DNA of 64,000 bases from Clostridium sp. CAG:411 (GTDB lineage Bacteria; Bacillota; Clostridia; Lachnospirales; Lachnospiraceae). This document shows positions 1 through 64,000 of this stretch, piece by piece. The notes beneath the pieces were generated by a model. The model had not been told where the DNA came from. It made no database searches and saw only the letters and a program-made list of their open reading frames with translations. Each line of letters opens with the position of its first letter. Position 1 is the stretch's first letter. Position numbers and translations under genes: made by a program. The stretch covers positions 45,534 through 109,533 of the forward strand of contig FR899730.1 in the NCBI GenBank assembly GCA_000437275.1, given 5' to 3'.

Positions 1-275
1 TCCAAAACAGAAACGCGATTATTGATTATGTTGAGCAGTGGGGATACTTTCTCCACTGGGTAAGAATCCATTGTATTTAGCATTTCTACCGCATTTTTTA
101 TTGCTGTAATAGGGGAACGTAAGTCATGGGAGATATTGGAAAACATTTGGGTTCGTGCATTTTCCTCATCCAATAGACGTTTATGTGTCTTGGCAAGTTC
201 CAGATTCGCAATGATTAATTCAGCAGATAGTTCTTCTACAGATAAATCTGGAGTTTCAAATTTCTTTTTATTCAT
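1..275 (-). CDS. Histidine kinase, N-terminal part; the gene runs off the window edge. It starts directly at a HisKA dimerisation/phospho-acceptor motif, with no transmembrane sensor domain.
   Basis: My reverse-strand translation from an ATG at 275-273 reads MNKKKFETPDLSVEELSAELIIANLELAKTHKRLLDEENARTQMFSNISHDLRSPITAIKNAVEMLNTMDSYPVEKVSPLLNIINNRVSVL. It contains the H-box SHDLRSP, and GAAAGGA sits 9 nt upstream as an RBS. The gene is absent from the ORF track because there is no stop inside the window. Confidence 0.6.
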   Translation of the reverse strand, partial: MNKKKFETPDLSVEELSAELIIANLELAKTHKRLLDEENARTQMFSNISHDLRSPITAIKNAVEMLNTMDSYPVEKVSPLLNIINNRVSVL

Positions 276-390
276 AAATAGTATCCTTTCTATCCTAGCT
301 GTTCGTTATTACAAAGAATATCGTTCGGCAGGAATTTGGTTGTATGCGGATAGTTATAAAAATAGTATGTAGGATTGCATGTTGCCTGAC

Positions 391-1083
391 TTATTTGGAT
401 TTAAAACAGTAGCCTTTCGACCACACACTTTCAATCAACGTAGAGCAACCTGTATAAGTTTCTAATTTTTTTCTAAGACGACTTACATTAACCATGATGG
501 AACGTCTGTCACTGTCAAGGTAAGAACCCCATACTGCCGTTCCAATTTCTTCAAAGGTACAAGTTTTACCAACATTCTGCGCTAAAAATGAAAGTAGGTC
601 AAACTCTTTATTCGACAGTGGGATATCGGTTTCCTGCCAAGTAACCTTATGAGCCAGCAAATGGATACAAAGGGGCGGAAACTCCAAAACAGAAGAATTG
701 TCCTCCTTTGCTTTCATTTGTTGGCTTCGTCTGATATTTACCTCAATACGTGCCGCCAGTTCTCTTAAACTGTAAGGTTTTATCATATAATCATCTGCAC
801 CAGATAATAATCCAGTGATTCGATCTTCTTCTGTAACTTTACCAGATAAAAAGATAATAGGAACATCAGAAAAACTGCGAATGGTTTTGCAAAAAGTAAA
901 GCCATCTGTTTCGGGTAACATAACATCCAAAATGATACAGGAGAACGTGTTACTTTTGATATATCGCATTGCTTCTTTGGCAGAAGCGGCAATAGCAACT
1001 AAGTATCCTGCATCTTCAAAATAGGATTTGTTCATTTCTAACACTTCAGTATCATCATCAACCAATAAAATCTTATGCTTCAT
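391..1083 (-). CDS. OmpR/PhoB-family response regulator (receiver plus winged-helix DNA-binding domain)
   Basis: The N-terminus reads MKHKILLVDDD...ILDVMLPETDGF...SGADDYMIKP, which gives the receiver acid pocket and K. The C-terminal ~100 aa have the winged-helix pattern (LS.KEFDLLSFL...VSRLRKKL). The gene lies just upstream of the histidine kinase on the same strand. Confidence 0.85.
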   Translation of the reverse strand: MKHKILLVDDDTEVLEMNKSYFEDAGYLVAIAASAKEAMRYIKSNTFSCIILDVMLPETDGFTFCKTIRSFSDVPIIFLSGKVTEEDRITGLLSGADDYMIKPYSLRELAARIEVNIRRSQQMKAKEDNSSVLEFPPLCIHLLAHKVTWQETDIPLSNKEFDLLSFLAQNVGKTCTFEEIGTAVWGSYLDSDRRSIMVNVSRLRKKLETYTGCSTLIESVWSKGYCFKSK

Positions 1084-1148
1084 ATAATCAGCCCCTTAAA
1101 AATAAAATATGGTACTTCTTATTTTATTATATATTATTTTTGTTTTCA

Positions 1149-1177
1149 TTGACAATTGTTTTTGCAAAAATTATAAT
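1149..1177 (+). promoter_or_regulatory. Consensus sigma-70 promoter (TTGACA-N17-TATAAT) driving the lasso-type cluster
   Basis: TTGACA sits at 1149-1154, followed by a 17-nt spacer and TATAAT at 1172-1177. The first CDS starts about 95 nt downstream at 1272. Confidence 0.5.
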
Positions 1178-1271
1178 AAAAAGGATTATAGTTATTTTTA
1201 GTTTTAACGAAAATACGTGTCCGTTTGCTTCAAGCGGCAGGAAAAATGTAAAACTTATGGGGGAATGAAAA

Positions 1272-3167
1272 ATGTCTGCTGTGTATGGAATGTGTCATTG
1301 GGAAAATTTGGAATATGAATCACAAATAAAAAAGATGGAATCCGCATTATATCCATATAAAATTGATCGTTATAATACGGAGGAGATGGGGATTGCCGAA
1401 TTTGGTTGTGGCATTCAGCATTTTACGCAAGAGGCAGAACGTGAAATATTGCCATTTAAAGATGAGAGACAGGGAATACTTATGACTGCAGATGTTGTTT
1501 TGGACAATCGTGCAGAATTGATGCGTCAATTAGGGGTCAGTAACCCTGGTGTAGCAGACGGAGAACTGGTATATTTGGCATACTCAAAGTGGGGAGAAGA
1601 ATTTGTAAAACTACTTCGTGGCGTGTTTGCAATTGCCATTTATGATATGCAGAAAAATATTTTGTTTCTGTATACGGACCATACAGGAAGTAGAGCCGTA
1701 AATTATTACAATGGAAAAGAAGGTTTTGCCTTTGCTACGACATTTTCTTGTATTTTAAAAGCATTTCCTCAGATCAGATATAATGAAAAATGGATTACTG
1801 CCTGTGAAGCAACAATTTCACCAGACATGGAAATCTTTAGGGAGATTACACCCTATGAAGGTATCTTTCAACTGGAGGCAGGAACTTATCTGAGAGTTTC
1901 TGAGCATGAATGGGAGAAAAAAGTGTATTGGGAACCCTTGAAGAAAAAGGAAAAACTACCATTTGAGGATACCCACTGCCGAGAGATTTTCCGTTCGACA
2001 TATGAACAGTGCGTAAAAGATGTGTTGCGTTCCAGAAAAAATACAGGAATAATGGTCAGCAGTGGATTAGACTCTACAGGGGTAGCCTGTATTGCTGCAA
2101 ATCAACTGAATAAAGAAGGGAAAAAACTGTATGGATATACTTCCGTTCCAGATGGGGAGTTTCAAAGCAAAGATAAGTATTCAATTGCCAATGAAGCTTG
2201 GGGAGCAGAAGAAATTAAAAAGCAACATGCCAATTTTCAGGTGAATTTAGTTCCCTGTGCTGGAATGGACGGTTTGACAAAGTTAGAAGAATTGACACCG
2301 TTATTAGAGATTCCTACGAAATCAGCCCCAAATGTTATGTGGATTGATGAGATTTACAAACAGTGTCGGGAGCAGGAATGTTATATTTTGTTAAAAGGGC
2401 AAAATGGGAATGCGACAGTTTCTTATGGAAAAATATTAACGAATTTGTTTTACCAGATGAAGCATTTTCATTTTCTTAAGGCTGGAAAAGAGAGAAAGGC
2501 ATTTGCAAAGATGATGGGAGTATCGGAAAAAAGGATTATAAAAGCGTTTTTTAAAGAATGGATACAAAATCATCAAACAGAAGACTATGTGGATAGAACC
2601 ATATTACATAATGATTTAGTTGAAAAATATGAAATAAATAATGCAATCAATGCTATGGTTCATAACTCAGGAGGCGGGATCTTAGATAATGAAGTGCAGA
2701 TGCGCAATTTTATGTTTGATTATATTAACTTTGCACAACTAGGGCTTTACGATACTCGTTTTTCTCTGATACATGGAGTGTTAGTGAGAGATCCAACAAA
2801 GGATAAAAGAATGATAGAGCTTTGTCTTAGTCTTCCAATCGAGTGTTTTGTTCATAATGGAGTGGAACGCAGGCTTTCAAGAGAATATATGCAGGGAATT
2901 ATTCCAGATAAAATTACAGGGATGATTCATCATAGAGGAGAACAAAGCGCAGATTTTATGGAACGAATGAAGCGAAATAAAGAAAAAAATAATGAACAAA
3001 TTGAGAGACTATGTAAAAATAAGCAATTATTCTCCTATATAGATCAACAAAAACTGGAAGTTTTATTGCATAAGTATGAGCAGAAGGAAAAACAGAGGGA
3101 TGAATTTTCGCTGTATGCATTATTGCTCAATGTATGTTCATTATCCATTTTCTTGGAAAAAAGATAG
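1272..3167 (+). CDS. Asparagine-synthetase-like protein; putative lasso peptide cyclase (C protein)
   Basis: The 631-aa product has the PP-loop ATP-pyrophosphatase motif SSGLDS in MVSSGLDSTGVACIAAN, which is typical of the AsnB family. The N-terminal glutaminase region is divergent, as in lasso cyclases. Genes for a PqqD-like protein, a transglutaminase-like B2 protein and a small precursor ORF lie on the same strand. Confidence 0.7.
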   Translation: MSAVYGMCHWENLEYESQIKKMESALYPYKIDRYNTEEMGIAEFGCGIQHFTQEAEREILPFKDERQGILMTADVVLDNRAELMRQLGVSNPGVADGELVYLAYSKWGEEFVKLLRGVFAIAIYDMQKNILFLYTDHTGSRAVNYYNGKEGFAFATTFSCILKAFPQIRYNEKWITACEATISPDMEIFREITPYEGIFQLEAGTYLRVSEHEWEKKVYWEPLKKKEKLPFEDTHCREIFRSTYEQCVKDVLRSRKNTGIMVSSGLDSTGVACIAANQLNKEGKKLYGYTSVPDGEFQSKDKYSIANEAWGAEEIKKQHANFQVNLVPCAGMDGLTKLEELTPLLEIPTKSAPNVMWIDEIYKQCREQECYILLKGQNGNATVSYGKILTNLFYQMKHFHFLKAGKERKAFAKMMGVSEKRIIKAFFKEWIQNHQTEDYVDRTILHNDLVEKYEINNAINAMVHNSGGGILDNEVQMRNFMFDYINFAQLGLYDTRFSLIHGVLVRDPTKDKRMIELCLSLPIECFVHNGVERRLSREYMQGIIPDKITGMIHHRGEQSADFMERMKRNKEKNNEQIERLCKNKQLFSYIDQQKLEVLLHKYEQKEKQRDEFSLYALLLNVCSLSIFLEKR

Positions 3168-3192
3168 GGAGATAATATATGGGGGAATGTGT

Positions 3193-4092
3193 ATGAAATA
3201 TTATAAAATTTTTGGCTATGTAGTGAAAAGTGCGTTTGAGATACAGGAAGCAGTAGAAGTTAAGGAACAGGACTGGGATGTACTTGTCGAGTTGGGGCTT
3301 CCTCCTACAGAAGTAAAAGATGCACTCCAAAAAGGGGAGACTTGCAGAGTAGACCGTAAAATAGCTTGGTTTTACATGCGAGAGATAGGTATGTATTATA
3401 TTGAACAGGGAAGGCATATTATAATATGGAAAGAAAGTGAACAGATGACAACACTGGTTCGAAACTATCATTTATTAGGTTCTGCATTTTCTTTACTTAT
3501 GTTTCAAAGAGAAGTGATCCCTATGCATAGTGGAACCGTGGAGATTGCTGGAAAGGCGGTTGTGTTGCTCGGTGGTTCGGGAGCAGGAAAGTCAACCACA
3601 AGTATGCTCTTAAGGCAGCAGGGAGGAAAGTTTGTTTCCGATGATATTACACCATTGAAATTGAAAGAGGGAAAGGTGATGGTATCTCCTGCGTTTCCTG
3701 TACAAAGATTATGTAGAGATGCTGCACTTCGTCAGGGGATTGATTTGGAAGAACTGACCTATATCAATCCAGAGAAGGATAAATATGCCATGTTTTTGAA
3801 GGAAGGCTATTGTGTGAATGATATGCCATTGGGGATGATTGTAGAATTAACTTTGACCTATGGAAAAGAGCTGCAATTTAGAGAAATAACAGGCATTGAG
3901 AAATTGAAACTGGTCTATCGAAACGTGTTTCAGGGCTTTATGCTTGATGTAATGGGAATTACAGAAAAAATGCACAGGACCGTTTATGAGGTGGCACAGC
4001 AGATTCCTGTTTATCAGGTAATTCGCCCGGTAGAGGGATATTATTCTGATCAGGTTGTGGACTGGATAACAACAATGTTACAAAATTGTTAG
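3193..4092 (+). CDS. HPr kinase/phosphorylase C-terminal-domain-like kinase; putative RiPP precursor kinase (K)
   Basis: The Walker A motif GGSGAGKST is followed by DDITPL, which is the arrangement seen in HprK C-terminal domains. I moved the start from the track's 3076 to the ATG at 3193 (MKYYKIF...), which has GGGGGA 6 nt upstream. The track ORF otherwise overlaps the upstream gene by about 90 nt. Confidence 0.6.
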   Translation: MKYYKIFGYVVKSAFEIQEAVEVKEQDWDVLVELGLPPTEVKDALQKGETCRVDRKIAWFYMREIGMYYIEQGRHIIIWKESEQMTTLVRNYHLLGSAFSLLMFQREVIPMHSGTVEIAGKAVVLLGGSGAGKSTTSMLLRQQGGKFVSDDITPLKLKEGKVMVSPAFPVQRLCRDAALRQGIDLEELTYINPEKDKYAMFLKEGYCVNDMPLGMIVELTLTYGKELQFREITGIEKLKLVYRNVFQGFMLDVMGITEKMHRTVYEVAQQIPVYQVIRPVEGYYSDQVVDWITTMLQNC

Positions 4093-4160
4093 AAAGGTTT
4101 ACAAAGGAATGAAAGAGTGCTACCCTATAGAAGAAGAAAAGATGAATAGGAGGAATTGAA

Positions 4161-4340
4161 ATGAAGAAGTGGAATAATCCTGAAGTGGTTTCATTGGATA
4201 TGAGCTGTACAGCACAGGGAAAACATATTTGTGAAAAGTTTGATGAGATTAGAGTGGATCAGAATGGTAATTATTGGGCAGGTTTCTGCAGTGGTGAAGA
4301 CTCTAAGCCTACTCCATCTGGAGAAGTTATTGTTAAATAA
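4161..4340 (+). CDS. Candidate RiPP (lasso-type) precursor peptide, 59 aa; not in the supplied ORF track because it is under 60 aa
   Basis: My translation is MKKWNNPEVVSLDMSCTAQGKHICEKFDEIRVDQNGNYWAGFCSGEDSKPTPSGEVIVK. AGGAGG sits 6 nt upstream of the ATG. The N-terminus fits the MKKx(3-4)Px(4)LD...T leader pattern I recall for Firmicutes lasso leaders, with Thr at position 17. The ORF lies between the kinase and the B1/B2 genes, and a hairpin follows it. Confidence 0.5.
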   Translation: MKKWNNPEVVSLDMSCTAQGKHICEKFDEIRVDQNGNYWAGFCSGEDSKPTPSGEVIVK

Positions 4341-4368
4341 TTGCAAATAACATAGGACTGATACAAAA

Positions 4369-4400
4369 GGCCGCAGCATATAATGTTGTGGTCTTTCTTT
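4369..4400 (+). terminator. Imperfect hairpin plus U-rich tract after the precursor ORF; possible attenuator that raises the precursor-to-enzyme transcript ratio
   Basis: GGCCGCAGCA (4369-4378) pairs with TGTTGTGGTC (4384-4393) over 10 bp with 3 G-U wobbles, and TTTCTTT follows. Confidence 0.3.
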
Positions 4401-4506
4401 GTACGATGAATGTGGAGAAAAGATGTGATTGGGCTATTAAAAATATTATTTTGAGTGAAAAAGTTTTAATGGTTTAATTGTTTTTTGGAGAATCTTTACA
4501 TTTTTC

Positions 4507-4534
4507 TTGCAATTATCCCAAAAAAAAGTATAAT
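4507..4534 (+). promoter_or_regulatory. Possible internal sigma-70 promoter (TTGCAA-N16-TATAAT) ahead of B1/B2
   Basis: TTGCAA at 4507-4512, a 16-nt spacer, and TATAAT at 4529-4534. Confidence 0.3.
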
Positions 4535-4622
4535 AAAGAATAGGAGAGAAACGTAAAAGAAACAGAATGATATTCGGGATAAAAAGAGTGAGTTGAAATG
4601 ATTTTGAAAGGAAGATGATGGA

Positions 4623-4901
4623 ATGATTAAGAGAGAGGGAAGGGTCAAGATTAAAAATATGCCAAACGTAACAGAGTTGGCAGGGGAAAAGGTTATGGTA
4701 GACTTTACGCATGGAAAGTATTTCATGCTCAAAGGTGTTGGAAATGATATATGGGAAATGCTTGAGGATGAGATAGAGGTAGATTCCATAATCGAAAGAT
4801 TATTGCAAGAATATGAAGTAGAGGAAGAACAATGTGTAGGTTCTACAATTAAATTTTTAGAACAATTAGAAGAACTGGAATTTATAGAGGGAATTGTATG
4901 A
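4623..4901 (+). CDS. PqqD-like RiPP recognition element (lasso B1 protein)
   Basis: The 92-aa acidic protein has the pattern ...VDFTHGKYFMLKGVGNDIWEML...IIERLLQEYEVEEEQCVGSTIKFLEQLEELEFIEG, which is the classic PqqD/RRE signature. Its stop overlaps the B2 start by 4 nt (ATGA), which indicates translational coupling. Confidence 0.8.
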   Translation: MIKREGRVKIKNMPNVTELAGEKVMVDFTHGKYFMLKGVGNDIWEMLEDEIEVDSIIERLLQEYEVEEEQCVGSTIKFLEQLEELEFIEGIV

Positions 4902-5326
4902 ATCTAGTCAAATACATAAAATACAATAAAAATCGTAAGATTACGTTGGAAGCTTGGATTTTTTGTATGTGGTATCGATTTGTGATATTTCATATTCCAA
5001 TGAAATTTTTGGAAAAACACTTAGGGGTTCGAGATGGGGAAAGTCCTATGGAAGTGCAAAGATGTGATTATTATTGGGCAACGAGAGTTTCCTATGAGGT
5101 GAACCGAATTGCAGATAAAACACCATGGGACAGTAAGTGCTTTGTAAGAGCATTGGCAGCTAGAAGAATACTAAAACGTAGAAATGTAAAGACTACATTA
5201 TACTTAGGTGTAGGAATGGAAGATGGAAAGCAGATGATTGCACATGCGTGGCTTCGATGTGGTTCTTTTTATGTAACCGGTGGAACTGGTGAAGAGTTTG
5301 CCATGGTCGCAAAGTTTAGAAATTGA
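4898..5326 (+). CDS. Transglutaminase-like cysteine protease (lasso leader peptidase B2)
   Basis: The 142-aa product has a Cys...His arrangement, CFVRALAARRIL...GVGM...AHAWL, that is characteristic of B2 proteins. The gene is coupled to B1. Confidence 0.8.
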   Translation: MNLVKYIKYNKNRKITLEAWIFCMWYRFVIFHIPMKFLEKHLGVRDGESPMEVQRCDYYWATRVSYEVNRIADKTPWDSKCFVRALAARRILKRRNVKTTLYLGVGMEDGKQMIAHAWLRCGSFYVTGGTGEEFAMVAKFRN

Positions 5327-5347
5327 TTTTGCACCATGGCATTTTTG
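5300..5347 (+). terminator. Rho-independent terminator closing the RiPP operon
   Basis: The stem GCCATGGTCGCAAA (5300-5313) pairs with TTTGCACCATGGC (5328-5340) with one bulge, and ATTTTT follows. Confidence 0.5.
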
Positions 5348-5464
5348 GTATTATGATAAAATGACAAATAAACAGATTAAGATGCAGGGAGAAAAATGGG
5401 TTCCTTGATAAGCGGACGGTTCTGTTATTGAGAATATATTCATGAGTGAAAGGACAGAGGATTT

Positions 5465-6403
5465 ATGAATTTATATATACGGAGGAAAAAAGAAAGAAAA
5501 GTAAGTATGCTTGTGATTTTGTTGTTTTTTATAAGTATATTTAGTGGATGCATTTGGGGAAAGTTCCCTAAAACTGTATATGCAGCAGGTAATCGTATTG
5601 TTATTGATTCTTACAATATTGAAAAAGGAGATTTTACTCTGGGTTCTACAGCGACCATTGCTTTTAAATTAAAAAATATAGGTGGTTCTGTTAATATGAA
5701 AAATATTTATATTCAAATGAGTTCTAATAGTGGAATTACACCTGTATATGGAGAAAGCAATCAAAAATATGTAGATATGCTGGATGCAGGCAGAACTGTG
5801 GAAGTGGTGTTTAAGGTAGATGTGCCTACTACTATTGAGACAGAAAAGGCAGAAGTAATGTTAAAAATAGAATATGAAAATGCAAAAGGTGAGGACAAAT
5901 CTAATCAGGCTACGGTATATATACCAATCAAAAATACAGGTGAATTGGAAATAAACAATGTATCCGTTGCGGACAGTGCAAAAGTAGGAGCAAAAACATT
6001 AATCAGTGTAAGTTATGCAAATGGCAGCGATATAACCTTGAGAGATGCGGTAATAAAGATAGAAGGAAACATAGAGGATGAGGGAACTTCTGTGGAACTT
6101 GGAAATATAGAAACAGGTATTTCTAAATATAAAGATATGTACGTTACTTTTACAAAAACAGGGGAACAACCGGTAGAGTTAACCATATCTTATAAAGATG
6201 CTGAAGGAAAGACCATTACCAAAGAAGTATGCAATGAGACGGTAAACGTAATGGCAGCAGATCAGGTAATAGAAGATACGGATGATAATACACAGGTACA
6301 AACAAACGACAAATTGAAAAAAAATATTTTAAAAATCCTTGTTTTATTCGCTATTGTTGGAGTGTGTGTTGGTATTTTTAGAGATTGGAAGAAAAGAGAA
6401 TAA
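5465..6403 (+). CDS. Membrane-anchored surface protein with tandem beta-sandwich-like domains; function unknown
   Basis: The N-terminus has a basic stretch and a hydrophobic segment (RRKKERKVSMLVILLFFISIFSGC). The C-terminus has a TM anchor and a basic tail (ILKILVLFAIVGVCVGIFRDWKKRE). The middle is rich in beta-strand-like alternating residues. Confidence 0.35.
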   Translation: MNLYIRRKKERKVSMLVILLFFISIFSGCIWGKFPKTVYAAGNRIVIDSYNIEKGDFTLGSTATIAFKLKNIGGSVNMKNIYIQMSSNSGITPVYGESNQKYVDMLDAGRTVEVVFKVDVPTTIETEKAEVMLKIEYENAKGEDKSNQATVYIPIKNTGELEINNVSVADSAKVGAKTLISVSYANGSDITLRDAVIKIEGNIEDEGTSVELGNIETGISKYKDMYVTFTKTGEQPVELTISYKDAEGKTITKEVCNETVNVMAADQVIEDTDDNTQVQTNDKLKKNILKILVLFAIVGVCVGIFRDWKKRE

Positions 6404-6472
6404 TTGGTATACGATAGTTTAAAATACACCCAGAGAAGGAATACCAAGGTGGATAAAGGAGGAATGCCATTT

Positions 6473-7138
6473 ATGGAAATGAAGATAAATATAAAGCGTT
6501 GTTTTTATGAATTGTGGAAAAAAAAGAAGCTGATTGCATTAATTGTTCTTTTAAGCTTTTTAGTAGGCATATACATGATGTTAGACGTGGAGGAAGTAGG
6601 AAATTATTCAGCAACCGCATCCATTTATAGTATGCTTAATTATGGAACGGATGAGGGAACTTCTAGTAGTCAGAAGACTGGGCTTGATGAGTTTTCGGAA
6701 GTAGTAGGAAGTTCTAATGTTGCCAAAAGAGCTGTGGCGATGTTAGATATTGAGTGGATTACAGAGGCGAATATACAGTCGATGTACAATATATCCACCA
6801 GTGGAAACTTTTTATATGTATCTACCTATTCAAATGATAAGAATATTGCAGTAAGTGTGGCAAATGCAGTGGCAGAAGCTTTTGTGGTAGAGTATAAAAA
6901 CTTAACAGGATTAGAAAATGTGCAGGTGTTTGAAAAGGCAGACCATGCCACTTATTATAGTGGAGATGCTACAAATCGAAAATTGACATTGATTATTTAT
7001 ACTGGGGTAGGCTTCTTTTTGATTTGTGTGTTAGTGGTGCTTCGCACGATATTTTCAGCTAAGGTACAAGATTATGGAGAATGTACGTTAGATGGAACGA
7101 TAGAACTTCTGGGTGTGATACCGGAACAGGAAGAGTAA
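6473..7138 (+). CDS. Polysaccharide co-polymerase (Wzz/CpsC/CapA-like chain-length determinant, PCP2b type)
   Basis: Two TM segments flank an extracytoplasmic domain of about 150 aa, and the gene sits immediately upstream of the CpsD-like gene. I moved the start to the ATG at 6473, which has AAAGGAGG 9 nt upstream. Confidence 0.55.
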   Translation: MEMKINIKRCFYELWKKKKLIALIVLLSFLVGIYMMLDVEEVGNYSATASIYSMLNYGTDEGTSSSQKTGLDEFSEVVGSSNVAKRAVAMLDIEWITEANIQSMYNISTSGNFLYVSTYSNDKNIAVSVANAVAEAFVVEYKNLTGLENVQVFEKADHATYYSGDATNRKLTLIIYTGVGFFLICVLVVLRTIFSAKVQDYGECTLDGTIELLGVIPEQEE

Positions 7139-7150
7139 GGAGGATTTAAA

Positions 7151-8014
7151 ATGAGTAATAAAACACTTCTGACGGTTTCTCTACCAGAGAATAGGCAGGT
7201 GGCAGATGAATATGACAAAATTGTAGTAAAAATGTATTTGCAACACCAGCATAATATGCAGAAATGCAAAGAGAGACAGCAGGATAATGATGTTATTTGT
7301 GAGCAGAACTGTTCTACATTTTTAATTTGTGGAACAGACCCTTCTGTTGGAACGAGCAGTGTAGCGTTACATTTGGCAGTAGGTTTGGCAAAATCAGGAA
7401 AACATGTGCTTCTTTTAGACATAGATATGAGAAGCAACAGACAAAAGAAGCTTGTGGGAAAAGATTGCGAACATACATTGGCAAATTACCTGATGGACGA
7501 ATGTGCATTAGACGAGGCTATCGTTGAAACAACAATAGAGCATATGGATTTTATATCTGGGGGGATTGCGGTAGATCCAGTGCAGCTTTTGTGTTCCGCA
7601 AGAATGAAAGGTTTTTTTGAAATTATTAAAAAGGAATATGATATGATATTGATGGATGTTCCTTCCATGGGGGCTTCGGCAGATGCAACTGCAGTTATGA
7701 ATTATTCAGATCAAATTATTCTGGTGGCTGCACCCTATAAGACATACAAAAAGCAGTTGATAGAAAGCTATGAGACGTTTCAAAAATATGGGGGAAATTT
7801 GCTTGGCGTTGTTGTCAATTGTGTGGACCGTTACGGTTATAAAGATTATATGAGAAATGCAGGTTACTATACAGAACACCAAAAGGAAACTTTGTTGGGA
7901 AAAATAAAGAGGAAGCTTGAAAAAAAGCAGCAACAAGAGAAGCCAAAGGAAAAAAAGACGGAAGAAAGAAAAGTAGAGAAGAAAAAAGAAAATAAAAAGG
8001 GTCAGAAAAAATAG
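7151..8014 (+). CDS. CpsD/CapB-like BY-kinase homolog with a degenerate Walker A and no C-terminal tyrosine cluster; probable pseudokinase
   Basis: The region ICGTDPSVGTSSVALHLAVGLAKSGKHVLLLDIDMRS aligns to the CpsD P-loop (GEGKST...LLIDAD), but the Walker A lysine is replaced by Thr, giving GTSS. Walker A' (LLLDIDMR) and Walker B (ILMDVPS) are retained. The C-terminal tail is K/E-rich (EKKQQQEKPKEKKTEERKVEKKKENKKGQKK) and has no Tyr. Confidence 0.55.
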   Translation: MSNKTLLTVSLPENRQVADEYDKIVVKMYLQHQHNMQKCKERQQDNDVICEQNCSTFLICGTDPSVGTSSVALHLAVGLAKSGKHVLLLDIDMRSNRQKKLVGKDCEHTLANYLMDECALDEAIVETTIEHMDFISGGIAVDPVQLLCSARMKGFFEIIKKEYDMILMDVPSMGASADATAVMNYSDQIILVAAPYKTYKKQLIESYETFQKYGGNLLGVVVNCVDRYGYKDYMRNAGYYTEHQKETLLGKIKRKLEKKQQQEKPKEKKTEERKVEKKKENKKGQKK

Positions 8015-8040
8015 AGTCAAGCATAGGGGTGAGAAAATTT

Positions 8041-9291
8041 ATGAATGCAGATGTGAAATATTTGCTTTGTTTATTAAAGAGCGTTTTGTATAATGAGACG
8101 CCACCAGTTCCTACCGAAGAAAATGATTGGGATAATATTTTTGTAGCGGCAGGAGCTGGTGAGATTCTTACTTTATTATATAAAAAGATAGAAGAATTGC
8201 CGTTGGATAAACAACCAGATGCAGAAAAGATGATTTGGTTGAAAAATTTTAGCATGCAGACGGGAATGAAAAAATTACAATGCTATGATTTATTAGCACA
8301 ATTATTACAAGAAGCAGAAAAAAGAGACATAAAAGTGATTGTTTTTAAAGGTCCGATTTTAGCAACACTTTATCCAGAGCCGTTGCTTCGTAATTCTTGC
8401 GATTTGGACATTTATGTGGAACCAAAAGATGTAGCGGCTATGGAAAAGTTATTAGTTTCACTAGGCTATGAAAAGAATATCAAACATTCCAAAGAATGTG
8501 TGCCTGTATATGTTTATAGCAATATCCTTATGCTTGAGGTACATTGCAGATTATATGAAGATTATACAGGAAAACGAATTGATCTGTTAGAAGCCATGGA
8601 CTTGACGAGAGAGGACACCAGGATGCAGGTGAATGCCTGCGGGCTTGATGTTGTTACGTTAGGGTATGAGCAACAGCTCGTGTTTTTGATATTTCATTTA
8701 GCGAAGCATATTTCGTATAATGGTTGTACCCTAAAGACAATTGCAGATATTGTATTATATATCAATACATATATAAAGGATATTGATAAAGTCGCTTTTT
8801 GGAACAAAATGAAGCAGTTAAAATATGAGACATTTTGTAGAACGTTGTTTAGCATAGGCTGTTATTATTTCGGTATGACGAAAGAGATTTTTGTGGACAA
8901 TTCGTACAGTGAAAATATTGCAGTATCTATGATGCAGCAATTGTATTACACGGGAATATTAAAGTCAAATTTAGAAAAAAAGAAAGATGACCGAAGGGCG
9001 GCATCAATCGCATTTCAATCGGTGTATGGAAAGGAAGATAAGAAGGTCAGCAAGGGACGTATTTGGTTAAAAACCTTGTTTCCAAGCAGTAAAGATTTAT
9101 CGTTTCGATATATGTATGCCAGAAAACATCCTGCATTAGTGTGGGTTGCATGGATTCATCGTGCGTGTAACCAACTGACGATTCGTTTTGGAAATCAGGA
9201 TGTGGAACAGCTTAATATGGCTGTAGATGTAAAACTTGCCAACCAAAAATTATCTTTATTAAAGGATTTAGATTTAGCACGAAAAGATTAG
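8041..9291 (+). CDS. Uncharacterised nucleotidyltransferase-family protein (NTP_transf_5-like)
   Basis: This call rests on overall resemblance of the ~415-aa sequence (...IKVIVFKGPILATLYPEPLLRNSCDLDIYVEPKD...) to the NTP_transf_5 (PF14907) family, recalled from memory; I have not checked the catalytic motif. I put the start at the ATG at 8041, which has GGGGTGA upstream. Confidence 0.4.
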   Translation: MNADVKYLLCLLKSVLYNETPPVPTEENDWDNIFVAAGAGEILTLLYKKIEELPLDKQPDAEKMIWLKNFSMQTGMKKLQCYDLLAQLLQEAEKRDIKVIVFKGPILATLYPEPLLRNSCDLDIYVEPKDVAAMEKLLVSLGYEKNIKHSKECVPVYVYSNILMLEVHCRLYEDYTGKRIDLLEAMDLTREDTRMQVNACGLDVVTLGYEQQLVFLIFHLAKHISYNGCTLKTIADIVLYINTYIKDIDKVAFWNKMKQLKYETFCRTLFSIGCYYFGMTKEIFVDNSYSENIAVSMMQQLYYTGILKSNLEKKKDDRRAASIAFQSVYGKEDKKVSKGRIWLKTLFPSSKDLSFRYMYARKHPALVWVAWIHRACNQLTIRFGNQDVEQLNMAVDVKLANQKLSLLKDLDLARKD

Positions 9292-9303
9292 TGGAGGACA
9301 ATT

Positions 9304-10416
9304 ATGAAGATTGCTATGTTGGGACATAAGCGTATTCCATCCAGAGAAGGTGGAGTAGAAATTGTTGTGGAAGAGTTGACAACAAGAATGGCTGCATTGG
9401 GACATCAGGTTGTAGCATACAATCGAAAAGGAAAGCATGTATCGGATAAAAGTTGCACTACACTACAAAAAAAAGAATACAAAGGCGTAAAGATTGTACA
9501 GGTGCCTACTATAGATAAAAAGGGGTTGAATGCACTGATTTATTCTGTGTTGGCTAGTGTGCATGCTGTTTTTGGTAAGTATGATGTATTACATTATCAT
9601 GCGGAAGGATCATGTGCAATGATCTGGTTACCAAAACTATTTGGTATTCATACAGTAGCAACCATACATGGGTTGGATTGGCAACGGGCAAAGTGGGGAG
9701 GCTTTGCTACAAAATATTTGAAGTTTGGTGAAAAGATGGCTGCCAAAAAAGCAGATCAATTGATTGTATTGTCAAAAAATATGCAAAGATATTTTATGGA
9801 CACTTATGGAAGAGAGACCGTTTATATCCCAAATGGATTGACAATGCCAGAGAAAAAAGAGGTTTCTATTATTCGGGAACGCTTTAATTTGGAAAAAAAT
9901 TCATATATTCTTTTTTTGGCAAGGATTGTACCAGAGAAAGGTGTACACTATTTAATTAAAGCGTTTAAAAAGTGTAATACAGATAAGAAACTGGTAATTG
10001 CAGGTGGTTCCAGTCATTCTGCCGAATATTATCAGAAGATTGCACAATTTGCAAAAACAGATAGTCGCATTCTTATGACCGGATTTGTGCAGGGAGATGT
10101 ATTGGAAGAATTATATAGCAATTGTAGCTTATATGTATTGCCTAGTGACGTGGAAGGAATGCCAATTAGTCTTTTGGAAGCGATGGCTTATGGAAGGCGT
10201 TGCCTTGTAAGTGATATTCCTGAAAATATGGAATTAGCAGGCGAACATGCGGTTAGTTTTCAACAGGGAAATATAGAGGATTTACAGGAAAAATTACAGC
10301 AGTTAATAGAGCAGTCAGATACGGAACAAACGGAAAATACTACATATGTGGCAAATAACTTTAACTGGGATACTATCGTTGAAAAAACACTGAAATTATA
10401 TGAAAAAGGATGTTAA
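9304..10416 (+). CDS. Glycosyltransferase, family GT4 (GT-B fold)
   Basis: N-terminus MKIAMLGHKRIPSREGGVEIVVEEL plus the EX7E motif in EGMPISLLEAMAYGRRCLVSD. Confidence 0.75.
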   Translation: MKIAMLGHKRIPSREGGVEIVVEELTTRMAALGHQVVAYNRKGKHVSDKSCTTLQKKEYKGVKIVQVPTIDKKGLNALIYSVLASVHAVFGKYDVLHYHAEGSCAMIWLPKLFGIHTVATIHGLDWQRAKWGGFATKYLKFGEKMAAKKADQLIVLSKNMQRYFMDTYGRETVYIPNGLTMPEKKEVSIIRERFNLEKNSYILFLARIVPEKGVHYLIKAFKKCNTDKKLVIAGGSSHSAEYYQKIAQFAKTDSRILMTGFVQGDVLEELYSNCSLYVLPSDVEGMPISLLEAMAYGRRCLVSDIPENMELAGEHAVSFQQGNIEDLQEKLQQLIEQSDTEQTENTTYVANNFNWDTIVEKTLKLYEKGC

Positions 10417-10420
10417 TGGA

Positions 10421-11503
10421 ATGAAAATTGGAATTATAACGCATCATTATATAAAAAACTATGGAGCTTTTTTACAAACGTATGCATTACAACAATATCT
10501 GGAGGAAACGTATCCAGAGGCAGAAGTAGTGATTGTGAATTATGTGAATCGAAAACATCAGATTATTAATATAGGTGGTTGTTTTCGATTCTTTTGGAGA
10601 AAAGAATCCTTCCTAGCGTATTTGGAGAAAATAAAAATTCCAAGAACATTTTCAAAGGCTGAAAAAGAATATCTTCATATTACAAAAAAGGTGAAAAATG
10701 CAGAGGAAATTAACCAATTGGGATTGGATGTAATCCTTATTGGAAGCGATGAAGTGTGGCATTATGAGGATAAAGCCGCTTCACCTATTAAATTTGCAGT
10801 AGGACTTTCTGCAAAGCAAATAGCATCTTATGCACCAAGCTGTGGCAGCGTAAATCTGAAACATCCTATTCCTGAATATGTGCGAGAGGGACTACATAGG
10901 TTTACACATATTTCTGCCAGAGATGATGTATCGGAACGACTGGTACAAAAGGTCTTAGGATATAAACCTGTGCGTGTATTAGATCCTACACTACTATATG
11001 ATTTTCCTGTTTATGAGGATGATTTTACGAGAAAATTAGAAAAGGAAAAATATATTTTGATGTATTTTTGTGACAAGCTTCCAGAAGCTGGAATAGAAGT
11101 TATCAAAAAATATGCCAAAGAAAATAATCTGAAAATATATGGAGCAGGGGAGTATGCAAAATATTATTCTGCGGTTACTATCAATGTATCCCCTTTTCAA
11201 TGGGTAGAAATGTTTCGTCATGCACAATTCGTTTTTACAGGGACCTTTCATGGTGCTGTCTTTTCGCTGATTACACAGCGAAATTTCGCAGCATTTTTAA
11301 CGAATCCAAGCAGAATAAAAAAAGTAAATTCGTTGCTTGCGCAATTTGAAATGGCAGAGCGGATTTTTGAGGATGGAGAATGGACAAAGATGGAAGCGTT
11401 ATTAGATACGCCAATTGATTATTCCTCCTTTCAAGAAAAAAAAGAAAAAATAAGACAGTCAAGTTACGAGTATTTAAGACAAGTGGTAGCAGAGCAGAAT
11501 TAG
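10421..11503 (+). CDS. Polysaccharide pyruvyl transferase (CsaB/WcaK family)
   Basis: MKIGIITHHYIKNYGAFLQTYALQQYL followed by IGSDEVWHY. I put the start at the ATG at 10421, just after the upstream stop. Confidence 0.7.
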   Translation: MKIGIITHHYIKNYGAFLQTYALQQYLEETYPEAEVVIVNYVNRKHQIINIGGCFRFFWRKESFLAYLEKIKIPRTFSKAEKEYLHITKKVKNAEEINQLGLDVILIGSDEVWHYEDKAASPIKFAVGLSAKQIASYAPSCGSVNLKHPIPEYVREGLHRFTHISARDDVSERLVQKVLGYKPVRVLDPTLLYDFPVYEDDFTRKLEKEKYILMYFCDKLPEAGIEVIKKYAKENNLKIYGAGEYAKYYSAVTINVSPFQWVEMFRHAQFVFTGTFHGAVFSLITQRNFAAFLTNPSRIKKVNSLLAQFEMAERIFEDGEWTKMEALLDTPIDYSSFQEKKEKIRQSSYEYLRQVVAEQN

Positions 11504-11526
11504 GATGATAATGGAGTGTGAAAGAG

Positions 11527-12429
11527 ATGGGTAAGCATGCTTATTTAATAATGGCACATAACAACTTTTCACTGTTGCAAAAAGAGTTGATGCTGTTAGA
11601 TGATGAGAGAAATGATATATTTATTCACATTGACAAAAATACAAAAGATGTGGATTTTGCGTACATTATGAAAAAAGTACGCTATTCGCAGGTATTTTTT
11701 ATACCGAGAATGAAGATTAAATGGGGAGGGTACTCTATCGCACAGTGTACCATTAATTTATTAAAAGCCGCTATGAAGGAAGGAAGCTATCAGTATTATC
11801 ATTTGTTATCAGGGGCAGATTTGCCCATCAAGACACAGGATGAGATTCACGAATTTTTTCAAAGAGAAGATGGAAAAGAATTTGTATCATTCGATCAAAT
11901 ACAACCTAGAGAACAGGACATCAGACGAGTGAAACGGTACTATTTTTTTCAGGACCGATATGGAAGAGAATATAAACGGGGAAAATATTTTTTCCTTTAT
12001 TTGATAGATATGATTTCACTAAAGGTACAAGATTTTTTTAAGGTGGATCGTTTTAAAGGGCAACAGATTGAGTTACAGAAAGGACCAGAATGGTTTAGCA
12101 TTACACATCAGTTAGCGAAGCTTGTGGTAGAACGGGAAGAATGGATCCGAAAACAGTTTATTCATACAAGATGTTGCGATGAGGTATTTATTCAGACCGT
12201 TGTCAATAATTCAGAAAGAAAAGCTTATTTATATCAGAATGGATTAACAAGGGAAGTGCCTGCCTGTCTTAGAAAAATTGATTGGGGAAGAGGAAAGCCT
12301 TATACATGGACGGTAAAGGAATATGAGGAACTTATAAATTCTAAATGCTTGTTTGCCAGAAAGTTTGATCCTTCTGTGGATGAAGAAATTATTTCAAAAT
12401 TGATGGAACATCTTACACAATCGGTGTAA
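11527..12429 (+). CDS. Glycosyltransferase family 14-like (Core-2/I-branching beta-1,6-GlcNAc-transferase family)
   Basis: AYLIMAHNNFSLLQKELMLLDDERNDIFIHIDKNTKD matches the Branch-family N-terminal signature. The product is soluble. Confidence 0.5.
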   Translation: MGKHAYLIMAHNNFSLLQKELMLLDDERNDIFIHIDKNTKDVDFAYIMKKVRYSQVFFIPRMKIKWGGYSIAQCTINLLKAAMKEGSYQYYHLLSGADLPIKTQDEIHEFFQREDGKEFVSFDQIQPREQDIRRVKRYYFFQDRYGREYKRGKYFFLYLIDMISLKVQDFFKVDRFKGQQIELQKGPEWFSITHQLAKLVVEREEWIRKQFIHTRCCDEVFIQTVVNNSERKAYLYQNGLTREVPACLRKIDWGRGKPYTWTVKEYEELINSKCLFARKFDPSVDEEIISKLMEHLTQSV

Positions 12430-12466
12430 GAAAGGATAGTGTTATTTTTAGGAAAGGTGTGAAAAT

Positions 12467-13630
12467 ATGTTAAAATTAGACGCAAAGTTTACAAAAATAA
12501 CGTTTACTCTTTTTGCACTTTCCTGGTTTGTAGGCGATTATACAGGAAACTGGCATGATGATTACAAATACTTACTGTGGATATTGTCGTTAGTATTAGG
12601 TCTTATGCCATTGATTTATTATGCGGTTGGATATAAAAAGGATTCCAAGAAAATAAAATGGGATACTTATACATTCAAGTACGTGACATTGGTTGTAGTG
12701 GTATTTGCTTTGGTTTCTATTTGTGCGATTCCTTTTAATGGGCATCATTTATTTATGTGGAAAGATTTGTTTTATATATTTATGCCTGGGCTTTATATAT
12801 TGGCAATCGTTAATTTAGATGACAGTGACAATTTTGACTACTATATTGACTTGATATTTTGGGGATTTGTAGCGAATTTTATTCTGATTGCAAAACCGTC
12901 CTCATTTACGTTATCAAACTTTTTAAGTATCTCATTTGCAGATTCCTATTCTCCTTGGGAATCGGGGTTGGCGGATGTGTATATCGTCTGTTTTGTGTAT
13001 TATTATGCAAGAAAGAAGAAATTACACTATATCATAGCAGCTATTTTAAATATTCTATCGTTTAAACGTTTAAATCTGGTTTTTATGGCCATTTATATTC
13101 TCATTGAACGTCTACTGAAGGATAAACCTGTAAGTAAAGCAGTAGAATTGCTTGCAAAAGCGGCACTGATTATTTCGCCATTGCTTATCTATGCGGCTAT
13201 GTCAGATAGTTTTGCAGCTTGGTTTGAAAATCAATTCGGTATGGATTTGAATGGTTTTACTATGGGACGTTTTAACCAGTTAAATCAAATTTGTGATTTG
13301 GATGCGAATATGACTGGTCTTGGGATGACCCATTATATGCTGATTAAGATTGACTTTGATATTCACAGGTTGCATTGTGATATTATGCGAATTTTGATTG
13401 AGACTACGGTTGTTGGTTTAGTAGTATTCGTAAATTCTTATATAAACATAGCGAAAAGAAATCAAAAAGGTTTTGCACTTATGGTATTTTTCTTAATCGT
13501 GATGGTTTCGTCTACTTGTATAGAAAATACACTTTATTGGTTATTGATTTTCTTGGTAATAGAGAGTTTTCAACGGATAGCAAAGAGAAGAGAGGAAAGA
13601 GAAAATGGAGAATGTCCTGCCAATCGTTAG
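12467..13630 (+). CDS. Polytopic membrane protein; candidate Wzy-type repeat-unit polymerase / O-antigen-ligase-like protein
   Basis: About 10 predicted TM helices with no soluble catalytic domain. It is the only such protein in the Wzx-containing block. I could not find a diagnostic motif. Confidence 0.4.
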   Translation: MLKLDAKFTKITFTLFALSWFVGDYTGNWHDDYKYLLWILSLVLGLMPLIYYAVGYKKDSKKIKWDTYTFKYVTLVVVVFALVSICAIPFNGHHLFMWKDLFYIFMPGLYILAIVNLDDSDNFDYYIDLIFWGFVANFILIAKPSSFTLSNFLSISFADSYSPWESGLADVYIVCFVYYYARKKKLHYIIAAILNILSFKRLNLVFMAIYILIERLLKDKPVSKAVELLAKAALIISPLLIYAAMSDSFAAWFENQFGMDLNGFTMGRFNQLNQICDLDANMTGLGMTHYMLIKIDFDIHRLHCDIMRILIETTVVGLVVFVNSYINIAKRNQKGFALMVFFLIVMVSSTCIENTLYWLLIFLVIESFQRIAKRREERENGECPANR

Positions 13631-14591
13631 TATTATAGTGCCTATTTATAATGGAGAAAAGACATTGTATCGATGTGTCAAAAGCATTATGGAACAAAAG
13701 TTTACAGAATATGAACTGCTTTTGATCAATGATGGTTCCGCAGATAGAAGTCTGGAAATTTGTCACGAATTAGAGAAAAGCGATAAGAGAATCCGTGTAA
13801 TGGATAAAGCAAATGAAGGTGTTTCGGCTACTAGGAATTTTGGAATAAAAAAAGCACGAGGAAAATATATCCAGTTTGTGGATTGTGATGATTACGTGGC
13901 AAAAGATTATTTAGATTGTTTAGTAAAGGCTCTAGAAAAAGAACAGGCAGATCTTGTCATTGCAGGATATACCAGACATAAAAATGGAAAAGTTACAAAA
14001 AGAGTGCCACAGCCACTCACGTTTGAAAATTTGAATGCATTTTCAAAAGAGTTTTTCAATCTATATAACCAATGGTTCTTAAATACGCCTTGGAATAAGC
14101 TATATCGGAAAGAAAAAATTGTGGATAAATTCCCTTTGAATATGTCGTTGGGAGAAGATTTACTATTTAATTTGCATTATTTGAGATATTGTGAGAAAAT
14201 AACTGTAATAGACCACGCAGGTTATCAGTACTGTATTGAAAATGAAAATTCACTGGCAATTCAATATAGAAAGGATAAATTTGAAAATTCTATGTTATTG
14301 CATGAAAAGGTGCTGGCTTTTTCAAAAGAAGTATTAGGTTTGAACGAGGAAGAGCAGTGGAATGACATAACTTTTTTAAAAGAAATCCGCTTTTCTATGA
14401 AGCATTTGGTTCGCTCTAGTACAATATCTAAAAAAGAAAAGAAAAAGCAGATAAAGGCTTGGCTTCAAATAAAAGAAGTGAAGGCTGCGTATGGGCGATG
14501 TAAACAGTTATCAAAACCAGACCGCTTGCTAAAGGTTTTGATAGAGCAGGAATGGGTGGAGTTTATTTATATACTATTATCCATCCTATAA
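13605..14591 (+). CDS. Glycosyltransferase family 2 (GT-A fold)
   Basis: VSIIVPIYNGEKTLYRCVKSIMEQ...LLLINDGSADRS...VDCDDYV gives the DxD motif. Confidence 0.8.
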   Translation: MENVLPIVSIIVPIYNGEKTLYRCVKSIMEQKFTEYELLLINDGSADRSLEICHELEKSDKRIRVMDKANEGVSATRNFGIKKARGKYIQFVDCDDYVAKDYLDCLVKALEKEQADLVIAGYTRHKNGKVTKRVPQPLTFENLNAFSKEFFNLYNQWFLNTPWNKLYRKEKIVDKFPLNMSLGEDLLFNLHYLRYCEKITVIDHAGYQYCIENENSLAIQYRKDKFENSMLLHEKVLAFSKEVLGLNEEEQWNDITFLKEIRFSMKHLVRSSTISKKEKKKQIKAWLQIKEVKAAYGRCKQLSKPDRLLKVLIEQEWVEFIYILLSIL

Positions 14592-14659
14592 AGGAAAAAA
14601 TGTTTTGAGAGAACAAAGTTCTTATAGTGCAGAGAAAAGATAGAATTTGGAGGAATAGA

Positions 14660-15682
14660 ATGATGAAACAAGCAAAAGACAGGGAGAGATGGATCGATTA
14701 TATAAAAGCAGTAGCGTGTTTGTCTGTCTTGACATTTCATGTAATTTATGGATTACAGAATGCGGGTTTGCCGTGTGGAAGCTTTTTAGCAGGAGTAAAG
14801 CTGCTTTGTGGCATTTTCCAAATTCCTGCGTTTATGTTTGCCAGTGGTTATTTATTTGGGAGAAAACCCATGGGAAATTACTTTCATTTTCAAGGAAGAA
14901 AAATAGTAAATTTGGGTGTTCCTTATATTGTATTTTCGATTGTCTATTATGTTATCAATGTAACATTTAGCTCATCTGTCAATTTTTCTTATACACCAAA
15001 AGACCTGTTAAAAATTTACATAACACCAATTGCTCAGTATTGGTATCTTTTGGCAACGTTACTTATTTTTCTATTTTTACCAATTTTAGAAAAACTAATA
15101 AAAAATGAATGTATGGTATTGGCATTTCTGGTGGCTTGGAAGATTGTAAATACCTATCGATTATCCTTGACAAATTATGATTACTATTTTGCACAGTATG
15201 CAATGTATTTCTATTTGGGAACATTATATTGCAGGCATCATGACAAGTTATCCCTAAAGAACGAGAAGATACAAAATACATTGGTTGTTTTACTTGGATT
15301 TTTGGCACTCTTTGTATCTTTATATCAGTTTGATTGGGGAGAAATGTATTCTGTTGTTGAATTTTTTATGGCGGTAGTATCGATTTATCTGCTGGTCTGT
15401 TTCTTTGAGGGACAGAAGGATATACAGAAGAATCCATTCCTTGATGTCGTTGCAAAATATTCTTTTCAAATTTATCTGTTGCACACCATGGTTACGGCAG
15501 CAGTGAGAATTTTATTATGTAAAATAGGAATTGTTTCACAAATCCCACAATTTATATTCGGATGGGGATTGGGACTTGGCATTACACTTTTGGTTGCCTG
15601 GGTATGTGAGAAAACAATTCTTTTGAATATTTTCTTTTTCCCAGAGAGGACTATAAAAATCATAAAGAATAGAAAAAAGTAG
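14660..15682 (+). CDS. Acyltransferase family 3 (OatA-like O-acyltransferase, membrane)
   Basis: RERWIDYIKAVACLSVLTFHV has the conserved H, and the protein has about 10 TM helices. I put the start at the ATGATG at 14660, which has GGAGGA upstream. Confidence 0.7.
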   Translation: MMKQAKDRERWIDYIKAVACLSVLTFHVIYGLQNAGLPCGSFLAGVKLLCGIFQIPAFMFASGYLFGRKPMGNYFHFQGRKIVNLGVPYIVFSIVYYVINVTFSSSVNFSYTPKDLLKIYITPIAQYWYLLATLLIFLFLPILEKLIKNECMVLAFLVAWKIVNTYRLSLTNYDYYFAQYAMYFYLGTLYCRHHDKLSLKNEKIQNTLVVLLGFLALFVSLYQFDWGEMYSVVEFFMAVVSIYLLVCFFEGQKDIQKNPFLDVVAKYSFQIYLLHTMVTAAVRILLCKIGIVSQIPQFIFGWGLGLGITLLVAWVCEKTILLNIFFFPERTIKIIKNRKK

Positions 15683-15726
15683 GAAACGAGTAAACTGTGT
15701 AGAGAAAAGAGAACGGAGGAAGTGAA

Positions 15727-16788
15727 ATGAGCACAGCAAAAAGGATAGAGTGGATTGACGTAGCGAAAGGATTGGGACTGTTTTTGGTTGTAGTCGGTCA
15801 CGCTATGACTACACCCATACGAGATGCTTCTTTTTTATGTTATGCAATCTATACTGCCATTTACTTCTTTCATATGCCATTTATGTTTTATCTGTCTGGC
15901 AGAACCTTTGGGATGGCAGAAAAACGATATGCTTCTATGAATACAGGGGTGTTTATAGGAAAGAAAGCAAAGCAATTACTTGTTCCCTATGTAGTTTATG
16001 GCATTCTTGTGTATTTGATTTTTGCATTGGCAAATAGTGTGCCAAAGCTAAATCAAATTTTGGAAGATGCAGGGTATGGAAAACAATCTATATTTGCTTG
16101 GGGATATGGTACCTTGATTGGAGACAATCTGTACGCATATCACTTGTGGTTTATTTATGGGTTATTTTTAGCAACTATCTTTTCTTATTTGATGGGAAAA
16201 TATATAAAAAACAGTAAATGGGTGTTGTTTATAATTGCTATTCTTTTCTTAGTGATACGGGTATATGTAAATACCAGCTATTGGGGAATTGCAAATCTGG
16301 TTATGAAATGTTACTTATGGTTTGTGGTAGGAACTTATTTTGATTTTTCAAAAGTGGTTGGAAAGTTATGGAGCATTCTCTGGCAAGTTTTTTCCTTGAT
16401 ATATTTGTTTTTCATAGCAAGCAATATTAATGGTTGGAATGGATATAGTGGCACGCTCTTGTATGAAATGATAAAATGGATTGCAGATGTAGGTCTTCTG
16501 ATACTTTTTGTGAATCTTGCACTTTGGTTAAAAGGGTTGGTTAAAGGATTTTTTTCCTATACGGGAAAGCGTTCTTATGGTATTTATTTATTTCATCAGC
16601 CATTTTTTGCCTCAGGAGGAGGACTGGTATTATATAAAGTCATGGGAATTCCATTGATTATAACGGTACCTTTCACAATCCTTATGTGTTATCTGTTCCC
16701 TGTTTTGTTTTTAAAGCTTCTAGATACAAAATATGGAAAGGATTTAAAACCTTATCTATTAGGAACACCAAGAAAGGAACGAGGATAA
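15727..16788 (+). CDS. Acyltransferase family 3 (membrane O-acyltransferase)
   Basis: RIEWIDVAKGLGLFLVVVGHAM, in a polytopic protein. Confidence 0.7.
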   Translation: MSTAKRIEWIDVAKGLGLFLVVVGHAMTTPIRDASFLCYAIYTAIYFFHMPFMFYLSGRTFGMAEKRYASMNTGVFIGKKAKQLLVPYVVYGILVYLIFALANSVPKLNQILEDAGYGKQSIFAWGYGTLIGDNLYAYHLWFIYGLFLATIFSYLMGKYIKNSKWVLFIIAILFLVIRVYVNTSYWGIANLVMKCYLWFVVGTYFDFSKVVGKLWSILWQVFSLIYLFFIASNINGWNGYSGTLLYEMIKWIADVGLLILFVNLALWLKGLVKGFFSYTGKRSYGIYLFHQPFFASGGGLVLYKVMGIPLIITVPFTILMCYLFPVLFLKLLDTKYGKDLKPYLLGTPRKERG

Positions 16789-16789
16789 T

Positions 16790-17788
16790 ATGAAAGTATC
16801 TGTAATTATACCTGTTTATAAAGCGGAGAAATATTTGGCAGTATGTGTAGATTCTGTTTTACAACAAACCTATAAAGATTTAGAGGTTATTTTAGTGGAG
16901 GATGGTTCACCGGATCAATGTGGACAAATTTGTGATGAATATGCAAAAAATGACTCCAGAGTAAAAGTAATTCACAAAGAGAATCAGGGTGTTTCTATGG
17001 CAAGAAATACAGGACTGGAGCTTGCTACTGGGGAATATGTACAGTTTGTGGATAGTGATGACTATTTAGATATACATATGATTGAAACGTTAGTAAATGC
17101 ATTAGAAGAGAGTGAAGCAGATTTAGTATTATGTGGGCTTTACGAAAAAAACCTTAATTTCGACAGGGTTTCAAAAGCGGAGGAAGATGCAGGTGTTTAT
17201 GAAAAAACACAATTTTTAAAAGGAATTATGAAAAATCCCTATTCGTTTCATTATGGTGTATTGTGGAATAAATTATTTAAGCGTGAAATAATAGGAAACC
17301 TTCGTTTTTTAGCAGATATGGATTTTGGAGAAGATTTTATTTTTAATCTGCATTATTTTGGTTGTTGTCATACAATCAGAGTTATTGATGAGCCATTGTA
17401 TTATTATATCCGTTATAATATGGATTCACTTATGTATATTCAGGCTGAGGGAAAGCGTGAATTTAGTAGCTATTTACGATACTTAGAAAAGCGATTGCTG
17501 TTATTTGAGAGATATCAGAATTTTTATAAAGAACAGGGACTATACGAAGCCTATGCCAATCAGGTGAATGAATATCTGTTAAAAGTGTATGTGTCTGAAA
17601 AAATTGAAATAAAGAGAAGGCATATGACAAAACAAGAGAAGAAACAGTGTCTTGCCCTCTTAAATGAAAATAAACAGGTAAAAGCCTTAAAACAAGAAAT
17701 GGCACCTGCTTATTATAGAAAAAAAGTATTAAAATTTCGGTTGGCTAAATATAAGGTTATATTGCGGGATACATTTGTAAAGAATTAA
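16790..17788 (+). CDS. Glycosyltransferase family 2
   Basis: VSVIIPVYKAEKYL...LEVILVEDGSPD...VDSDDYL. Confidence 0.8.
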   Translation: MKVSVIIPVYKAEKYLAVCVDSVLQQTYKDLEVILVEDGSPDQCGQICDEYAKNDSRVKVIHKENQGVSMARNTGLELATGEYVQFVDSDDYLDIHMIETLVNALEESEADLVLCGLYEKNLNFDRVSKAEEDAGVYEKTQFLKGIMKNPYSFHYGVLWNKLFKREIIGNLRFLADMDFGEDFIFNLHYFGCCHTIRVIDEPLYYYIRYNMDSLMYIQAEGKREFSSYLRYLEKRLLLFERYQNFYKEQGLYEAYANQVNEYLLKVYVSEKIEIKRRHMTKQEKKQCLALLNENKQVKALKQEMAPAYYRKKVLKFRLAKYKVILRDTFVKN

Positions 17789-17838
17789 ACGTAAAAGGAT
17801 AATGAAAAAGGACCTTTAGGATAGAAGGAGGCAATTGC

Positions 17839-18879
17839 GTGAAGCAGGTTACATTGAGTGTTATTGTACCAGTGTTCAATGGAGAGGCGTATATTGATCG
17901 TGCGATGAAGGGAATTTTGTCCCAAACTCTGCATGAATTGGAAGTTATTGTAGTAAATGATGGTTCTACGGATTGCAGTTTACAAAAATTGAAAAAATGG
18001 AGCGAACAGGATGCAAGAGTAATTCTTGTGGATAAAGAAAATGAAGGGGTTTCCATTGCCAGAAATTTAGGAATGAGCAAAGCTTCTGGTAAGTATCTGA
18101 CATTTTTGGATGTGGATGATTATTTAGAACCAGATGCCTATGAAAGAATGGTAGACAGCTTGGAAAAAAGTGGTAGTCAAGCTGCATTATGTTCCTTTTT
18201 TTCAGAATATAAAGATGAGATAGAACAGGTACTACTTCCATGGAAAACAGGAACAGTGCTTACGAAAAAAGAAATTTGGGAACAGCTAATTCCTTGGATG
18301 ATAAAGGTATATCCAGAGGATGGAATTTCTACAAACATTTTTGGTTCTGTGTGGAGACTTTGTGTAAGTCAAGAAGCATGGAAAATGGCAGGCGTAGAGT
18401 TTGACCCTAAGTTACATATTGCGGAAGATTTTGACTTTTGTATTCGATTATACAGTAAACTGGAAAAGATAAGCATTATAAAGGAATCCTTATATCATTA
18501 CATTCGCTGGGAGAATACCACACTTGCTGTTTATCGCAAAAATCAATTTCAAGAGGGAATTGACAATCAGATGCGATTGAAACATTTTTTAGAAGAAGAA
18601 GGAAAGTATGAGCAGTTAAAGAGGAGGTTTGTAGGTAGTTACGTGGATGTATGTATTGGTAGTTTGGTAAATTTTGCGCGTCCGGGAGCACCGCCTAAAA
18701 AGCAGGTGCGAAAAGAACTTAAATCTGTGGTGGAGCAGATTGCAACAAGTCCACTGCAAAGCGAATTTTCCAAACAGCCTCTTACGAGAAATCAAAAATT
18801 AGTTTTATGGCTTATCAAGAGAAAATGGGTGCGTTTGATTTTATTATTGACAGAGATTAGACAGAAAAGAAAAGGATAA
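17839..18879 (+). CDS. Glycosyltransferase family 2
   Basis: LSVIVPVFNGEAYI...LEVIVVNDGSTD...LDVDDYL. The gene has a GTG start with GAAGGAGG as RBS. Confidence 0.8.
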   Translation: MKQVTLSVIVPVFNGEAYIDRAMKGILSQTLHELEVIVVNDGSTDCSLQKLKKWSEQDARVILVDKENEGVSIARNLGMSKASGKYLTFLDVDDYLEPDAYERMVDSLEKSGSQAALCSFFSEYKDEIEQVLLPWKTGTVLTKKEIWEQLIPWMIKVYPEDGISTNIFGSVWRLCVSQEAWKMAGVEFDPKLHIAEDFDFCIRLYSKLEKISIIKESLYHYIRWENTTLAVYRKNQFQEGIDNQMRLKHFLEEEGKYEQLKRRFVGSYVDVCIGSLVNFARPGAPPKKQVRKELKSVVEQIATSPLQSEFSKQPLTRNQKLVLWLIKRKWVRLILLLTEIRQKRKG

Positions 18880-18941
18880 AGGGAACAGGTTACTTTTGTC
18901 TGGATTATTATGGATAAAATAAGTAGATAGGATGGTGTTAT

Positions 18942-20540
18942 ATGTATTCTGGTGGAAGAGTAGAGAAAATGAAAAAAAACATTGCCTGGGGTACGTTCAG
19001 TCGTATTGTGGTAATGATTTACAGCTTTGTATCACGAACATTTTTTATTAAATATTTGGGATTGGCAAATAATGGTATCAATAGTGTGTTTACTGAAATC
19101 CTGACGATGCTTTCTTTTGCGGAGCTTGGAATTGGTACCGCTATGAATTATAGTTTATACAAGCTTGTGGCAGAGAATGATGTGCCAAAAATAAAGTCCT
19201 ATATGGATTTTTATAAAAAGGCATATCGTGTAATTGCAGCTGTGATTGGTGTAGTTGGTCTTGCCATTATGCCAATTATTCCTCATATGCTTTCTACGGA
19301 AGATATCAATGGTGCAGGTGGAAATATTTACTTGATTTATTTTCTGTATTTATTTAATACGGTCTGCTCTTATTTTGTCTCTTATAAATATAGCTTATCA
19401 AATGCAGAACAGAAAAGTTATATCTTTACCAATATCAATCTAATATTCAATCTGGTATGTCAGACGGGACAACTGGTAATATTATTTTTGACAAAGAATT
19501 TCTTGTGTTATTGTTGTGTGGGAGCAGTAGTGCAGTTAATACAAAATTTGGTAACCAATTGGTATATGAATCGACTATATCCGTATTTGAAGGATAAAGA
19601 TGTAGAGAAATTATCGAAAAAAGAGATTGGACCAATCATTAAAAATGTAAAGGCGTTGGTAATTTCAAGAATTGGTTCTATTTGTGTCAATGCAACAGAC
19701 AACATTATTATAACTTGGGTGATTAATGCAACAACATCTGGTTTGATTGGAAATTATAATACATTAATTCGAAATATCAATGGCTTTATGACGATTATCA
19801 TGAACTCACAGACTGCCAGCTTTGGAAACTTGATTGCATCCGAAGGAAAAGAAAAGCAGTATATCGCTTTTAAAAATTTCCGTTTCCTTACATTCTGGAT
19901 ATATGGATTTGCTTCTATCGTGTTATTTACGTTAATGACTCCGTTTATCGTAATCTGGTTAGGAAAAGGGTATACAACCTTGACCATTACCATATTTTTG
20001 ATTATGCTTAACTACTATTTAAGTGGGGATCGAAATGCGATTTACAATGTTAAAGTAGCAGGTGGAATTTTTGAGCAGGATAAATGGCTTGCTTTAGTTA
20101 CGGCATTTTCCAATCTAAGTATTTCAATTATTGGAGCAAAGTATCTTGGCTTACCTGGTATCTATGTGGGAACGGTGGTTACAGGGTTAATAGAAACCTT
20201 TGTACGTCCGCATATTGTATATCGCGATTTGTTTGAGGTAAAAACATGGGAATATTACCGAATTGGATTGCAGTATTTGGGAGTGGTCCTTTTTACGGGG
20301 GCAGTATGTTTGGGCTTACAAAAGGCTATTTTACCTGCTAGTGTGATTACTGCTACGGTGGGAACTACAATTGTAGCAAGAGCAAAGGAAATTGGCTTGC
20401 GCTTCTTAGTGCTTGCGATTTTGACTGTAAGTATTCCAAATGTGGTATTTTTCTTGATGTATCGAAAGACAGATGAGTTTATTTACTTAAAAAACATTTT
20501 TGCAAAAATATTTGCTAAATTCAAAAGGAAAAAGGCATAA
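18942..20540 (+). CDS. Wzx-type oligosaccharide flippase (polysaccharide biosynthesis protein, MOP superfamily)
   Basis: The 532-aa product has about 14 TM helices and the N-terminal pattern ...FFIKYLGLANNGINSVFTEILTMLSFAELGIGTAMNYSLYK typical of Wzx/RfbX. The start could instead be the ATG at 18969. Confidence 0.65.
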   Translation: MYSGGRVEKMKKNIAWGTFSRIVVMIYSFVSRTFFIKYLGLANNGINSVFTEILTMLSFAELGIGTAMNYSLYKLVAENDVPKIKSYMDFYKKAYRVIAAVIGVVGLAIMPIIPHMLSTEDINGAGGNIYLIYFLYLFNTVCSYFVSYKYSLSNAEQKSYIFTNINLIFNLVCQTGQLVILFLTKNFLCYCCVGAVVQLIQNLVTNWYMNRLYPYLKDKDVEKLSKKEIGPIIKNVKALVISRIGSICVNATDNIIITWVINATTSGLIGNYNTLIRNINGFMTIIMNSQTASFGNLIASEGKEKQYIAFKNFRFLTFWIYGFASIVLFTLMTPFIVIWLGKGYTTLTITIFLIMLNYYLSGDRNAIYNVKVAGGIFEQDKWLALVTAFSNLSISIIGAKYLGLPGIYVGTVVTGLIETFVRPHIVYRDLFEVKTWEYYRIGLQYLGVVLFTGAVCLGLQKAILPASVITATVGTTIVARAKEIGLRFLVLAILTVSIPNVVFFLMYRKTDEFIYLKNIFAKIFAKFKRKKA

Positions 20541-20554
20541 GCAGGAGGTTTCAT

Positions 20555-21451
20555 ATGGCAGATAATATCATAAAAAAAGTCAGGCATTTCTTTTATTGTA
20601 TAGTTTGGATTGGAAAAGATAAAATTACAAAACCTTTTATCGGGCAGCCACAGATTAAATCTGTGGAAGAAACCTATGAAAAGATTTTAACAGATCATGT
20701 ATCTGTCAGCCGCTTTGGAGATGGAGAGTTTAAGTGGATGGCAGACTTACCACAGAATACGTTTCAAAATCCATCCAAAGAGATGCAGCAACGACTGATT
20801 GAAATTAGTAAAAGCGATTTAGAAAACCATATTGTTTGTTTATCCGATACATTTGGTGATTTAAAGCAATTTAATGCGTATGGAAGAGAATTTTGGGGCT
20901 GTTTTATGGGAATGTACCGTAAGAAATGGATGCGTTTTTTAAAGCCTGGAAAAGTATATTATAATACGAATATGACACGTCCCTATATGGACTATGTAGA
21001 TAAATCCCCTTGTGCCATGCGATTTGCCATGTTAAAGAAAATTTGGCAAGATAGAAAAGTTGTGTTAATTGAAGGGGAAAAATCAAGGCTGGGAGTGGGA
21101 AATGATTTGTTTTCTACTGCGGCATCGGTACAGCGAATATTAGCACCAGCAACAAATGCTTTTGATAAGTATAAAGAATTGCTAACGCGTGCATGTCAAT
21201 TGGAGAAAGATACGTTAATTTTAATCGCACTGGGTCCAACGGCTACAATTTTGGCATATGATTTGGCAAAGTGCGGGTATCAGGCATTGGATATTGGACA
21301 TGTGGATGTGGAATATGAATGGTTTCAAATGGGTGCGACGAGTAAAGTTCCTCTAAAAAATAAGTATGTAAATGAATCCTTACAAGGTCGCAATATTGGC
21401 GAACTTCAGGATGAAGAATATATTTCACAGATTATTGATAGGATTGAGTAA
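20555..21451 (+). CDS. DUF1792/GT-D-fold glycosyltransferase, stand-alone
   Basis: VSVSRFGDGEFKWM carries the DxE metal-binding motif reported for the GT-D fold. The product is about 65% identical to the C-terminal half of the 22498-24354 protein. Confidence 0.5.
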   Translation: MADNIIKKVRHFFYCIVWIGKDKITKPFIGQPQIKSVEETYEKILTDHVSVSRFGDGEFKWMADLPQNTFQNPSKEMQQRLIEISKSDLENHIVCLSDTFGDLKQFNAYGREFWGCFMGMYRKKWMRFLKPGKVYYNTNMTRPYMDYVDKSPCAMRFAMLKKIWQDRKVVLIEGEKSRLGVGNDLFSTAASVQRILAPATNAFDKYKELLTRACQLEKDTLILIALGPTATILAYDLAKCGYQALDIGHVDVEYEWFQMGATSKVPLKNKYVNESLQGRNIGELQDEEYISQIIDRIE

Positions 21452-21482
21452 ATTTAAGCGTATTACAGGGATAGGAGAACGT

Positions 21483-22481
21483 ATGATTTCAGTGATAGTA
21501 CCGGTTTTTCGGGTAGAAAAGTTTTTAGACCAGTGTGTAAGGTCGATTCAGAACCAGACATACAAAGATTTGGAAATTATATTAGTAGATGATGGAAGTG
21601 ACGATAATTGTCCTGCCATGTGTGATGCCTATGCAAAAGAGGATCGCAGAATTAAAGTAATACATAAAAAGAATGGTGGATTATCAGATGCGAGAAATGC
21701 AGGCTTAGAGATTGCAACTGGGGAGTATATTGCATTTGTAGATAGTGATGATTATATAGCTACGGATATGTATGAGAAAATGGCAGCAGTTATGGATACT
21801 ATGCAGGATGTGGATGTAGTAGTCTGCCCTTTTCAAAAGGTGGCAGAAGAAGATTGCTATAAAAAAGAAAATTCTCAAAATGATGTATGCAAGCACCGCA
21901 TTTTAGAGCATGATGGGGTTGTACGAGAAATGTTTTTGGAACAGTATGAGCTATACATCGTTGCATGGAATAAATTATGTAGAAGGAAAATGTGGAAAGA
22001 AGTACGTTTCCCAGTGGGGAAAATACATGAAGATCAATACACAACCTATAAGATACTATATGAGGCAAGGAAGGTTGCCTTCATGGAGCAGCCATTTTAT
22101 TTTTACCGTCAGAGACAGGGAAGTATTATGAGCCGATTTAATGCCAAAGGCTGTATGGACGATATCATGGCATTACAGGAAAAGATGCAGTTTTTTGAGA
22201 AAAAAAAAGAGTGGGAATATGCATGCTGTGCCAGTCGGAGTTTGGAGCATATGATCTATCATTATCATAGGGCAGAAAAGTATAAAGAGAAGGATACAGC
22301 AAATGCGATTCGTACTTTATTTATAAAAGATTGGAAGCAAATAAAAAAGCAGAAAATAAAAGGCATTTCAAAAGAGAGGACAGCGTATTTTAATAGTTTT
22401 ATGATTTCGGATGCATGGATGAAATGTTATATGAAATGTTATTGGAAGCTGCTCGGTTTAAAACGTAAGTTAAGGAAGTAA
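21483..22481 (+). CDS. Glycosyltransferase family 2 (member of a paralog set)
   Basis: MISVIVPVFRVEKFLDQCVRSIQNQTYKDLEIILVDDGSDDNC...VDSDDYI. I moved the start to the ATG at 21483, which has an AGGAGA RBS, because the track ORF from 21372 overlaps the upstream gene. Confidence 0.8.
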   Translation: MISVIVPVFRVEKFLDQCVRSIQNQTYKDLEIILVDDGSDDNCPAMCDAYAKEDRRIKVIHKKNGGLSDARNAGLEIATGEYIAFVDSDDYIATDMYEKMAAVMDTMQDVDVVVCPFQKVAEEDCYKKENSQNDVCKHRILEHDGVVREMFLEQYELYIVAWNKLCRRKMWKEVRFPVGKIHEDQYTTYKILYEARKVAFMEQPFYFYRQRQGSIMSRFNAKGCMDDIMALQEKMQFFEKKKEWEYACCASRSLEHMIYHYHRAEKYKEKDTANAIRTLFIKDWKQIKKQKIKGISKERTAYFNSFMISDAWMKCYMKCYWKLLGLKRKLRK

Positions 22482-22497
22482 AAGAGGAGGAGTCGGT

Positions 22498-24354
22498 ATG
22501 ATATCTGTTATTGTACCTGTTTATCGTGTAGAGTCATATATCGAATATTGTATACAATCAATTCAAAATCAGACATATAAAGATTTGGAAATCATATTAG
22601 TGGATGACGGTAGTGACGATGGATGTCCGGAAATTTGCGACAGATACGCAAAAGAGGATAAGCGTATCAAGGTGATTCACAAAAAAAATGAAGGTTTAGC
22701 CAGTGCAAGAAATGTTGGATTGGAAGCAGCTACAGGGGAATATATTTCCTTTGTAGACAGTGATGATTATATACAAACGGAAATGTATGAAGTAATGGTG
22801 GCATTTTTGGAACGAAATCCAGATATAAATATTGCAATGTGCAGATATAAACAGGTAGAAGAGACCGATCATACGGTTTATTTTGATAGGGCGACAAAAG
22901 ATTTTTATACATTAGATCATGATGCTATTGTGAAGGAAATGTTTTCCGAGCAATATGCCATGTATGTAGTTGTATGGAATAAGCTATATCGGCGCACAGT
23001 ATGGGAAACCTTGCGTTTTCCAGTTGGAAAACTCCACGAGGATGAATTTGTTTCTTATAAATTTTTATATGAACAAAAGCGTATCGGCATTTATTATGAT
23101 CGTTTTTATCATTATCGAAAACGACAGGGAAGCATTACACAGGAGAAGGAAGTGCAATCATATTTGGATTGTACCCAGGCATTACAGCAGAAAATAGATT
23201 TTTTCAGGGAAAAAGAGCAAAATGAATATGCAATGTGCATCAGTCGTTCTTTAAGTACCCTAATCTACTATTTTCAATGTATAAAGAAAAAGGGAGATAA
23301 AAAGAGTGCAGCCCAGATTCGGAATATATTTTTGAAAGAGTGGAAAAGTACAAAGAAGGAAATATATAAAGAATTGCCAAAAGAGCGTAGAAGCTATTTT
23401 TCTTCTTTTGCTATCTCTGAGTTTGTTTTATATTTATATATGCCATTGTATTGGAAAGGACTGAGCATAGTTAGAAAGATTAAAAGAAAGTTGCAGGGAA
23501 AGTATTATTTGTGGAAAGGGAAAAAACAGGCTGCCAGCAAAAAGAATCCCACTATTATGTCTATTGAGGAGACCTTGGAGACCATCATTGCAAAACGGTG
23601 TTCCGTTAGTCGATATGGAGATGGTGAGTATAAATGGATGGTGGGATTGCCACAAACCTCTTTCCAGCACTTTTCAAAGGAAATGCAGCATAGATTGTTG
23701 ACGATTTGTAAGAGCGAGGAAGAAAATCATTTAATTTGTCTATCGGATGGTTTTGGAAAGCTGGATTACTTAAATAAAGAGGCACAATATTTCTGGTATA
23801 CATTTATGGGAGAAAACAGAGAAAAATGGATTTCTTATTTAAAGCCTGGAAAGGTGTATTATAACACGAATATGACACGCCCGTATATGGATTATGTTGA
23901 TAAATCTCCTTGCGCACATCGCTTTGCATTATTAAAACAGATTTGGCAGGACAGAGATATTATACTGATCGAGGGAGATAAGTCCAGATTAGGAATTGGA
24001 AACGATTTGTTTGAAACGGCTCGTTCTGTGAAACGTATCCTTGCACCTGCTAGGGATGCCTATGATAAGTATGCGGAAATTATGGAAGCGGCTTGTAAAC
24101 AAGACAAGGATGCGTTGTATCTGATTGCGTTAGGACCTACAGCCACAATACTGGCTTATGATTTGCACAAGACAGGGAGACAGGCTATTGATGTAGGGCA
24201 TGTTGATATTGAGTATGAATGGTTTTTGATGGGAGCAACGAAGAAAGTGGCGATTGAAAATAAATATGTCAATGAGGTAGATGCAGGATTGAATTGCAGA
24301 GAAATGTTAGATGAGACATATCAGTCACAAATCATAGAAAAAATAGAGTGGTAA
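22498..24354 (+). CDS. Bifunctional glycosyltransferase: N-terminal GT2 (GT-A) fused to a C-terminal DUF1792/GT-D domain
   Basis: Residues 1-~330 parallel the 21483 GT2 (MISVIVPVYRVESYIEYCIQSIQNQTYKDLEIILVDDGSDDGC...). Residues ~350-618 parallel the 20555 GT-D protein (CSVSRYGDGEYKWM...LIALGPTATILAYDL...GHVDIEYEWF). Confidence 0.65.
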   Translation: MISVIVPVYRVESYIEYCIQSIQNQTYKDLEIILVDDGSDDGCPEICDRYAKEDKRIKVIHKKNEGLASARNVGLEAATGEYISFVDSDDYIQTEMYEVMVAFLERNPDINIAMCRYKQVEETDHTVYFDRATKDFYTLDHDAIVKEMFSEQYAMYVVVWNKLYRRTVWETLRFPVGKLHEDEFVSYKFLYEQKRIGIYYDRFYHYRKRQGSITQEKEVQSYLDCTQALQQKIDFFREKEQNEYAMCISRSLSTLIYYFQCIKKKGDKKSAAQIRNIFLKEWKSTKKEIYKELPKERRSYFSSFAISEFVLYLYMPLYWKGLSIVRKIKRKLQGKYYLWKGKKQAASKKNPTIMSIEETLETIIAKRCSVSRYGDGEYKWMVGLPQTSFQHFSKEMQHRLLTICKSEEENHLICLSDGFGKLDYLNKEAQYFWYTFMGENREKWISYLKPGKVYYNTNMTRPYMDYVDKSPCAHRFALLKQIWQDRDIILIEGDKSRLGIGNDLFETARSVKRILAPARDAYDKYAEIMEAACKQDKDALYLIALGPTATILAYDLHKTGRQAIDVGHVDIEYEWFLMGATKKVAIENKYVNEVDAGLNCREMLDETYQSQIIEKIEW

Positions 24355-24374
24355 AACATAGATGGAGGAAAAAT

Positions 24375-25415
24375 ATGAGCAACATGGAGGATTTGATTTC
24401 AGTTATTGTTCCTGTATATGGTGCGGAGAGTTATCTGGAAAAGTGTATTCGTTCCATTATGAATCAAACATACCGAAATTTGGAAATTATTTTAGTGGAT
24501 GATAAATCACCAGATGGCAGCGGAGAACTGTGTGATCAATTAGCAAAAGAGGACGAGCGTATTATCGTGATTCACAGAGAAACAAATGGTGGCATTTCTG
24601 CGGCAAGAAATACAGGAATTGACATTGCCAAAGGAGCTTACATTGGATTTTCTGACTGTGATGACTATATGCATGCAAGAAATTTTGAAATTTTGCATCG
24701 TCTATTGGTGGAGCATCAGGTAGATATTGTTGTAGCGGACTATTTAGAAATTGAGGATGACGATAATGATCATCAGGATGCAGAGATTGCATATGAGCAA
24801 ATTCAAATAGAGCATTATGGTGGAGTGGAATGTATGAACCACCTGTTGACAGAACGAAATGTAAAAACAATCTTGCCTTGGAATAAATTGTATAAACGAA
24901 GCGTGTTTGATGTGGGAAATCGCTTCCCTGAAGGTATCAATGGAGAGGATGATTTTTGCATTCCGCATTTATTGTGTGCAGCAGAAAAAGTAATCTATAC
25001 GGATGTAGCTCTATATTATTGGAGAAAACGTCCGACCAGTTACAGTCGTTCCTTTAAATTATCCAGAACGACCTATCTTTATGTATTAGAGGAACGGGAA
25101 GAATTTTTAAAAGATAAAATATCCGATGAATTAAAACATCGTTTTCTCGTTCACTATATGGAAATATTATGGGATTTTTATTATTTGGTAAAAATTAATT
25201 ACCCAAATGAAAAAGAACGCTATAGAAGTTATCGTAAGAAATTCCAAAATAAATATGAAGAGAATAAACATATCCTTCATATATCCAAAAAGAAGAAATT
25301 AAAGTGGGATGTGTTTAGAAAGGCAATTTTTATCAGTGATGTCTGGTACAAAATCGATCAAATAAAAAGAAAGACCATTCGAAAAATGAAGGGAATTGAC
25401 AATTATTATAATTAA
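24375..25415 (+). CDS. Glycosyltransferase family 2 (paralog set)
   Basis: ISVIVPVYGAESYLEKCIRSIMNQTYRNLEIILVDDKSPDGS...SDCDDYM. I put the start at the ATG at 24375, which has GGAGGA upstream. Confidence 0.75.
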   Translation: MSNMEDLISVIVPVYGAESYLEKCIRSIMNQTYRNLEIILVDDKSPDGSGELCDQLAKEDERIIVIHRETNGGISAARNTGIDIAKGAYIGFSDCDDYMHARNFEILHRLLVEHQVDIVVADYLEIEDDDNDHQDAEIAYEQIQIEHYGGVECMNHLLTERNVKTILPWNKLYKRSVFDVGNRFPEGINGEDDFCIPHLLCAAEKVIYTDVALYYWRKRPTSYSRSFKLSRTTYLYVLEEREEFLKDKISDELKHRFLVHYMEILWDFYYLVKINYPNEKERYRSYRKKFQNKYEENKHILHISKKKKLKWDVFRKAIFISDVWYKIDQIKRKTIRKMKGIDNYYN

Positions 25416-25490
25416 AAAAGTTTGAACGAATGCTTTTGCAGTAAATTTTGTAAATATTCATACAAGCATTGACAGGAAAGGAAATTTTGC

Positions 25491-26450
25491 ATGGAGAGCA
25501 TGATAAGTATCATAATACCAGTTTATAAAGTAGAACAATATGTAGAACGTTGCATAAAATGCATACAGGCACAGACTTACACAAAGTGGGAGGCAATTTT
25601 TGTAGATGATGGCTCACCAGATAAAAGTGGAGAAATTTGTGAGAAGTATGCGAAAGAGGATAGCAGAATTAGGGTGATACATAAAAAGAATGCAGGTGTA
25701 GCGGCGGCAAGAAATACAGGGATCATTAGTGCAGAAGGGGAGTTTATTGCATTTATAGATAGTGATGATTATGCACATCCACAGTATTTAGAATATTTAA
25801 TGAAGTTACAGAAAAAGTATGATGCAGATTTGGCAATTGTGGGATATGAACTGTCTTATGGAAGTGACATAGGAGAGGGAAAGCCACAAGGGGAAGTTGA
25901 AGTGATGGACAGTGCAGAAGCGATTGAAAAAATAATGGAAAATCAACAGTTTTGCAGTCCATGGTCTAAATTATACAAGAAAAAACTGTTTGAGAAAATT
26001 AGATATCCAGAGGGTGCAATTTATGAAGATTTAATGACTGCATTTGAAATTTTTCAGGCAGCAGATACCATTGTGTATCAAAATATACCATTGTACTATT
26101 ATTTTCAGGTATCAGAAAGTATTACAAGAAGTGAGTTTCATTATGGAAAGCTGGATGAGGCAATTGCATTAAAAAAACAGTATGAATTTATTTCCAAGCA
26201 TTTTCCAAGTTTGTCCAAACAGGCAAAATACAAATATTTATATAATGTGTATGGACATATCTTGTGTTTAGTTAAAGCAGAGGATACATATGGAAAGCAA
26301 AAATATGAAGAATTTTGTAAAGTCTTTAATGAAAATATAGATTTTTTCAAGCAATATGGTGACTTAGATAAAAAGCAGAAATTTCGTTGTGGCATGATAA
26401 GACATCCTAAACTATATCGCATGTTATATAAATTGACAAAAAAAGTTTGA
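25491..26450 (+). CDS. Glycosyltransferase family 2 (paralog set)
   Basis: ISIIIPVYKVEQYVERCIKCIQAQTY...IFVDDGSPDKS...IDSDDYA. Confidence 0.75.
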   Translation: MESMISIIIPVYKVEQYVERCIKCIQAQTYTKWEAIFVDDGSPDKSGEICEKYAKEDSRIRVIHKKNAGVAAARNTGIISAEGEFIAFIDSDDYAHPQYLEYLMKLQKKYDADLAIVGYELSYGSDIGEGKPQGEVEVMDSAEAIEKIMENQQFCSPWSKLYKKKLFEKIRYPEGAIYEDLMTAFEIFQAADTIVYQNIPLYYYFQVSESITRSEFHYGKLDEAIALKKQYEFISKHFPSLSKQAKYKYLYNVYGHILCLVKAEDTYGKQKYEEFCKVFNENIDFFKQYGDLDKKQKFRCGMIRHPKLYRMLYKLTKKV

Positions 26451-26463
26451 TTTGGAGGAAAGT

Positions 26464-27576
26464 ATGAAAGTTGGAATAATTTCAATGCAGCGAATTATAA
26501 ATTATGGTTCGTATCTGCAAGCGTATTCGTTGAAAAAAACAATTGAGCAACTGGGACATGAAGTAGAATTTGTAGATTATACAGTGGAGCCACCGATTGT
26601 TCCTCAAAAAGAGGTGTATGAGCCAAGAAAAAGAAAAAATATTGTTCAAAAAGCAGTAAATTATATATGGGAACATCGAACTGCCAAGAGCAGAAAGATA
26701 CGAAAGTATAATCGTTATTTGATGGAGTTGGGAAAGGACTTTAGAACAAAGTATTTTTCGGAATTAGGAATAACGGAGGAGAGAAAATGTCGTGCAAAGG
26801 AAGATGTGATTGTAATTGGCAGTGATGAAGTATTTAATTGCCTACAGACAAATCCAGATGTAGGATATTCCAAAGAATTGTTTGGAAAGAATGCAAATGC
26901 AAAAAGGGTGATTAGTTATGCAGCTTCCTTTGGAACTACCACGGTAGATGGTTTAGAACAGTATGGAATTAAGGGTGAAGTGGCAGAACTGTTGAAAAAA
27001 ATGGATGCGATTTCTGTTAGAGATAAAAATTCAATAAAAGTAATTGAACAGTTGGTTGGTATAGAGCCTGCATACCATGTAGATCCTGTCTTTTTATGTG
27101 CCTATGAAGGAAAGATACCCGTTAGTGTACCGATGCAGGATTACATTATTGTATATGGGTATAAAGACCGTATTACCGAAGAAGAAGCAAAGGAGATAAA
27201 CCGTTTTGCTGAAAAAGAAGGAAAAAAGGTTATCACAATTGGACAGAAGCAAAGATTAGAATGGGAACACATACAACCCTCGCCATTTGAAGTGTTAGCA
27301 TATTTTCAACATGCAGATTATATAATCACAGATACGTTTCATGGTTCTGTATTTTCGATTAAATATGGGAAAAAATTTGCAACAATTATTCGGGAGGCAA
27401 ATGTCCAGAAGTTGACAGATTTATTAGAGCGTTTCAGCTTGTGCGATAGAATTGTAACAAAGATTCAGGACTTGGAAAGTGTATTGAAAAAAGAGATAGA
27501 TGTGGCATCTGTACAGGAAAAAATCGAAAAAGAAGTTGAAAAAAGTAAGCAATATTTAGAAAAGTCTATGAAATAA
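26464..27576 (+). CDS. Polysaccharide pyruvyl transferase (second copy)
   Basis: MKVGIISMQRIINYGSYLQAYSLKKTIEQLGHEVEFVDY followed by IGSDEVFN. I put the start at the ATG at 26464, which has GGAGGA upstream. Confidence 0.7.
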   Translation: MKVGIISMQRIINYGSYLQAYSLKKTIEQLGHEVEFVDYTVEPPIVPQKEVYEPRKRKNIVQKAVNYIWEHRTAKSRKIRKYNRYLMELGKDFRTKYFSELGITEERKCRAKEDVIVIGSDEVFNCLQTNPDVGYSKELFGKNANAKRVISYAASFGTTTVDGLEQYGIKGEVAELLKKMDAISVRDKNSIKVIEQLVGIEPAYHVDPVFLCAYEGKIPVSVPMQDYIIVYGYKDRITEEEAKEINRFAEKEGKKVITIGQKQRLEWEHIQPSPFEVLAYFQHADYIITDTFHGSVFSIKYGKKFATIIREANVQKLTDLLERFSLCDRIVTKIQDLESVLKKEIDVASVQEKIEKEVEKSKQYLEKSMK

Positions 27577-27656
27577 TATAGCTTTATAGGTATAAAAGTA
27601 AGCGAAAGTTTGAAGCTGTGTGTGAAACATTTGCATAAATAAAAGGAGAGAAAAGT

Positions 27657-28820
27657 TTGGAAATCTGTAAATTACAGCAATGTACGGGATGTTTTGCTTG
27701 CAAAGCAATCTGTCCTAAAAACGCTATAAAAGTAGCGACGGATCAGTATGGAAGTACATTCCCACAGATTGACACTGAAAAATGTGTCAAATGTAATCTT
27801 TGTAAAAAGGTCTGTCCAAACCAGATAGAAAAGAAGTTTACATATCCTGAAACATGTTTTGCAGCTTGGAGTTTGAATAAGGCGGACAGAGAATCCTGTG
27901 CTTCTGGTGGAATTGCAACTGGTTTGGGACGTTATATTATTGAGCAAGGTGGAGTTGTATTTGGAGCTTCTTTCTTGAAAGAGAAGGAGTTAGAGCTTGT
28001 GTTTTCTAAAGCGGAGAATATGGAAGAGTTAGAAAAGTTTAAAACATCCAAATATGTACAAGCAGATACCTCTAATGTATATGAAAAAGTAAAACAGGAA
28101 CTTTTGCAGGATCGGCAGGTACTTTTTATAGGAACGCCATGTCAGGTGGCAGGAGTACAGGGCTATTTACAGAAGCCATATGAAAAACTTTTGACGGTAG
28201 ATATTATCTGCCATGGAGTGAATCCAATGCAATATTTAAGGCAACATGCAAAGACAGTATGTAAGACAAAACAAGTGTCGTATCCGACCTTTAGAGGAGC
28301 GAAAGATTATGCCATGCGGTTCTTTAATAAAAAGCATGAATTAATCTATGAAAAGGATGCATATGAAGATTACTATTTTCGTGCCTTTTTGTGTAGCATG
28401 ATGTGTAGAGAAAATTGCTATGTCTGTCCCTATGCAAGAACAGAACGAATCTCTGATTTGACGATTGGAGATTTTTGGGGATTAGACAAGCAAACATTAA
28501 AAGAGAGTTATAATGGAAAGGTTTCCGTCATATTGCAAAATACAGAAAAGGGAGAAAAATTGTTATCTGTATGTGCAGAGGGACTTTATATGGAAGAACG
28601 CACGGTGGAAGAAGCCTTAAAAGAAAATGAACAATTAAGAAAAACTGCGTCAAAATATAAAGACCGAGAAATCTTTTTAACGCACTATCCTCAATTGGGA
28701 TTTGATGGAGCAATGAAGAAAACTTGTCTCAAAAGGGAGATTATGCAGCTAAAGTATAAAAAAACAAAATGGAACATAAAGCGTTGTCTAAAAAGAATCA
28801 TAGGTAGACAGGATAGATAA
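27657..28820 (+). CDS. Coenzyme F420 hydrogenase/dehydrogenase beta-subunit-like Fe-S protein (2x[4Fe-4S] ferredoxin plus an FrhB/FdhB-like domain)
   Basis: Two CxxCxxCxxxCP motifs (CTGCFACKAICP and CVKCNLCKKVCP) are followed by a flavin/F420-binding-like domain. TTG start with an AAAAGGAGAG RBS. Confidence 0.6.
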   Translation: MEICKLQQCTGCFACKAICPKNAIKVATDQYGSTFPQIDTEKCVKCNLCKKVCPNQIEKKFTYPETCFAAWSLNKADRESCASGGIATGLGRYIIEQGGVVFGASFLKEKELELVFSKAENMEELEKFKTSKYVQADTSNVYEKVKQELLQDRQVLFIGTPCQVAGVQGYLQKPYEKLLTVDIICHGVNPMQYLRQHAKTVCKTKQVSYPTFRGAKDYAMRFFNKKHELIYEKDAYEDYYFRAFLCSMMCRENCYVCPYARTERISDLTIGDFWGLDKQTLKESYNGKVSVILQNTEKGEKLLSVCAEGLYMEERTVEEALKENEQLRKTASKYKDREIFLTHYPQLGFDGAMKKTCLKREIMQLKYKKTKWNIKRCLKRIIGRQDR

Positions 28821-28836
28821 GGTAGAGGTGTTATAG

Positions 28837-29835
28837 ATGAATGTAAACATAATCAGTAAATATCGTTCTCAACTGATGGGTATTGCCATCGTACTGGTTG
28901 CATTATTTCATAGCAATATTGTCAGAGCAAACAATGTTTTGGATTATCTTTGTTTTAGCGGAGATATAGGAGTAGATATGTTCTTTTTCCTCTCTGGCTT
29001 TGGCATGTTTTATGCGTATTTGAAAAAGCCTACAGTACAAGGGTTTTACTGGAAACGTTTAGTTAGAATTGTACCTGTTTGGTTTTTGGTGAATTTATAT
29101 ATTCAATTGGATAATGCGGGATTTCAGGTACAACACATAAATTTGTTGGAATTTTTCAAACAAATGACAGGCTTTAGTTTTTGGATAGATGGAAATTTAT
29201 ATTTTTGGTATATTCCAGCACAGTTGGCATTCTACCTCATCACGCCATTGTTTATGTATTTTTACAGGAAGGATAAAAAAAATGCCTATGCGGTGTTTGG
29301 AATTGCATGGATTATTTTGTTACTTGTAAGTATATTGTTGCATGATGCAAAATATTTTATATTTCTATTTCGTTGGCCAGTGTACTTTTTAGGAATCGGT
29401 ATAGGTGAATTAAGCTATAAACAGAAAAGTATTTCCAAAAGACAGATTACGGCACTTATGTTTCTTATGTTGGCAGGTTTTGTGTTAGTAGATTTTATCA
29501 GAAAAAATAATGGACATGGTATGATAAGATATGACTTCAAATATTTTGCTTATGTAGTGATTGTCATTCCATTCGTTTTTGGGTTGTCATGGATTTTTTC
29601 AAAGATTAAATGGAGAAAGGTTATACTAAGCTTTTTAGGTGGGATTACATTGGAAATATACCTGTTGCATGAGTTTATACTTAGAAAGATTTGCAGTGCG
29701 GTAGAGAAAATACCATTTGATTCTTGTGGAATTATTTTTAATATATTGGTGTTCATTGTGGCAGTTGGCATTTCATGGTTGTTGCATAGCTGTGTTACCT
29801 GTGTGGAGAAATGGAATAAAGAGAAAGTGAAATAG
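28837..29835 (+). CDS. Acyltransferase family 3 (membrane O-acyltransferase)
   Basis: YRSQLMGIAIVLVALFHS in a polytopic protein. Confidence 0.6.
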   Translation: MNVNIISKYRSQLMGIAIVLVALFHSNIVRANNVLDYLCFSGDIGVDMFFFLSGFGMFYAYLKKPTVQGFYWKRLVRIVPVWFLVNLYIQLDNAGFQVQHINLLEFFKQMTGFSFWIDGNLYFWYIPAQLAFYLITPLFMYFYRKDKKNAYAVFGIAWIILLLVSILLHDAKYFIFLFRWPVYFLGIGIGELSYKQKSISKRQITALMFLMLAGFVLVDFIRKNNGHGMIRYDFKYFAYVVIVIPFVFGLSWIFSKIKWRKVILSFLGGITLEIYLLHEFILRKICSAVEKIPFDSCGIIFNILVFIVAVGISWLLHSCVTCVEKWNKEKVK

Positions 29836-29836
29836 T

Positions 29837-31549
29837 ATGGAAAAAAAGAGAGTAAAAAGTAAGTTGTTAGATGTTGTGATTGCGTTTGGCAGTGTTTTTC
29901 TTATTGCAGGTATTCTTCTTTGGAAGTGCAGTATCATGTATCAAACCCCAGATGATCAATACATAATGTCCATTTTATCTGGAAAATTTCTGGGAACGCC
30001 CAGTGCGTATGTAATTTATATAAAGTATCCGTTGGTATATATACTGGCAAAGTTATATAAAATATTTCCTACGGTAAATGTATATGGAACTGCCCTACTT
30101 TTGTTTCAAATCATTGCAATAGGGATTCTTAGTTTCTATATAATAGAAAAGCAAGATAAAATCTCCCGAAAGTTAATGATATTACTGGGAATTTATAGTA
30201 TAGTAGGTTGTTGTTGGATGGGAAATTTATTGAGCATTACTTATACAACGACAGCAGCAGTGACAGGGGCAGCGGCAGTTGTTGTTTATACGTTGGGGAA
30301 GAATCGATGGATCGATTATGTTACGGCTATTATATTATGCTTTATTACTTTTAATCTTAGGAGTGCAGTGTTTATTATGATACTGCCGATTTGTGGAGTT
30401 TTTTGGTTAGACAAAATGCTTAGAGAAAAGGAATGGAAAAAGCAGTTTATTTGGCTGGCAGGTATCGGATGTATCATTGGCGGAACCTTTTTCATCAATA
30501 TGCAGGCGTATGGCAGTGAGGTTTGGAAAAATTATTTGCAATACAATCAAGCGAGAACACAACTTTATGATTATCATCAAGATGTAATAGAAAACTATGA
30601 TAAATATGAAAAGGTATATCAGAAACTGGGAATTTCCCAAAAAGAGAATGCCGTACTATTGTCAAAAAACTGGTCATTGTGTGATAAGAAACTGTATGAA
30701 AAGATGGGGGATTTGGCAAAGCAGGCAATACATAAGCTTGGGTTCATAGAGCAGTGTAAAAACACAGTAAAAAAAGTTATAGTTTCTGGTTTTCTGGATA
30801 ATAAAGGAATGCTTTTGTTTTCTGCTATTTTTTGGATGGCTGCTATTAGCATGGCGGTGAAAAAGAAAGAAAAACATATTTTATTGCTGGAAGGAGTGCA
30901 GGTAGTACTATTTGCTGTATTATGGTTCTATTTAGGCTACAAAGGTAGAATTATTCCAAGAGTAGCACATAGTTTATTGTTGCTACAAATGGTTACGCCA
31001 GTGATTTTTGTTCTTAAATTAGCGGAGGCTGGAATTCGTAAAATAACAGAAAAAAATGCAAAGCTTCTAAAAGGAATCATGCTTGTTTTATTATTGGGAA
31101 TTCTTGTGTTTGATGTCAGACTGATAAAAAAAATAGATCGAGTCAATAAAGAAAATACATCTGGTGATACCTATCATCAAATTGAAAACTATTGTAGGGA
31201 ACATGAGGGAAACTTCTATTTTGCGGATGTGACATCGATAGCAGCCTGTAATTATAAATATACGTTTTGGGAAGATAACAGATATGTAAATAACATAATG
31301 TTAGGAGATTGGTTTGCGAATAGCCCTGTTTATGATGAAAAATTAAAGAAGGAACATATTACTGAGGTGAGTGCTTCACTTTTAAAGAATAGGAATGTGT
31401 ACCTAATGGTTCGCGAAGTGGAACAGACGGATTATTTTGATGTTGTTTCGAAAGAGGTAAAATTAGTAGAAAAAGATAGAACAAATATGAAAGAATGTGC
31501 TTATGTATGTTATCAGTTGGAAGGTGATAGCATACCAGAAAAACAATAA
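29837..31549 (+). CDS. GT-C-fold-like membrane glycosyltransferase candidate, paralog 1 of 3
   Basis: 570 aa. The N-terminus is basic, then TM1, then a first-loop acidic motif MYQTPDDQYIMS. There are about 10 TM helices and a soluble C-terminal domain of about 170 aa. It shares the blocks SITYTTxAA, RGRIxxRVxxS, NFYFxDVxSI and MLGDWxxxSP with the 34019 and 35769 proteins. Confidence 0.4.
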   Translation: MEKKRVKSKLLDVVIAFGSVFLIAGILLWKCSIMYQTPDDQYIMSILSGKFLGTPSAYVIYIKYPLVYILAKLYKIFPTVNVYGTALLLFQIIAIGILSFYIIEKQDKISRKLMILLGIYSIVGCCWMGNLLSITYTTTAAVTGAAAVVVYTLGKNRWIDYVTAIILCFITFNLRSAVFIMILPICGVFWLDKMLREKEWKKQFIWLAGIGCIIGGTFFINMQAYGSEVWKNYLQYNQARTQLYDYHQDVIENYDKYEKVYQKLGISQKENAVLLSKNWSLCDKKLYEKMGDLAKQAIHKLGFIEQCKNTVKKVIVSGFLDNKGMLLFSAIFWMAAISMAVKKKEKHILLLEGVQVVLFAVLWFYLGYKGRIIPRVAHSLLLLQMVTPVIFVLKLAEAGIRKITEKNAKLLKGIMLVLLLGILVFDVRLIKKIDRVNKENTSGDTYHQIENYCREHEGNFYFADVTSIAACNYKYTFWEDNRYVNNIMLGDWFANSPVYDEKLKKEHITEVSASLLKNRNVYLMVREVEQTDYFDVVSKEVKLVEKDRTNMKECAYVCYQLEGDSIPEKQ

Positions 31550-31640
31550 TTCTTTTATGAATAGTTACATAGGTTGGAGTTGTTATAAAAAAAGCTATTG
31601 CAATAAAAGCTGTGTATGAAATATCAGTTAGGAGGATAAG

Positions 31641-33032
31641 ATGGATACAAAAAACAGTAAGATGCAATATAGTATTGCAATCGTCATAATAATGTTACTT
31701 TCGGCGGGATTTGTATATTATTTTTCAGGAACCACTTCTCCTGTAATTCCCGATTATTATGGAGATGATTCTGCTGTGTTTCAAGTGGTTGGAAAAGCAT
31801 GGACAAATGGAAAAATTCCATACATACAAGCGTTTGATCACAAAGGCCCATTCATTTTTTTCGTGGAGGCTTTGGGCTATTTGATTGGAAATTATACAGA
31901 GGAGTATAGTCTGGTATTTATAACATTTTCTATCTATTTGGGAGTAAAGTATCTTTTACAGGTAAATTGGAAGAAAAAAGAAACGTTGCTTCATCCGTGG
32001 AAGTATGCAGTTTGGTATGGAATTGCATTTACTGCAATACTCTTTATGAGAGTGACAAGTGCGATTGCAATTGTGTGTTTAGTATTTGTGATTTTGTGCA
32101 TTTTGCTACGTTTTGGCATGTGGAAAAATCTCTTAGAAAATATGGGTGGATTTTTATTCGGTGTGGCAATTGTTTTTGTACCATTTTCCTTGTATTTTCT
32201 TATAAAGGGTGCTTGGTATGATATGATGTATGGTACGATCATTCATAATATTATGTATGCATCGAGGTCCTCTATCTTTATGCAAACGGGAGCACCCTGG
32301 AAAAGTGTGTTAATCGCATTGTTTACGACTGGGTTATTACTTGTTGTTTCGATTTTATATTGGATATATGAAAGAAAAAATAATTGGATTCTTGGTGCCT
32401 ATGGAACCTTTTTATCCATTGTTACGTTGGGATTATTTTTTAGCATAAATCGATATTTACATTACTATCTGATTTCGGTTCCTTATTTTGTGTTGGCGGT
32501 AGGAATGATAGCAAAAATGAGGGTATGTGCGAAAGATAAGCTTTATAAAAAAGTTTTACTATTTTGTTGTTATTTTCTATTGATTGTACAAGTTGCTCTG
32601 GGAATTGAGCGATGGAAAAGACAAGAGTATAGCAATGATATTTTTAGAGGTTATGCAAAGTCGTATAAATCTTGTGAAGAACAGCTTATGGCACATATTC
32701 CTGCAAAGGAAAAGGATGATTTTCTCGCATTTGGTTCGAATGCATTGTCACAGTGGTACTTATTGGCAGATGTGGATCCAAGTTATAGATTTTGTTTTGC
32801 ACAAAGCTGGATGGCAAGTTACAGTGATAAGCTAAAAACAGAAATTTCTGAATACTTGAATGATAAACCTGCAAAATGGATTGTTGTAGATGTAGATTAC
32901 GATACGGAGGAAATGGAAACAGAGTATTGTGCTGAATTTGCCGACATCATACAAAAAAGATATGCGTTAATAGATACGGCAAAAATGAAGGATAACCATA
33001 TATGTTTTCAGTTATATCGATTTGTAGAGTAG
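31641..33032 (+). CDS. GT-C-fold-like membrane glycosyltransferase candidate (distinct family); immediately upstream of the GtrB-like gene
   Basis: 463 aa. TM1 is followed by the loop motif PDYYGDDSAVFQVVGKAW, with about 11 TM helices. The pairing with a GtrB-like enzyme resembles GtrB/GtrC, CsbB/YfhO and GtlA/GtlB systems. Confidence 0.4.
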   Translation: MDTKNSKMQYSIAIVIIMLLSAGFVYYFSGTTSPVIPDYYGDDSAVFQVVGKAWTNGKIPYIQAFDHKGPFIFFVEALGYLIGNYTEEYSLVFITFSIYLGVKYLLQVNWKKKETLLHPWKYAVWYGIAFTAILFMRVTSAIAIVCLVFVILCILLRFGMWKNLLENMGGFLFGVAIVFVPFSLYFLIKGAWYDMMYGTIIHNIMYASRSSIFMQTGAPWKSVLIALFTTGLLLVVSILYWIYERKNNWILGAYGTFLSIVTLGLFFSINRYLHYYLISVPYFVLAVGMIAKMRVCAKDKLYKKVLLFCCYFLLIVQVALGIERWKRQEYSNDIFRGYAKSYKSCEEQLMAHIPAKEKDDFLAFGSNALSQWYLLADVDPSYRFCFAQSWMASYSDKLKTEISEYLNDKPAKWIVVDVDYDTEEMETEYCAEFADIIQKRYALIDTAKMKDNHICFQLYRFVE

Positions 33033-33060
33033 ATAAGAAAATAGAAAGAGGAGTGAGTAT

Positions 33061-34005
33061 ATGAAAAAGTGTTCTGTAGTGGTACCTTGCTATAATGAAG
33101 AAGAAACCATACCAATTTTTTATAAAGAGATACAAAAATACATTGTAAATATTCCGCAGTTAGAGTTTGAATTTATTTTTGTAGATGATGGAAGTAAAGA
33201 TGCGTCCTTACAGGAAATGAAAGCACTTGCGGCAAAAGATAAAAGAGTAAAGTACATATCCTTTTCCAGAAATTTTGGAAAAGAGGCTGGTTTGTTTGCT
33301 GGATTGGAGGCAACAACAGGGGATTACATTGTAACTATGGACGTAGATTTGCAGGACCCACCTTATTTATTGGAAAAAATGTATCAGGCAGTTGCAGAAG
33401 AAGGGTATGATTGTGCAGCAACCAGACGGACAAATCGAAAGGGCGAGGCGAGAATACGTTCTTGGTTTGCAAAAAAGTTCTATCAAATTATAAATAAGAT
33501 TTCCAATGCAGACATTGTAGATGGGGCAAGAGATTATCGATTTATGACGCGGCAAATGGTTGATTCAATTTTATCCATGCGAGAGTACAATCGTTTCACA
33601 AAAGGAATCTTTGGATGGATTGGATTTAAGACAAAATGGATACCGTTTGAAAATGTAGAGCGATCCGCAGGAACTACGAAATGGTCATTTTGGAAATTGA
33701 CTTTATATGCGTTGGAGGGAATCATTGCGTTTTCCACTACACCATTATGGATATCATCTTTGCTGGGAATTTTCTGTTGCTTTGTTTCCTTACTTGCATT
33801 GGCGTTTATTATTATTCGTGCATTGATGTATGGAGATCCTGTTGCTGGTTGGCCTTCTATGATTTCTGTGATTATCTTTATTGGAGGGCTTCAATTATTT
33901 TGCATGGGAATTTTAGGAATGTATGTTTCTAAACTTTATTTGGAGGCGAAAAGAAGACCTATTTATATTACAAGGGAAACTAATATCAAGACGAAGGAAG
34001 AGTAG
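33061..34005 (+). CDS. Polyprenyl-phosphate sugar synthase (GtrB/CsbB/DPM1-like GT2 with C-terminal TM helices)
   Basis: MKKCSVVVPCYNEEETI...FIFVDDGSKDAS...NFGKEAGLFAGLEATTGDYIVTMDVDLQDPP, followed by two C-terminal TM segments. Confidence 0.75.
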   Translation: MKKCSVVVPCYNEEETIPIFYKEIQKYIVNIPQLEFEFIFVDDGSKDASLQEMKALAAKDKRVKYISFSRNFGKEAGLFAGLEATTGDYIVTMDVDLQDPPYLLEKMYQAVAEEGYDCAATRRTNRKGEARIRSWFAKKFYQIINKISNADIVDGARDYRFMTRQMVDSILSMREYNRFTKGIFGWIGFKTKWIPFENVERSAGTTKWSFWKLTLYALEGIIAFSTTPLWISSLLGIFCCFVSLLALAFIIIRALMYGDPVAGWPSMISVIIFIGGLQLFCMGILGMYVSKLYLEAKRRPIYITRETNIKTKEE

Positions 34006-34018
34006 GAGTGTTTAATAT

Positions 34019-35719
34019 ATGAAAGAAAAGAAAGAAAAGAAAGAAAACAGAAAGTGGGCAGCATTGCTGTCGGTGGGTGCAACCGTACTGTTGCTAGTAA
34101 TATGTGTAATCGGAATTCCATTTATGTATCAGGTATGTGATGATAAATATTTGATGCAATTTGCATCAGGGCAATATTTGGGAACACCTAGTGACTATAT
34201 GATACATATCCGTTTTCCAATTAGTTATTTGTACTCTTTTTTCTATAAGCTATATGATGGAGTTGACTGGTATGGAACAATTATGATCGGAATGCAACTA
34301 CTTTGTTTAACATTGCTTGTTTATAAAATACTAAAAAAGATTGAATCCCAAAAGGCAAAGATAGCTGTAGTAATTCTTGTATATGGTATTGTGCTTTCCA
34401 TGTGGATTACAGAGATTGTAAGCATTACTTATACAACAGCCGCTGCTTTTTTAGGATTGACAGCCATTGTATGGTATGCTATCTCAGACAAAAAATGGAA
34501 GGATTACTTGTTTTGTATTCTTCTTATGGTGATTTGCTATAATATCCGCTATGAAACATTTTATATGGTAGCACCGTTTGCAGCCGTTTTATGGTTGTAT
34601 GATTTTATTATGCAGAAAAAGAAACTGGCACCGATTTTATTTGTGCTTGGACTGGGAGCTGGTTTGTTAGCAGTTATTTTATTTGACCATCATATGTATG
34701 GTTCTGCGGACTGGAAACATTTATTTGCCTATAATGAAAAACGTATCTTGTTGTATGATTACTATCATGATGATTTACTGGATTATAGTAAATATGAGGA
34801 ACAATATAAAAAATTAGGTATGGATGAAACCAGTCGGGATATTATTGAGTCCTATGACGTAACATTAGTTCCTGAATTACAGGATCAGATACAGAAATTA
34901 GTGGACGTACATACAGAAAATCGTTCAATAGCAGAGAGATTAAAAGAAGATTTTCATAAAATTATATTTGATGTTCTATTAGGAAATAAATTAGTAACAT
35001 TACTTTCTGCCATTGTGTGGATACTGACCTTTTCATTGTTGATTCGTTATAAAGATTGGATCAGGGTTCGTTTGGCTGTGGGATTTGTGGGATTGCAGGT
35101 AGCCTTATGGTTGTATCTAGGCTTCCGTGGACGTATTATGACTCGCGTTTCCAGAAGTATGATGTTTCTATTTACAATAATGGCATTGCTTTGCATATAT
35201 TTCTTTTGGCAGGATAGAAAAGATGAAATTGATTGGAAGCGTATTCCAAAAAGTTTGATTGCGGCTTGTTGTGTTGTCCTGTTGGGAACATCCTGTGTGG
35301 CATATGCTAAGCAGAGAAATATAAATCTAGATTCTTATGCCAGAACAAGTTACTATGATGTGGAATCCTATTGTAATTCTCATGCAAATAATTTCTATTT
35401 TGTAGATGTATTTTCTATTTCCAATTATGAAGGTGGATACCATTATAACTTTTTCAATAAAAATGAATACGTGAATTTTGCCATGTTGGGGGATTGGATG
35501 GGATATAGTCCACTGTTCTGGCAAAAATTAAATGATAAAGGAATCACCAATATTCAAGATTCTATTTTTGAGGAAGATAATATATATGTAATTGCAAGTA
35601 CCGATCGGGATATGAGTTTTATGGAGAAATTGAGAGACAATGTTACTTGTAAAGTGGTAGATACCATTCAGAGTTCAAGAGGGGTTGTTTACAATGTATA
35701 CCAACTAACAGAGCAATAA
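34019..35719 (+). CDS. GT-C-fold-like membrane glycosyltransferase candidate, paralog 2 of 3
   Basis: 566 aa with the loop motif MYQVCDDKYLMQ. It has the same conserved blocks and architecture as 29837 and 35769. Confidence 0.4.
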   Translation: MKEKKEKKENRKWAALLSVGATVLLLVICVIGIPFMYQVCDDKYLMQFASGQYLGTPSDYMIHIRFPISYLYSFFYKLYDGVDWYGTIMIGMQLLCLTLLVYKILKKIESQKAKIAVVILVYGIVLSMWITEIVSITYTTAAAFLGLTAIVWYAISDKKWKDYLFCILLMVICYNIRYETFYMVAPFAAVLWLYDFIMQKKKLAPILFVLGLGAGLLAVILFDHHMYGSADWKHLFAYNEKRILLYDYYHDDLLDYSKYEEQYKKLGMDETSRDIIESYDVTLVPELQDQIQKLVDVHTENRSIAERLKEDFHKIIFDVLLGNKLVTLLSAIVWILTFSLLIRYKDWIRVRLAVGFVGLQVALWLYLGFRGRIMTRVSRSMMFLFTIMALLCIYFFWQDRKDEIDWKRIPKSLIAACCVVLLGTSCVAYAKQRNINLDSYARTSYYDVESYCNSHANNFYFVDVFSISNYEGGYHYNFFNKNEYVNFAMLGDWMGYSPLFWQKLNDKGITNIQDSIFEEDNIYVIASTDRDMSFMEKLRDNVTCKVVDTIQSSRGVVYNVYQLTEQ

Positions 35720-35768
35720 GGGGGGATTGCAAAAGAGTTAGATACAGGTTAAGAAGTAAGGAGTAAAA

Positions 35769-37490
35769 ATGGAAAAGACGGAGAAAAATCATGTATTAGA
35801 AAATGTAATAGTAGTATTGCTTCCATTGGCTGTGTTTGCTATATGGGTATTGACTTGTTGGGATTTAAACTATCAGGTGCATGATGATCGCTATATGATG
35901 GAGTTTGTTTCAGGAAAATTTTTAGGACATTCAGATGCACATTTAGTATATATCAAATATTTATTTGGACTGTTTTTAAAGTTTATGTATACTACATGGA
36001 CTGGCATTGATTGGTATGGCACATTTTTATTTGTGATTCAGTTTGCGACAATAGGAATTATAAACTGGTATTTAGTCTGCAGACAAAAGAAATTGCGTTG
36101 GAAGGTAGTCACAGTAGCAGTATTTTACAGTTTCTTTTGCCTTTGCTGGTTAAATGAGGTAACTTGTTTTACCTATACAACAGTAGCGGCATTAGTTGGA
36201 GCAGCGATACTGGTTGTGTTTGCGTTGGCAAAAGATCGGTTACAGGATTTTGTTATTGTAATCCTACTTTGCCTGTGTTGCTTTAATCTGCGGGCAGATG
36301 TTTTTTTCATGGTTTTGCCCTTTGCAGGAGTCTTATGGTTGTACAAATGTATCAAAACAAAGGATATACGATATGTAAAATTCTTAATTGGTTTGGGCGT
36401 TGCGTTGGCAGTATGCTTTGGACTTGACCAGTATGCTTATAAAGATAAGGAATGGAAGGCGTATCAGGAGTATAATCAGGCACGTACTTTGTTTTATGAC
36501 TATTATTATGACGATATGGTTGTGTATGAGAATTATAAAGAAACCTATGAAAAGTTAGGAATTACCAAGAATGCCTGTGAAATTTTAAAATCCTATGATT
36601 TATCTTTGTATGATGAGAAACTGTATGAAAAAATAAAAGAACTTCCCCAATATCATATGGATAAAGGCAGCATTTTTCATAAGATGTGGAACGGACTAAA
36701 GACGGTTGTAACAGACGGATTATTAGAGAGCAAAGTAATGACAATCGTATCTATTTTATTCTGGGGCATTGCAATCTTACTTGCATTACTGGGTGGGGAT
36801 AAAAATAGTATTCTGATAGAGGCAGTATATATTGTGTGTCATGTGATTTTATGGGAGTATCTGGGATGTAGAGGAAGAATTCTACCAAGAGTGGCACATA
36901 GTATGTTGTTAATACAAATAATAACCCCTTGTATTTGTGGCCTTTTTGCATGGGAACATAGAAAAGAACGAAGCTTTAAGTGGAAAAGAAAGCTAGTGGC
37001 GCAAATGGGATTGGTTGGTTTTGGAGTTATTCTTATCGGTGTATGTTCTTATGATATTTTACATGCACGTAAACTAATCAACAAAAATCACAAGGAAGCA
37101 GGATGGCGAGATCATTATATCATGGAAGAATATTGTAAGGAAAACCCAGATAATTTCTATTTTTTTGATGTTTTTTCTGTGGTGGAATGTAAGTATACAT
37201 ACACATTTCATAATCCTAATACATACGAAAACTTTTTATCTTTAGGAGATTGGTTTGGAAATAGCCCAATCTATAAAGAAAAGCTTAAATTAGAGCAAAT
37301 AAACAGTGTTAGAGATGCAGTATTGCATAATAAAAATGTTTATATCATTGGAATAAAAGGGAGAGATTTGAGTTATATTACAGGAATTACAAATGAAAGA
37401 CTGGAATTGAAAGCGGTGGATGATTTAACTGGAGGAAATGATGAGTATGTGGTTTATAAAATAAAGTATCTTACCGATAAGCAATTCTAG
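35769..37490 (+). CDS. GT-C-fold-like membrane glycosyltransferase candidate, paralog 3 of 3
   Basis: 573 aa with the loop motif NYQVHDDRYMME and the same conserved blocks. Confidence 0.4.
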   Translation: MEKTEKNHVLENVIVVLLPLAVFAIWVLTCWDLNYQVHDDRYMMEFVSGKFLGHSDAHLVYIKYLFGLFLKFMYTTWTGIDWYGTFLFVIQFATIGIINWYLVCRQKKLRWKVVTVAVFYSFFCLCWLNEVTCFTYTTVAALVGAAILVVFALAKDRLQDFVIVILLCLCCFNLRADVFFMVLPFAGVLWLYKCIKTKDIRYVKFLIGLGVALAVCFGLDQYAYKDKEWKAYQEYNQARTLFYDYYYDDMVVYENYKETYEKLGITKNACEILKSYDLSLYDEKLYEKIKELPQYHMDKGSIFHKMWNGLKTVVTDGLLESKVMTIVSILFWGIAILLALLGGDKNSILIEAVYIVCHVILWEYLGCRGRILPRVAHSMLLIQIITPCICGLFAWEHRKERSFKWKRKLVAQMGLVGFGVILIGVCSYDILHARKLINKNHKEAGWRDHYIMEEYCKENPDNFYFFDVFSVVECKYTYTFHNPNTYENFLSLGDWFGNSPIYKEKLKLEQINSVRDAVLHNKNVYIIGIKGRDLSYITGITNERLELKAVDDLTGGNDEYVVYKIKYLTDKQF

Positions 37491-37559
37491 TATATTATAG
37501 TATGAAAAACAAAGGAATAAGAATGCTCATGTTACATTGGAATAGGGAGGAAACGAAGT

Positions 37560-39260
37560 ATGAAAAAATGGAGTAAAGGTTTGGATGCTCTGACGAAATG
37601 GACGGTATCTATATTGTTTACTGTGATAATTCTCTTTTTAACAGGCATCAGTATATTCGGCAATTGTTATATGGATAATAATGAGTTTACTTATTTTGTA
37701 TCAGATCGTGCATGGATGCATATGTTAAGTATAACAGTAGTATTGCTGATAGGCCTTAGCTATCGTAAATTTTTGAAGGGAAAACTTTTCGAACGGTCGA
37801 AAAAAATAATCTGGATGGTTGTTATGGGCGTGTATCTGATTATAGTTACAAGTATCGCATTGTATTTGTCGTTGGAGCCAAGGGCAGATCAGAAACATGT
37901 GGTAGAAACAGCTACGGAAATGTTACATGGCAGATATACAGCCTTTGCAAAAGGTGGATATATGGACCTATACCCAAATCAAACGGGAATTGTATATATT
38001 TTTTATTGGTTGTTTCGCATATTCCCTTTTGGTTATAAAGTAGTAATTTTGTTAAATGTAATTGCACTACTGGTAATTTTTCTTGGAATGACGGGAATTG
38101 GTAGAGTATTATTAAAAGAAGGACAGGAAAGATATGCAACAGGTATTATGACGATGTTGTTTTTTCCATTAGTATGCTATGTAACATTTATTTATGGGAA
38201 TCTGATGGGAATGGCACTTTCAACGCTGGGATTGTATGCGACATTACAATATCTGAAAACACGAAAAATAAGCTGGATAAGCTGTGCTGTAGTTGCATCT
38301 GCCTTTGCTGTATTGATAAAAGAAAATTACTTAATTCCTGTGATTGGCATTGTAATCTTTATTGTACTGGACTTTTTCCGAACAAAAGATAAGAAATCTA
38401 TTGGCTTTTTAGTTGGATTGCTTTTTCTAACAATCGGAGTAACCAGTGTAGCACAGCTACATACAGAACATATAACAGGGTATAAAAAATCTTCTGGAAT
38501 TCCATCTTTGGCATGGGTAGAAATGGGAATGCAAGAGGGATATACAGGTTATGGATGGTATAATGAATATAATAAAAAAGTATATAAGGAAAATGACTGT
38601 GATACCAAAAAAGCAAAGCGACAGGTGAAAAAGGATCTTGTTGTGACCGTAAAGACGTTTGCTTCCAATCCTGCATATGCATTGAAATTCTTCTATCAAA
38701 AAGTAGCATCGGAATGGAATAATCCGACATTTGAGGGTGTGTGGATTAATAATACCTATAGAAGAGAATTGGAAAAGGTGGAGGTAAAACCTGTATCAAA
38801 GTTTTTTACTACAATGATAAATGAACCAGGAAGGAAAGGAATAAAAGAGTATTGTAACTTGTTTCAGACCTTAACTTTAGTTGGGGTGTGTATGTGGCTT
38901 TTGCTTGGACGAAAAGAAGTAAAAATAAACCAATTGTTACCAATAACTATATTTGTTGGAGGATTTATATTTCACTTTTTCTGGGAGGCAAAAGGACAAT
39001 ATGTTATGTCATATTTTGTTTTATTATTTCCATATGCAGTACGTGGGTATCAGCACCTACTAAAACAACTGGAAGAATTCTGCAACAAAAAAGAGGAAAC
39101 ATGGAGCGTCAGATGTAAGAAAAATAGGAGAGTGATTGTGTTAATGGCAGCATTTGTAATTATCCTACTTGTTTCCGTAGCAGGGCAACAGTATATGGAT
39201 AAAGTGGTAGGATTTCAAAATGCAAAGTATGAGGAATTTTTGAGGGAGGGAAATAAGTAG
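37560..39260 (+). CDS. GT-C-fold-like membrane glycosyltransferase candidate (PMT/ArnT-like)
   Basis: 566 aa. The N-terminal part is polytopic and has an acidic first-loop region (NCYMDNNEFTYFVSD). The second loop has an ADQKHVVETATEMLHGRY motif that resembles the ArnT/PMT family. The C-terminal domain is soluble. Confidence 0.35.
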   Translation: MKKWSKGLDALTKWTVSILFTVIILFLTGISIFGNCYMDNNEFTYFVSDRAWMHMLSITVVLLIGLSYRKFLKGKLFERSKKIIWMVVMGVYLIIVTSIALYLSLEPRADQKHVVETATEMLHGRYTAFAKGGYMDLYPNQTGIVYIFYWLFRIFPFGYKVVILLNVIALLVIFLGMTGIGRVLLKEGQERYATGIMTMLFFPLVCYVTFIYGNLMGMALSTLGLYATLQYLKTRKISWISCAVVASAFAVLIKENYLIPVIGIVIFIVLDFFRTKDKKSIGFLVGLLFLTIGVTSVAQLHTEHITGYKKSSGIPSLAWVEMGMQEGYTGYGWYNEYNKKVYKENDCDTKKAKRQVKKDLVVTVKTFASNPAYALKFFYQKVASEWNNPTFEGVWINNTYRRELEKVEVKPVSKFFTTMINEPGRKGIKEYCNLFQTLTLVGVCMWLLLGRKEVKINQLLPITIFVGGFIFHFFWEAKGQYVMSYFVLLFPYAVRGYQHLLKQLEEFCNKKEETWSVRCKKNRRVIVLMAAFVIILLVSVAGQQYMDKVVGFQNAKYEEFLREGNK

Positions 39261-39314
39261 AAAAAGGTATTGAAAATTGGTAACATAGTCCCATTTTTAT
39301 CATATGCTAAAGTA

Positions 39315-39323
39315 TGGTAGAAT
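39315..39323 (+). promoter_or_regulatory. Extended -10 promoter element (TGgTAGAAT) upstream of the riboswitch
   Basis: TG at 39315-39316 and TAGAAT at 39318-39323. The predicted TSS is about 25-30 nt before the aptamer. Confidence 0.3.
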
Positions 39324-39354
39324 AACAATAAGAAAAGAAGAAAACTAAACAAAC

Positions 39355-39435
39355 GAAAAGGCAAACTTATCGAAAGATAGGGGCGCAAAGCCAAGGGTCT
39401 AAGGTGAAAAACTATGACAGCCGGTTACCGAATTT
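39355..39435 (+). promoter_or_regulatory. c-di-GMP-I (GEMM) riboswitch aptamer
   Basis: The sequence AAAGGCAAACTTATCGAAAGATAGGGGCGCAAAGCCAAGGGTCTAAGG...ACAGCCGGTTACCGAA matches the Vibrio Vc2 aptamer block for block. GGCAAACC, the CGAAAG GNRA hairpin, GGGACGCAAAGCC, GGCCUAAAC and GGUUACCGA are all represented. Confidence 0.8.
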
Positions 39436-39447
39436 TTGGTATACGTA

Positions 39448-39490
39448 AGGACTCTATTGGATTCTATCCAAAAGAGTCCTTTTTTTGTTT
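39448..39490 (+). terminator. Intrinsic terminator acting as the riboswitch expression platform
   Basis: AGGACTCT (39448-39455) pairs with AGAGTCCT (39473-39480) and TTTTTTTGTTTG follows. It lies 30 nt upstream of the ATG at 39520. Confidence 0.7.
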
Positions 39491-39519
39491 GTTTGGCATT
39501 ATAAAGGGGGACTTATATT

Positions 39520-42189
39520 ATGGGGAACAAATCAAAAAAGAAACTAATAGCGGTAATAATGAGTGTAGCAATGGCGTGTGGTATGCTTACAGGGACAAAT
39601 ATACAAGTGAAAGCAGCTACGCAGGCAGATGAGACAACTGGTTATTGGGGGGGATTTTGGATTTTGTATAGAAACGAAGAAAGACCAGAAAGTTTTGATG
39701 AATATAGCAATTGTAAATGGTATTGGGGAGATTGGGGAAAGATAAAAAGTGAAGAAACACATTTAAACAATGAAAAAGCTGTTAGTAACATGATTTTACA
39801 GGTTCCCAAGGTAACGAAGGCATTATTAAAGGATGGGGAAGAAATACATTGGTTTAGTTCTAAAAAAAGAGGATATCGTTTTCAAATTTATGGAGAAATA
39901 GTAAAAAAGGATACCTCTGATGTAAAGGATGATGAGGAAACGGTGCCAAGTGAGATTGTCACACCAAGTCCAACCGTAGAACCAACGAAGGTGCCAACAC
40001 CGACACCAACAGTAGAACCAACCAAACAACCAACACCAAGTCCAACCGTGAAACCAACAGAAAAACCAGATTTATCAAAATGTTGTTGGACAGGCTTTCA
40101 GGTACTTAAATTAGGAGAAAAATGTCCTGCTTCATTAGCAGAAATTAGCCAGAGTGAGTGGATGTGGGGAGACTTTGGATATTTAACAAAATGTGAAAGT
40201 ATTTATAATCAACAAACAGTCTCAGAAAGAATTGTATCGGTTCCCAATAAAGTAAAAGAAATGTTAAAAGAGGATGAAGATATACATTGGTTTGCAATAA
40301 GACAGCAGGGATATGGATGGAGAGTTTATGGAGAAATTTATAATGTTAATGTGGAAAAAAGTATAGAAAAAGGTGCGGTGCAAAGTAAAGAGAAGGAAGT
40401 TGTAGTAGAAAACGTATCTGATATAGAAAAATTAAATAAGGTTTATGAAAGTGGTACAGTAATCCGTACATTGGGATTTTATAAAAAAGGAGATGGTGGT
40501 GCAGCTACATATGAGATTGCGAACAGAAGCAACGAAGCAGACTATGCTAATTTTGTTACCAAAACTGGACAACATGTAAACTATGTAGTAGAAAATAATA
40601 CCATCAACATGAAACAGTTGGGTGCAGGTGTATGTGAAGAGAACAATAATGGTACAGTGACAAAGACAGACAATGATGATGCGAAGCGTCTCAATGTAGC
40701 AATTGAGTTGATTGATGATTATGAGAATGGAACCATTTATTTTCCAGCAGGAGAATATCGATGTGCATCTAAAGTATACATTGGAGGAGATAACTACACA
40801 ATAAAAGGCTCAGGAAACAAAAGTATTTTATACACAGATAATGGATATCAGGGAGATGAACATTTTCTAACTGTACTTGGAGATAGCATTACATTGGATG
40901 GGTTCCGTGTGGAAGCCAGAGAAACAAAATGGGTACCTTATTATCGTCAGTGTAGTGTAATGTTTGCAAGCAATATCAATATTTTAAATTGTGAATTTTC
41001 CGTACAGGAAAATGTAATTTCCTATAATAAGAGTAGAGACAGACAGTATACAAATATCACACTATATACAGGTTGGCATAATGTAACGATTGATAACTGT
41101 GTAATGGAACAGATGGGATGTGTGGAACGTGGAGCATGTCTTGGTATTATTGATATGTGGAGCAATGGATGTTCTGGAGCATCTGTAACAAATTGTACGA
41201 TGAGACAGAATGCACATGATGAGATGATTGGAATATTTACAAAGACAGGAGCCAATGCTTCTATCTCTGATATATATATTGCAAATAATAAAATGTATAC
41301 CGCATCTGCATCAAATGTAAGTAAGAAAACTATGGCAATAACGATGGCATATGACGAGTCAAAACAGATTTCTAATATTCGTTTTGTAAACAATTATGTG
41401 AAGGCAGAAGTACCATCTAACTTTATGACATTTGGTTCTTTGGCAGATTGTGTCATTAAAGATAACGTATTTGACATTGTGCATACAGGTTCCAGCTACG
41501 GCGGCGTTATGTTTGATGCAAGAACAGGTGTAACCGTTGAGAATAATAAGATTAACATTTCATCAGATGTAAAGAATGGTGGCATTATGCAAATATTCAA
41601 ACGAGATGGTGTTTTTAAGAACAATGATGTAAACTGCGAATGTTATGTATATGCAGGCTCTTACATGGGTGGAAAATTGATCGGAAACAATATAAAATTA
41701 GAAAAAGGTTGTCATGCAGTTGCCATAACACCAGAGGAATTTAAAGAAAATAATGTTACCGTTACAGGTAAGGTAGACAATTTTATTCATTATGATGGAC
41801 TAGAGTATGATTCTATTATTTCTGGAAACGAATTTGATTATGACTATGATGATTCAAAAGATGAAATTTATCCAAGCAATGGAGGCAGTTTTATTTATGC
41901 TGGTTTTCATGCTGGAATTAATGGACATACAGTTACAGTTACCTCGAATAAAATTCAGACCTCCAATCAGGTAACTTCAAAAAATAAAAGCTTGCTTTGT
42001 TATGGAGTTGGCAACACAGAACCACAGACGTTTAGGTTCAAAGATAATCAGGTCGGTTTGTATAGATGGGTTAGAAGTTTATATGGACAGAATATGGAAA
42101 AAGTTACGCTTGAAAATAATTATGATAAGGCGGGCAACTCAATCACAAAAGACGAATATACGGTATTTTTTAATAATACAACATACTAA
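39520..42189 (+). CDS. Secreted multidomain protein: signal peptide, two ~95-aa repeat domains, a Pro/Thr linker, and a right-handed beta-helix domain of the Pectate_lyase_3 or tailspike type (putative glycan depolymerase or adhesin)
   Basis: Signal peptide MGNKSKKKLIAVIMSVAMACGMLTGTNIQVKAAT. The duplicated repeats have the form W.GF.IL...W.WGD.G......IHWF...GY...YGEI. The linker is PSPTVEPTKVPTPTPTVEPTKQPTPSPTVKPTEKP. The beta-helix starts with MKQLGAGVCEENNNGT...IYFPAGEYRCA and has many N.xI / NN repeats. Confidence 0.6.
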   Translation: MGNKSKKKLIAVIMSVAMACGMLTGTNIQVKAATQADETTGYWGGFWILYRNEERPESFDEYSNCKWYWGDWGKIKSEETHLNNEKAVSNMILQVPKVTKALLKDGEEIHWFSSKKRGYRFQIYGEIVKKDTSDVKDDEETVPSEIVTPSPTVEPTKVPTPTPTVEPTKQPTPSPTVKPTEKPDLSKCCWTGFQVLKLGEKCPASLAEISQSEWMWGDFGYLTKCESIYNQQTVSERIVSVPNKVKEMLKEDEDIHWFAIRQQGYGWRVYGEIYNVNVEKSIEKGAVQSKEKEVVVENVSDIEKLNKVYESGTVIRTLGFYKKGDGGAATYEIANRSNEADYANFVTKTGQHVNYVVENNTINMKQLGAGVCEENNNGTVTKTDNDDAKRLNVAIELIDDYENGTIYFPAGEYRCASKVYIGGDNYTIKGSGNKSILYTDNGYQGDEHFLTVLGDSITLDGFRVEARETKWVPYYRQCSVMFASNINILNCEFSVQENVISYNKSRDRQYTNITLYTGWHNVTIDNCVMEQMGCVERGACLGIIDMWSNGCSGASVTNCTMRQNAHDEMIGIFTKTGANASISDIYIANNKMYTASASNVSKKTMAITMAYDESKQISNIRFVNNYVKAEVPSNFMTFGSLADCVIKDNVFDIVHTGSSYGGVMFDARTGVTVENNKINISSDVKNGGIMQIFKRDGVFKNNDVNCECYVYAGSYMGGKLIGNNIKLEKGCHAVAITPEEFKENNVTVTGKVDNFIHYDGLEYDSIISGNEFDYDYDDSKDEIYPSNGGSFIYAGFHAGINGHTVTVTSNKIQTSNQVTSKNKSLLCYGVGNTEPQTFRFKDNQVGLYRWVRSLYGQNMEKVTLENNYDKAGNSITKDEYTVFFNNTTY
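39961..40068 (+). repeat. Imperfect tandem nucleotide repeats encoding the Pro/Thr-rich linker
   Basis: Blocks of the form CCAACACCAAGTCCAACCGT(A/G)GAACCAAC recur, for example at 39961 and at about 40030. Confidence 0.5.
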
Positions 42190-42195
42190 GAAGAA

Positions 42196-42236
42196 AAGAA
42201 TCTTACGGTCAACAAAAGCGTAAGATTCTTTTTTTG
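42196..42236 (+). terminator. Strong rho-independent terminator after the beta-helix gene
   Basis: A perfect 12-bp stem, AAGAATCTTACG (42196-42207) with CGTAAGATTCTT (42219-42230), followed by TTTTT. Confidence 0.8.
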
Positions 42237-42411
42237 TGTAAAGAGGCAAAATTTTATAGGAAAGTACTTTATTCTTGCTTGTGATATGTCCCATATGATA
42301 AAATAATAAAATGAGATAAAATATAATTACTGTTTCTGAATACATTTATGTCTGTAAAATGAGTGCAGACAAGAGAATAGGACAGTTTACAAGGAAATGG
42401 AGGATTAGTGA

Positions 42412-43521
42412 ATGATACGAGTGTTACATTCCGTCAGTAATATGGATCGTGCGGGATTGGAGACTATGTTGATGAATTATTATCGTCATATAGATCGGGA
42501 ATTGATTCAGTTTGATTTTTTGGCAAATAAGCCAAAACCGGGAGCCTACGAAGAAGAAGTGAAACAGTTAGGTGGACGAATTTTTGTTTCGCCTGGATTT
42601 AACCCTGCTAAATTACCACAGTATAGAAGCTTTATGAAGCAGTTGTTTCAAGAACATCCAGAGATACAGATTGTACATGCACATAATGGAGCGTTGGCTT
42701 ATTATGCATTGCGGGAAGCACAGAGAAATCAAATTCCACATAGAATTGCACATAGTCATAATTCGAAGATTAATTTTGATTTGAAATGGCCAATCAAACA
42801 GTATTGTAGGGCGCATATGAAAAAAGCGGCAACAGATTTTTGGGGCTGTGGAGAATTGGCTGTGGAATTTTACTTTGGAAAAGAAATTGCAGAAAAAAAG
42901 CAGTATACATTAATTCGAAATGCTATTGAGGAAGAACGGTTTGTATATCAAAGAGAAGTTAGAGAGAAGTTAAGAAAACAGTATCAGGTAGAAGATAAAT
43001 TTGTAGTCGGTCATGTGGGACGGTTTATGTATCAGAAGAATCATACCTTTTTAATTGATATTTTTGCAGAGATATATAAGCAAAATCAAAATGCGGTATT
43101 ACTGTTAATCGGGGAAGGAGAATTGGAACAAAAAATTCGAGAAAAGATTTCTAAGCTAGGGCTAACGCAGGCGGTTATTTTTACAGGTTCCATTCCAAAT
43201 GTAAATGAAATGTATCAGATAATGGATGTGTTTCTTTTGCCATCCCTGTATGAGGGATTACCTGTGGTTGGAGTGGAGGCGCAAGCATCAGGTGTGCGTA
43301 CCATTTTTTCAGATACGATTACAAGAGAAGTATCGGTTACAGATACAACGGAATTTGTTCCTTTGGCAGCATCCGCTCAAAAATGGGCCGATGCAGTCCT
43401 GAAATATGCCAATGGATATGAAAGGAAAGATATGACAAAGGAGATTATAAAAGCTGGGTACAGTATTCATACAGAAGCAGAAAAATTGCAAAATTTATAT
43501 ATTAAAATGATGGAGGAGTAA
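42412..43521 (+). CDS. Glycosyltransferase family GT4
   Basis: The EX7E motif EGLPVVGVEAQASGVRTIFSD, with GT-B-type N-terminal and C-terminal halves. Confidence 0.7.
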   Translation: MIRVLHSVSNMDRAGLETMLMNYYRHIDRELIQFDFLANKPKPGAYEEEVKQLGGRIFVSPGFNPAKLPQYRSFMKQLFQEHPEIQIVHAHNGALAYYALREAQRNQIPHRIAHSHNSKINFDLKWPIKQYCRAHMKKAATDFWGCGELAVEFYFGKEIAEKKQYTLIRNAIEEERFVYQREVREKLRKQYQVEDKFVVGHVGRFMYQKNHTFLIDIFAEIYKQNQNAVLLLIGEGELEQKIREKISKLGLTQAVIFTGSIPNVNEMYQIMDVFLLPSLYEGLPVVGVEAQASGVRTIFSDTITREVSVTDTTEFVPLAASAQKWADAVLKYANGYERKDMTKEIIKAGYSIHTEAEKLQNLYIKMMEE

Positions 43522-43526
43522 AGTAC

Positions 43527-44537
43527 GTGCAGGAAAAAGAGAAAAAAAAGAATCATTTTCTTGACCTATTAAAAGGAATTGCGTGTATAGGAGTTGTGTT
43601 TGGACATGCGTTGTTTCCTGGGCAGTTTGGGTATTTTGTATTGACTGCTGCTACAGGAATGGTTCCTATATTCTTTTTAATATCAGGATACTATTCTTAT
43701 CAGGCATCACAAGAGAAGTTACTATTAAAAACTAAGAGAAAAGAAAAACACATAGCAATGATAACAGGTGGTGTGTTGGGGCTATATTTGCTTTGGATGT
43801 TGCTAAGGGTTCTTTTGAGAAAAAAAGCATTTTCCACAATAGTACATGTAATCAATGTTCGTTCTGTCGTTAAGTTTTTGGTGCTGAACGATACGACCAT
43901 GTTCGATGGTGGACATTTATGGTTTTTGCTGGCGTTATTATATTGCTATATTGCGTTGTACATAATAGGTCGTTTTCAACTTATGAAGTTTACTTATCCA
44001 GTTATAGCGATTGCATTTGTTTTGCGTATCTTTGCTGTATCTTGTGGAAATTGGCACTATAGTCAGAATTTTTGGGTGGATGGATTTCCTTACTTTTTTC
44101 TGGGCTATTATTTGAGAGAGCATTCGGAACGGTATGCTAAAGTGAAAAGTAACCTATGCGTAGGTTTGGCAATTGGTGGTTTCTTATTTAGTGAAATTGC
44201 AAATATGGGAGGCGTGTTCCCATTTCGACTAAATATTTATGAAATCGGTACGATTTTAATGGCAATTTCTCTTTTTGTTTATGCCATCAAAAATCCTGAA
44301 ATCGGAGAAAATTCATTTCTGGAAAAAATAGGAAGAAACTATTCTATGTTTGTGTATATTGTCCATGTTATAGTTTTACAGGCGATTACAGATTATGAAG
44401 GTATTATTCTAAAAAGTATTCCTACTTGGTATTTGTGGATAAAACCGATTTTAGTGGTATGTCTTACTTTATTGCTTGCCATGCTTTTTGACAAGAGAAA
44501 AGGAGTTTATAGGAAGTTGTTTCATTTATATGAATGA
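43527..44537 (+). CDS. Acyltransferase family 3 (membrane O-acyltransferase)
   Basis: NHFLDLLKGIACIGVVFGHA in a polytopic protein. GTG start with GGAGGAG upstream. Confidence 0.6.
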   Translation: MQEKEKKKNHFLDLLKGIACIGVVFGHALFPGQFGYFVLTAATGMVPIFFLISGYYSYQASQEKLLLKTKRKEKHIAMITGGVLGLYLLWMLLRVLLRKKAFSTIVHVINVRSVVKFLVLNDTTMFDGGHLWFLLALLYCYIALYIIGRFQLMKFTYPVIAIAFVLRIFAVSCGNWHYSQNFWVDGFPYFFLGYYLREHSERYAKVKSNLCVGLAIGGFLFSEIANMGGVFPFRLNIYEIGTILMAISLFVYAIKNPEIGENSFLEKIGRNYSMFVYIVHVIVLQAITDYEGIILKSIPTWYLWIKPILVVCLTLLLAMLFDKRKGVYRKLFHLYE

Positions 44538-44803
44538 ATATTTAGGTAATAAAAGTAATTTGAAATTCATAAATATAATAGCGTGTATGGCTTGTGATTT
44601 TTTCTGTTTCTCTCTATGTATATGGTTGGTTAATAAAAAGAGTAAATGTTACAATGGCGTTTTGGGTAGATTTGTTAATCACAAGTGTGATAGTTTTTCT
44701 GTTGGCAAATCTGTTTCATAAAATAGTAGAAAAAAGGATTGAGTGGTTATTACAGAAAGTGCAGAAATAGTATGAATATTGGGAAGAGAAGGAGAGTTTA
44801 ATA

Positions 44804-47800
44804 GTGAGACAGCTTATTGAAAGAATAAAAATATGCTATATTTTGGGAGTATGTGTAGCAACTGTATTATTGAGCGGAAAAGTCATTCATGCAGCAGTAA
44901 ATCAGCAGAATACGGGGACGGAAAAGGTGGCAGTGGACAAGACTGTGTCCATTGCAGATACACAAGAGTATAAGAATATGGATTACTCTTTTATGAAAAC
45001 ATTTCAATATGGCAGTGTAGTAAAGGCTTCGAAAGAATTTGATACCGTTGAGGATATGAAAAAAGCTTCTATAAAAAAAGGAAGCTATGTTCGTACAAAA
45101 GGGTATTATGCGGATGGAGATAATGGGGCAGCATGTTATCTAATTGCAGAAAAGCAGGAAACGGGAGGTATCAAATTAGAGAACGGTTTGTATGCGAACA
45201 TTCAACCAGATACCTATACTGATAACAACGGGGAAAAATGGGTCGTTGGAAATGTTCTTCAATATGGAGCGAAGGCAGATGGAAAGCAGGAAGATGAAGT
45301 AGCCATTAACAACGCAATTAAAAGTATTGGTACATTTACAAATGAGAAAGATTCAACTGGATATGAATGTGAACGTGGACTTATTTATATGCCTGCAGGA
45401 GAGTATAAGTGTGCTAATACGATTCGACTGGGATACAGCAATGTAAATCTGGTAGGAGACGGAGCAGATACGGTACTGTTTACAGACAATGATTATAGAG
45501 ATAAGGAAGGCTACGCGGAATTCTTTTTTGAAGTTTGGGGAGCCAATCATACTTTTATAGCTAATTTTCAAATTGAAGCAAGAGAAGTGGATTTGTATCA
45601 TTATATGCGACAGTTTGTAGTGCTTTATAGTGAGCAGGTGTATCTTTATCAGGTGAATCTGTTAATTCCGCAAAGTACCTATTCTTCCTATTATTTTGAA
45701 GACAAACAGTATTCAAATTTTTGCTGTTATACGGGAAATAAGTTTGTTACCGTAGATGGTTGTAAAATGGAACAGATGAGTGGTACTTATCGTGGTGCCA
45801 ATGTTGGTGTGTTGGATATATGGTCTGGCGGAGAAGAAAATATTACTATTATGAATTGTGATTTCTATGGAAATGCCAGAGATGAGCAGTTTGGATTTTT
45901 CAGTAAAGACGATGAAAATGCATCGGTAAAGCATATCAATTTTATCAACAATACCATTCATTCTGTACAGTTAAAGTATCCCGATATTATTGGAACAAGA
46001 ACGATGTGCTTTTCGGTGGCATATGCAGATTCCAAAAATGTAGAGAATATCCGAATTGCAGGAAATCATTTTATTTGTGAAACAGATTCCAAATTTATGA
46101 CGTTTGGAACCGTAAAAAACTGTGTGGTGGAAAACAACATAATTGAAGTGAAATGTACCTATCAGACTTGGTCTATGGTATTTGATTCTAGTAATGAAAA
46201 TGCAGAGGATATTTTAATACAAAAGAATCAATTCTTTTTAACCAGTGATTATGGAATTGGAAAAGGAAATCTTACAGGTGGAAATCTTACATTAAAAGAA
46301 AATCGCATCTTTTCGGATGTGGAATTGGCATTTGGTATTTTGGGACCTGAAATACATGGAAATGAGATTATCTTTTTGAAGAATATGAGCAAGCTGGCAA
46401 GCAATGCCAATTGTACAGATAATAAGATTTATTTGTATAAAGGACTTGGAAATATCGGAACAAATAAAAGGCAAATTGTAAATTATGGTGGGGATAATAC
46501 TGCAAGTTACAATTTTAGTGGAAATGAGATTTATGACTATGAGCGTGTGGACAAGCTGGTGGTATTTCAGTCGTTGATTATGCTTGATGGAGATTTAAAA
46601 ACATTAAACGTGACAAACAACAAATACTATATGCCAAATTCCAGATTTTTATCAAGTGAGTACAGTGAATCCATTCCATATAAAGATACCAAGGGTACCT
46701 ACTATAAAAATAGTATTTTTCGAAAGAAATCGGGAAGTTATGGAAAAATTAACGTATTGAATAATACATTTCAAATGGTAGAATTAGAAAAGTCCGATAG
46801 TACATTTACATATTCAGGAAATCAATGTTTAGCACCTGAAGCTGATTTGACAGAGCAACTATGCAGTACAGTGAAAATTTTAAAGGATGGGGAAGAAGTT
46901 ACAAATATTACTGCTACAGAGGATAGTGTGGATTTAAGTGCTGAAACATTTGTTGTTGTAAAACAGGATTCGGATGGAAATGTGATAGAAGAGAAGAAAG
47001 TTTCAGGAAAGAAGATACGCTGGTATACATCTGTAGAAAAAATTGCTACCGTTTCTACATCGGGAAAAGTTACGCGAAAGCTGTATGGAGATGTAGCTGT
47101 TTATGCGGTTCCTTTGGATGGCAGTGGAGTATATGGAAAGTGTGTATTACATTTTGCAAGACAGAAAGCAGATTCCATTGCTTTTGCACAAAAGAAAATT
47201 GAATTACAATCTGGATTAAAATATTATATGGAATATACGGTATTGCCAAAAGGAGCAACTCAGGAATTGATTTGGACAACTTCAGATAAGAAAGTTGCTA
47301 CTGTGGATCAAAATGGAACCATTACGGCTATAAGTGAAGGAAATGCCACAGTAGAAGGAACTTCTGTAGAAAATCCAGAATTAAAGGCACGTATTAATGT
47401 TAAAGTCTCTAAAGTGACGGTAAAGAAGATTTCGTTGAATGAGACGGTACTCGATGTGGACTATTCCAAAATAGGAACAACAAAGCGGTTGAAGGTATCA
47501 AAATATATTCCTGAAAACGCAACCAATCAGGGAATCAAACAATGGAAATCCAGTGATGAAGAGGTTGCAAAGGTAGATCAAAATGGTGTTGTAACTTTTG
47601 TTGGAGGAGGAAAGGCAACGATTTCAGCGTATTCTATGGATATGAGTTGTGCGGGAACTTGTAAAATATATGTACATCTTCCTGCGGTTTCCAATTTAAA
47701 GGTGAAGGAATATACCGATGATAGAGTTGTGCTGAATTGGGACGAAACGAAAAAAGCAGATGGTTATTATGTATATCAATGGAAGCAAAGCACAGCAGAA

Positions 47801-50041
47801 TGGGTTGTATTAAATGATGGAAATCCAGTGACAGAGACTTCCTTCGAAATAGGAAATTTAGCTTCTAATACAGATTACACCTTTTCTGTCAGAGCATATA
47901 ATGCAGGATGGGAAACAGGAGAGCGCGTTGTTTATGAAAGTCAGGATAAAAAAGTATCTGTAAAGACCTTAGCATATACACCGGTTACGAAAATATGGAG
48001 CAGTCATGAAAATGTAGGAATCCCGTTAAATACTACAGTTACTTTAACTTGCACATATAGCCCGAACACTGCAAATTATAATAATTTAAAAGCGTCTTTT
48101 GCGATAAAGAATAAGGCGATTGCATCTATTGAAGAAATAAAGGAAGTAGAAAAAGGAAAGTATTCCGTTACGATAAAAGGGCTTGCTTACGGAACTACTG
48201 TGTTGACATTTGCAATCAATGATGCATGGGGATTAAAGAAAGAAATTCCAATCGGAGTGTTGGCAAAGCAGTCACTTCCAGAGGAGTATATCACGGTGAC
48301 GGGTTCCGCAATAAAAGCGACCATTCATTTTAAAGGATTTGATAATGAAAAGGATTTGCTACAGGAAAAGGCGATTACCGGGTATATGATTCGAAGAACA
48401 GAATCCATTGAATTTACAGATGTAAAATATATACCAGCGGATGGTTCAAACGAATATCTCTGGGAGGATACGGACGTCATGCAGGGAAAAAAATATTCGT
48501 ATACGGTGACTCCTTGCTTGAAAGCGGAGGATGCGTATTTCCTTGGATATGGAAATGGATACCATGGCGTTACCATTCCACAGTCTGTAGAGGCAGAAAA
48601 ACTTTCCATGGAGAAAGAAATTTATGTAATACCTTTAGGAGAGAAAAAGAAAATTCATGCGAAAATAGAACCAGCAGAGGCAATGATTGATAGTTTAAAT
48701 TGGCGTTCCGAGAATGAAGGAGTTGCTACTGTTATACAGTTGCAGAAGGAACAGGCGGTTTCGGGAACTGATTATGCTACAGTAACAGGTTGTATTACTG
48801 GTGTAACAAAAATATATGCAGAATTAAAAGAAAACTCTAAATTACAGACAGCAGCTACGGTAATCATTACACCTGGAAAGGTAAAAAATGTGAAAAAGGC
48901 ATCAGATACGGATTCGGTAAGTTTGCTTTGGAATGCGGTAGATAATGCAGATGGGTATTATGTATATCGTTGGAACAAGTCAGCACGTTCCTGGGAGTTA
49001 GTTGGTGATGTGCAAGAAAATAGTTTTACGGATAAAAAGCTGGAAAGTAGCAAGATGTATCAATATAAGGTTTCGGCCTATTATCAATACAATGCCAGTA
49101 AGTATGAAGGAACGGTAAGTGAAGAGGTGATTGCAACTACAGAAGCCTTATTGGCAGACGATTTTAAGGTAAAAGCAACTGGTTATGAAGGTGTATATGA
49201 TGGTAAGCTACATCATGCAGTACAAGTTACTGGTACAAAGGAAGGAGATAGTATAAGCTATAGCGAAGATGGAAAAGTTTGGGATCGTTATGTGCCAACA
49301 GTTAAAAATGTATTGGATAGTAAGGTAATTTATGTATCTATTACAAGAGACGAAAAAAGCTATTATATGAGTGTTATATGTAGGGTATCTCCGAAATCTA
49401 TGAAGGATGCACAGTTTCGACTAGAACATACACAATATAATTGGGACGGAAAAGAACATCGTCCAAAAGTGGTGATGGATGAAAATATTGCTCCAGAAGA
49501 GTACCAGGTGACGTATCAGGGCGAATGTAAGAATGTTGGAAAAGGAATCGTCATTGTACAAGGAAAGGAAAATTATAAAGACAGTTGTATCTTAAATTAC
49601 CAAATTAAACTGATTCAGGGAAAGACATACATACATTCTGGATATAAGTATAAGATTACAAGTAAAACTACTGTTAGGATGATGGGGGCGACAAACACAC
49701 GTAAGACTACCATTCTAGTTCCTAATGTGGTTAATTTAGGTGGCACAAAGTTAAAAGTAACAGAAATTGGTGCAGCCGCCTTCAAAAAATATAAAAAACT
49801 TACTTCTATTAAAATAGGAAGTAATGTAACAAAGATTGGTGCACAGGCCTTTGCTGGAGATACGAAATTAAAGAAATGTGTATTCCTAAATGCTACCATT
49901 AAAACAGTAGGAAAAAATGCATGGAAGGGAATTAGCAAGAATGCCAGTTTCTTTGTACCAAAAAAGGGAATAAAATGTTATCAAAAGAAATTAACGAAAA
50001 AGACTGGCTTTACAAAAAAAATGAAGATTAAAAGAAATTAG
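44804..50041 (+). CDS. Giant secreted surface protein (1745 aa): signal peptide, a Pectate_lyase_3-like beta-helix, several Big_2 and FN3 domains, and a C-terminal BspA-type leucine-rich-repeat (LRR_5-like) segment
   Basis: Signal peptide ILGVCVATVLLSGKVIHA. The beta-helix start VLQYGAKADGKQEDEVAINNAI...IYMPAGEYKCAN is paralogous to the 39520 protein. Big_2-like blocks include ATVSTSGKVTRKLYGDVAVYA. FN3-like blocks include NLKVKEYTDDRVVLNWDETKKADGYYVYQWK and VKNVKKASDTDSVSLLWNAVDNADGYYVYRW. The C-terminus reads ...IGAAAFKKYKKLTSIKIGSNVTKIGAQAFAGDTKLKK.... I see no LPXTG motif, SLH domain or choline-binding anchor. Confidence 0.6.
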   Translation: MRQLIERIKICYILGVCVATVLLSGKVIHAAVNQQNTGTEKVAVDKTVSIADTQEYKNMDYSFMKTFQYGSVVKASKEFDTVEDMKKASIKKGSYVRTKGYYADGDNGAACYLIAEKQETGGIKLENGLYANIQPDTYTDNNGEKWVVGNVLQYGAKADGKQEDEVAINNAIKSIGTFTNEKDSTGYECERGLIYMPAGEYKCANTIRLGYSNVNLVGDGADTVLFTDNDYRDKEGYAEFFFEVWGANHTFIANFQIEAREVDLYHYMRQFVVLYSEQVYLYQVNLLIPQSTYSSYYFEDKQYSNFCCYTGNKFVTVDGCKMEQMSGTYRGANVGVLDIWSGGEENITIMNCDFYGNARDEQFGFFSKDDENASVKHINFINNTIHSVQLKYPDIIGTRTMCFSVAYADSKNVENIRIAGNHFICETDSKFMTFGTVKNCVVENNIIEVKCTYQTWSMVFDSSNENAEDILIQKNQFFLTSDYGIGKGNLTGGNLTLKENRIFSDVELAFGILGPEIHGNEIIFLKNMSKLASNANCTDNKIYLYKGLGNIGTNKRQIVNYGGDNTASYNFSGNEIYDYERVDKLVVFQSLIMLDGDLKTLNVTNNKYYMPNSRFLSSEYSESIPYKDTKGTYYKNSIFRKKSGSYGKINVLNNTFQMVELEKSDSTFTYSGNQCLAPEADLTEQLCSTVKILKDGEEVTNITATEDSVDLSAETFVVVKQDSDGNVIEEKKVSGKKIRWYTSVEKIATVSTSGKVTRKLYGDVAVYAVPLDGSGVYGKCVLHFARQKADSIAFAQKKIELQSGLKYYMEYTVLPKGATQELIWTTSDKKVATVDQNGTITAISEGNATVEGTSVENPELKARINVKVSKVTVKKISLNETVLDVDYSKIGTTKRLKVSKYIPENATNQGIKQWKSSDEEVAKVDQNGVVTFVGGGKATISAYSMDMSCAGTCKIYVHLPAVSNLKVKEYTDDRVVLNWDETKKADGYYVYQWKQSTAEWVVLNDGNPVTETSFEIGNLASNTDYTFSVRAYNAGWETGERVVYESQDKKVSVKTLAYTPVTKIWSSHENVGIPLNTTVTLTCTYSPNTANYNNLKASFAIKNKAIASIEEIKEVEKGKYSVTIKGLAYGTTVLTFAINDAWGLKKEIPIGVLAKQSLPEEYITVTGSAIKATIHFKGFDNEKDLLQEKAITGYMIRRTESIEFTDVKYIPADGSNEYLWEDTDVMQGKKYSYTVTPCLKAEDAYFLGYGNGYHGVTIPQSVEAEKLSMEKEIYVIPLGEKKKIHAKIEPAEAMIDSLNWRSENEGVATVIQLQKEQAVSGTDYATVTGCITGVTKIYAELKENSKLQTAATVIITPGKVKNVKKASDTDSVSLLWNAVDNADGYYVYRWNKSARSWELVGDVQENSFTDKKLESSKMYQYKVSAYYQYNASKYEGTVSEEVIATTEALLADDFKVKATGYEGVYDGKLHHAVQVTGTKEGDSISYSEDGKVWDRYVPTVKNVLDSKVIYVSITRDEKSYYMSVICRVSPKSMKDAQFRLEHTQYNWDGKEHRPKVVMDENIAPEEYQVTYQGECKNVGKGIVIVQGKENYKDSCILNYQIKLIQGKTYIHSGYKYKITSKTTVRMMGATNTRKTTILVPNVVNLGGTKLKVTEIGAAAFKKYKKLTSIKIGSNVTKIGAQAFAGDTKLKKCVFLNATIKTVGKNAWKGISKNASFFVPKKGIKCYQKKLTKKTGFTKKMKIKRN

Positions 50042-50062
50042 CTGTGCATTTGTGAAAAAATA

Positions 50063-50071
50063 TGATATAAT
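50063..50071 (+). promoter_or_regulatory. Extended -10 promoter (TGaTATAAT) for the second GtrB-like gene
   Basis: TGATATAAT at 50063-50071, about 60 nt upstream of the ATG at 50135. Confidence 0.3.
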
Positions 50072-50134
50072 GAGCGTTAGCGAGCTTATGCGAAATATAG
50101 TATTACATCTAAAATAGGACTAGGAGGTCTAGAG

Positions 50135-51100
50135 ATGAGCGACATTTTATATATGGTCTTGCCATGTTATAATGAAGAAGAGGTGTTACCTGAGACATCG
50201 AGACAATTAAGAGAAAAATACGAGGCATTGATTGCCGCAGATAAGATTAGCGATAAGAGTCGAATTGTATTTGTAAATGATGGTTCAAAAGATCGTACAT
50301 GGAGTATTATTCAGGAACTTCATGAACAGAATCCAATGTTTAGTGGAGTAAATTTAAGTCGAAACCGAGGACATCAGAATGCTTTATTAGCAGGACTTAT
50401 GACTGCGAAAGAGTGTGCGGATATGGTTATTTCCATGGATGCAGATTTGCAGGATGATATTGGTGTCATTGATGACATGCTGCGAGAGTATTACAATGGA
50501 AATGATATTGTATATGGAGCGAGAAGTAAGCGTGAGACAGATACCTTTTTCAAACGTTTTACAGCAGAAAGCTTCTACAAATTAACCAATGCCTTGGGTG
50601 GCGAAGTCGTATTTAACCATGCAGATTGTAGATTAATGAGCAAACGTGCATTAAATGGTTTAGAGCAGTACAAAGAAGTAAATTTATTCCTTCGTGGTAT
50701 TGTTCCAATGATCGGATATCCATCTACGGTTGTTACTTATGAGAGAAACGAAAGATTTGCAGGAGAGAGCAAGTATCCATTGAAAAAGATGTTATCATTT
50801 GCTATGGAAGGGATTACGTCTCTAAGCACAAAACCAATTCGTTTTGTCACAACTGGCGGAGTGGTATTCTTTATAGTTGCGTTAATTATGATGATTTATA
50901 CGGTAGTGCGTTACTGTATGGGAGCTACTGTTGCAGGATGGTCTAGTATCTTGATTTCTGTTTGGTTTATAGGCGGTGTTCAGATGATTGCACTGGGTGT
51001 GATCGGAGAATATATTGGAAAGATTTATATGGAGACAAAACAGCGTCCAAGATACATAGTTGAAAGATTTTTAAATGATCAGGAGTATCATGCAAAATAA
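50135..51100 (+). CDS. Polyprenyl-phosphate sugar synthase (GtrB/CsbB-like GT2), second copy
   Basis: MVLPCYNEEEVL...VFVNDGSKDRT...NRGHQNALLAGLMTAKECADMVISMDADLQDD, followed by two C-terminal TM segments. Confidence 0.75.
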   Translation: MSDILYMVLPCYNEEEVLPETSRQLREKYEALIAADKISDKSRIVFVNDGSKDRTWSIIQELHEQNPMFSGVNLSRNRGHQNALLAGLMTAKECADMVISMDADLQDDIGVIDDMLREYYNGNDIVYGARSKRETDTFFKRFTAESFYKLTNALGGEVVFNHADCRLMSKRALNGLEQYKEVNLFLRGIVPMIGYPSTVVTYERNERFAGESKYPLKKMLSFAMEGITSLSTKPIRFVTTGGVVFFIVALIMMIYTVVRYCMGATVAGWSSILISVWFIGGVQMIALGVIGEYIGKIYMETKQRPRYIVERFLNDQEYHAK

Positions 51101-51112
51101 TTAATTGAATAT

Positions 51113-51150
51113 AAAAAAGCTTGTCGTATTGTATGCGACAAGCTTTTTTG
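51113..51150. terminator. Bidirectional rho-independent terminator between converging genes
   Basis: A run of A's, then AAGCTTGTCG (51117-51126), the loop TATTGTAT, GCGACAAGCTT (51135-51145), then a run of T's. Confidence 0.8.
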
Positions 51151-51186
51151 TATGAAGGAGTTTACTGTTTACTATGGAGAGTATTT

Positions 51187-53052
51187 TTAGGAAACATTGT
51201 TTGGTCTGCATTCCTCATAGGTACATCCAACGATATGATAACTTCCAGATGTATCAATAGCACCACCACTATAATTAGAGGTACAGCGTTGAAAATGACA
51301 ATCTACAATTTTTCCTCTGGCACCGTACATAAGAATACCTCCACCACTTCTTGCATGGCAATTGATGAATTGTGAATTGGTGATATTGCCTGCATGGCAG
51401 TAAACAGCACCTTCTTGACAGTAAGAAAACACACATTCCTCTATAATAGGAAGAAAGGCATTATAAATGGCGCGACCATTTGCGGTGTTTCGGAAGATGC
51501 AACCACTGATGTGTAGTCTGGCACGAACGGCACGAAAAATGCCGTATTGTTCCATTCCATCAAATTCACAACCAGAAAAGTGGCAGTTTTTAGGGGTTTC
51601 AAAGGAAAATAAATCTCGACCTTCCAAATTCCAACCCAATGCTTTGCTACTTTTCATAATAAGCGTTCCTTTACAAAGGAGTGTATAACGTAAATAAATA
51701 GTAGCGTTTTGAATTTCCAAAATACCAAATTCGCTTACAATTACCGGGCAATCAAATATGGTAGAATAGCGTATTAAAGTTTCTTTGGAAATAATATAAT
51801 CCTTTTTACTATTGATATATTGAATGATAACATCATCCTTTGGATAGCAATGTGAGTAATCGCATTTTTCTATATTCGATCGAATCGGTCCATTATAGTA
51901 AATTGCACTTCCAAATTCTACCGCACAACAGTTATCAAAATAGCAGTTGGAAATAACGGTATGTTTGTTTGCAAAAATAGCACCACCATTATGAGAATTA
52001 CAGTTAGTGAAAGTACAGTGCTGTATTTGTGCGTTTCCATACTGAACAAAAATGGCACCGCCATTTTGAGTGGAAAAACAGTTTTTGAAGGTACAATATT
52101 GGATATGCGAAGTATCTCCATTTATCACAAGTCCAGATATGAAACTGGTATCTTTAATGGTACAATCGGTAACGGTTACGGTGCTGTGACTTGCGGACAA
52201 TAAACCACCATTATGACTACATTGAAACGTACTGTTTTTTAACGTAATGGTCGAATGGCGGTGGCAGTAAATAAATGCATGTTGAAAAAGACTGCTGTTT
52301 ACATTTTTTGAAAATTCTAACCAACTGTTTTCTATGATTAAGGTACCACCCTGTATATCAAAATTTTGTTCCACTTTTACAATTGCATTGGAAATATGTA
52401 CCGTAGTATTTTTAGGAATGACAATTGTATCATGGAAAATGCAGTTGCCGCGGAAATGATAAGTGTGATCATTTTTTATATCCTCAGGATGCACATGTTC
52501 CGTATAAGCATAATTAAGCATATAGTAAGAAAGATCTGTCATAGTGACAGGCCAGCCACTTAGCTGCATTTTATCAAAAAGAGTAAGACAATTCTGATAT
52601 TCTTTACAATATGCAGAAGAAACAAATTGAAGAATCGTGTTTCTTTCATCATTGGTAAACTCTAGTAAATCTGCAAATAAGTCCAGAGATTTTTGCTCAT
52701 TCAAAGAAATATTATATTCAGACATAGAAACATTGTACAAATCCAGAAGAAAGAAAATTTTCTTTTTTCTTGTTTCCAGTGCAGCAACGATTTCATCAAT
52801 TAGAACCTGAACGTCTTTGGAAAGATTCATAATTGTAATCGTATCTTTGGAGGATAAAGAAAAGCCTTTTGTAATCAGGCGCTCCAATTCAAAGTTACTA
52901 AAAGGATTGGCTTTGTTGTTTAAGCGTGTATGCATTAAAATAGCGGCTGCATACAAGGTTTTAAAACCAATCGGTTCCATATATAGAGGATGTTTTCTGG
53001 AAATCCAGAGGTCCTTTTTTTTATTAAATTTTGTTAGAGTACCAACACGCAT
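51187..53052 (-). CDS. Cytoplasmic (no signal peptide) protein with an N-terminal ~200-aa helical domain and a C-terminal Cys/His-rich right-handed beta-helix carrying Pmp-like GGAI repeats; function unknown
   Basis: 621 aa. Repeats include NCFSTQNGGAIFVQ, NCNSHNGGAIFANK, CHARSGGGILMYG and NYSGGAIDTSG. AAAGGAG sits 8 nt upstream. It is a tandem paralog of the 53086-54378 protein; compare LFDKMQLSGWPVTMTDLSYY with LYENFKLSGYDIPTPVLEYIF. Confidence 0.5.
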   Translation of the reverse strand: MRVGTLTKFNKKKDLWISRKHPLYMEPIGFKTLYAAAILMHTRLNNKANPFSNFELERLITKGFSLSSKDTITIMNLSKDVQVLIDEIVAALETRKKKIFFLLDLYNVSMSEYNISLNEQKSLDLFADLLEFTNDERNTILQFVSSAYCKEYQNCLTLFDKMQLSGWPVTMTDLSYYMLNYAYTEHVHPEDIKNDHTYHFRGNCIFHDTIVIPKNTTVHISNAIVKVEQNFDIQGGTLIIENSWLEFSKNVNSSLFQHAFIYCHRHSTITLKNSTFQCSHNGGLLSASHSTVTVTDCTIKDTSFISGLVINGDTSHIQYCTFKNCFSTQNGGAIFVQYGNAQIQHCTFTNCNSHNGGAIFANKHTVISNCYFDNCCAVEFGSAIYYNGPIRSNIEKCDYSHCYPKDDVIIQYINSKKDYIISKETLIRYSTIFDCPVIVSEFGILEIQNATIYLRYTLLCKGTLIMKSSKALGWNLEGRDLFSFETPKNCHFSGCEFDGMEQYGIFRAVRARLHISGCIFRNTANGRAIYNAFLPIIEECVFSYCQEGAVYCHAGNITNSQFINCHARSGGGILMYGARGKIVDCHFQRCTSNYSGGAIDTSGSYHIVGCTYEECRPNNVS

Positions 53053-53085
53053 AAAGTTACTCCTTTCTTGCGTAAAGTTATTGTG

Positions 53086-54378
53086 CTATTTTGGTATATA
53101 CATTGGATTAGGATTGGTATATACATTGAACAAGTTGCTATCTGTTGGCGTACAATTTTCAAATTTACACTGAATGACACTTTGACCATATTTCAAATTT
53201 GCAAAGTAGATAGCACCACCTAAATACTTTGCGTGGCAATCCTGAAAATTGCAGTTATATATGGTTGTATTGGCTAATGAATGGGAATGAATAGCGCCCC
53301 CATGCATATTGTGACAATTTGAAAAAGAACAGGAACCAATAAATAGCTCTTTTTTGGAAGTGTTAAGGAAGGCACCACTTTTACAATTGTCAAAGCTTGA
53401 TTTACTAATATCTGCTGAATTACCAGAAAAGTCGATTGCTGGCTTTTGAATGGTATTTTTAATATAGGAATTTCTTAATTTTAATTGTCCATTGTTTTGT
53501 TGCAAAAAAGAAGTCTGGTTATTGCAATCAATAGTGGAATGTTCAATGCGAATGTTTGGTGTATCTTCAATCGAAAGCAAATAGGGTGCATTGCATTGTT
53601 CTACAAAGAGTTCGGAATTGCGGATGATAATTTTCCCGTTTTTAATAGAAATTTTTCCATCAATTTTAACTTTTGCGTGATCTAATACGATTGTACTGCA
53701 ATTAGAAATAACCAAATTCCCGTGTATTTTCAAATTGGATTCAAACCTTTTAATAGAACCATCATCTAAGGATAAATCTTCAATTTCATTTGTTAATGAA
53801 AAGGATGGGAAAATATATTCCAAAACAGGGGTAGGAATGTCATACCCCGAGAGTTTAAAATTTTCATATAATAGAACAGCGGAATCTAATTTTGTATCAT
53901 AATAAGAAATGGTCTGTTTGTTTAGTTCATCTGTGGTTTGGTAACCAAGATTTGTAAATTCTTTTAAGAAGGAGGTCTCTGTATCTGTGAGGTTAAAAAC
54001 CTGACAGTATCCCTCAATAATATCATGACAATAGGTTGGTGAAATCAGACCGAAAAAAGAAAGTCGATATAGGTCCGCGATAAAGCAATATTGTTCTTGC
54101 TTGGTCGCAACGGTACGAAAGACTTCTGTTATTTTTAAGTCAAAATGATTTTTTACCTGTAGAGGTAATTTCTTTTGTTGTTCACTATCCAGATGTAAAC
54201 TATTTAATATAGAAGAAAAACAATCCAGAGTAGCTGGAAGTTGATCTTTGTAACCGTATACAAGTACCGCAAGTCCAAAGCAATAGATATACTTAAAGTT
54301 TGCAGAATTTTGCGCAAGAGGATGTGAGGGGGTGCTCATATCGTTTCTTTTTTGCGCTAAATATTCTAACATATTCAT
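53086..54378 (-). CDS. Paralogous cytoplasmic Cys/His-rich beta-helix protein (GGAI repeats); function unknown
   Basis: 430 aa from the ATG at 54378 (MNMLEYLAQ...), which has GGGAGG 7 nt upstream. Repeats include NCHNMHGGAIHSHS and CHAKYLGGAIYFAN. Confidence 0.5.
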   Translation of the reverse strand: MNMLEYLAQKRNDMSTPSHPLAQNSANFKYIYCFGLAVLVYGYKDQLPATLDCFSSILNSLHLDSEQQKKLPLQVKNHFDLKITEVFRTVATKQEQYCFIADLYRLSFFGLISPTYCHDIIEGYCQVFNLTDTETSFLKEFTNLGYQTTDELNKQTISYYDTKLDSAVLLYENFKLSGYDIPTPVLEYIFPSFSLTNEIEDLSLDDGSIKRFESNLKIHGNLVISNCSTIVLDHAKVKIDGKISIKNGKIIIRNSELFVEQCNAPYLLSIEDTPNIRIEHSTIDCNNQTSFLQQNNGQLKLRNSYIKNTIQKPAIDFSGNSADISKSSFDNCKSGAFLNTSKKELFIGSCSFSNCHNMHGGAIHSHSLANTTIYNCNFQDCHAKYLGGAIYFANLKYGQSVIQCKFENCTPTDSNLFNVYTNPNPMYIPK

Positions 54379-54642
54379 TTTGTTGCCTCCCAAATTATAA
54401 AATACACTATATGATGCCTAAAAAGGCTAATACTCATTATATTATATATCGTACCGATTTTTGATATTAGATAGTGCAAATAAAAAAATAATTCAAATGT
54501 GTAGTATTAATAATAGAAGAAAGTAAAAGAAGTCAGCATAAAAAAGGGATATGGTTGACAAGCTTTTGTTTATTCAGTACATTGTAATAAGAAATAGAAT
54601 AGAAAGCTATTATATAGAAGAAAAATTTTAGGAGGACGAAAA

Positions 54643-55434
54643 ATGGAATTTAGGCCATGTATTGATATTCATAACGGAAAGGTAAAGCAAATTGTTGGAG
54701 GAAGTTTAAAAGATCAGGGAAATCAAGCAAAAGAGAATTTTGTGTCAGAGCAGGATGGAGCCTTTTATGCAAATATGTACCGAAAAGATAGATTAAAAGG
54801 TGGACATATTATTTTATTAAATCCCGTAGGCAGTGAGTATTATGAAGCGGATGTGGAACAGGCAAAGCTTGCATTGTCCGTATATCCAGGGGGCTTGCAG
54901 GTTGGTGGTGGTATTACTGATGCCAATGCAGCTTATTTCTTGGAGCAGGGAGCTTCTCATGTTGTAGTTACCTCATTTGTATTTAAAGATGGGAAGATTA
55001 ATTATAAGAATTTAGAAAGTCTTGTAAAAGAAGTGGGAAGGGAACATCTTGTTTTAGATTTGAGTTGTAGAAAACGCATTTCAGAGCAGGGGGAGGAACA
55101 GTATTTTGTTGTAACGGATCGATGGCAAAAGTTTACAGATATGATTCTGGAGAAAAAGGCGTTAAAAGAGTTGTCGTCGTATTGCGATGAATTCCTGATT
55201 CATGCGGTTGATGTAGAAGGAAAAGCCAATGGAGTTGAGAAAAATCTAGTATCTATTTTGTCGAAAAGTGAGGAAAATACCATTACATATGCAGGTGGAG
55301 TGGGTTCTTTTTCTGATTTAGAGGAATTAAAACAATTGGGAAAAAATAGAATTAATGTAACAATTGGTAGTGCTTTAGACCTATTTGGCGGTACTATGGA
55401 TTATGCAAAAGTTCTAAAAAAGTGCCGTGAATAA
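54643..55434 (+). CDS. hisA: 1-(5-phosphoribosyl)-5-[(5-phosphoribosylamino)methylideneamino]imidazole-4-carboxamide isomerase of the eukaryotic/His6 type (HisA-like), not in a his operon
   Basis: MEFRPCIDIHNGKVKQIVGGSL... and ...VTIGSALDLFGG closely parallel yeast His6 ([20 protein letters not shown]... and ...LTFGSSLDIFGG). The fold is a (beta/alpha)8 barrel. Confidence 0.65.
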   Translation: MEFRPCIDIHNGKVKQIVGGSLKDQGNQAKENFVSEQDGAFYANMYRKDRLKGGHIILLNPVGSEYYEADVEQAKLALSVYPGGLQVGGGITDANAAYFLEQGASHVVVTSFVFKDGKINYKNLESLVKEVGREHLVLDLSCRKRISEQGEEQYFVVTDRWQKFTDMILEKKALKELSSYCDEFLIHAVDVEGKANGVEKNLVSILSKSEENTITYAGGVGSFSDLEELKQLGKNRINVTIGSALDLFGGTMDYAKVLKKCRE

Positions 55435-55805
55435 CCAAAAATTACTGTGCAATATTTATGGTTGCAAAAAAAAACTTACAAACTTAACAAAAATGTTTCT
55501 TAGATTTTAAGGGGTTCACATATTAGAAAAAAATTACAGAAGATTACAATGTTAAAAATGACCGAAAAATGCGAAAAAATAAATTGAAATTTGGTTAAAA
55601 ATTACACAAAAAAATTTTGCAAATAAAAAATTGTAAAAAAATGTCTCCTGAAACAGGCTTGATTTTGACACAAACTACCGTTATACTCTAATGCGTAGTG
55701 AGCAACTGTTACTGACCAAAGGAATAAAAAGTAATTTGAAAACAGAGATGTGTGTTTTATGTTAGAGATTACATATTGCACGGAGGCAGGAAAAGGAGAT
55801 TAACT

Positions 55806-56585
55806 ATGAAACTAAATAAGATTATTACAGTCGGTTTGTTATGTGGACTTTTTTGTTTTGCAAAACAAGATATGGTCGTTGCAAATGCAGCAACTGTAGA
55901 TACAACTGTAATAAGCAACAACATGATGACACAAGAAGATGAGGCAAATCAGTTACATCAGGAAGCTGTTACAGGAACTGCGATTGATACAGTATCGCAG
56001 GGAGCAATAGCTGTAGAACCAAATGCGGTTACAAATGAAGCAATCGGAGGTTCGCAGACAGTTACTGGAGAGGCAATTTCAGATGGAAATTCTATATTGC
56101 CAGCAGCAGCTACCAAGGTTACGGAAACTACAATTACGAATAGTACAGTAAAAATGTCTGGCGTAAAAACAACAGCACGAAAGACAAAAAAGAAGTACAC
56201 TGCAACAGAGTTGAAACTTATGTCTTGTATTATTTACTGTGAAGCTGGTTGTGAACCATATGCAGGAAAAAAGGCAGTGGGTATTGTAGTTATGAACAGA
56301 AAACGTTCTAGTTCATTCCCAAACACTATCAAAGGTGTAATTTACCAGAAGCATCAATTTGGACCGGCATCAAATGGTTCATTAAAGCGCGCACTACAAA
56401 GATATGAGTCGGGTAAATTTAATTCCGCAACAGAAAAAGCTTGTATTAAAGCAGCTAAAGCTACACTAAATGGAGATAAAATGGTCAAGTACAATAATAG
56501 AAGTTATAACATGAAAAATTATTACTTCTTTAGTAGGAGAGTAGCGGGAGCAAGATTGACGATTAGACATCATCAGTTTAAATAA
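55806..56585 (+). CDS. Secreted cell-wall hydrolase with a SleB/CwlJ-like (Hydrolase_2) C-terminal domain
   Basis: Signal peptide MKLNKIITVGLLCGLFCFAKQDMVVANA. The C-terminal domain reads IIYCEAGCEPYAGKKAVGIVVMNRKRSSSFPNTIKGVIYQKHQFGP. I put the start at the ATG at 55806, which has an AGGAGA RBS. Confidence 0.6.
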   Translation: MKLNKIITVGLLCGLFCFAKQDMVVANAATVDTTVISNNMMTQEDEANQLHQEAVTGTAIDTVSQGAIAVEPNAVTNEAIGGSQTVTGEAISDGNSILPAAATKVTETTITNSTVKMSGVKTTARKTKKKYTATELKLMSCIIYCEAGCEPYAGKKAVGIVVMNRKRSSSFPNTIKGVIYQKHQFGPASNGSLKRALQRYESGKFNSATEKACIKAAKATLNGDKMVKYNNRSYNMKNYYFFSRRVAGARLTIRHHQFK

Positions 56586-56597
56586 GATTTAGAATAG

Positions 56598-56632
56598 AGA
56601 GTATTGCACAAAGGTGCGATACTCTTTTTTTC
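56598..56632 (+). terminator. Rho-independent terminator
   Basis: AGAGTATTGCAC pairs with GTGCGATACTCT around the loop AAAG, and TTTTTTT follows. Confidence 0.7.
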
Positions 56633-56654
56633 GCATATCGCAGAAAACTTGAAA

Positions 56655-56683
56655 AACAGCAAGTTGTGTGCTATAATAAATTA
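56655..56683 (+). promoter_or_regulatory. Consensus sigma-70 promoter (TTGAAA-N17-TATAAT) for glnS
   Basis: TTGAAAaacagcaagttgtgtgcTATAAT, about 80 nt upstream of the ATG. Confidence 0.45.
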
Positions 56684-56766
56684 TTGATTTGGTGTGAAGT
56701 ATGAAATGTTAAGGATACATTTTGACTGATACCAAAGGGAATACAATGGATACTTAAGGAGGAGAC

Positions 56767-58446
56767 ATGGTGGATAATGTTTCAGAAAAAAGCGAAGTGA
56801 TTTCAAAAAACTTTATTGAACAGATTATTGAGAAGGATTTGGCAGAAGGTGTTTACAAGGAAGTTGTAACAAGATTTCCACCAGAGCCAAATGGTTATCT
56901 TCATATAGGACATGCAAAATCAATTTTATTAAATGCAGGACTGGCAAAGAAGTATAATGGAAGATGGAATTTACGATTTGACGATACAAACCCTACCAAG
57001 GAAAAGACAGAGTTTGTGCAGTCTATTCAGGAAGATGTGGAATGGCTTACTGGAGAGAAGAAGCAGGAAATCTTTTATGCATCCAATTATTTTGATCAGA
57101 TGTATGAATCTGCTGTTAAGCTTATCAAAAAAGGAAAGGCTTATGTTTGTGAATTAACACCAGAACAGATTCGGGAATACAGAGGTACACTTACAGAACC
57201 TGGAAAGAACAGTCCTTACAGAGATAGAGATATAGAAGAAAATCTTCGACTTTTTGAGGAAATGAAGGACGGAAAGTATCCAGATGGTTCTATGGTGCTT
57301 CGTGCAAAGATTGATATGGCATCACCAAATATTAACATGCGTGATCCAATTCTTTATCGTGTGGCACGTATGACGCATCACAACACAGGAGATAAATGGT
57401 GTGTATATCCGATGTACGATTTCGCACATCCAATTGAGGATGCAATCGAGGGAGTGACACATTCTATTTGTACACTGGAATTTGAAGATCACAGACCATT
57501 GTACGACTGGGTGTTACGTGAATTAGAATGGGAGAACCCACCAAAGCAGATTGAGTTTTCAAAATTGTATTTGCAGAATGTAGTTACTGGAAAACGTTAT
57601 ATTAAAAAGCTTGTAGAAGACGGCATTGTAGATGGTTGGGATGACCCAAGACTTGTATCAATTGCTGCTTTAAGACGACGTGGATTTACACCAGAATCTT
57701 TAAAGAAGTTTATGGAATTGTGTGGTGTTTCCAAGAGTCAGAGTTCTGTTGACTATGCTATGTTAGAGTATTGTATTCGTGAAGATTTGAAATTAAAGCG
57801 TAGTCGTATGATGGCAGTATTGGACCCAATCAAGCTTGTAATTACGAATTATCCAGAAGGACAGATTGAATATTTGGATGTGGTAAATAACCAGGAAAAT
57901 GATCAGCTTGGTACAAGAAAAGTTCCGTTTGGTAGAGAGTTATATATTGAGCGAGAGGATTTCAAGATTGAACCACCTAAAAAATATTTCCGTTTGTTCC
58001 CTGGAAATGAAGTACGTTTGATGAATGCGTATTTTGTTAAGTGTGAAGAATATATTACAGATGAAACAGGAAAAGTAACAGAAATACATTGCACATATGA
58101 TCCAGAAACAAAATGTGGAACAGGATTTACAGGTAGAAAAGTAAAAGGTACTATCCATTGGGTAGAAGCTTCTACAGCAAAACCAGCAACGATAAGACTT
58201 TATGAAAATATTGTTGATGAGGAAAAAGGTGTTTATGATGAAGAGGGAAATATTAATCTTAACCCTAACTCATTACAGGTATTGGAAAATTGTTGGGTAG
58301 AACCTGAATTAGCAAATGCACAGGCTTTTGATAGTTTTCAGTTTGTAAGACAGGGATATTTCTGTGTAGATGCGAAGGATAGCAAAGATGGAAAACTGGT
58401 ATTTAATCGAATTGTTTCTTTGAAGAGTTCGTATAAACCAGCTTAA
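56767..58446 (+). CDS. glnS: Glutaminyl-tRNA synthetase
   Basis: [40 protein letters not shown]...[26 protein letters not shown]...CIYPMYDF is near-identical in its blocks to E. coli GlnRS. Confidence 0.85.
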
Positions 58447-58465
58447 TATAAAAGGGGGAAAAATT

Positions 58466-59305
58466 ATGGGGTTATTATCAGGATTAGAGTCATTGGGACT
58501 TGGCAAGATGCAGGAGACAGAAGTATTTGAAAAAGAGACACCGAAAGAAGAGAAGGGGGAAGTGGCAACTGCGCATAAAAAAACGGAATTAGATGTTTTA
58601 TTTGATAAGACATTTAAGTGCCCAGTATGTGATAATGAGTTTACTTCCAAAATGATACGAGCAGGAAAGAATAAACTTGTAAAACAGGAGTTGGATTTAC
58701 GAGCAATCTATGATACTGCGGATGCAGTGAAGTATGAACCTGTTGTGTGTCCAAAGTGCGGTTTTGCTGCATTAAATCGATTCTTCAAACCGATGGCTGT
58801 TGCACAGGAAAAATTAATAAAAGAAAAAATTTCTGCTAATTTCAAGGGGATTGAGCAGCCTGAAGGAGCATATTCCTATGATGATGCGATTCTTCGATAT
58901 AAACTTGTACTTGCAAGTACAGTTGTGAAAGGCGGAAAGAATAGTGAAAAGGCCTATGTTTGTCTGAAGATGGGATGGACTTATCGTGGAAAGGCAGAAA
59001 ATTTGCCGGAGGATACACCAAATCGAGAGGCAGTATTAAAAGAATTAAAAGCGGCAGAATTGGAATGCCTTCAAAATGCTTATGGTGGCTTTGTATCTGC
59101 GTTCTCACAGGAGTCATTCCCTATGTGTGGCATGGATGAAATGACAGTCACATATTTAGCAGCAGAATTGGCAAGAAGAATAGGAAAGACAGAAGAAGCA
59201 GCTAGATTAGCATCTACAATTATTACAAGTCGTTCTGCCAGTGAGCGTATTAAAGATCGTGCAAGAGAAATTAAAGATTTGATTAAAAAGCAAAAAGGTG
59301 AATAA
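58466..59305 (+). CDS. Zinc-ribbon plus helical-repeat protein (DUF2225-like); function unknown
   Basis: CPVCDNEF...CPKCGFAAL gives a C4 ribbon at the N-terminus, and the C-terminal half is helical and TPR-like. Confidence 0.4.
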   Translation: MGLLSGLESLGLGKMQETEVFEKETPKEEKGEVATAHKKTELDVLFDKTFKCPVCDNEFTSKMIRAGKNKLVKQELDLRAIYDTADAVKYEPVVCPKCGFAALNRFFKPMAVAQEKLIKEKISANFKGIEQPEGAYSYDDAILRYKLVLASTVVKGGKNSEKAYVCLKMGWTYRGKAENLPEDTPNREAVLKELKAAELECLQNAYGGFVSAFSQESFPMCGMDEMTVTYLAAELARRIGKTEEAARLASTIITSRSASERIKDRAREIKDLIKKQKGE

Positions 59306-59346
59306 TCTTATCTTTATTAGCATATGAAGCATATTGCATATAAAAA

Positions 59347-59388
59347 TGAAAAAGGTATATGAACCATTTACGGTTCATATACCTTTTT
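59347..59388. terminator. Bidirectional rho-independent terminator between converging genes
   Basis: AAAAA, then GGTATATGAACC, the loop ATTTAC, GGTTCATATACC, then TTTTT. The stem is a perfect 12 bp. Confidence 0.85.
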
Positions 59389-59490
59389 GACTTACACGAG
59401 TAACAAGTTAAAGTCTAGATTTATGTGAGGCTTTGGTAGCCATCACAATGACTTGAGAAATTTGTAAAGCGATTTCTATGTTTAAAAGTA

Positions 59491-61557
59491 TTATGCTCTT
59501 AAATCAAAAGAATAGCGAGAAATTCCTTGGGTAGCGGGTTCTGGTTCGATAAAGTCTTTTACAATATCTACTTCTTTTTCTAGCTTGGATACGGTACTAT
59601 TGCATAGATAACCTTTCTCCAGTAAGGCATCATTTAAAAGAGAAAGATTGTTCTCTAATAATTTTTTTGATTTTTCATCATTCAAACAGAAGTTAGCAGT
59701 GATCGTTCTGTTTTTTAGTTTTACATCAACATTTAAAGAGCCAAGATAATCCATATCTAAGTGCAGTAAAATATGAATTGGATTTTGCTGTTTGGATAAC
59801 TGTTTTTTTCTTGTATACACATACAAATCTGCATGTGTACAGGTATCCTGCATTTTTGTAGGTAATTGTACAAAAGAGAAAAATTGATTTAATAGTTTCA
59901 TAAAATCTAGATTATCTTTTAATTGTCCTAGGGATTCCTTTGCGTTTGTCTGCATATTGCTTGTTAAAATAGAGTTTTCAACTTGTTGTCGGGAAAGCAA
60001 TTGTTTGTCAAAAATATCATTTAGTTCATGTATTTGCTTTTCTAATTTGCGATAATAATGGTCAACCCCACCCTGTTGAAAAATATCTTTTGGTGTTAGC
60101 AACAAGGAATGAAGTAATTCCTTTTCTAACAGTCTGGAAAAGATTGGAGAGGAAAGCAATTGCGCGGCAGGCGTTTCTTCTGTGAAAGGTAAAACGGTTT
60201 TGATGGTTCGCATTAATTCGTTTGTATTGATTTCACCTGTTATAATTTTATTTTTTACCTGTTCATCTAATGGAAATTGTTTTAAAATCTGGTTAAATTC
60301 CATACGTTCCATATTATTTAATTGTCCACCTAATTCGTTGTTTTCTGTTTGCAATTGTGTAAATTGCTGTTCAATCTGATTGACAACTGGCGTATCGAAT
60401 AAGCTGGTACGGAGCATCTGTGCGTTGCTTTCTGCTGATTGATTTTTGGTTGCACTTTCTTCGGTGTTGGTCGTATCCATATTTGCATTTTCCATATCTA
60501 ATGCAAATGCCTGTTCAAAATCTTTGTGTATTAAATGAATGACCTGTCGTAAGGAAGCATTTCCAGAAAGGATGGCTTCTTTGGTGTTTTCGGGCAAGTC
60601 AAAATTTTCCAAAATAGATAGCAACTCTTGTTGTTCTGGCTCCGTAAGTTGCAGAGTAGTATCTGGAAGAACCGTTTTGCTGATTGGTGAAGCGGAAAGG
60701 GCAGTATCATATATGCAAGACATGATTCGGGCTGCTACGGATTGAAAAGGGTTTGCCGTGTGGTCATTCGTTTGTTGTGTATTTGGCGAATTGGTCAATG
60801 CTTCCTGTTCTGCTACAGTGGCAGCTTTTTTTGAAGAAGCGGAAAAAGTAGTAGGAATTTCTTCCTGCAAGTAAGGCTCTGCCATTTCACGTAAAAAAGT
60901 CGTTAAATCTGTTGTTAAGTTCTGTACTTGCGTTGTGATACTATTTGCATTATTTTCATAGCGTTCCAATTGTATTGCATTTGTTTCGGTGAGAGGAATT
61001 TGCAGTTTATTCATTAATACAAGGGTTGGAATTTGAATATCCTTGTGTTGATAAGCCAACTGCAACATTTGTTGTATTCCTTGTCTGTGAATAGGAAGTT
61101 GATTGTTCATTAATTCCAATACAATTTGTTGGTTTTTATCTGTTTTAGGAAGACCTGCCTCCTCTAATGCTTTTTGAATGGTACTATTTGCGAGTGCCAT
61201 ATCGGTACGTGGAAGAGCTTCTAAAACAATATTTTCCTGAGATGCGGAAGCTACTTTGAAAGCTGCAGTTTCCCCAATAGCAAGCCAGCTTCCGTTCTGC
61301 AATTTTCCTGCGACAGTAGTATTATTTTCTAAAGTGACGACAACTTCTGTATTTCTAAGATCCGTTACCTCGCCTTTTAAAATTTGTCCTGGATAGAGGG
61401 AACGGATACGTGTAGTTGTCCCGTAATTGCTCAATGTATTCGCTTGTTGCACCTGTGGACGAGAAGGTGTTGGTTGTGCAGAAGCACGATTTGGAATTGC
61501 CCTACCGCCTCGATTTCTGGGTGCATTTTGATTGATGCGATTGCTGGATAAGTTCAT
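59491..61557 (-). CDS. FliK-like protein (C-terminal Flg_hook-like domain); not linked to any flagellar operon in this window
   Basis: 688 aa and Q/N/T-rich. The C-terminal segment IHILLHLDMDYLGSLNVDVKLKNRTITANFCLNDEKSKKLLENNLSLLNDALLEKGY fits the Flg_hook pattern (L.L.P..LG.v.v.....). Confidence 0.4.
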   Translation of the reverse strand: MNLSSNRINQNAPRNRGGRAIPNRASAQPTPSRPQVQQANTLSNYGTTTRIRSLYPGQILKGEVTDLRNTEVVVTLENNTTVAGKLQNGSWLAIGETAAFKVASASQENIVLEALPRTDMALANSTIQKALEEAGLPKTDKNQQIVLELMNNQLPIHRQGIQQMLQLAYQHKDIQIPTLVLMNKLQIPLTETNAIQLERYENNANSITTQVQNLTTDLTTFLREMAEPYLQEEIPTTFSASSKKAATVAEQEALTNSPNTQQTNDHTANPFQSVAARIMSCIYDTALSASPISKTVLPDTTLQLTEPEQQELLSILENFDLPENTKEAILSGNASLRQVIHLIHKDFEQAFALDMENANMDTTNTEESATKNQSAESNAQMLRTSLFDTPVVNQIEQQFTQLQTENNELGGQLNNMERMEFNQILKQFPLDEQVKNKIITGEINTNELMRTIKTVLPFTEETPAAQLLSSPIFSRLLEKELLHSLLLTPKDIFQQGGVDHYYRKLEKQIHELNDIFDKQLLSRQQVENSILTSNMQTNAKESLGQLKDNLDFMKLLNQFFSFVQLPTKMQDTCTHADLYVYTRKKQLSKQQNPIHILLHLDMDYLGSLNVDVKLKNRTITANFCLNDEKSKKLLENNLSLLNDALLEKGYLCNSTVSKLEKEVDIVKDFIEPEPATQGISRYSFDLRA

Positions 61558-61635
61558 AAAATTTCCCCTTTTCTATATAAATGTACGCTAAACTTGTATT
61601 TTCAGTAAATTAGAGTTAAATTTATAAAAGTGCAA

Positions 61636-61757
61636 GAAAACCCACTGCCTTTAGGCGGCAAGAAACCCCACTGCCTTTAGGCGGTGGGTGCTCTTGTGCG
61701 AGGTGCGGGGTTCAAGCCCCGTGCCTCGTAAGGCACGCAGTGCCGCTTTTATATGAG
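61636..61757 (+). other. Structured intergenic element: an imperfect tandem ~26-nt direct repeat forming hairpins, a 13-bp hairpin with a T-loop-like loop, and a terminator; possible small RNA
   Basis: AAACCCACTGCCTTTAGGCGGCAAG is followed by AAACCCCACTGCCTTTAGGCGGTGGGTG, where CCCACTGCC and GGCGGTGGG can pair. GCGAGGTGCGGGG and CCCCGTGCCTCGT then form a stem around the loop TTCAAGC. GGCAC GCA GTGCC with GCTTTTAT follows. Confidence 0.3.
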
Positions 61758-61981
61758 CAAGTAGCGAAGCAGATTGCGAACATCCGCTTGACATTTTATA
61801 TTATATCGTTTTTGCTTGAAAAAGGAAAGGTTTTTAAATGGGAGGGAAAAGTGTTTTGAATATAATTACGTTGACTCTCTATATATGGTATAATATTATG
61901 AAAAGGAGAATTAGAGATTGTTTCTGTTTGCGGAATAAGACTTTTGATTTTGGTGTACAAAAAATAGGAGGGAGTTTTACA

Positions 61982-62470
61982 ATGAGAATAGATATATTGA
62001 AAAATGAAGTAGTGGTCAATGAAAAGAGTATAAAAATTGGTGGTGAAATTGACTCGGCGAACGCAGCTTTGAATGATAAAACATGCTACGATAGTGAGTT
62101 TTATTATGAAAATGGAGATGTTTTGATTAATATAGAGAATGACTGTATTTCCTACATAGAAATACGAAATGGATATAAGAGTGAAAAATATGTCTATTTA
62201 GATGATTTTGAAGTGTTGCATGAAAATAAAAAAGATGTTTTAGCGTTTTTGGAAAATAGAAACGAAGCACCACTTATACATGAAGACGAACAAACTGTAG
62301 TGGCACAAAATTTAGGAATTGTAATAGGTCTTGGAATAAGTGAAGAAGAAGTGCAGGAGTTAATACGTGAATCGAAAGCGGATGGTATGTATGAAACAAT
62401 GATGGAAGATATTGAAAAGGATATTTATCGTTCTATGCATATAGAATGCATTGGTATTAGAAAAGTATGA
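61982..62470 (+). CDS. Hypothetical cytoplasmic protein, 163 aa
   Basis: I chose the start MRIDILKNE... at the ATG at 61982, which has TAGGAGGGA 8 nt upstream. An extended -10 element (TGGTATAAT) at about 61886-61894 lies inside the longer track ORF that starts at 61838, which argues against that longer start. Confidence 0.4.
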   Translation: MRIDILKNEVVVNEKSIKIGGEIDSANAALNDKTCYDSEFYYENGDVLINIENDCISYIEIRNGYKSEKYVYLDDFEVLHENKKDVLAFLENRNEAPLIHEDEQTVVAQNLGIVIGLGISEEEVQELIRESKADGMYETMMEDIEKDIYRSMHIECIGIRKV

Positions 62471-62715
62471 CTAGGCTAGAATTGTCTGCATTATGAAAAG
62501 TAGAAGAGGAGGCGAATAGTAAAGGGAAAATAAAAAGAGGAAACGTTCCCTTGACACAAACCAATGCGTTGCACTGGTTGTTTGCAAAATAAAAATATGG
62601 TATACTACTACATATATGTACAAACACTTTGCATGGTATAGAAAAAGGATATTGTGTAAGGTGTTTCTATCATGTTTTGACAAAGTTTTGGAAACAAGAG
62701 TAAGGAGAGAATTTA

Positions 62716-64000
62716 GTGATAGAGCAGAGTAAAATTAGAAATTTTTGTATTGTAGCACATATTGATCATGGAAAATCAACCTTGGCGGACCGTATTATAG
62801 AAAAGACAGGCTTGTTGACCAGCCGTGAAATGCAGGCACAGGTTTTGGATAATATGGAATTAGAGCGTGAACGTGGAATTACAATCAAGGCACAGACCGT
62901 TCGTATTGTCTATAAGGCAAAGGATGGAGAAGAGTATATTTTCAATTTGATTGATACACCAGGGCATGTGGATTTTAATTATGAGGTTTCTAGAAGCCTT
63001 GCAGCCTGCGAAGGGGCAATCCTAATCGTGGATGCGGCACAGGGAATTGAAGCACAGACCTTGGCAAACTGTTATCTGGCATTAGACCATGATTTGGAGA
63101 TTTTACCAGTCATCAATAAGATTGACCTTCCAAGTGCAGATCCAGACCGTGTAAAAGCCGAAATTGAGGACATCATTGGATTAGACACAGAGAATGCTCC
63201 TTTAATATCCGCTAAATTGGGGTTAAATATTGAGGATGTTTTGGAACAGATCGTTGCACAGATTCCTGCTCCAAGTGGAGATATAAATGCACCATTGAAA
63301 GCATTGATTTTTGATTCATTATATGATGCCTATAAAGGTGTTATTGTATTTTGCCGTGTGTTTGATGGACGGGTGAAAAAAGGAACAAAGATGCGGATGA
63401 TTGCCACACAGGCAGAAGCAGAAGTAGTAGAAGTGGGAACATTTGGTGCTGGACAATTTATTCCATGTGAAGAATTGACGGCAGGTATGGTAGGTTATGT
63501 GACCGCTAGTCTTAAAAATGTAAAAGATACCAGAGTTGGTGATACGATTACAGATGCAGAACGTCCATGTGAAGAGGCACTTCCAGGTTATAAAAAAGTA
63601 AATCCTATGGTATATTGCGGATTGTATCCTGCGGATGGCTCAAAATATCCGGATTTGCGTGATGCATTGGAAAAATTACAATTAAATGATGCCTCATTGC
63701 AGTATGAACCTGAGACATCGATTGCATTGGGCTTTGGATTCCGTTGCGGATTTTTAGGGTTATTACATTTGGAAATTATACAAGAGCGTTTAGAGAGAGA
63801 GTACAATTTGGATATTGTAACAACCGCACCAAGTGTAATTTATAAGGTGTATAAGACCGATGGAGAAATGATAGAAATTACAAATCCATCCAATTTACCA
63901 GACCCATCTGAAATTGACCATATGGAAGAGCCTATTGTATCGGCAGAAATTATGGTTACAACAGAATTTGTTGGTCCAATCATGAATTTATGTCAGGAGA
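62716..64000 (+). CDS. lepA: Elongation factor 4 (LepA), N-terminal part; the gene continues beyond the window
   Basis: GTG start with a [46 protein letters not shown]...[36 protein letters not shown]...NKIDLP is canonical LepA. Confidence 0.85.

Follow-up and report, generated by a model that had tools for sequence, protein, structure and literature searches.

The precursor gene and its neighbours

The 64-kb stretch of DNA from Clostridium sp. CAG:411 analysed here, referred to as the window, carries a 59-codon open reading frame (4161–4340) that starts with ATG and whose translation is exactly the 59-aa peptide quoted in an earlier, sequence-only reading of the locus. This frame and the features described below all lie on the forward strand. 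The AGGAGG ribosome-binding site claimed by that reading is present at 4148–4153, and only its spacer to the ATG, which is 7 nt and not 6 nt, requires a trivial correction. The frame also lies where a precursor had been expected, being flanked by the gene of an HprK-like kinase (approximately 3190–4092) and that of B1, a PqqD-type protein (4623–4901), with a lasso cyclase upstream (1272–3167) and B2 downstream (4898–5326). The precursor sits in a complete paeninodin-type lasso cluster comprising cyclase C, the HprK-like kinase, the precursor, B1, B2, and a PsmN-like nucleotidyltransferase, and the association of a small frame with an asparagine-synthase-like cyclase, a transglutaminase-like peptidase, and a PqqD-type RiPP recognition element (RRE) recurs with the same neighbours in related loci.

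A putative sigma-70-type promoter (TTGACA-17-TATAAT; 1149–1177), identified by consensus match only (12/12), precedes the cyclase, kinase, and precursor genes. Cyclase C (1272–3167; 631 aa) is an asparagine-synthase-like lasso macrolactam cyclase with Pfam Asn_synthase and GATase_7 domains, which matches the NCBIfam lasso cyclase model NF033535 with 240 bits (E = 4e-71), under the strict cutoff of that model; its orthologues are found beside every homologous peptide gene, with 35–40% identity, or 79–92% in the loci L008 and L009. The Ser kinase of the PadeK/PsmK type (3190–4092; approximately 300 aa) is matched by Pfam Hpr_kinase_C with 29 bits (E = 7e-7), below the gathering threshold, and weakly by TIGR00679/TIGR04352; its frame is listed from 3076, which would give an overlap of 92 nt with C, and this start is probably unused. 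The kinase aligns with the HPrK/P structure 1jb1 across the P-loop, and its H113, K134, D151, and D152 align with the catalytic residues of 1jb1, the domain scores being below the curated cutoffs. The cluster hence includes a kinase gene with the His-Lys-Asp-Asp catalytic motif of lasso kinases (PMC9266682), as is found in the paeninodin-like subfamily, and homologues of this kinase adjoin the precursor in all loci fetched by peptide homology.

Downstream of the precursor gene, folding identifies a GC-rich hairpin of 14 bp followed by UUUCUUU (4366–4400), a probable terminator or attenuator with a ΔG of −17.8 kcal/mol and a z score of −3.45. A strict terminator scan listed nothing here; nevertheless, 13 of 15 related loci have a comparable hairpin with a U-tract 3′ of the precursor, although its sequence is not conserved. 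A promoter-like site (TTGCAA-16-TATAAT; 4507–4534), again a consensus match only (10/12), lies ahead of B1. B1 (4623–4901; 92 aa; Pfam PqqD, E = 3e-17) is a PqqD-type RRE that scores 74 bits against NF033536 (lasso_PqqD_Bac), the cutoff of which is 80, and B2 (4898–5326; 142 aa; Pfam Transglut_core3) is a transglutaminase-like leader peptidase that scores 69 bits against the lasso B2 model NF033537, exceeding the cutoff of 33, and retains the Cys (SKCF, C81) and His (AHAW, H116) motifs. Three polysaccharide-export-type genes stand between B2 and the gene of the PsmN-like, uncharacterised nucleotidyltransferase (8029–9291; 420 aa; NTP_transf_5, PF14907, E = 3.5e-45), which has a DLD motif at residues 125–127. 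Homologues of this enzyme occur in most related loci, and one locus encodes a kinase-transferase fusion, i.e., an HprK-NTP_transf_5 protein (L004:1259–3307). An ABC exporter was not found by tblastn in the 64-kb window; in the near-identical locus L008, the exporter is encoded upstream of the region covered by the window, and it is therefore treated as lying off the window rather than as missing.

Close homologues of the 59-aa peptide number 34, and a profile search of 1.84 billion representatives gave 61 matches at E ≤ 1e-3, among which 57 are small peptides of 38–80 aa; residue counts for the family are based on 98 unique relatives. The precursor frame is under purifying selection, the pN/pS ratio among 14 genes being 0.36 overall, 0.21 for residues 20–44, and 0.52 for the C-terminal extension. 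The peptide gene adjoins a cognate cyclase and kinase in 19 of 19 loci fetched by peptide homology, in several gene orders. A lack of conservation of the small frame in the syntenic clusters of relatives would, according to the earlier reading, have refuted the proposal, and the frame is indeed kept at this position. It is the only frame with the leader motif in the 64-kb window, no rival small frame occurs on the forward strand of the kinase–B1 interval, and a search of that interval and of the whole window for other precursor candidates returned antisense or low-complexity frames only. The identical peptide sequence is present on 491 public contigs and this protein has been deposited under the accessions CDE44129.1 (labelled “unknown [Clostridium sp. 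CAG:411]”) and MEE0347056.1 (“hypothetical protein”); thus, the gene is called in public records, though without a function. Pfam and NCBIfam scans of the peptide returned no family, and therefore no curated precursor model covers it. The reality of the gene, its conservation and synteny, and its pattern of conserved residues are established by these data: the 59-codon frame is a real, conserved precursor gene of a kinase-associated lasso peptide in gut Lachnospiraceae, and the leader motif and the cluster context agree in supporting the lasso-precursor reading.

Leader, ring, and core of the predicted peptide

The predicted leader, residues 1–19 (MKKWNNPEVVSLDMSCTAQ; 4161–4217), contains the sequence W4-N-N-P7-E-V, which conforms to the RRE-binding motif defined as [Y/W]xxPx[L/V/I/F/A] (PMC13381572), and both W4 and P7 reach 90% conservation or more across the family. 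The leader has WxxP, the hallmark of paeninodin-like leaders (PMC13381572), and not YxxP. Its resemblance to Firmicutes lasso leaders, noted previously, is borne out by the WxxP...L...T pattern of paeninodin-like Bacillota precursors (W4, P7, L12, T17).

The cleavage point had been considered odd, and the arithmetic behind this opinion is correct: Thr17 at −2 makes Gln19 the first core residue, whereas a start at Gly20 places Thr at −3 and closes the ring as Gly1-Asp9. Counting from the leader Thr, 93 of the 98 relatives have Gly at T+3 and 4 have Ser, all 98 have Asp at T+11, and T+2 varies widely, being occupied by 11 or more kinds of residue, K, E, R, Y, and F among them. On the basis of these three positions, the best model is cleavage between Gln19 and Gly20 and a nine-residue ring from Gly20 to Asp28, with the invariant Thr17 at −3. 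Gly or Ser at T+3 would fit the small residues typical of core position 1 and the hypervariability of T+2 would fit position −1; numbered from Gly20, the predicted acceptor Asp28 is residue 9, and 97 of 98 relatives have Gly or Ser at position 1. The macrolactam predicted from these family statistics (core G1-D9; 4218–4244) would include Cys24 (core C5). The model is supported by its ring size, since nine-residue Ala1-Asp9 rings have been proven for paeninodin and pseudomycoidin (PMC6993621). Thr17 stands at −2 only with a core start at the variable Gln19, which implies a ring of ten residues. Glu29 was rejected as ring acceptor, as only 64 of 98 relatives have Glu at T+12, in comparison with Asp at T+11 in 98 of 98. 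Family statistics favour the Gly20 start with Thr at −3, and the oddity belongs to the whole family rather than to this gene. A Thr at −3 would run against the penultimate-Thr rule for lasso precursors, which speaks against the model.

The long core noted previously measures 40 aa (41 aa with a Gln19 start), and the peptide ends in Lys, as claimed. The core divides into a lasso-sized module of 25 aa, up to Ser44, and an extension of 15 aa. The loop and tail of the module, Glu29–Ser44 (EIRVDQNGNYWAGFCS; 4245–4292), constitute the most conserved stretch, with invariant E29, R31, V32, D33, Q34, N35, G36, and W39, and hold Cys43 and the putative phospho-acceptor Ser44 (core S25). The extension, Gly45–Lys59 (GEDSKPTPSGEVIVK; 4293–4337), corresponds to a variable tail across the family and is family-specific; the close subfamily follows the pattern DS[KN]P...G[ED]V.V, Gly45 being invariant among 35 close homologues and G54 nearly so.

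The C-terminal Ser of the paeninodin-like subfamily is absent, Ser44 being 15 residues from the end. Among 91 family members, the homologous Ser is the last residue in 14 and is followed by Gly and 3–33 aa in at least 67, and it occupies core position 24–26 throughout the family. The Ser-ended relatives carry the same N-K-C-B1-B2-D genes, and one cluster with a single kinase encodes tandem precursors ending in ...SFQS and ...SFPSGAEQ. In the 14 relatives, which share the kinase and transferase genes, the Ser aligned with Ser44 stands at the C-terminus, and Ser44 is therefore likely the phospho-acceptor; of the two options previously offered, a kinase acting on an internal residue or a new variant, this alignment supports the former. 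Phosphorylation of an internal Ser by a RiPP HprK-like kinase of a related type has been reported for S3 of LppA (PMC13381572), and lasso HprK-like kinases work on linear precursors (PMC9266682). The characterised lasso kinases PadeK, ThcoK, and PsmK modify a C-terminal Ser (PMC9266682), which counts against Ser44 as the acceptor. So does the rare allele P0001, found on a single contig, in which Ser44 is replaced by Gly.

The two core Cys residues pointed out previously are C24 and C43, and a further Cys, C16, lies in the leader. Cys24 and Cys43 occur together in the window peptide, L008, L009/P0003, and P0001, and both are absent elsewhere in the family. The disulfide suggested earlier is hence consistent with the invariable pairing of the two residues, but the pair is confined to the clade of the window peptide; a ring-to-tail Cys24-Cys43 disulfide is possible in this clade, whereas a family-wide disulfide was rejected. 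Since the pair reflects a single evolutionary event, the co-occurrence is weak evidence for the bond. Class III lasso peptides (BI-32169 and 9401-LP1) have a single disulfide that ties the tail to the ring through one Cys in each (PMC9266682; PMC13352647), and the ring residue Cys24 (core C5) and the tail residue Cys43 (core C24) would be placed for the same link. By contrast, class III peptides are actinobacterial, of a 19-aa scale, and without a kinase, and the Cys pair of the window peptide is limited to one small clade.

Comparison with known lasso systems

[quoted passage not shown] All three peptides have a short Bacillota-type leader with W/YxxP...L...T and a ring of nine residues closed on Asp9, predicted in the window peptide. 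Each has a Ser approximately 23–25 residues into the core, which is (poly)phosphorylated in paeninodin and pseudomycoidin, hexosylated in pseudomycoidin (PMC6993621; PMC9266682), and conserved and presumably phosphorylated in the window peptide. The paeninodin and pseudomycoidin cores have, as experimentally verified, their Ala1 at T+2, which puts Thr at −2, and they stop at the phospho-Ser (23–24 aa), whereas the window core would start at T+3 (Gly1, Thr at −3) and continues for 15 residues beyond the Ser. The window core has no sequence similarity to these cores and no NCBIfam precursor model matches it; furthermore, the host belongs to an anaerobic gut clostridial lineage, whereas paeninodin and pseudomycoidin come from Bacilli.

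The literature searched for the core motif and for Butyrivibrio or Lachnospiraceae lasso peptides yielded in-silico studies only. Sabino et al. (2020; PMC7533575, Table 3) listed in-silico LasA precursors of rumen Lachnospiraceae, such as that of Lachnospira multipara (MKTWITPAVEELEIVETAQ as leader and GKNIKPSFDELRVDANGNLWASFQS as core), and proposed Thr at −3, Gly at +1, Asp at 8–9, and cores of 21–42 aa, with a conserved Ser in the C-terminal region and kinase, nucleotidyltransferase, and glycosyltransferase neighbours. The window peptide is clearly homologous to these precursors in the leader, the TAQ/GK junction, the FDExRxDxNGNxWA(S/G)F core, and the position of the Ser. However, the L. 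multipara peptides in that table stop at the Ser or run on for 4 more residues, whereas the window peptide extends 15 residues past it and carries a Cys pair specific to its clade, and it derives from a human-gut rather than a rumen species; the precursors of Sabino et al. are likewise predictions only. The possibility of a new variant, raised previously, is accordingly narrowed: the odd features are real and family-wide, but Thr(−3), Gly(+1), cores of 21–42 aa, and the conserved Ser were already tabulated, and the family had been predicted in silico (PMC7533575), with no member isolated or characterised. In size, the nearest comparisons are pandonodin (33 aa, with an 18-aa tail) and achromonodin-1 (30 aa), lasso peptides with an unusually long tail or loop and the size records among characterised members (PMC13352647); both are proteobacterial and without a kinase, and an untrimmed 40-aa window core would exceed both.

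Proposed pathway, alternative readings, and significance

We propose, with a probability of approximately 0.7, that the window encodes a paeninodin-type, kinase-associated lasso precursor of human-gut Clostridium sp. CAG:411, which would mature as follows, every chemical step (cleavage site, ring, threading, phosphosite) being deduced from sequence comparison. Briefly, B1 would bind the WxxP leader and the HprK-like kinase would phosphorylate Ser44 of the linear precursor, whereupon B2 would remove residues 1–19 by cutting between Gln19 and Gly20, with the conserved Thr17 at −3. The cyclase would then couple the Gly20 amine to the Asp28 side chain to form a nine-residue ring threaded by the tail. 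A sugar would be placed on the phosphoserine, probably by the NTP_transf_5 enzyme, as PsmN adds hexose to phospho-Ser (PMC6993621), and the product would be exported by the ABC exporter encoded just beyond the window; in the clade of the window peptide, the disulfide between Cys24 in the ring and Cys43 in the tail may form after export. Residues 45–59 would either stay in a lasso of 40 aa or be removed as far as the phosphoserine. The weak kinase-domain matches and the absence of an exporter gene from the window speak against this proposal.

The cleavage register and the extension are open to other interpretations. A penultimate Thr is described as the rule in the lasso precursors known so far (PMC10368454), and if B2 followed this rule, Thr17 would be at −2, the cut would fall between Ala18 and Gln19, and a Gln19-Asp28 ring would be an unprecedented ten-residue macrolactam. 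W4 lies 15 residues before position 19, which is the W(−15) spacing of PbaA (PMC13381572), Gln19 is fairly conserved in the close subfamily, and the Thr-to-Asp distance is fixed at 11 in 98 of 98 relatives and is still 11 in published Butyrivibrio relatives with Gly at T+4 (counted here in the sequences of PMC7533575). Co-resident paralogues sharing one B1/B2 pair lack Gly at T+3 and have their acidic residue at T+10, which fits the T−2 register with nine-residue rings for those paralogues. The register is nonetheless unlikely in the window peptide, given the variable T+2 and near-uniform T+3 described above, the range of 7–9 residues in known lasso rings (PMC9266682), and the nine-residue rings formed by homologous paeninodin-type cyclases (PMC6993621). 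Regarding the extension, it is conceivable, at clearly less than even odds, that the mature product is a 25-residue lasso and that the last 15 residues are a follower, the removal of which leaves Ser44 as a C-terminal phosphoserine as in paeninodin. The 14 relatives that stop exactly at the Ser44 equivalent, the tandem Ser-ended and Ser-Gly-tailed precursors behind a single kinase and cyclase, the variable tail length, and the Gly after the Ser, which could mark a processing site, are consistent with trimming; moreover, host carboxypeptidases often trim lasso tails (PMC13352647), and follower peptides exist in lasso biosynthesis, for example in triculamin (bioRxiv 10.64898/2026.07.03.736388). 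However, the window cluster encodes no peptidase for this step, the tail is partly constrained in the close subfamily (the pattern and G54 noted above; pN/pS 0.52), and an internal Ser is accepted by related kinases (PMC13381572).

A third interpretation dispenses with cyclisation and considers the peptide a linear, (poly)phosphorylated, glycosylated product resembling LPP (Popov et al., 2026; PMC13381572) that merely neighbours the lasso genes. LPP clusters resemble the window cluster in having RRE, HprK-like kinase, and NTP-transferase genes in capsule or polysaccharide loci, where they co-localise with paeninodin-like lasso clusters that have the same three genes; their long cores (45 aa) are similar in size, and their kinase acts on an internal Ser, to which Ser44 may be likened. 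Nevertheless, LPP leaders are of the YxxP type (YxxPxVLxHQxIxFETxxS) and depend on an SpI/SipW-like leader peptidase, their clusters have no cyclase, and their phosphosite is core Ser3 (PMC13381572), whereas the window leader has WxxP, a Pfam scan of 39 window proteins found no signal-peptidase family, and a cyclase of the cognate clade accompanies the peptide in every locus. The 59-aa peptide is also the sole candidate substrate for the cyclase and B2 of the window, and its conserved Gly1 and Asp9 are as expected of a ring. LPP identity was rejected on the leader, the signal-peptidase scan, and the adjacent cyclase, and a linear product is very improbable.

The lasso genes are interleaved with a glycosyltransferase locus of approximately 40 kb. 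A more speculative proposal, which we regard as rather doubtful, is that the product is a phospho-lasso of approximately 40 residues, with the non-canonical Thr(−3) junction, that does not act as a free antimicrobial: its Ser44 phosphate would be extended by the PsmN-like enzyme and the glycosyltransferase locus into a lasso-linked glycan or capsule component, or it would serve as a primer or regulator of such a component. Across the family, the lasso genes repeatedly lie within polysaccharide loci and are accompanied by a conserved two-component system; this arrangement points to a function connected with the cell surface rather than to that of a classic bacteriocin.

The host is a common human-gut Lachnospiraceae species, and the peptide represents a widespread lasso family of which no product has yet been isolated. 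If the present model is right, the family departs from two working rules of genome-mining tools, which expect Thr at −2 and, in kinase clusters, a Ser at the C-terminus. A product that retained the tail would, with its 40 aa, surpass every known lasso peptide, the longest so far having 33 aa. The window provides a compact, single-precursor cluster for testing this model of the lasso family.

The precursor gene and its conservation

The open reading frame at 4161–4340 (+ strand; ATG start, 59 aa), which the sequence-only reading had proposed as a lasso peptide precursor, is a real gene, and both its location and its sequence agree with that proposal. The AGGAGG ribosome-binding site is likewise present (4148–4153, + strand), although it lies 7 nt before the start codon rather than the 6 nt previously given. 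Exact matches to the encoded protein are deposited as CDE44129.1 ("unknown [Clostridium sp. CAG:411]") and MEE0347056.1 ("hypothetical protein [Lachnospiraceae bacterium]"); therefore, the gene has already been called publicly without a functional label, and 491 contigs carry the identical protein. A sequence search returned 34 homologues with 51–100% identity to the window peptide, and searching 1.84 billion cluster representatives with a profile gave 61 matches at E ≤ 1e-3, 57 of which are small peptides of 38–80 aa. Across 14 orthologous genes, pN/pS is 0.36 (leader, 0.49; residues 20–44, 0.21; last 14 residues, 0.52), estimated with synonymous sites close to saturation. No other leader-like ORF was found on the + strand, either between the kinase and B1 genes or elsewhere in the 64-kb window. 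Just past the stop codon, a GC-rich 14-bp hairpin (dG −17.8 kcal/mol, z −3.45) is followed by UUUCUUU; a GC-rich hairpin with a U-tract, not conserved in sequence, also lies 3′ of the precursor gene in 13 of 15 related loci, a placement consistent with the terminator or attenuator that usually follows precursor genes. A promoter-like consensus match (TTGCAA-16-TATAAT) is located ahead of B1.

Synteny was compared in 19 loci, obtained by tracing three homologues on their contigs (L001–L007) and by a scan with a single genome for each GTDB species (L008–L019). All are from Lachnospiraceae, including Waltera hominis CLA-AA-H183, an Agathobacter MAG, and Acetitomaculum ruminis DSM 5522. In all 19, the peptide gene adjoins both an HprK-like kinase gene and a same-clade cyclase gene (35–40% identity to the window cyclase, 79–92% in the two closest), whereas second cyclases in those loci share only 22–31% identity with it. 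Within the fetched stretches, B1 is found in 16, B2 in 11, the NTP_transf_5 (PsmN-like) gene in 12, and an ABC exporter in 16 of the 19 loci. Gene order and orientation around the peptide gene differ between genera; therefore, the linkage is not mere shared ancestry of one block. The sequence-only reading had staked its call on conservation of this small ORF in the syntenic clusters of relatives; such conservation was found throughout the 19 loci, with no other conserved small ORF in its place, and the call of a lasso precursor holds. Furthermore, tandem copies of the family lie behind one cyclase and one kinase at L011:8001–8586, L014:203–633, and L019:7983–8563.

Biosynthetic genes and their genomic surroundings

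A promoter matching the consensus perfectly (TTGACA-17-TATAAT, 1149–1177) precedes the gene of the Asn-synthase-like lasso cyclase (1272–3167; NF033535, 240 bits). The HprK-like kinase gene follows at about 3190–4092, with a weak Hpr_kinase_C match (E 7e-7). Its longest ORF begins at 3076 and shares 92 nt with the cyclase gene; because kinase homologues in related loci measure 296–305 aa, translation probably starts past the 3076–3189 stretch, at Met39 or Met41 (3190 or 3196). The His-Lys-Asp-Asp catalytic set, a motif given in PMC9266682, is retained (H113, K134, D151, and D152). Beyond the precursor gene lie B1, a PqqD-type RRE (4623–4901; NF033536, 74 bits), and the transglutaminase-like leader peptidase B2 (4898–5326; NF033537, 69 bits, exceeding the cutoff), in which the Cys and His motifs are retained, and further downstream the NTP_transf_5 protein (8029–9291; E 3.5e-45), a nucleotidyltransferase that retains a DLD motif. 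No ABC exporter is encoded in the 64-kb window; in L008, whose peptide and cyclase are 98% and 92% identical to those of the window, the exporter gene (L008:1535–3208) is upstream of histidine kinase and response regulator genes, corresponding to a position just past the left edge of the window. In L006 (8126–16421) and L007, the cluster contains a pair of NTP_transf_5 genes, and no B2 peptidase was recognised in the ~9–10 kb fetched to each side of the peptide gene. Pseudomycoidin can likewise be produced without B1/B2. A 664-aa Peptidase_S8 (subtilisin-like) gene lies directly upstream of the cluster of a Ser-ended member at L022:1471–3465 and L023:1330–3324.

Divergent from the cyclase operon, an OmpR-type response regulator (391–1083) and a histidine kinase (in the 1–1083 region, continuing past the left edge) are encoded on the − strand. 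Because a homologous pair recurs within 8–10 kb of the peptide gene in seven of 13 distinct loci, with response regulators 48–93% identical, it is considered a candidate regulator of the lasso cluster.

The lasso genes head, and interleave with, a polysaccharide locus of ~40 kb (5465–~44500, + strand). Between B2 and the NTP_transf_5 gene are encoded a 312-aa membrane protein (5465–6403), a Wzz/CpsC homologue (6404–7138), and a tyrosine autokinase (7151–8014), all on the + strand; past that gene follow a GT1, at least nine GT2, and two GT-D glycosyltransferases, two pyruvyl transferases, a Branch enzyme, four Acyl_transf_3 proteins, and a flippase-like protein. At the end of the locus, a 1745-aa protein (44804–50041, + strand) with pectate-lyase-like, Big_2, fn3, and BspA-type LRR domains is probably a surface protein. 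Polysaccharide genes lie no more than 8–10 kb from the peptide gene in nine of the 13 distinct loci, and such embedding of related clusters is also described in PMC13381572 and PMC7533575. In L004, the HprK-like kinase and NTP_transf_5 domains are fused in one 682-aa protein (L004:1259–3307, − strand), which supports the two enzymes working on the same substrate. It is improbable that the surrounding glycan machinery would elaborate a phosphoserine of the lasso peptide.

Predicted core start and ring; cysteines

The leader–core junction was examined in 98 unique family members anchored on W..[P/A]x9T and numbered from the invariant leader Thr (Thr17 in the window). T+1 is variable and T+2 holds at least 11 different residues (58 Gln, 10 His, nine Tyr, seven Asn, five Lys, and others), and T+3 is Gly in 93 members, Ser in four, and Asp in one. 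A hypervariable site followed by a near-invariant small residue is the pattern expected of positions −1 and +1. Asp occupies T+11 in all 98 members, a position not forced by the anchor, and T+12 is Glu in 64; an Asp at T+11 lies eight residues past T+3 and gives a nine-residue ring, as proven for Ala1–Asp9 of paeninodin and pseudomycoidin (PMC6993621). On these grounds, the best-supported prediction is a leader of residues 1–19, cut between Gln19 and Gly20, with a Gly20–Asp28 ring and Thr17 at −3. Such a Thr departs from the penultimate-Thr rule for lasso precursors (PMC10368454), and the Thr-to-Asp distance of 11 positions differs from the 10 positions counted in Bacilli relatives (Table 3, PMC7533575). 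A canonical cut after Ala18 also agrees with the constant spacing of 11, but would leave a highly variable first core residue and close a ten-residue ring (Gln19–Asp28), a size never observed among the known rings of 7–9 residues (PMC9266682), and is thus unlikely.

In L001, L004, L011, and L012, one B1/B2 pair serves both window-family precursors and co-resident paralogous precursors, which keeps the Gln19|Gly20 cut provisional; some relatives have two or three cyclase, kinase, and precursor sets, yet only one B1/B2 pair. Extra precursors of other families occur at L001:2798–2971, L004:989–1189 and 5413–5616, L011:1713–1940 (− strand) and 4150–4350, L012:4845–5027, L010:9700–9894 (− strand), and L018:3447–3599; all have a C-terminal Ser, the acidic residue is mostly at T+10, and Gly at T+3 is often absent (for example, TAHNWTGIYRD..., TASTDMLGCFE...).

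Cys16 falls in the leader. Cys24 (core position 5, inside the predicted ring) and Cys43 (core position 24, beside Ser44) are jointly present in the window, L008, L009/P0003, and P0001, and both are missing from every other member. The pair would fit a ring-to-tail disulfide of class III type (PMC9266682, PMC13352647) and also a fold returning the end of the lasso module to the ring; because it reflects a single evolutionary event, it argues only weakly for either.

The conserved serine, the extension, and known systems

By enzyme set and WxxP leader, the window system is assigned to the paeninodin subfamily and is predicted to work like paeninodin and pseudomycoidin. In those systems, PadeK, ThcoK, and PsmK phosphorylate the C-terminal Ser, which PsmN then hexosylates (PMC6993621, PMC9266682). 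A C-terminal Ser is nominally one of the features that define the subfamily and is missing from the window peptide; homology accounts for its absence. A Ser at core position 24–26, counted from Gly20, is conserved in the family; in the window it is Ser44 (core Ser25). Among 91 unique classified members, 14 have this Ser as their last residue, their cores measuring 24–26 aa, the usual lasso size, 67 continue with Gly and 3–33 further residues, and 10 are fragments or variants. The clusters of the Ser-ended P0047 and P0089 contain these same genes for NTP_transf_5, kinase, and cyclase, and the longer P0089 locus additionally has B1, B2, and an exporter; in L020, tandem precursors ending in ...NIWASFQS and ...NLWVSFPSGAEQ are served by one kinase and one cyclase; and Lachnospira multipara precursors (Sabino et al., PMC7533575) align position by position with the window peptide, ending at the conserved Ser. 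These observations identify Ser44, as judged by alignment and shared genes, as the homologue of the Ser phosphorylated by PadeK, ThcoK, and PsmK. L020 also has a third leader-bearing ORF (7234–7443) after its two family precursors, Cys-/Trp-rich and unlike both (MKNWKKPTIEEYDIKDTACDRGYSSWEP...GFFGKGWIW). P0001, an allele on one 4-kb ENA contig that is 97% identical to the window peptide, has the changes F42L and S44G and lacks the putative acceptor Ser; either rare natural variation or misassembly could account for it.

As a family, these precursors are not new and have been described bioinformatically. Sabino et al. (2020; PMC7533575) tabulated homologues from rumen Lachnospira and Butyrivibrio that have Thr at −3, Gly at +1, Asp at 8–9, cores of 21–42 aa, and a conserved Ser, and a 2026 Hungate1000 survey again reported the [GA]x7D motif, with variability in the C-terminal region; experimental characterisation of a member was not found in the searchable literature. 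Linear polyphosphorylated peptides (PMC13381572) were considered and rejected: YxxP is absent, a cyclase is present, and the scan of 39 window proteins yielded no SpI peptidase. As read from sequence, the features called atypical at the outset are real and family-wide rather than peculiar to the window gene.

The core is indeed ~40 aa long, as had been proposed, but is composed of a normal 25-aa lasso module and a 15-aa extension rather than one atypical long core. Within the close subfamily, where Gly45 is invariant, Gly54 nearly so, and a DS[KN]P pattern recurs, the tail is moderately constrained; it is not conserved over the wider family. An internal Ser target of the kinase is plausible, because paeninodin-type kinases act on the linear precursor (PMC9266682) and the related LppK phosphorylates an internal Ser (PMC13381572). 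With the extension retained, the product (40 aa) would be larger than the present record holders, pandonodin (33 aa) and achromonodin-1 (30 aa) (PMC13352647); if it is trimmed, Ser44 would become the C-terminus.
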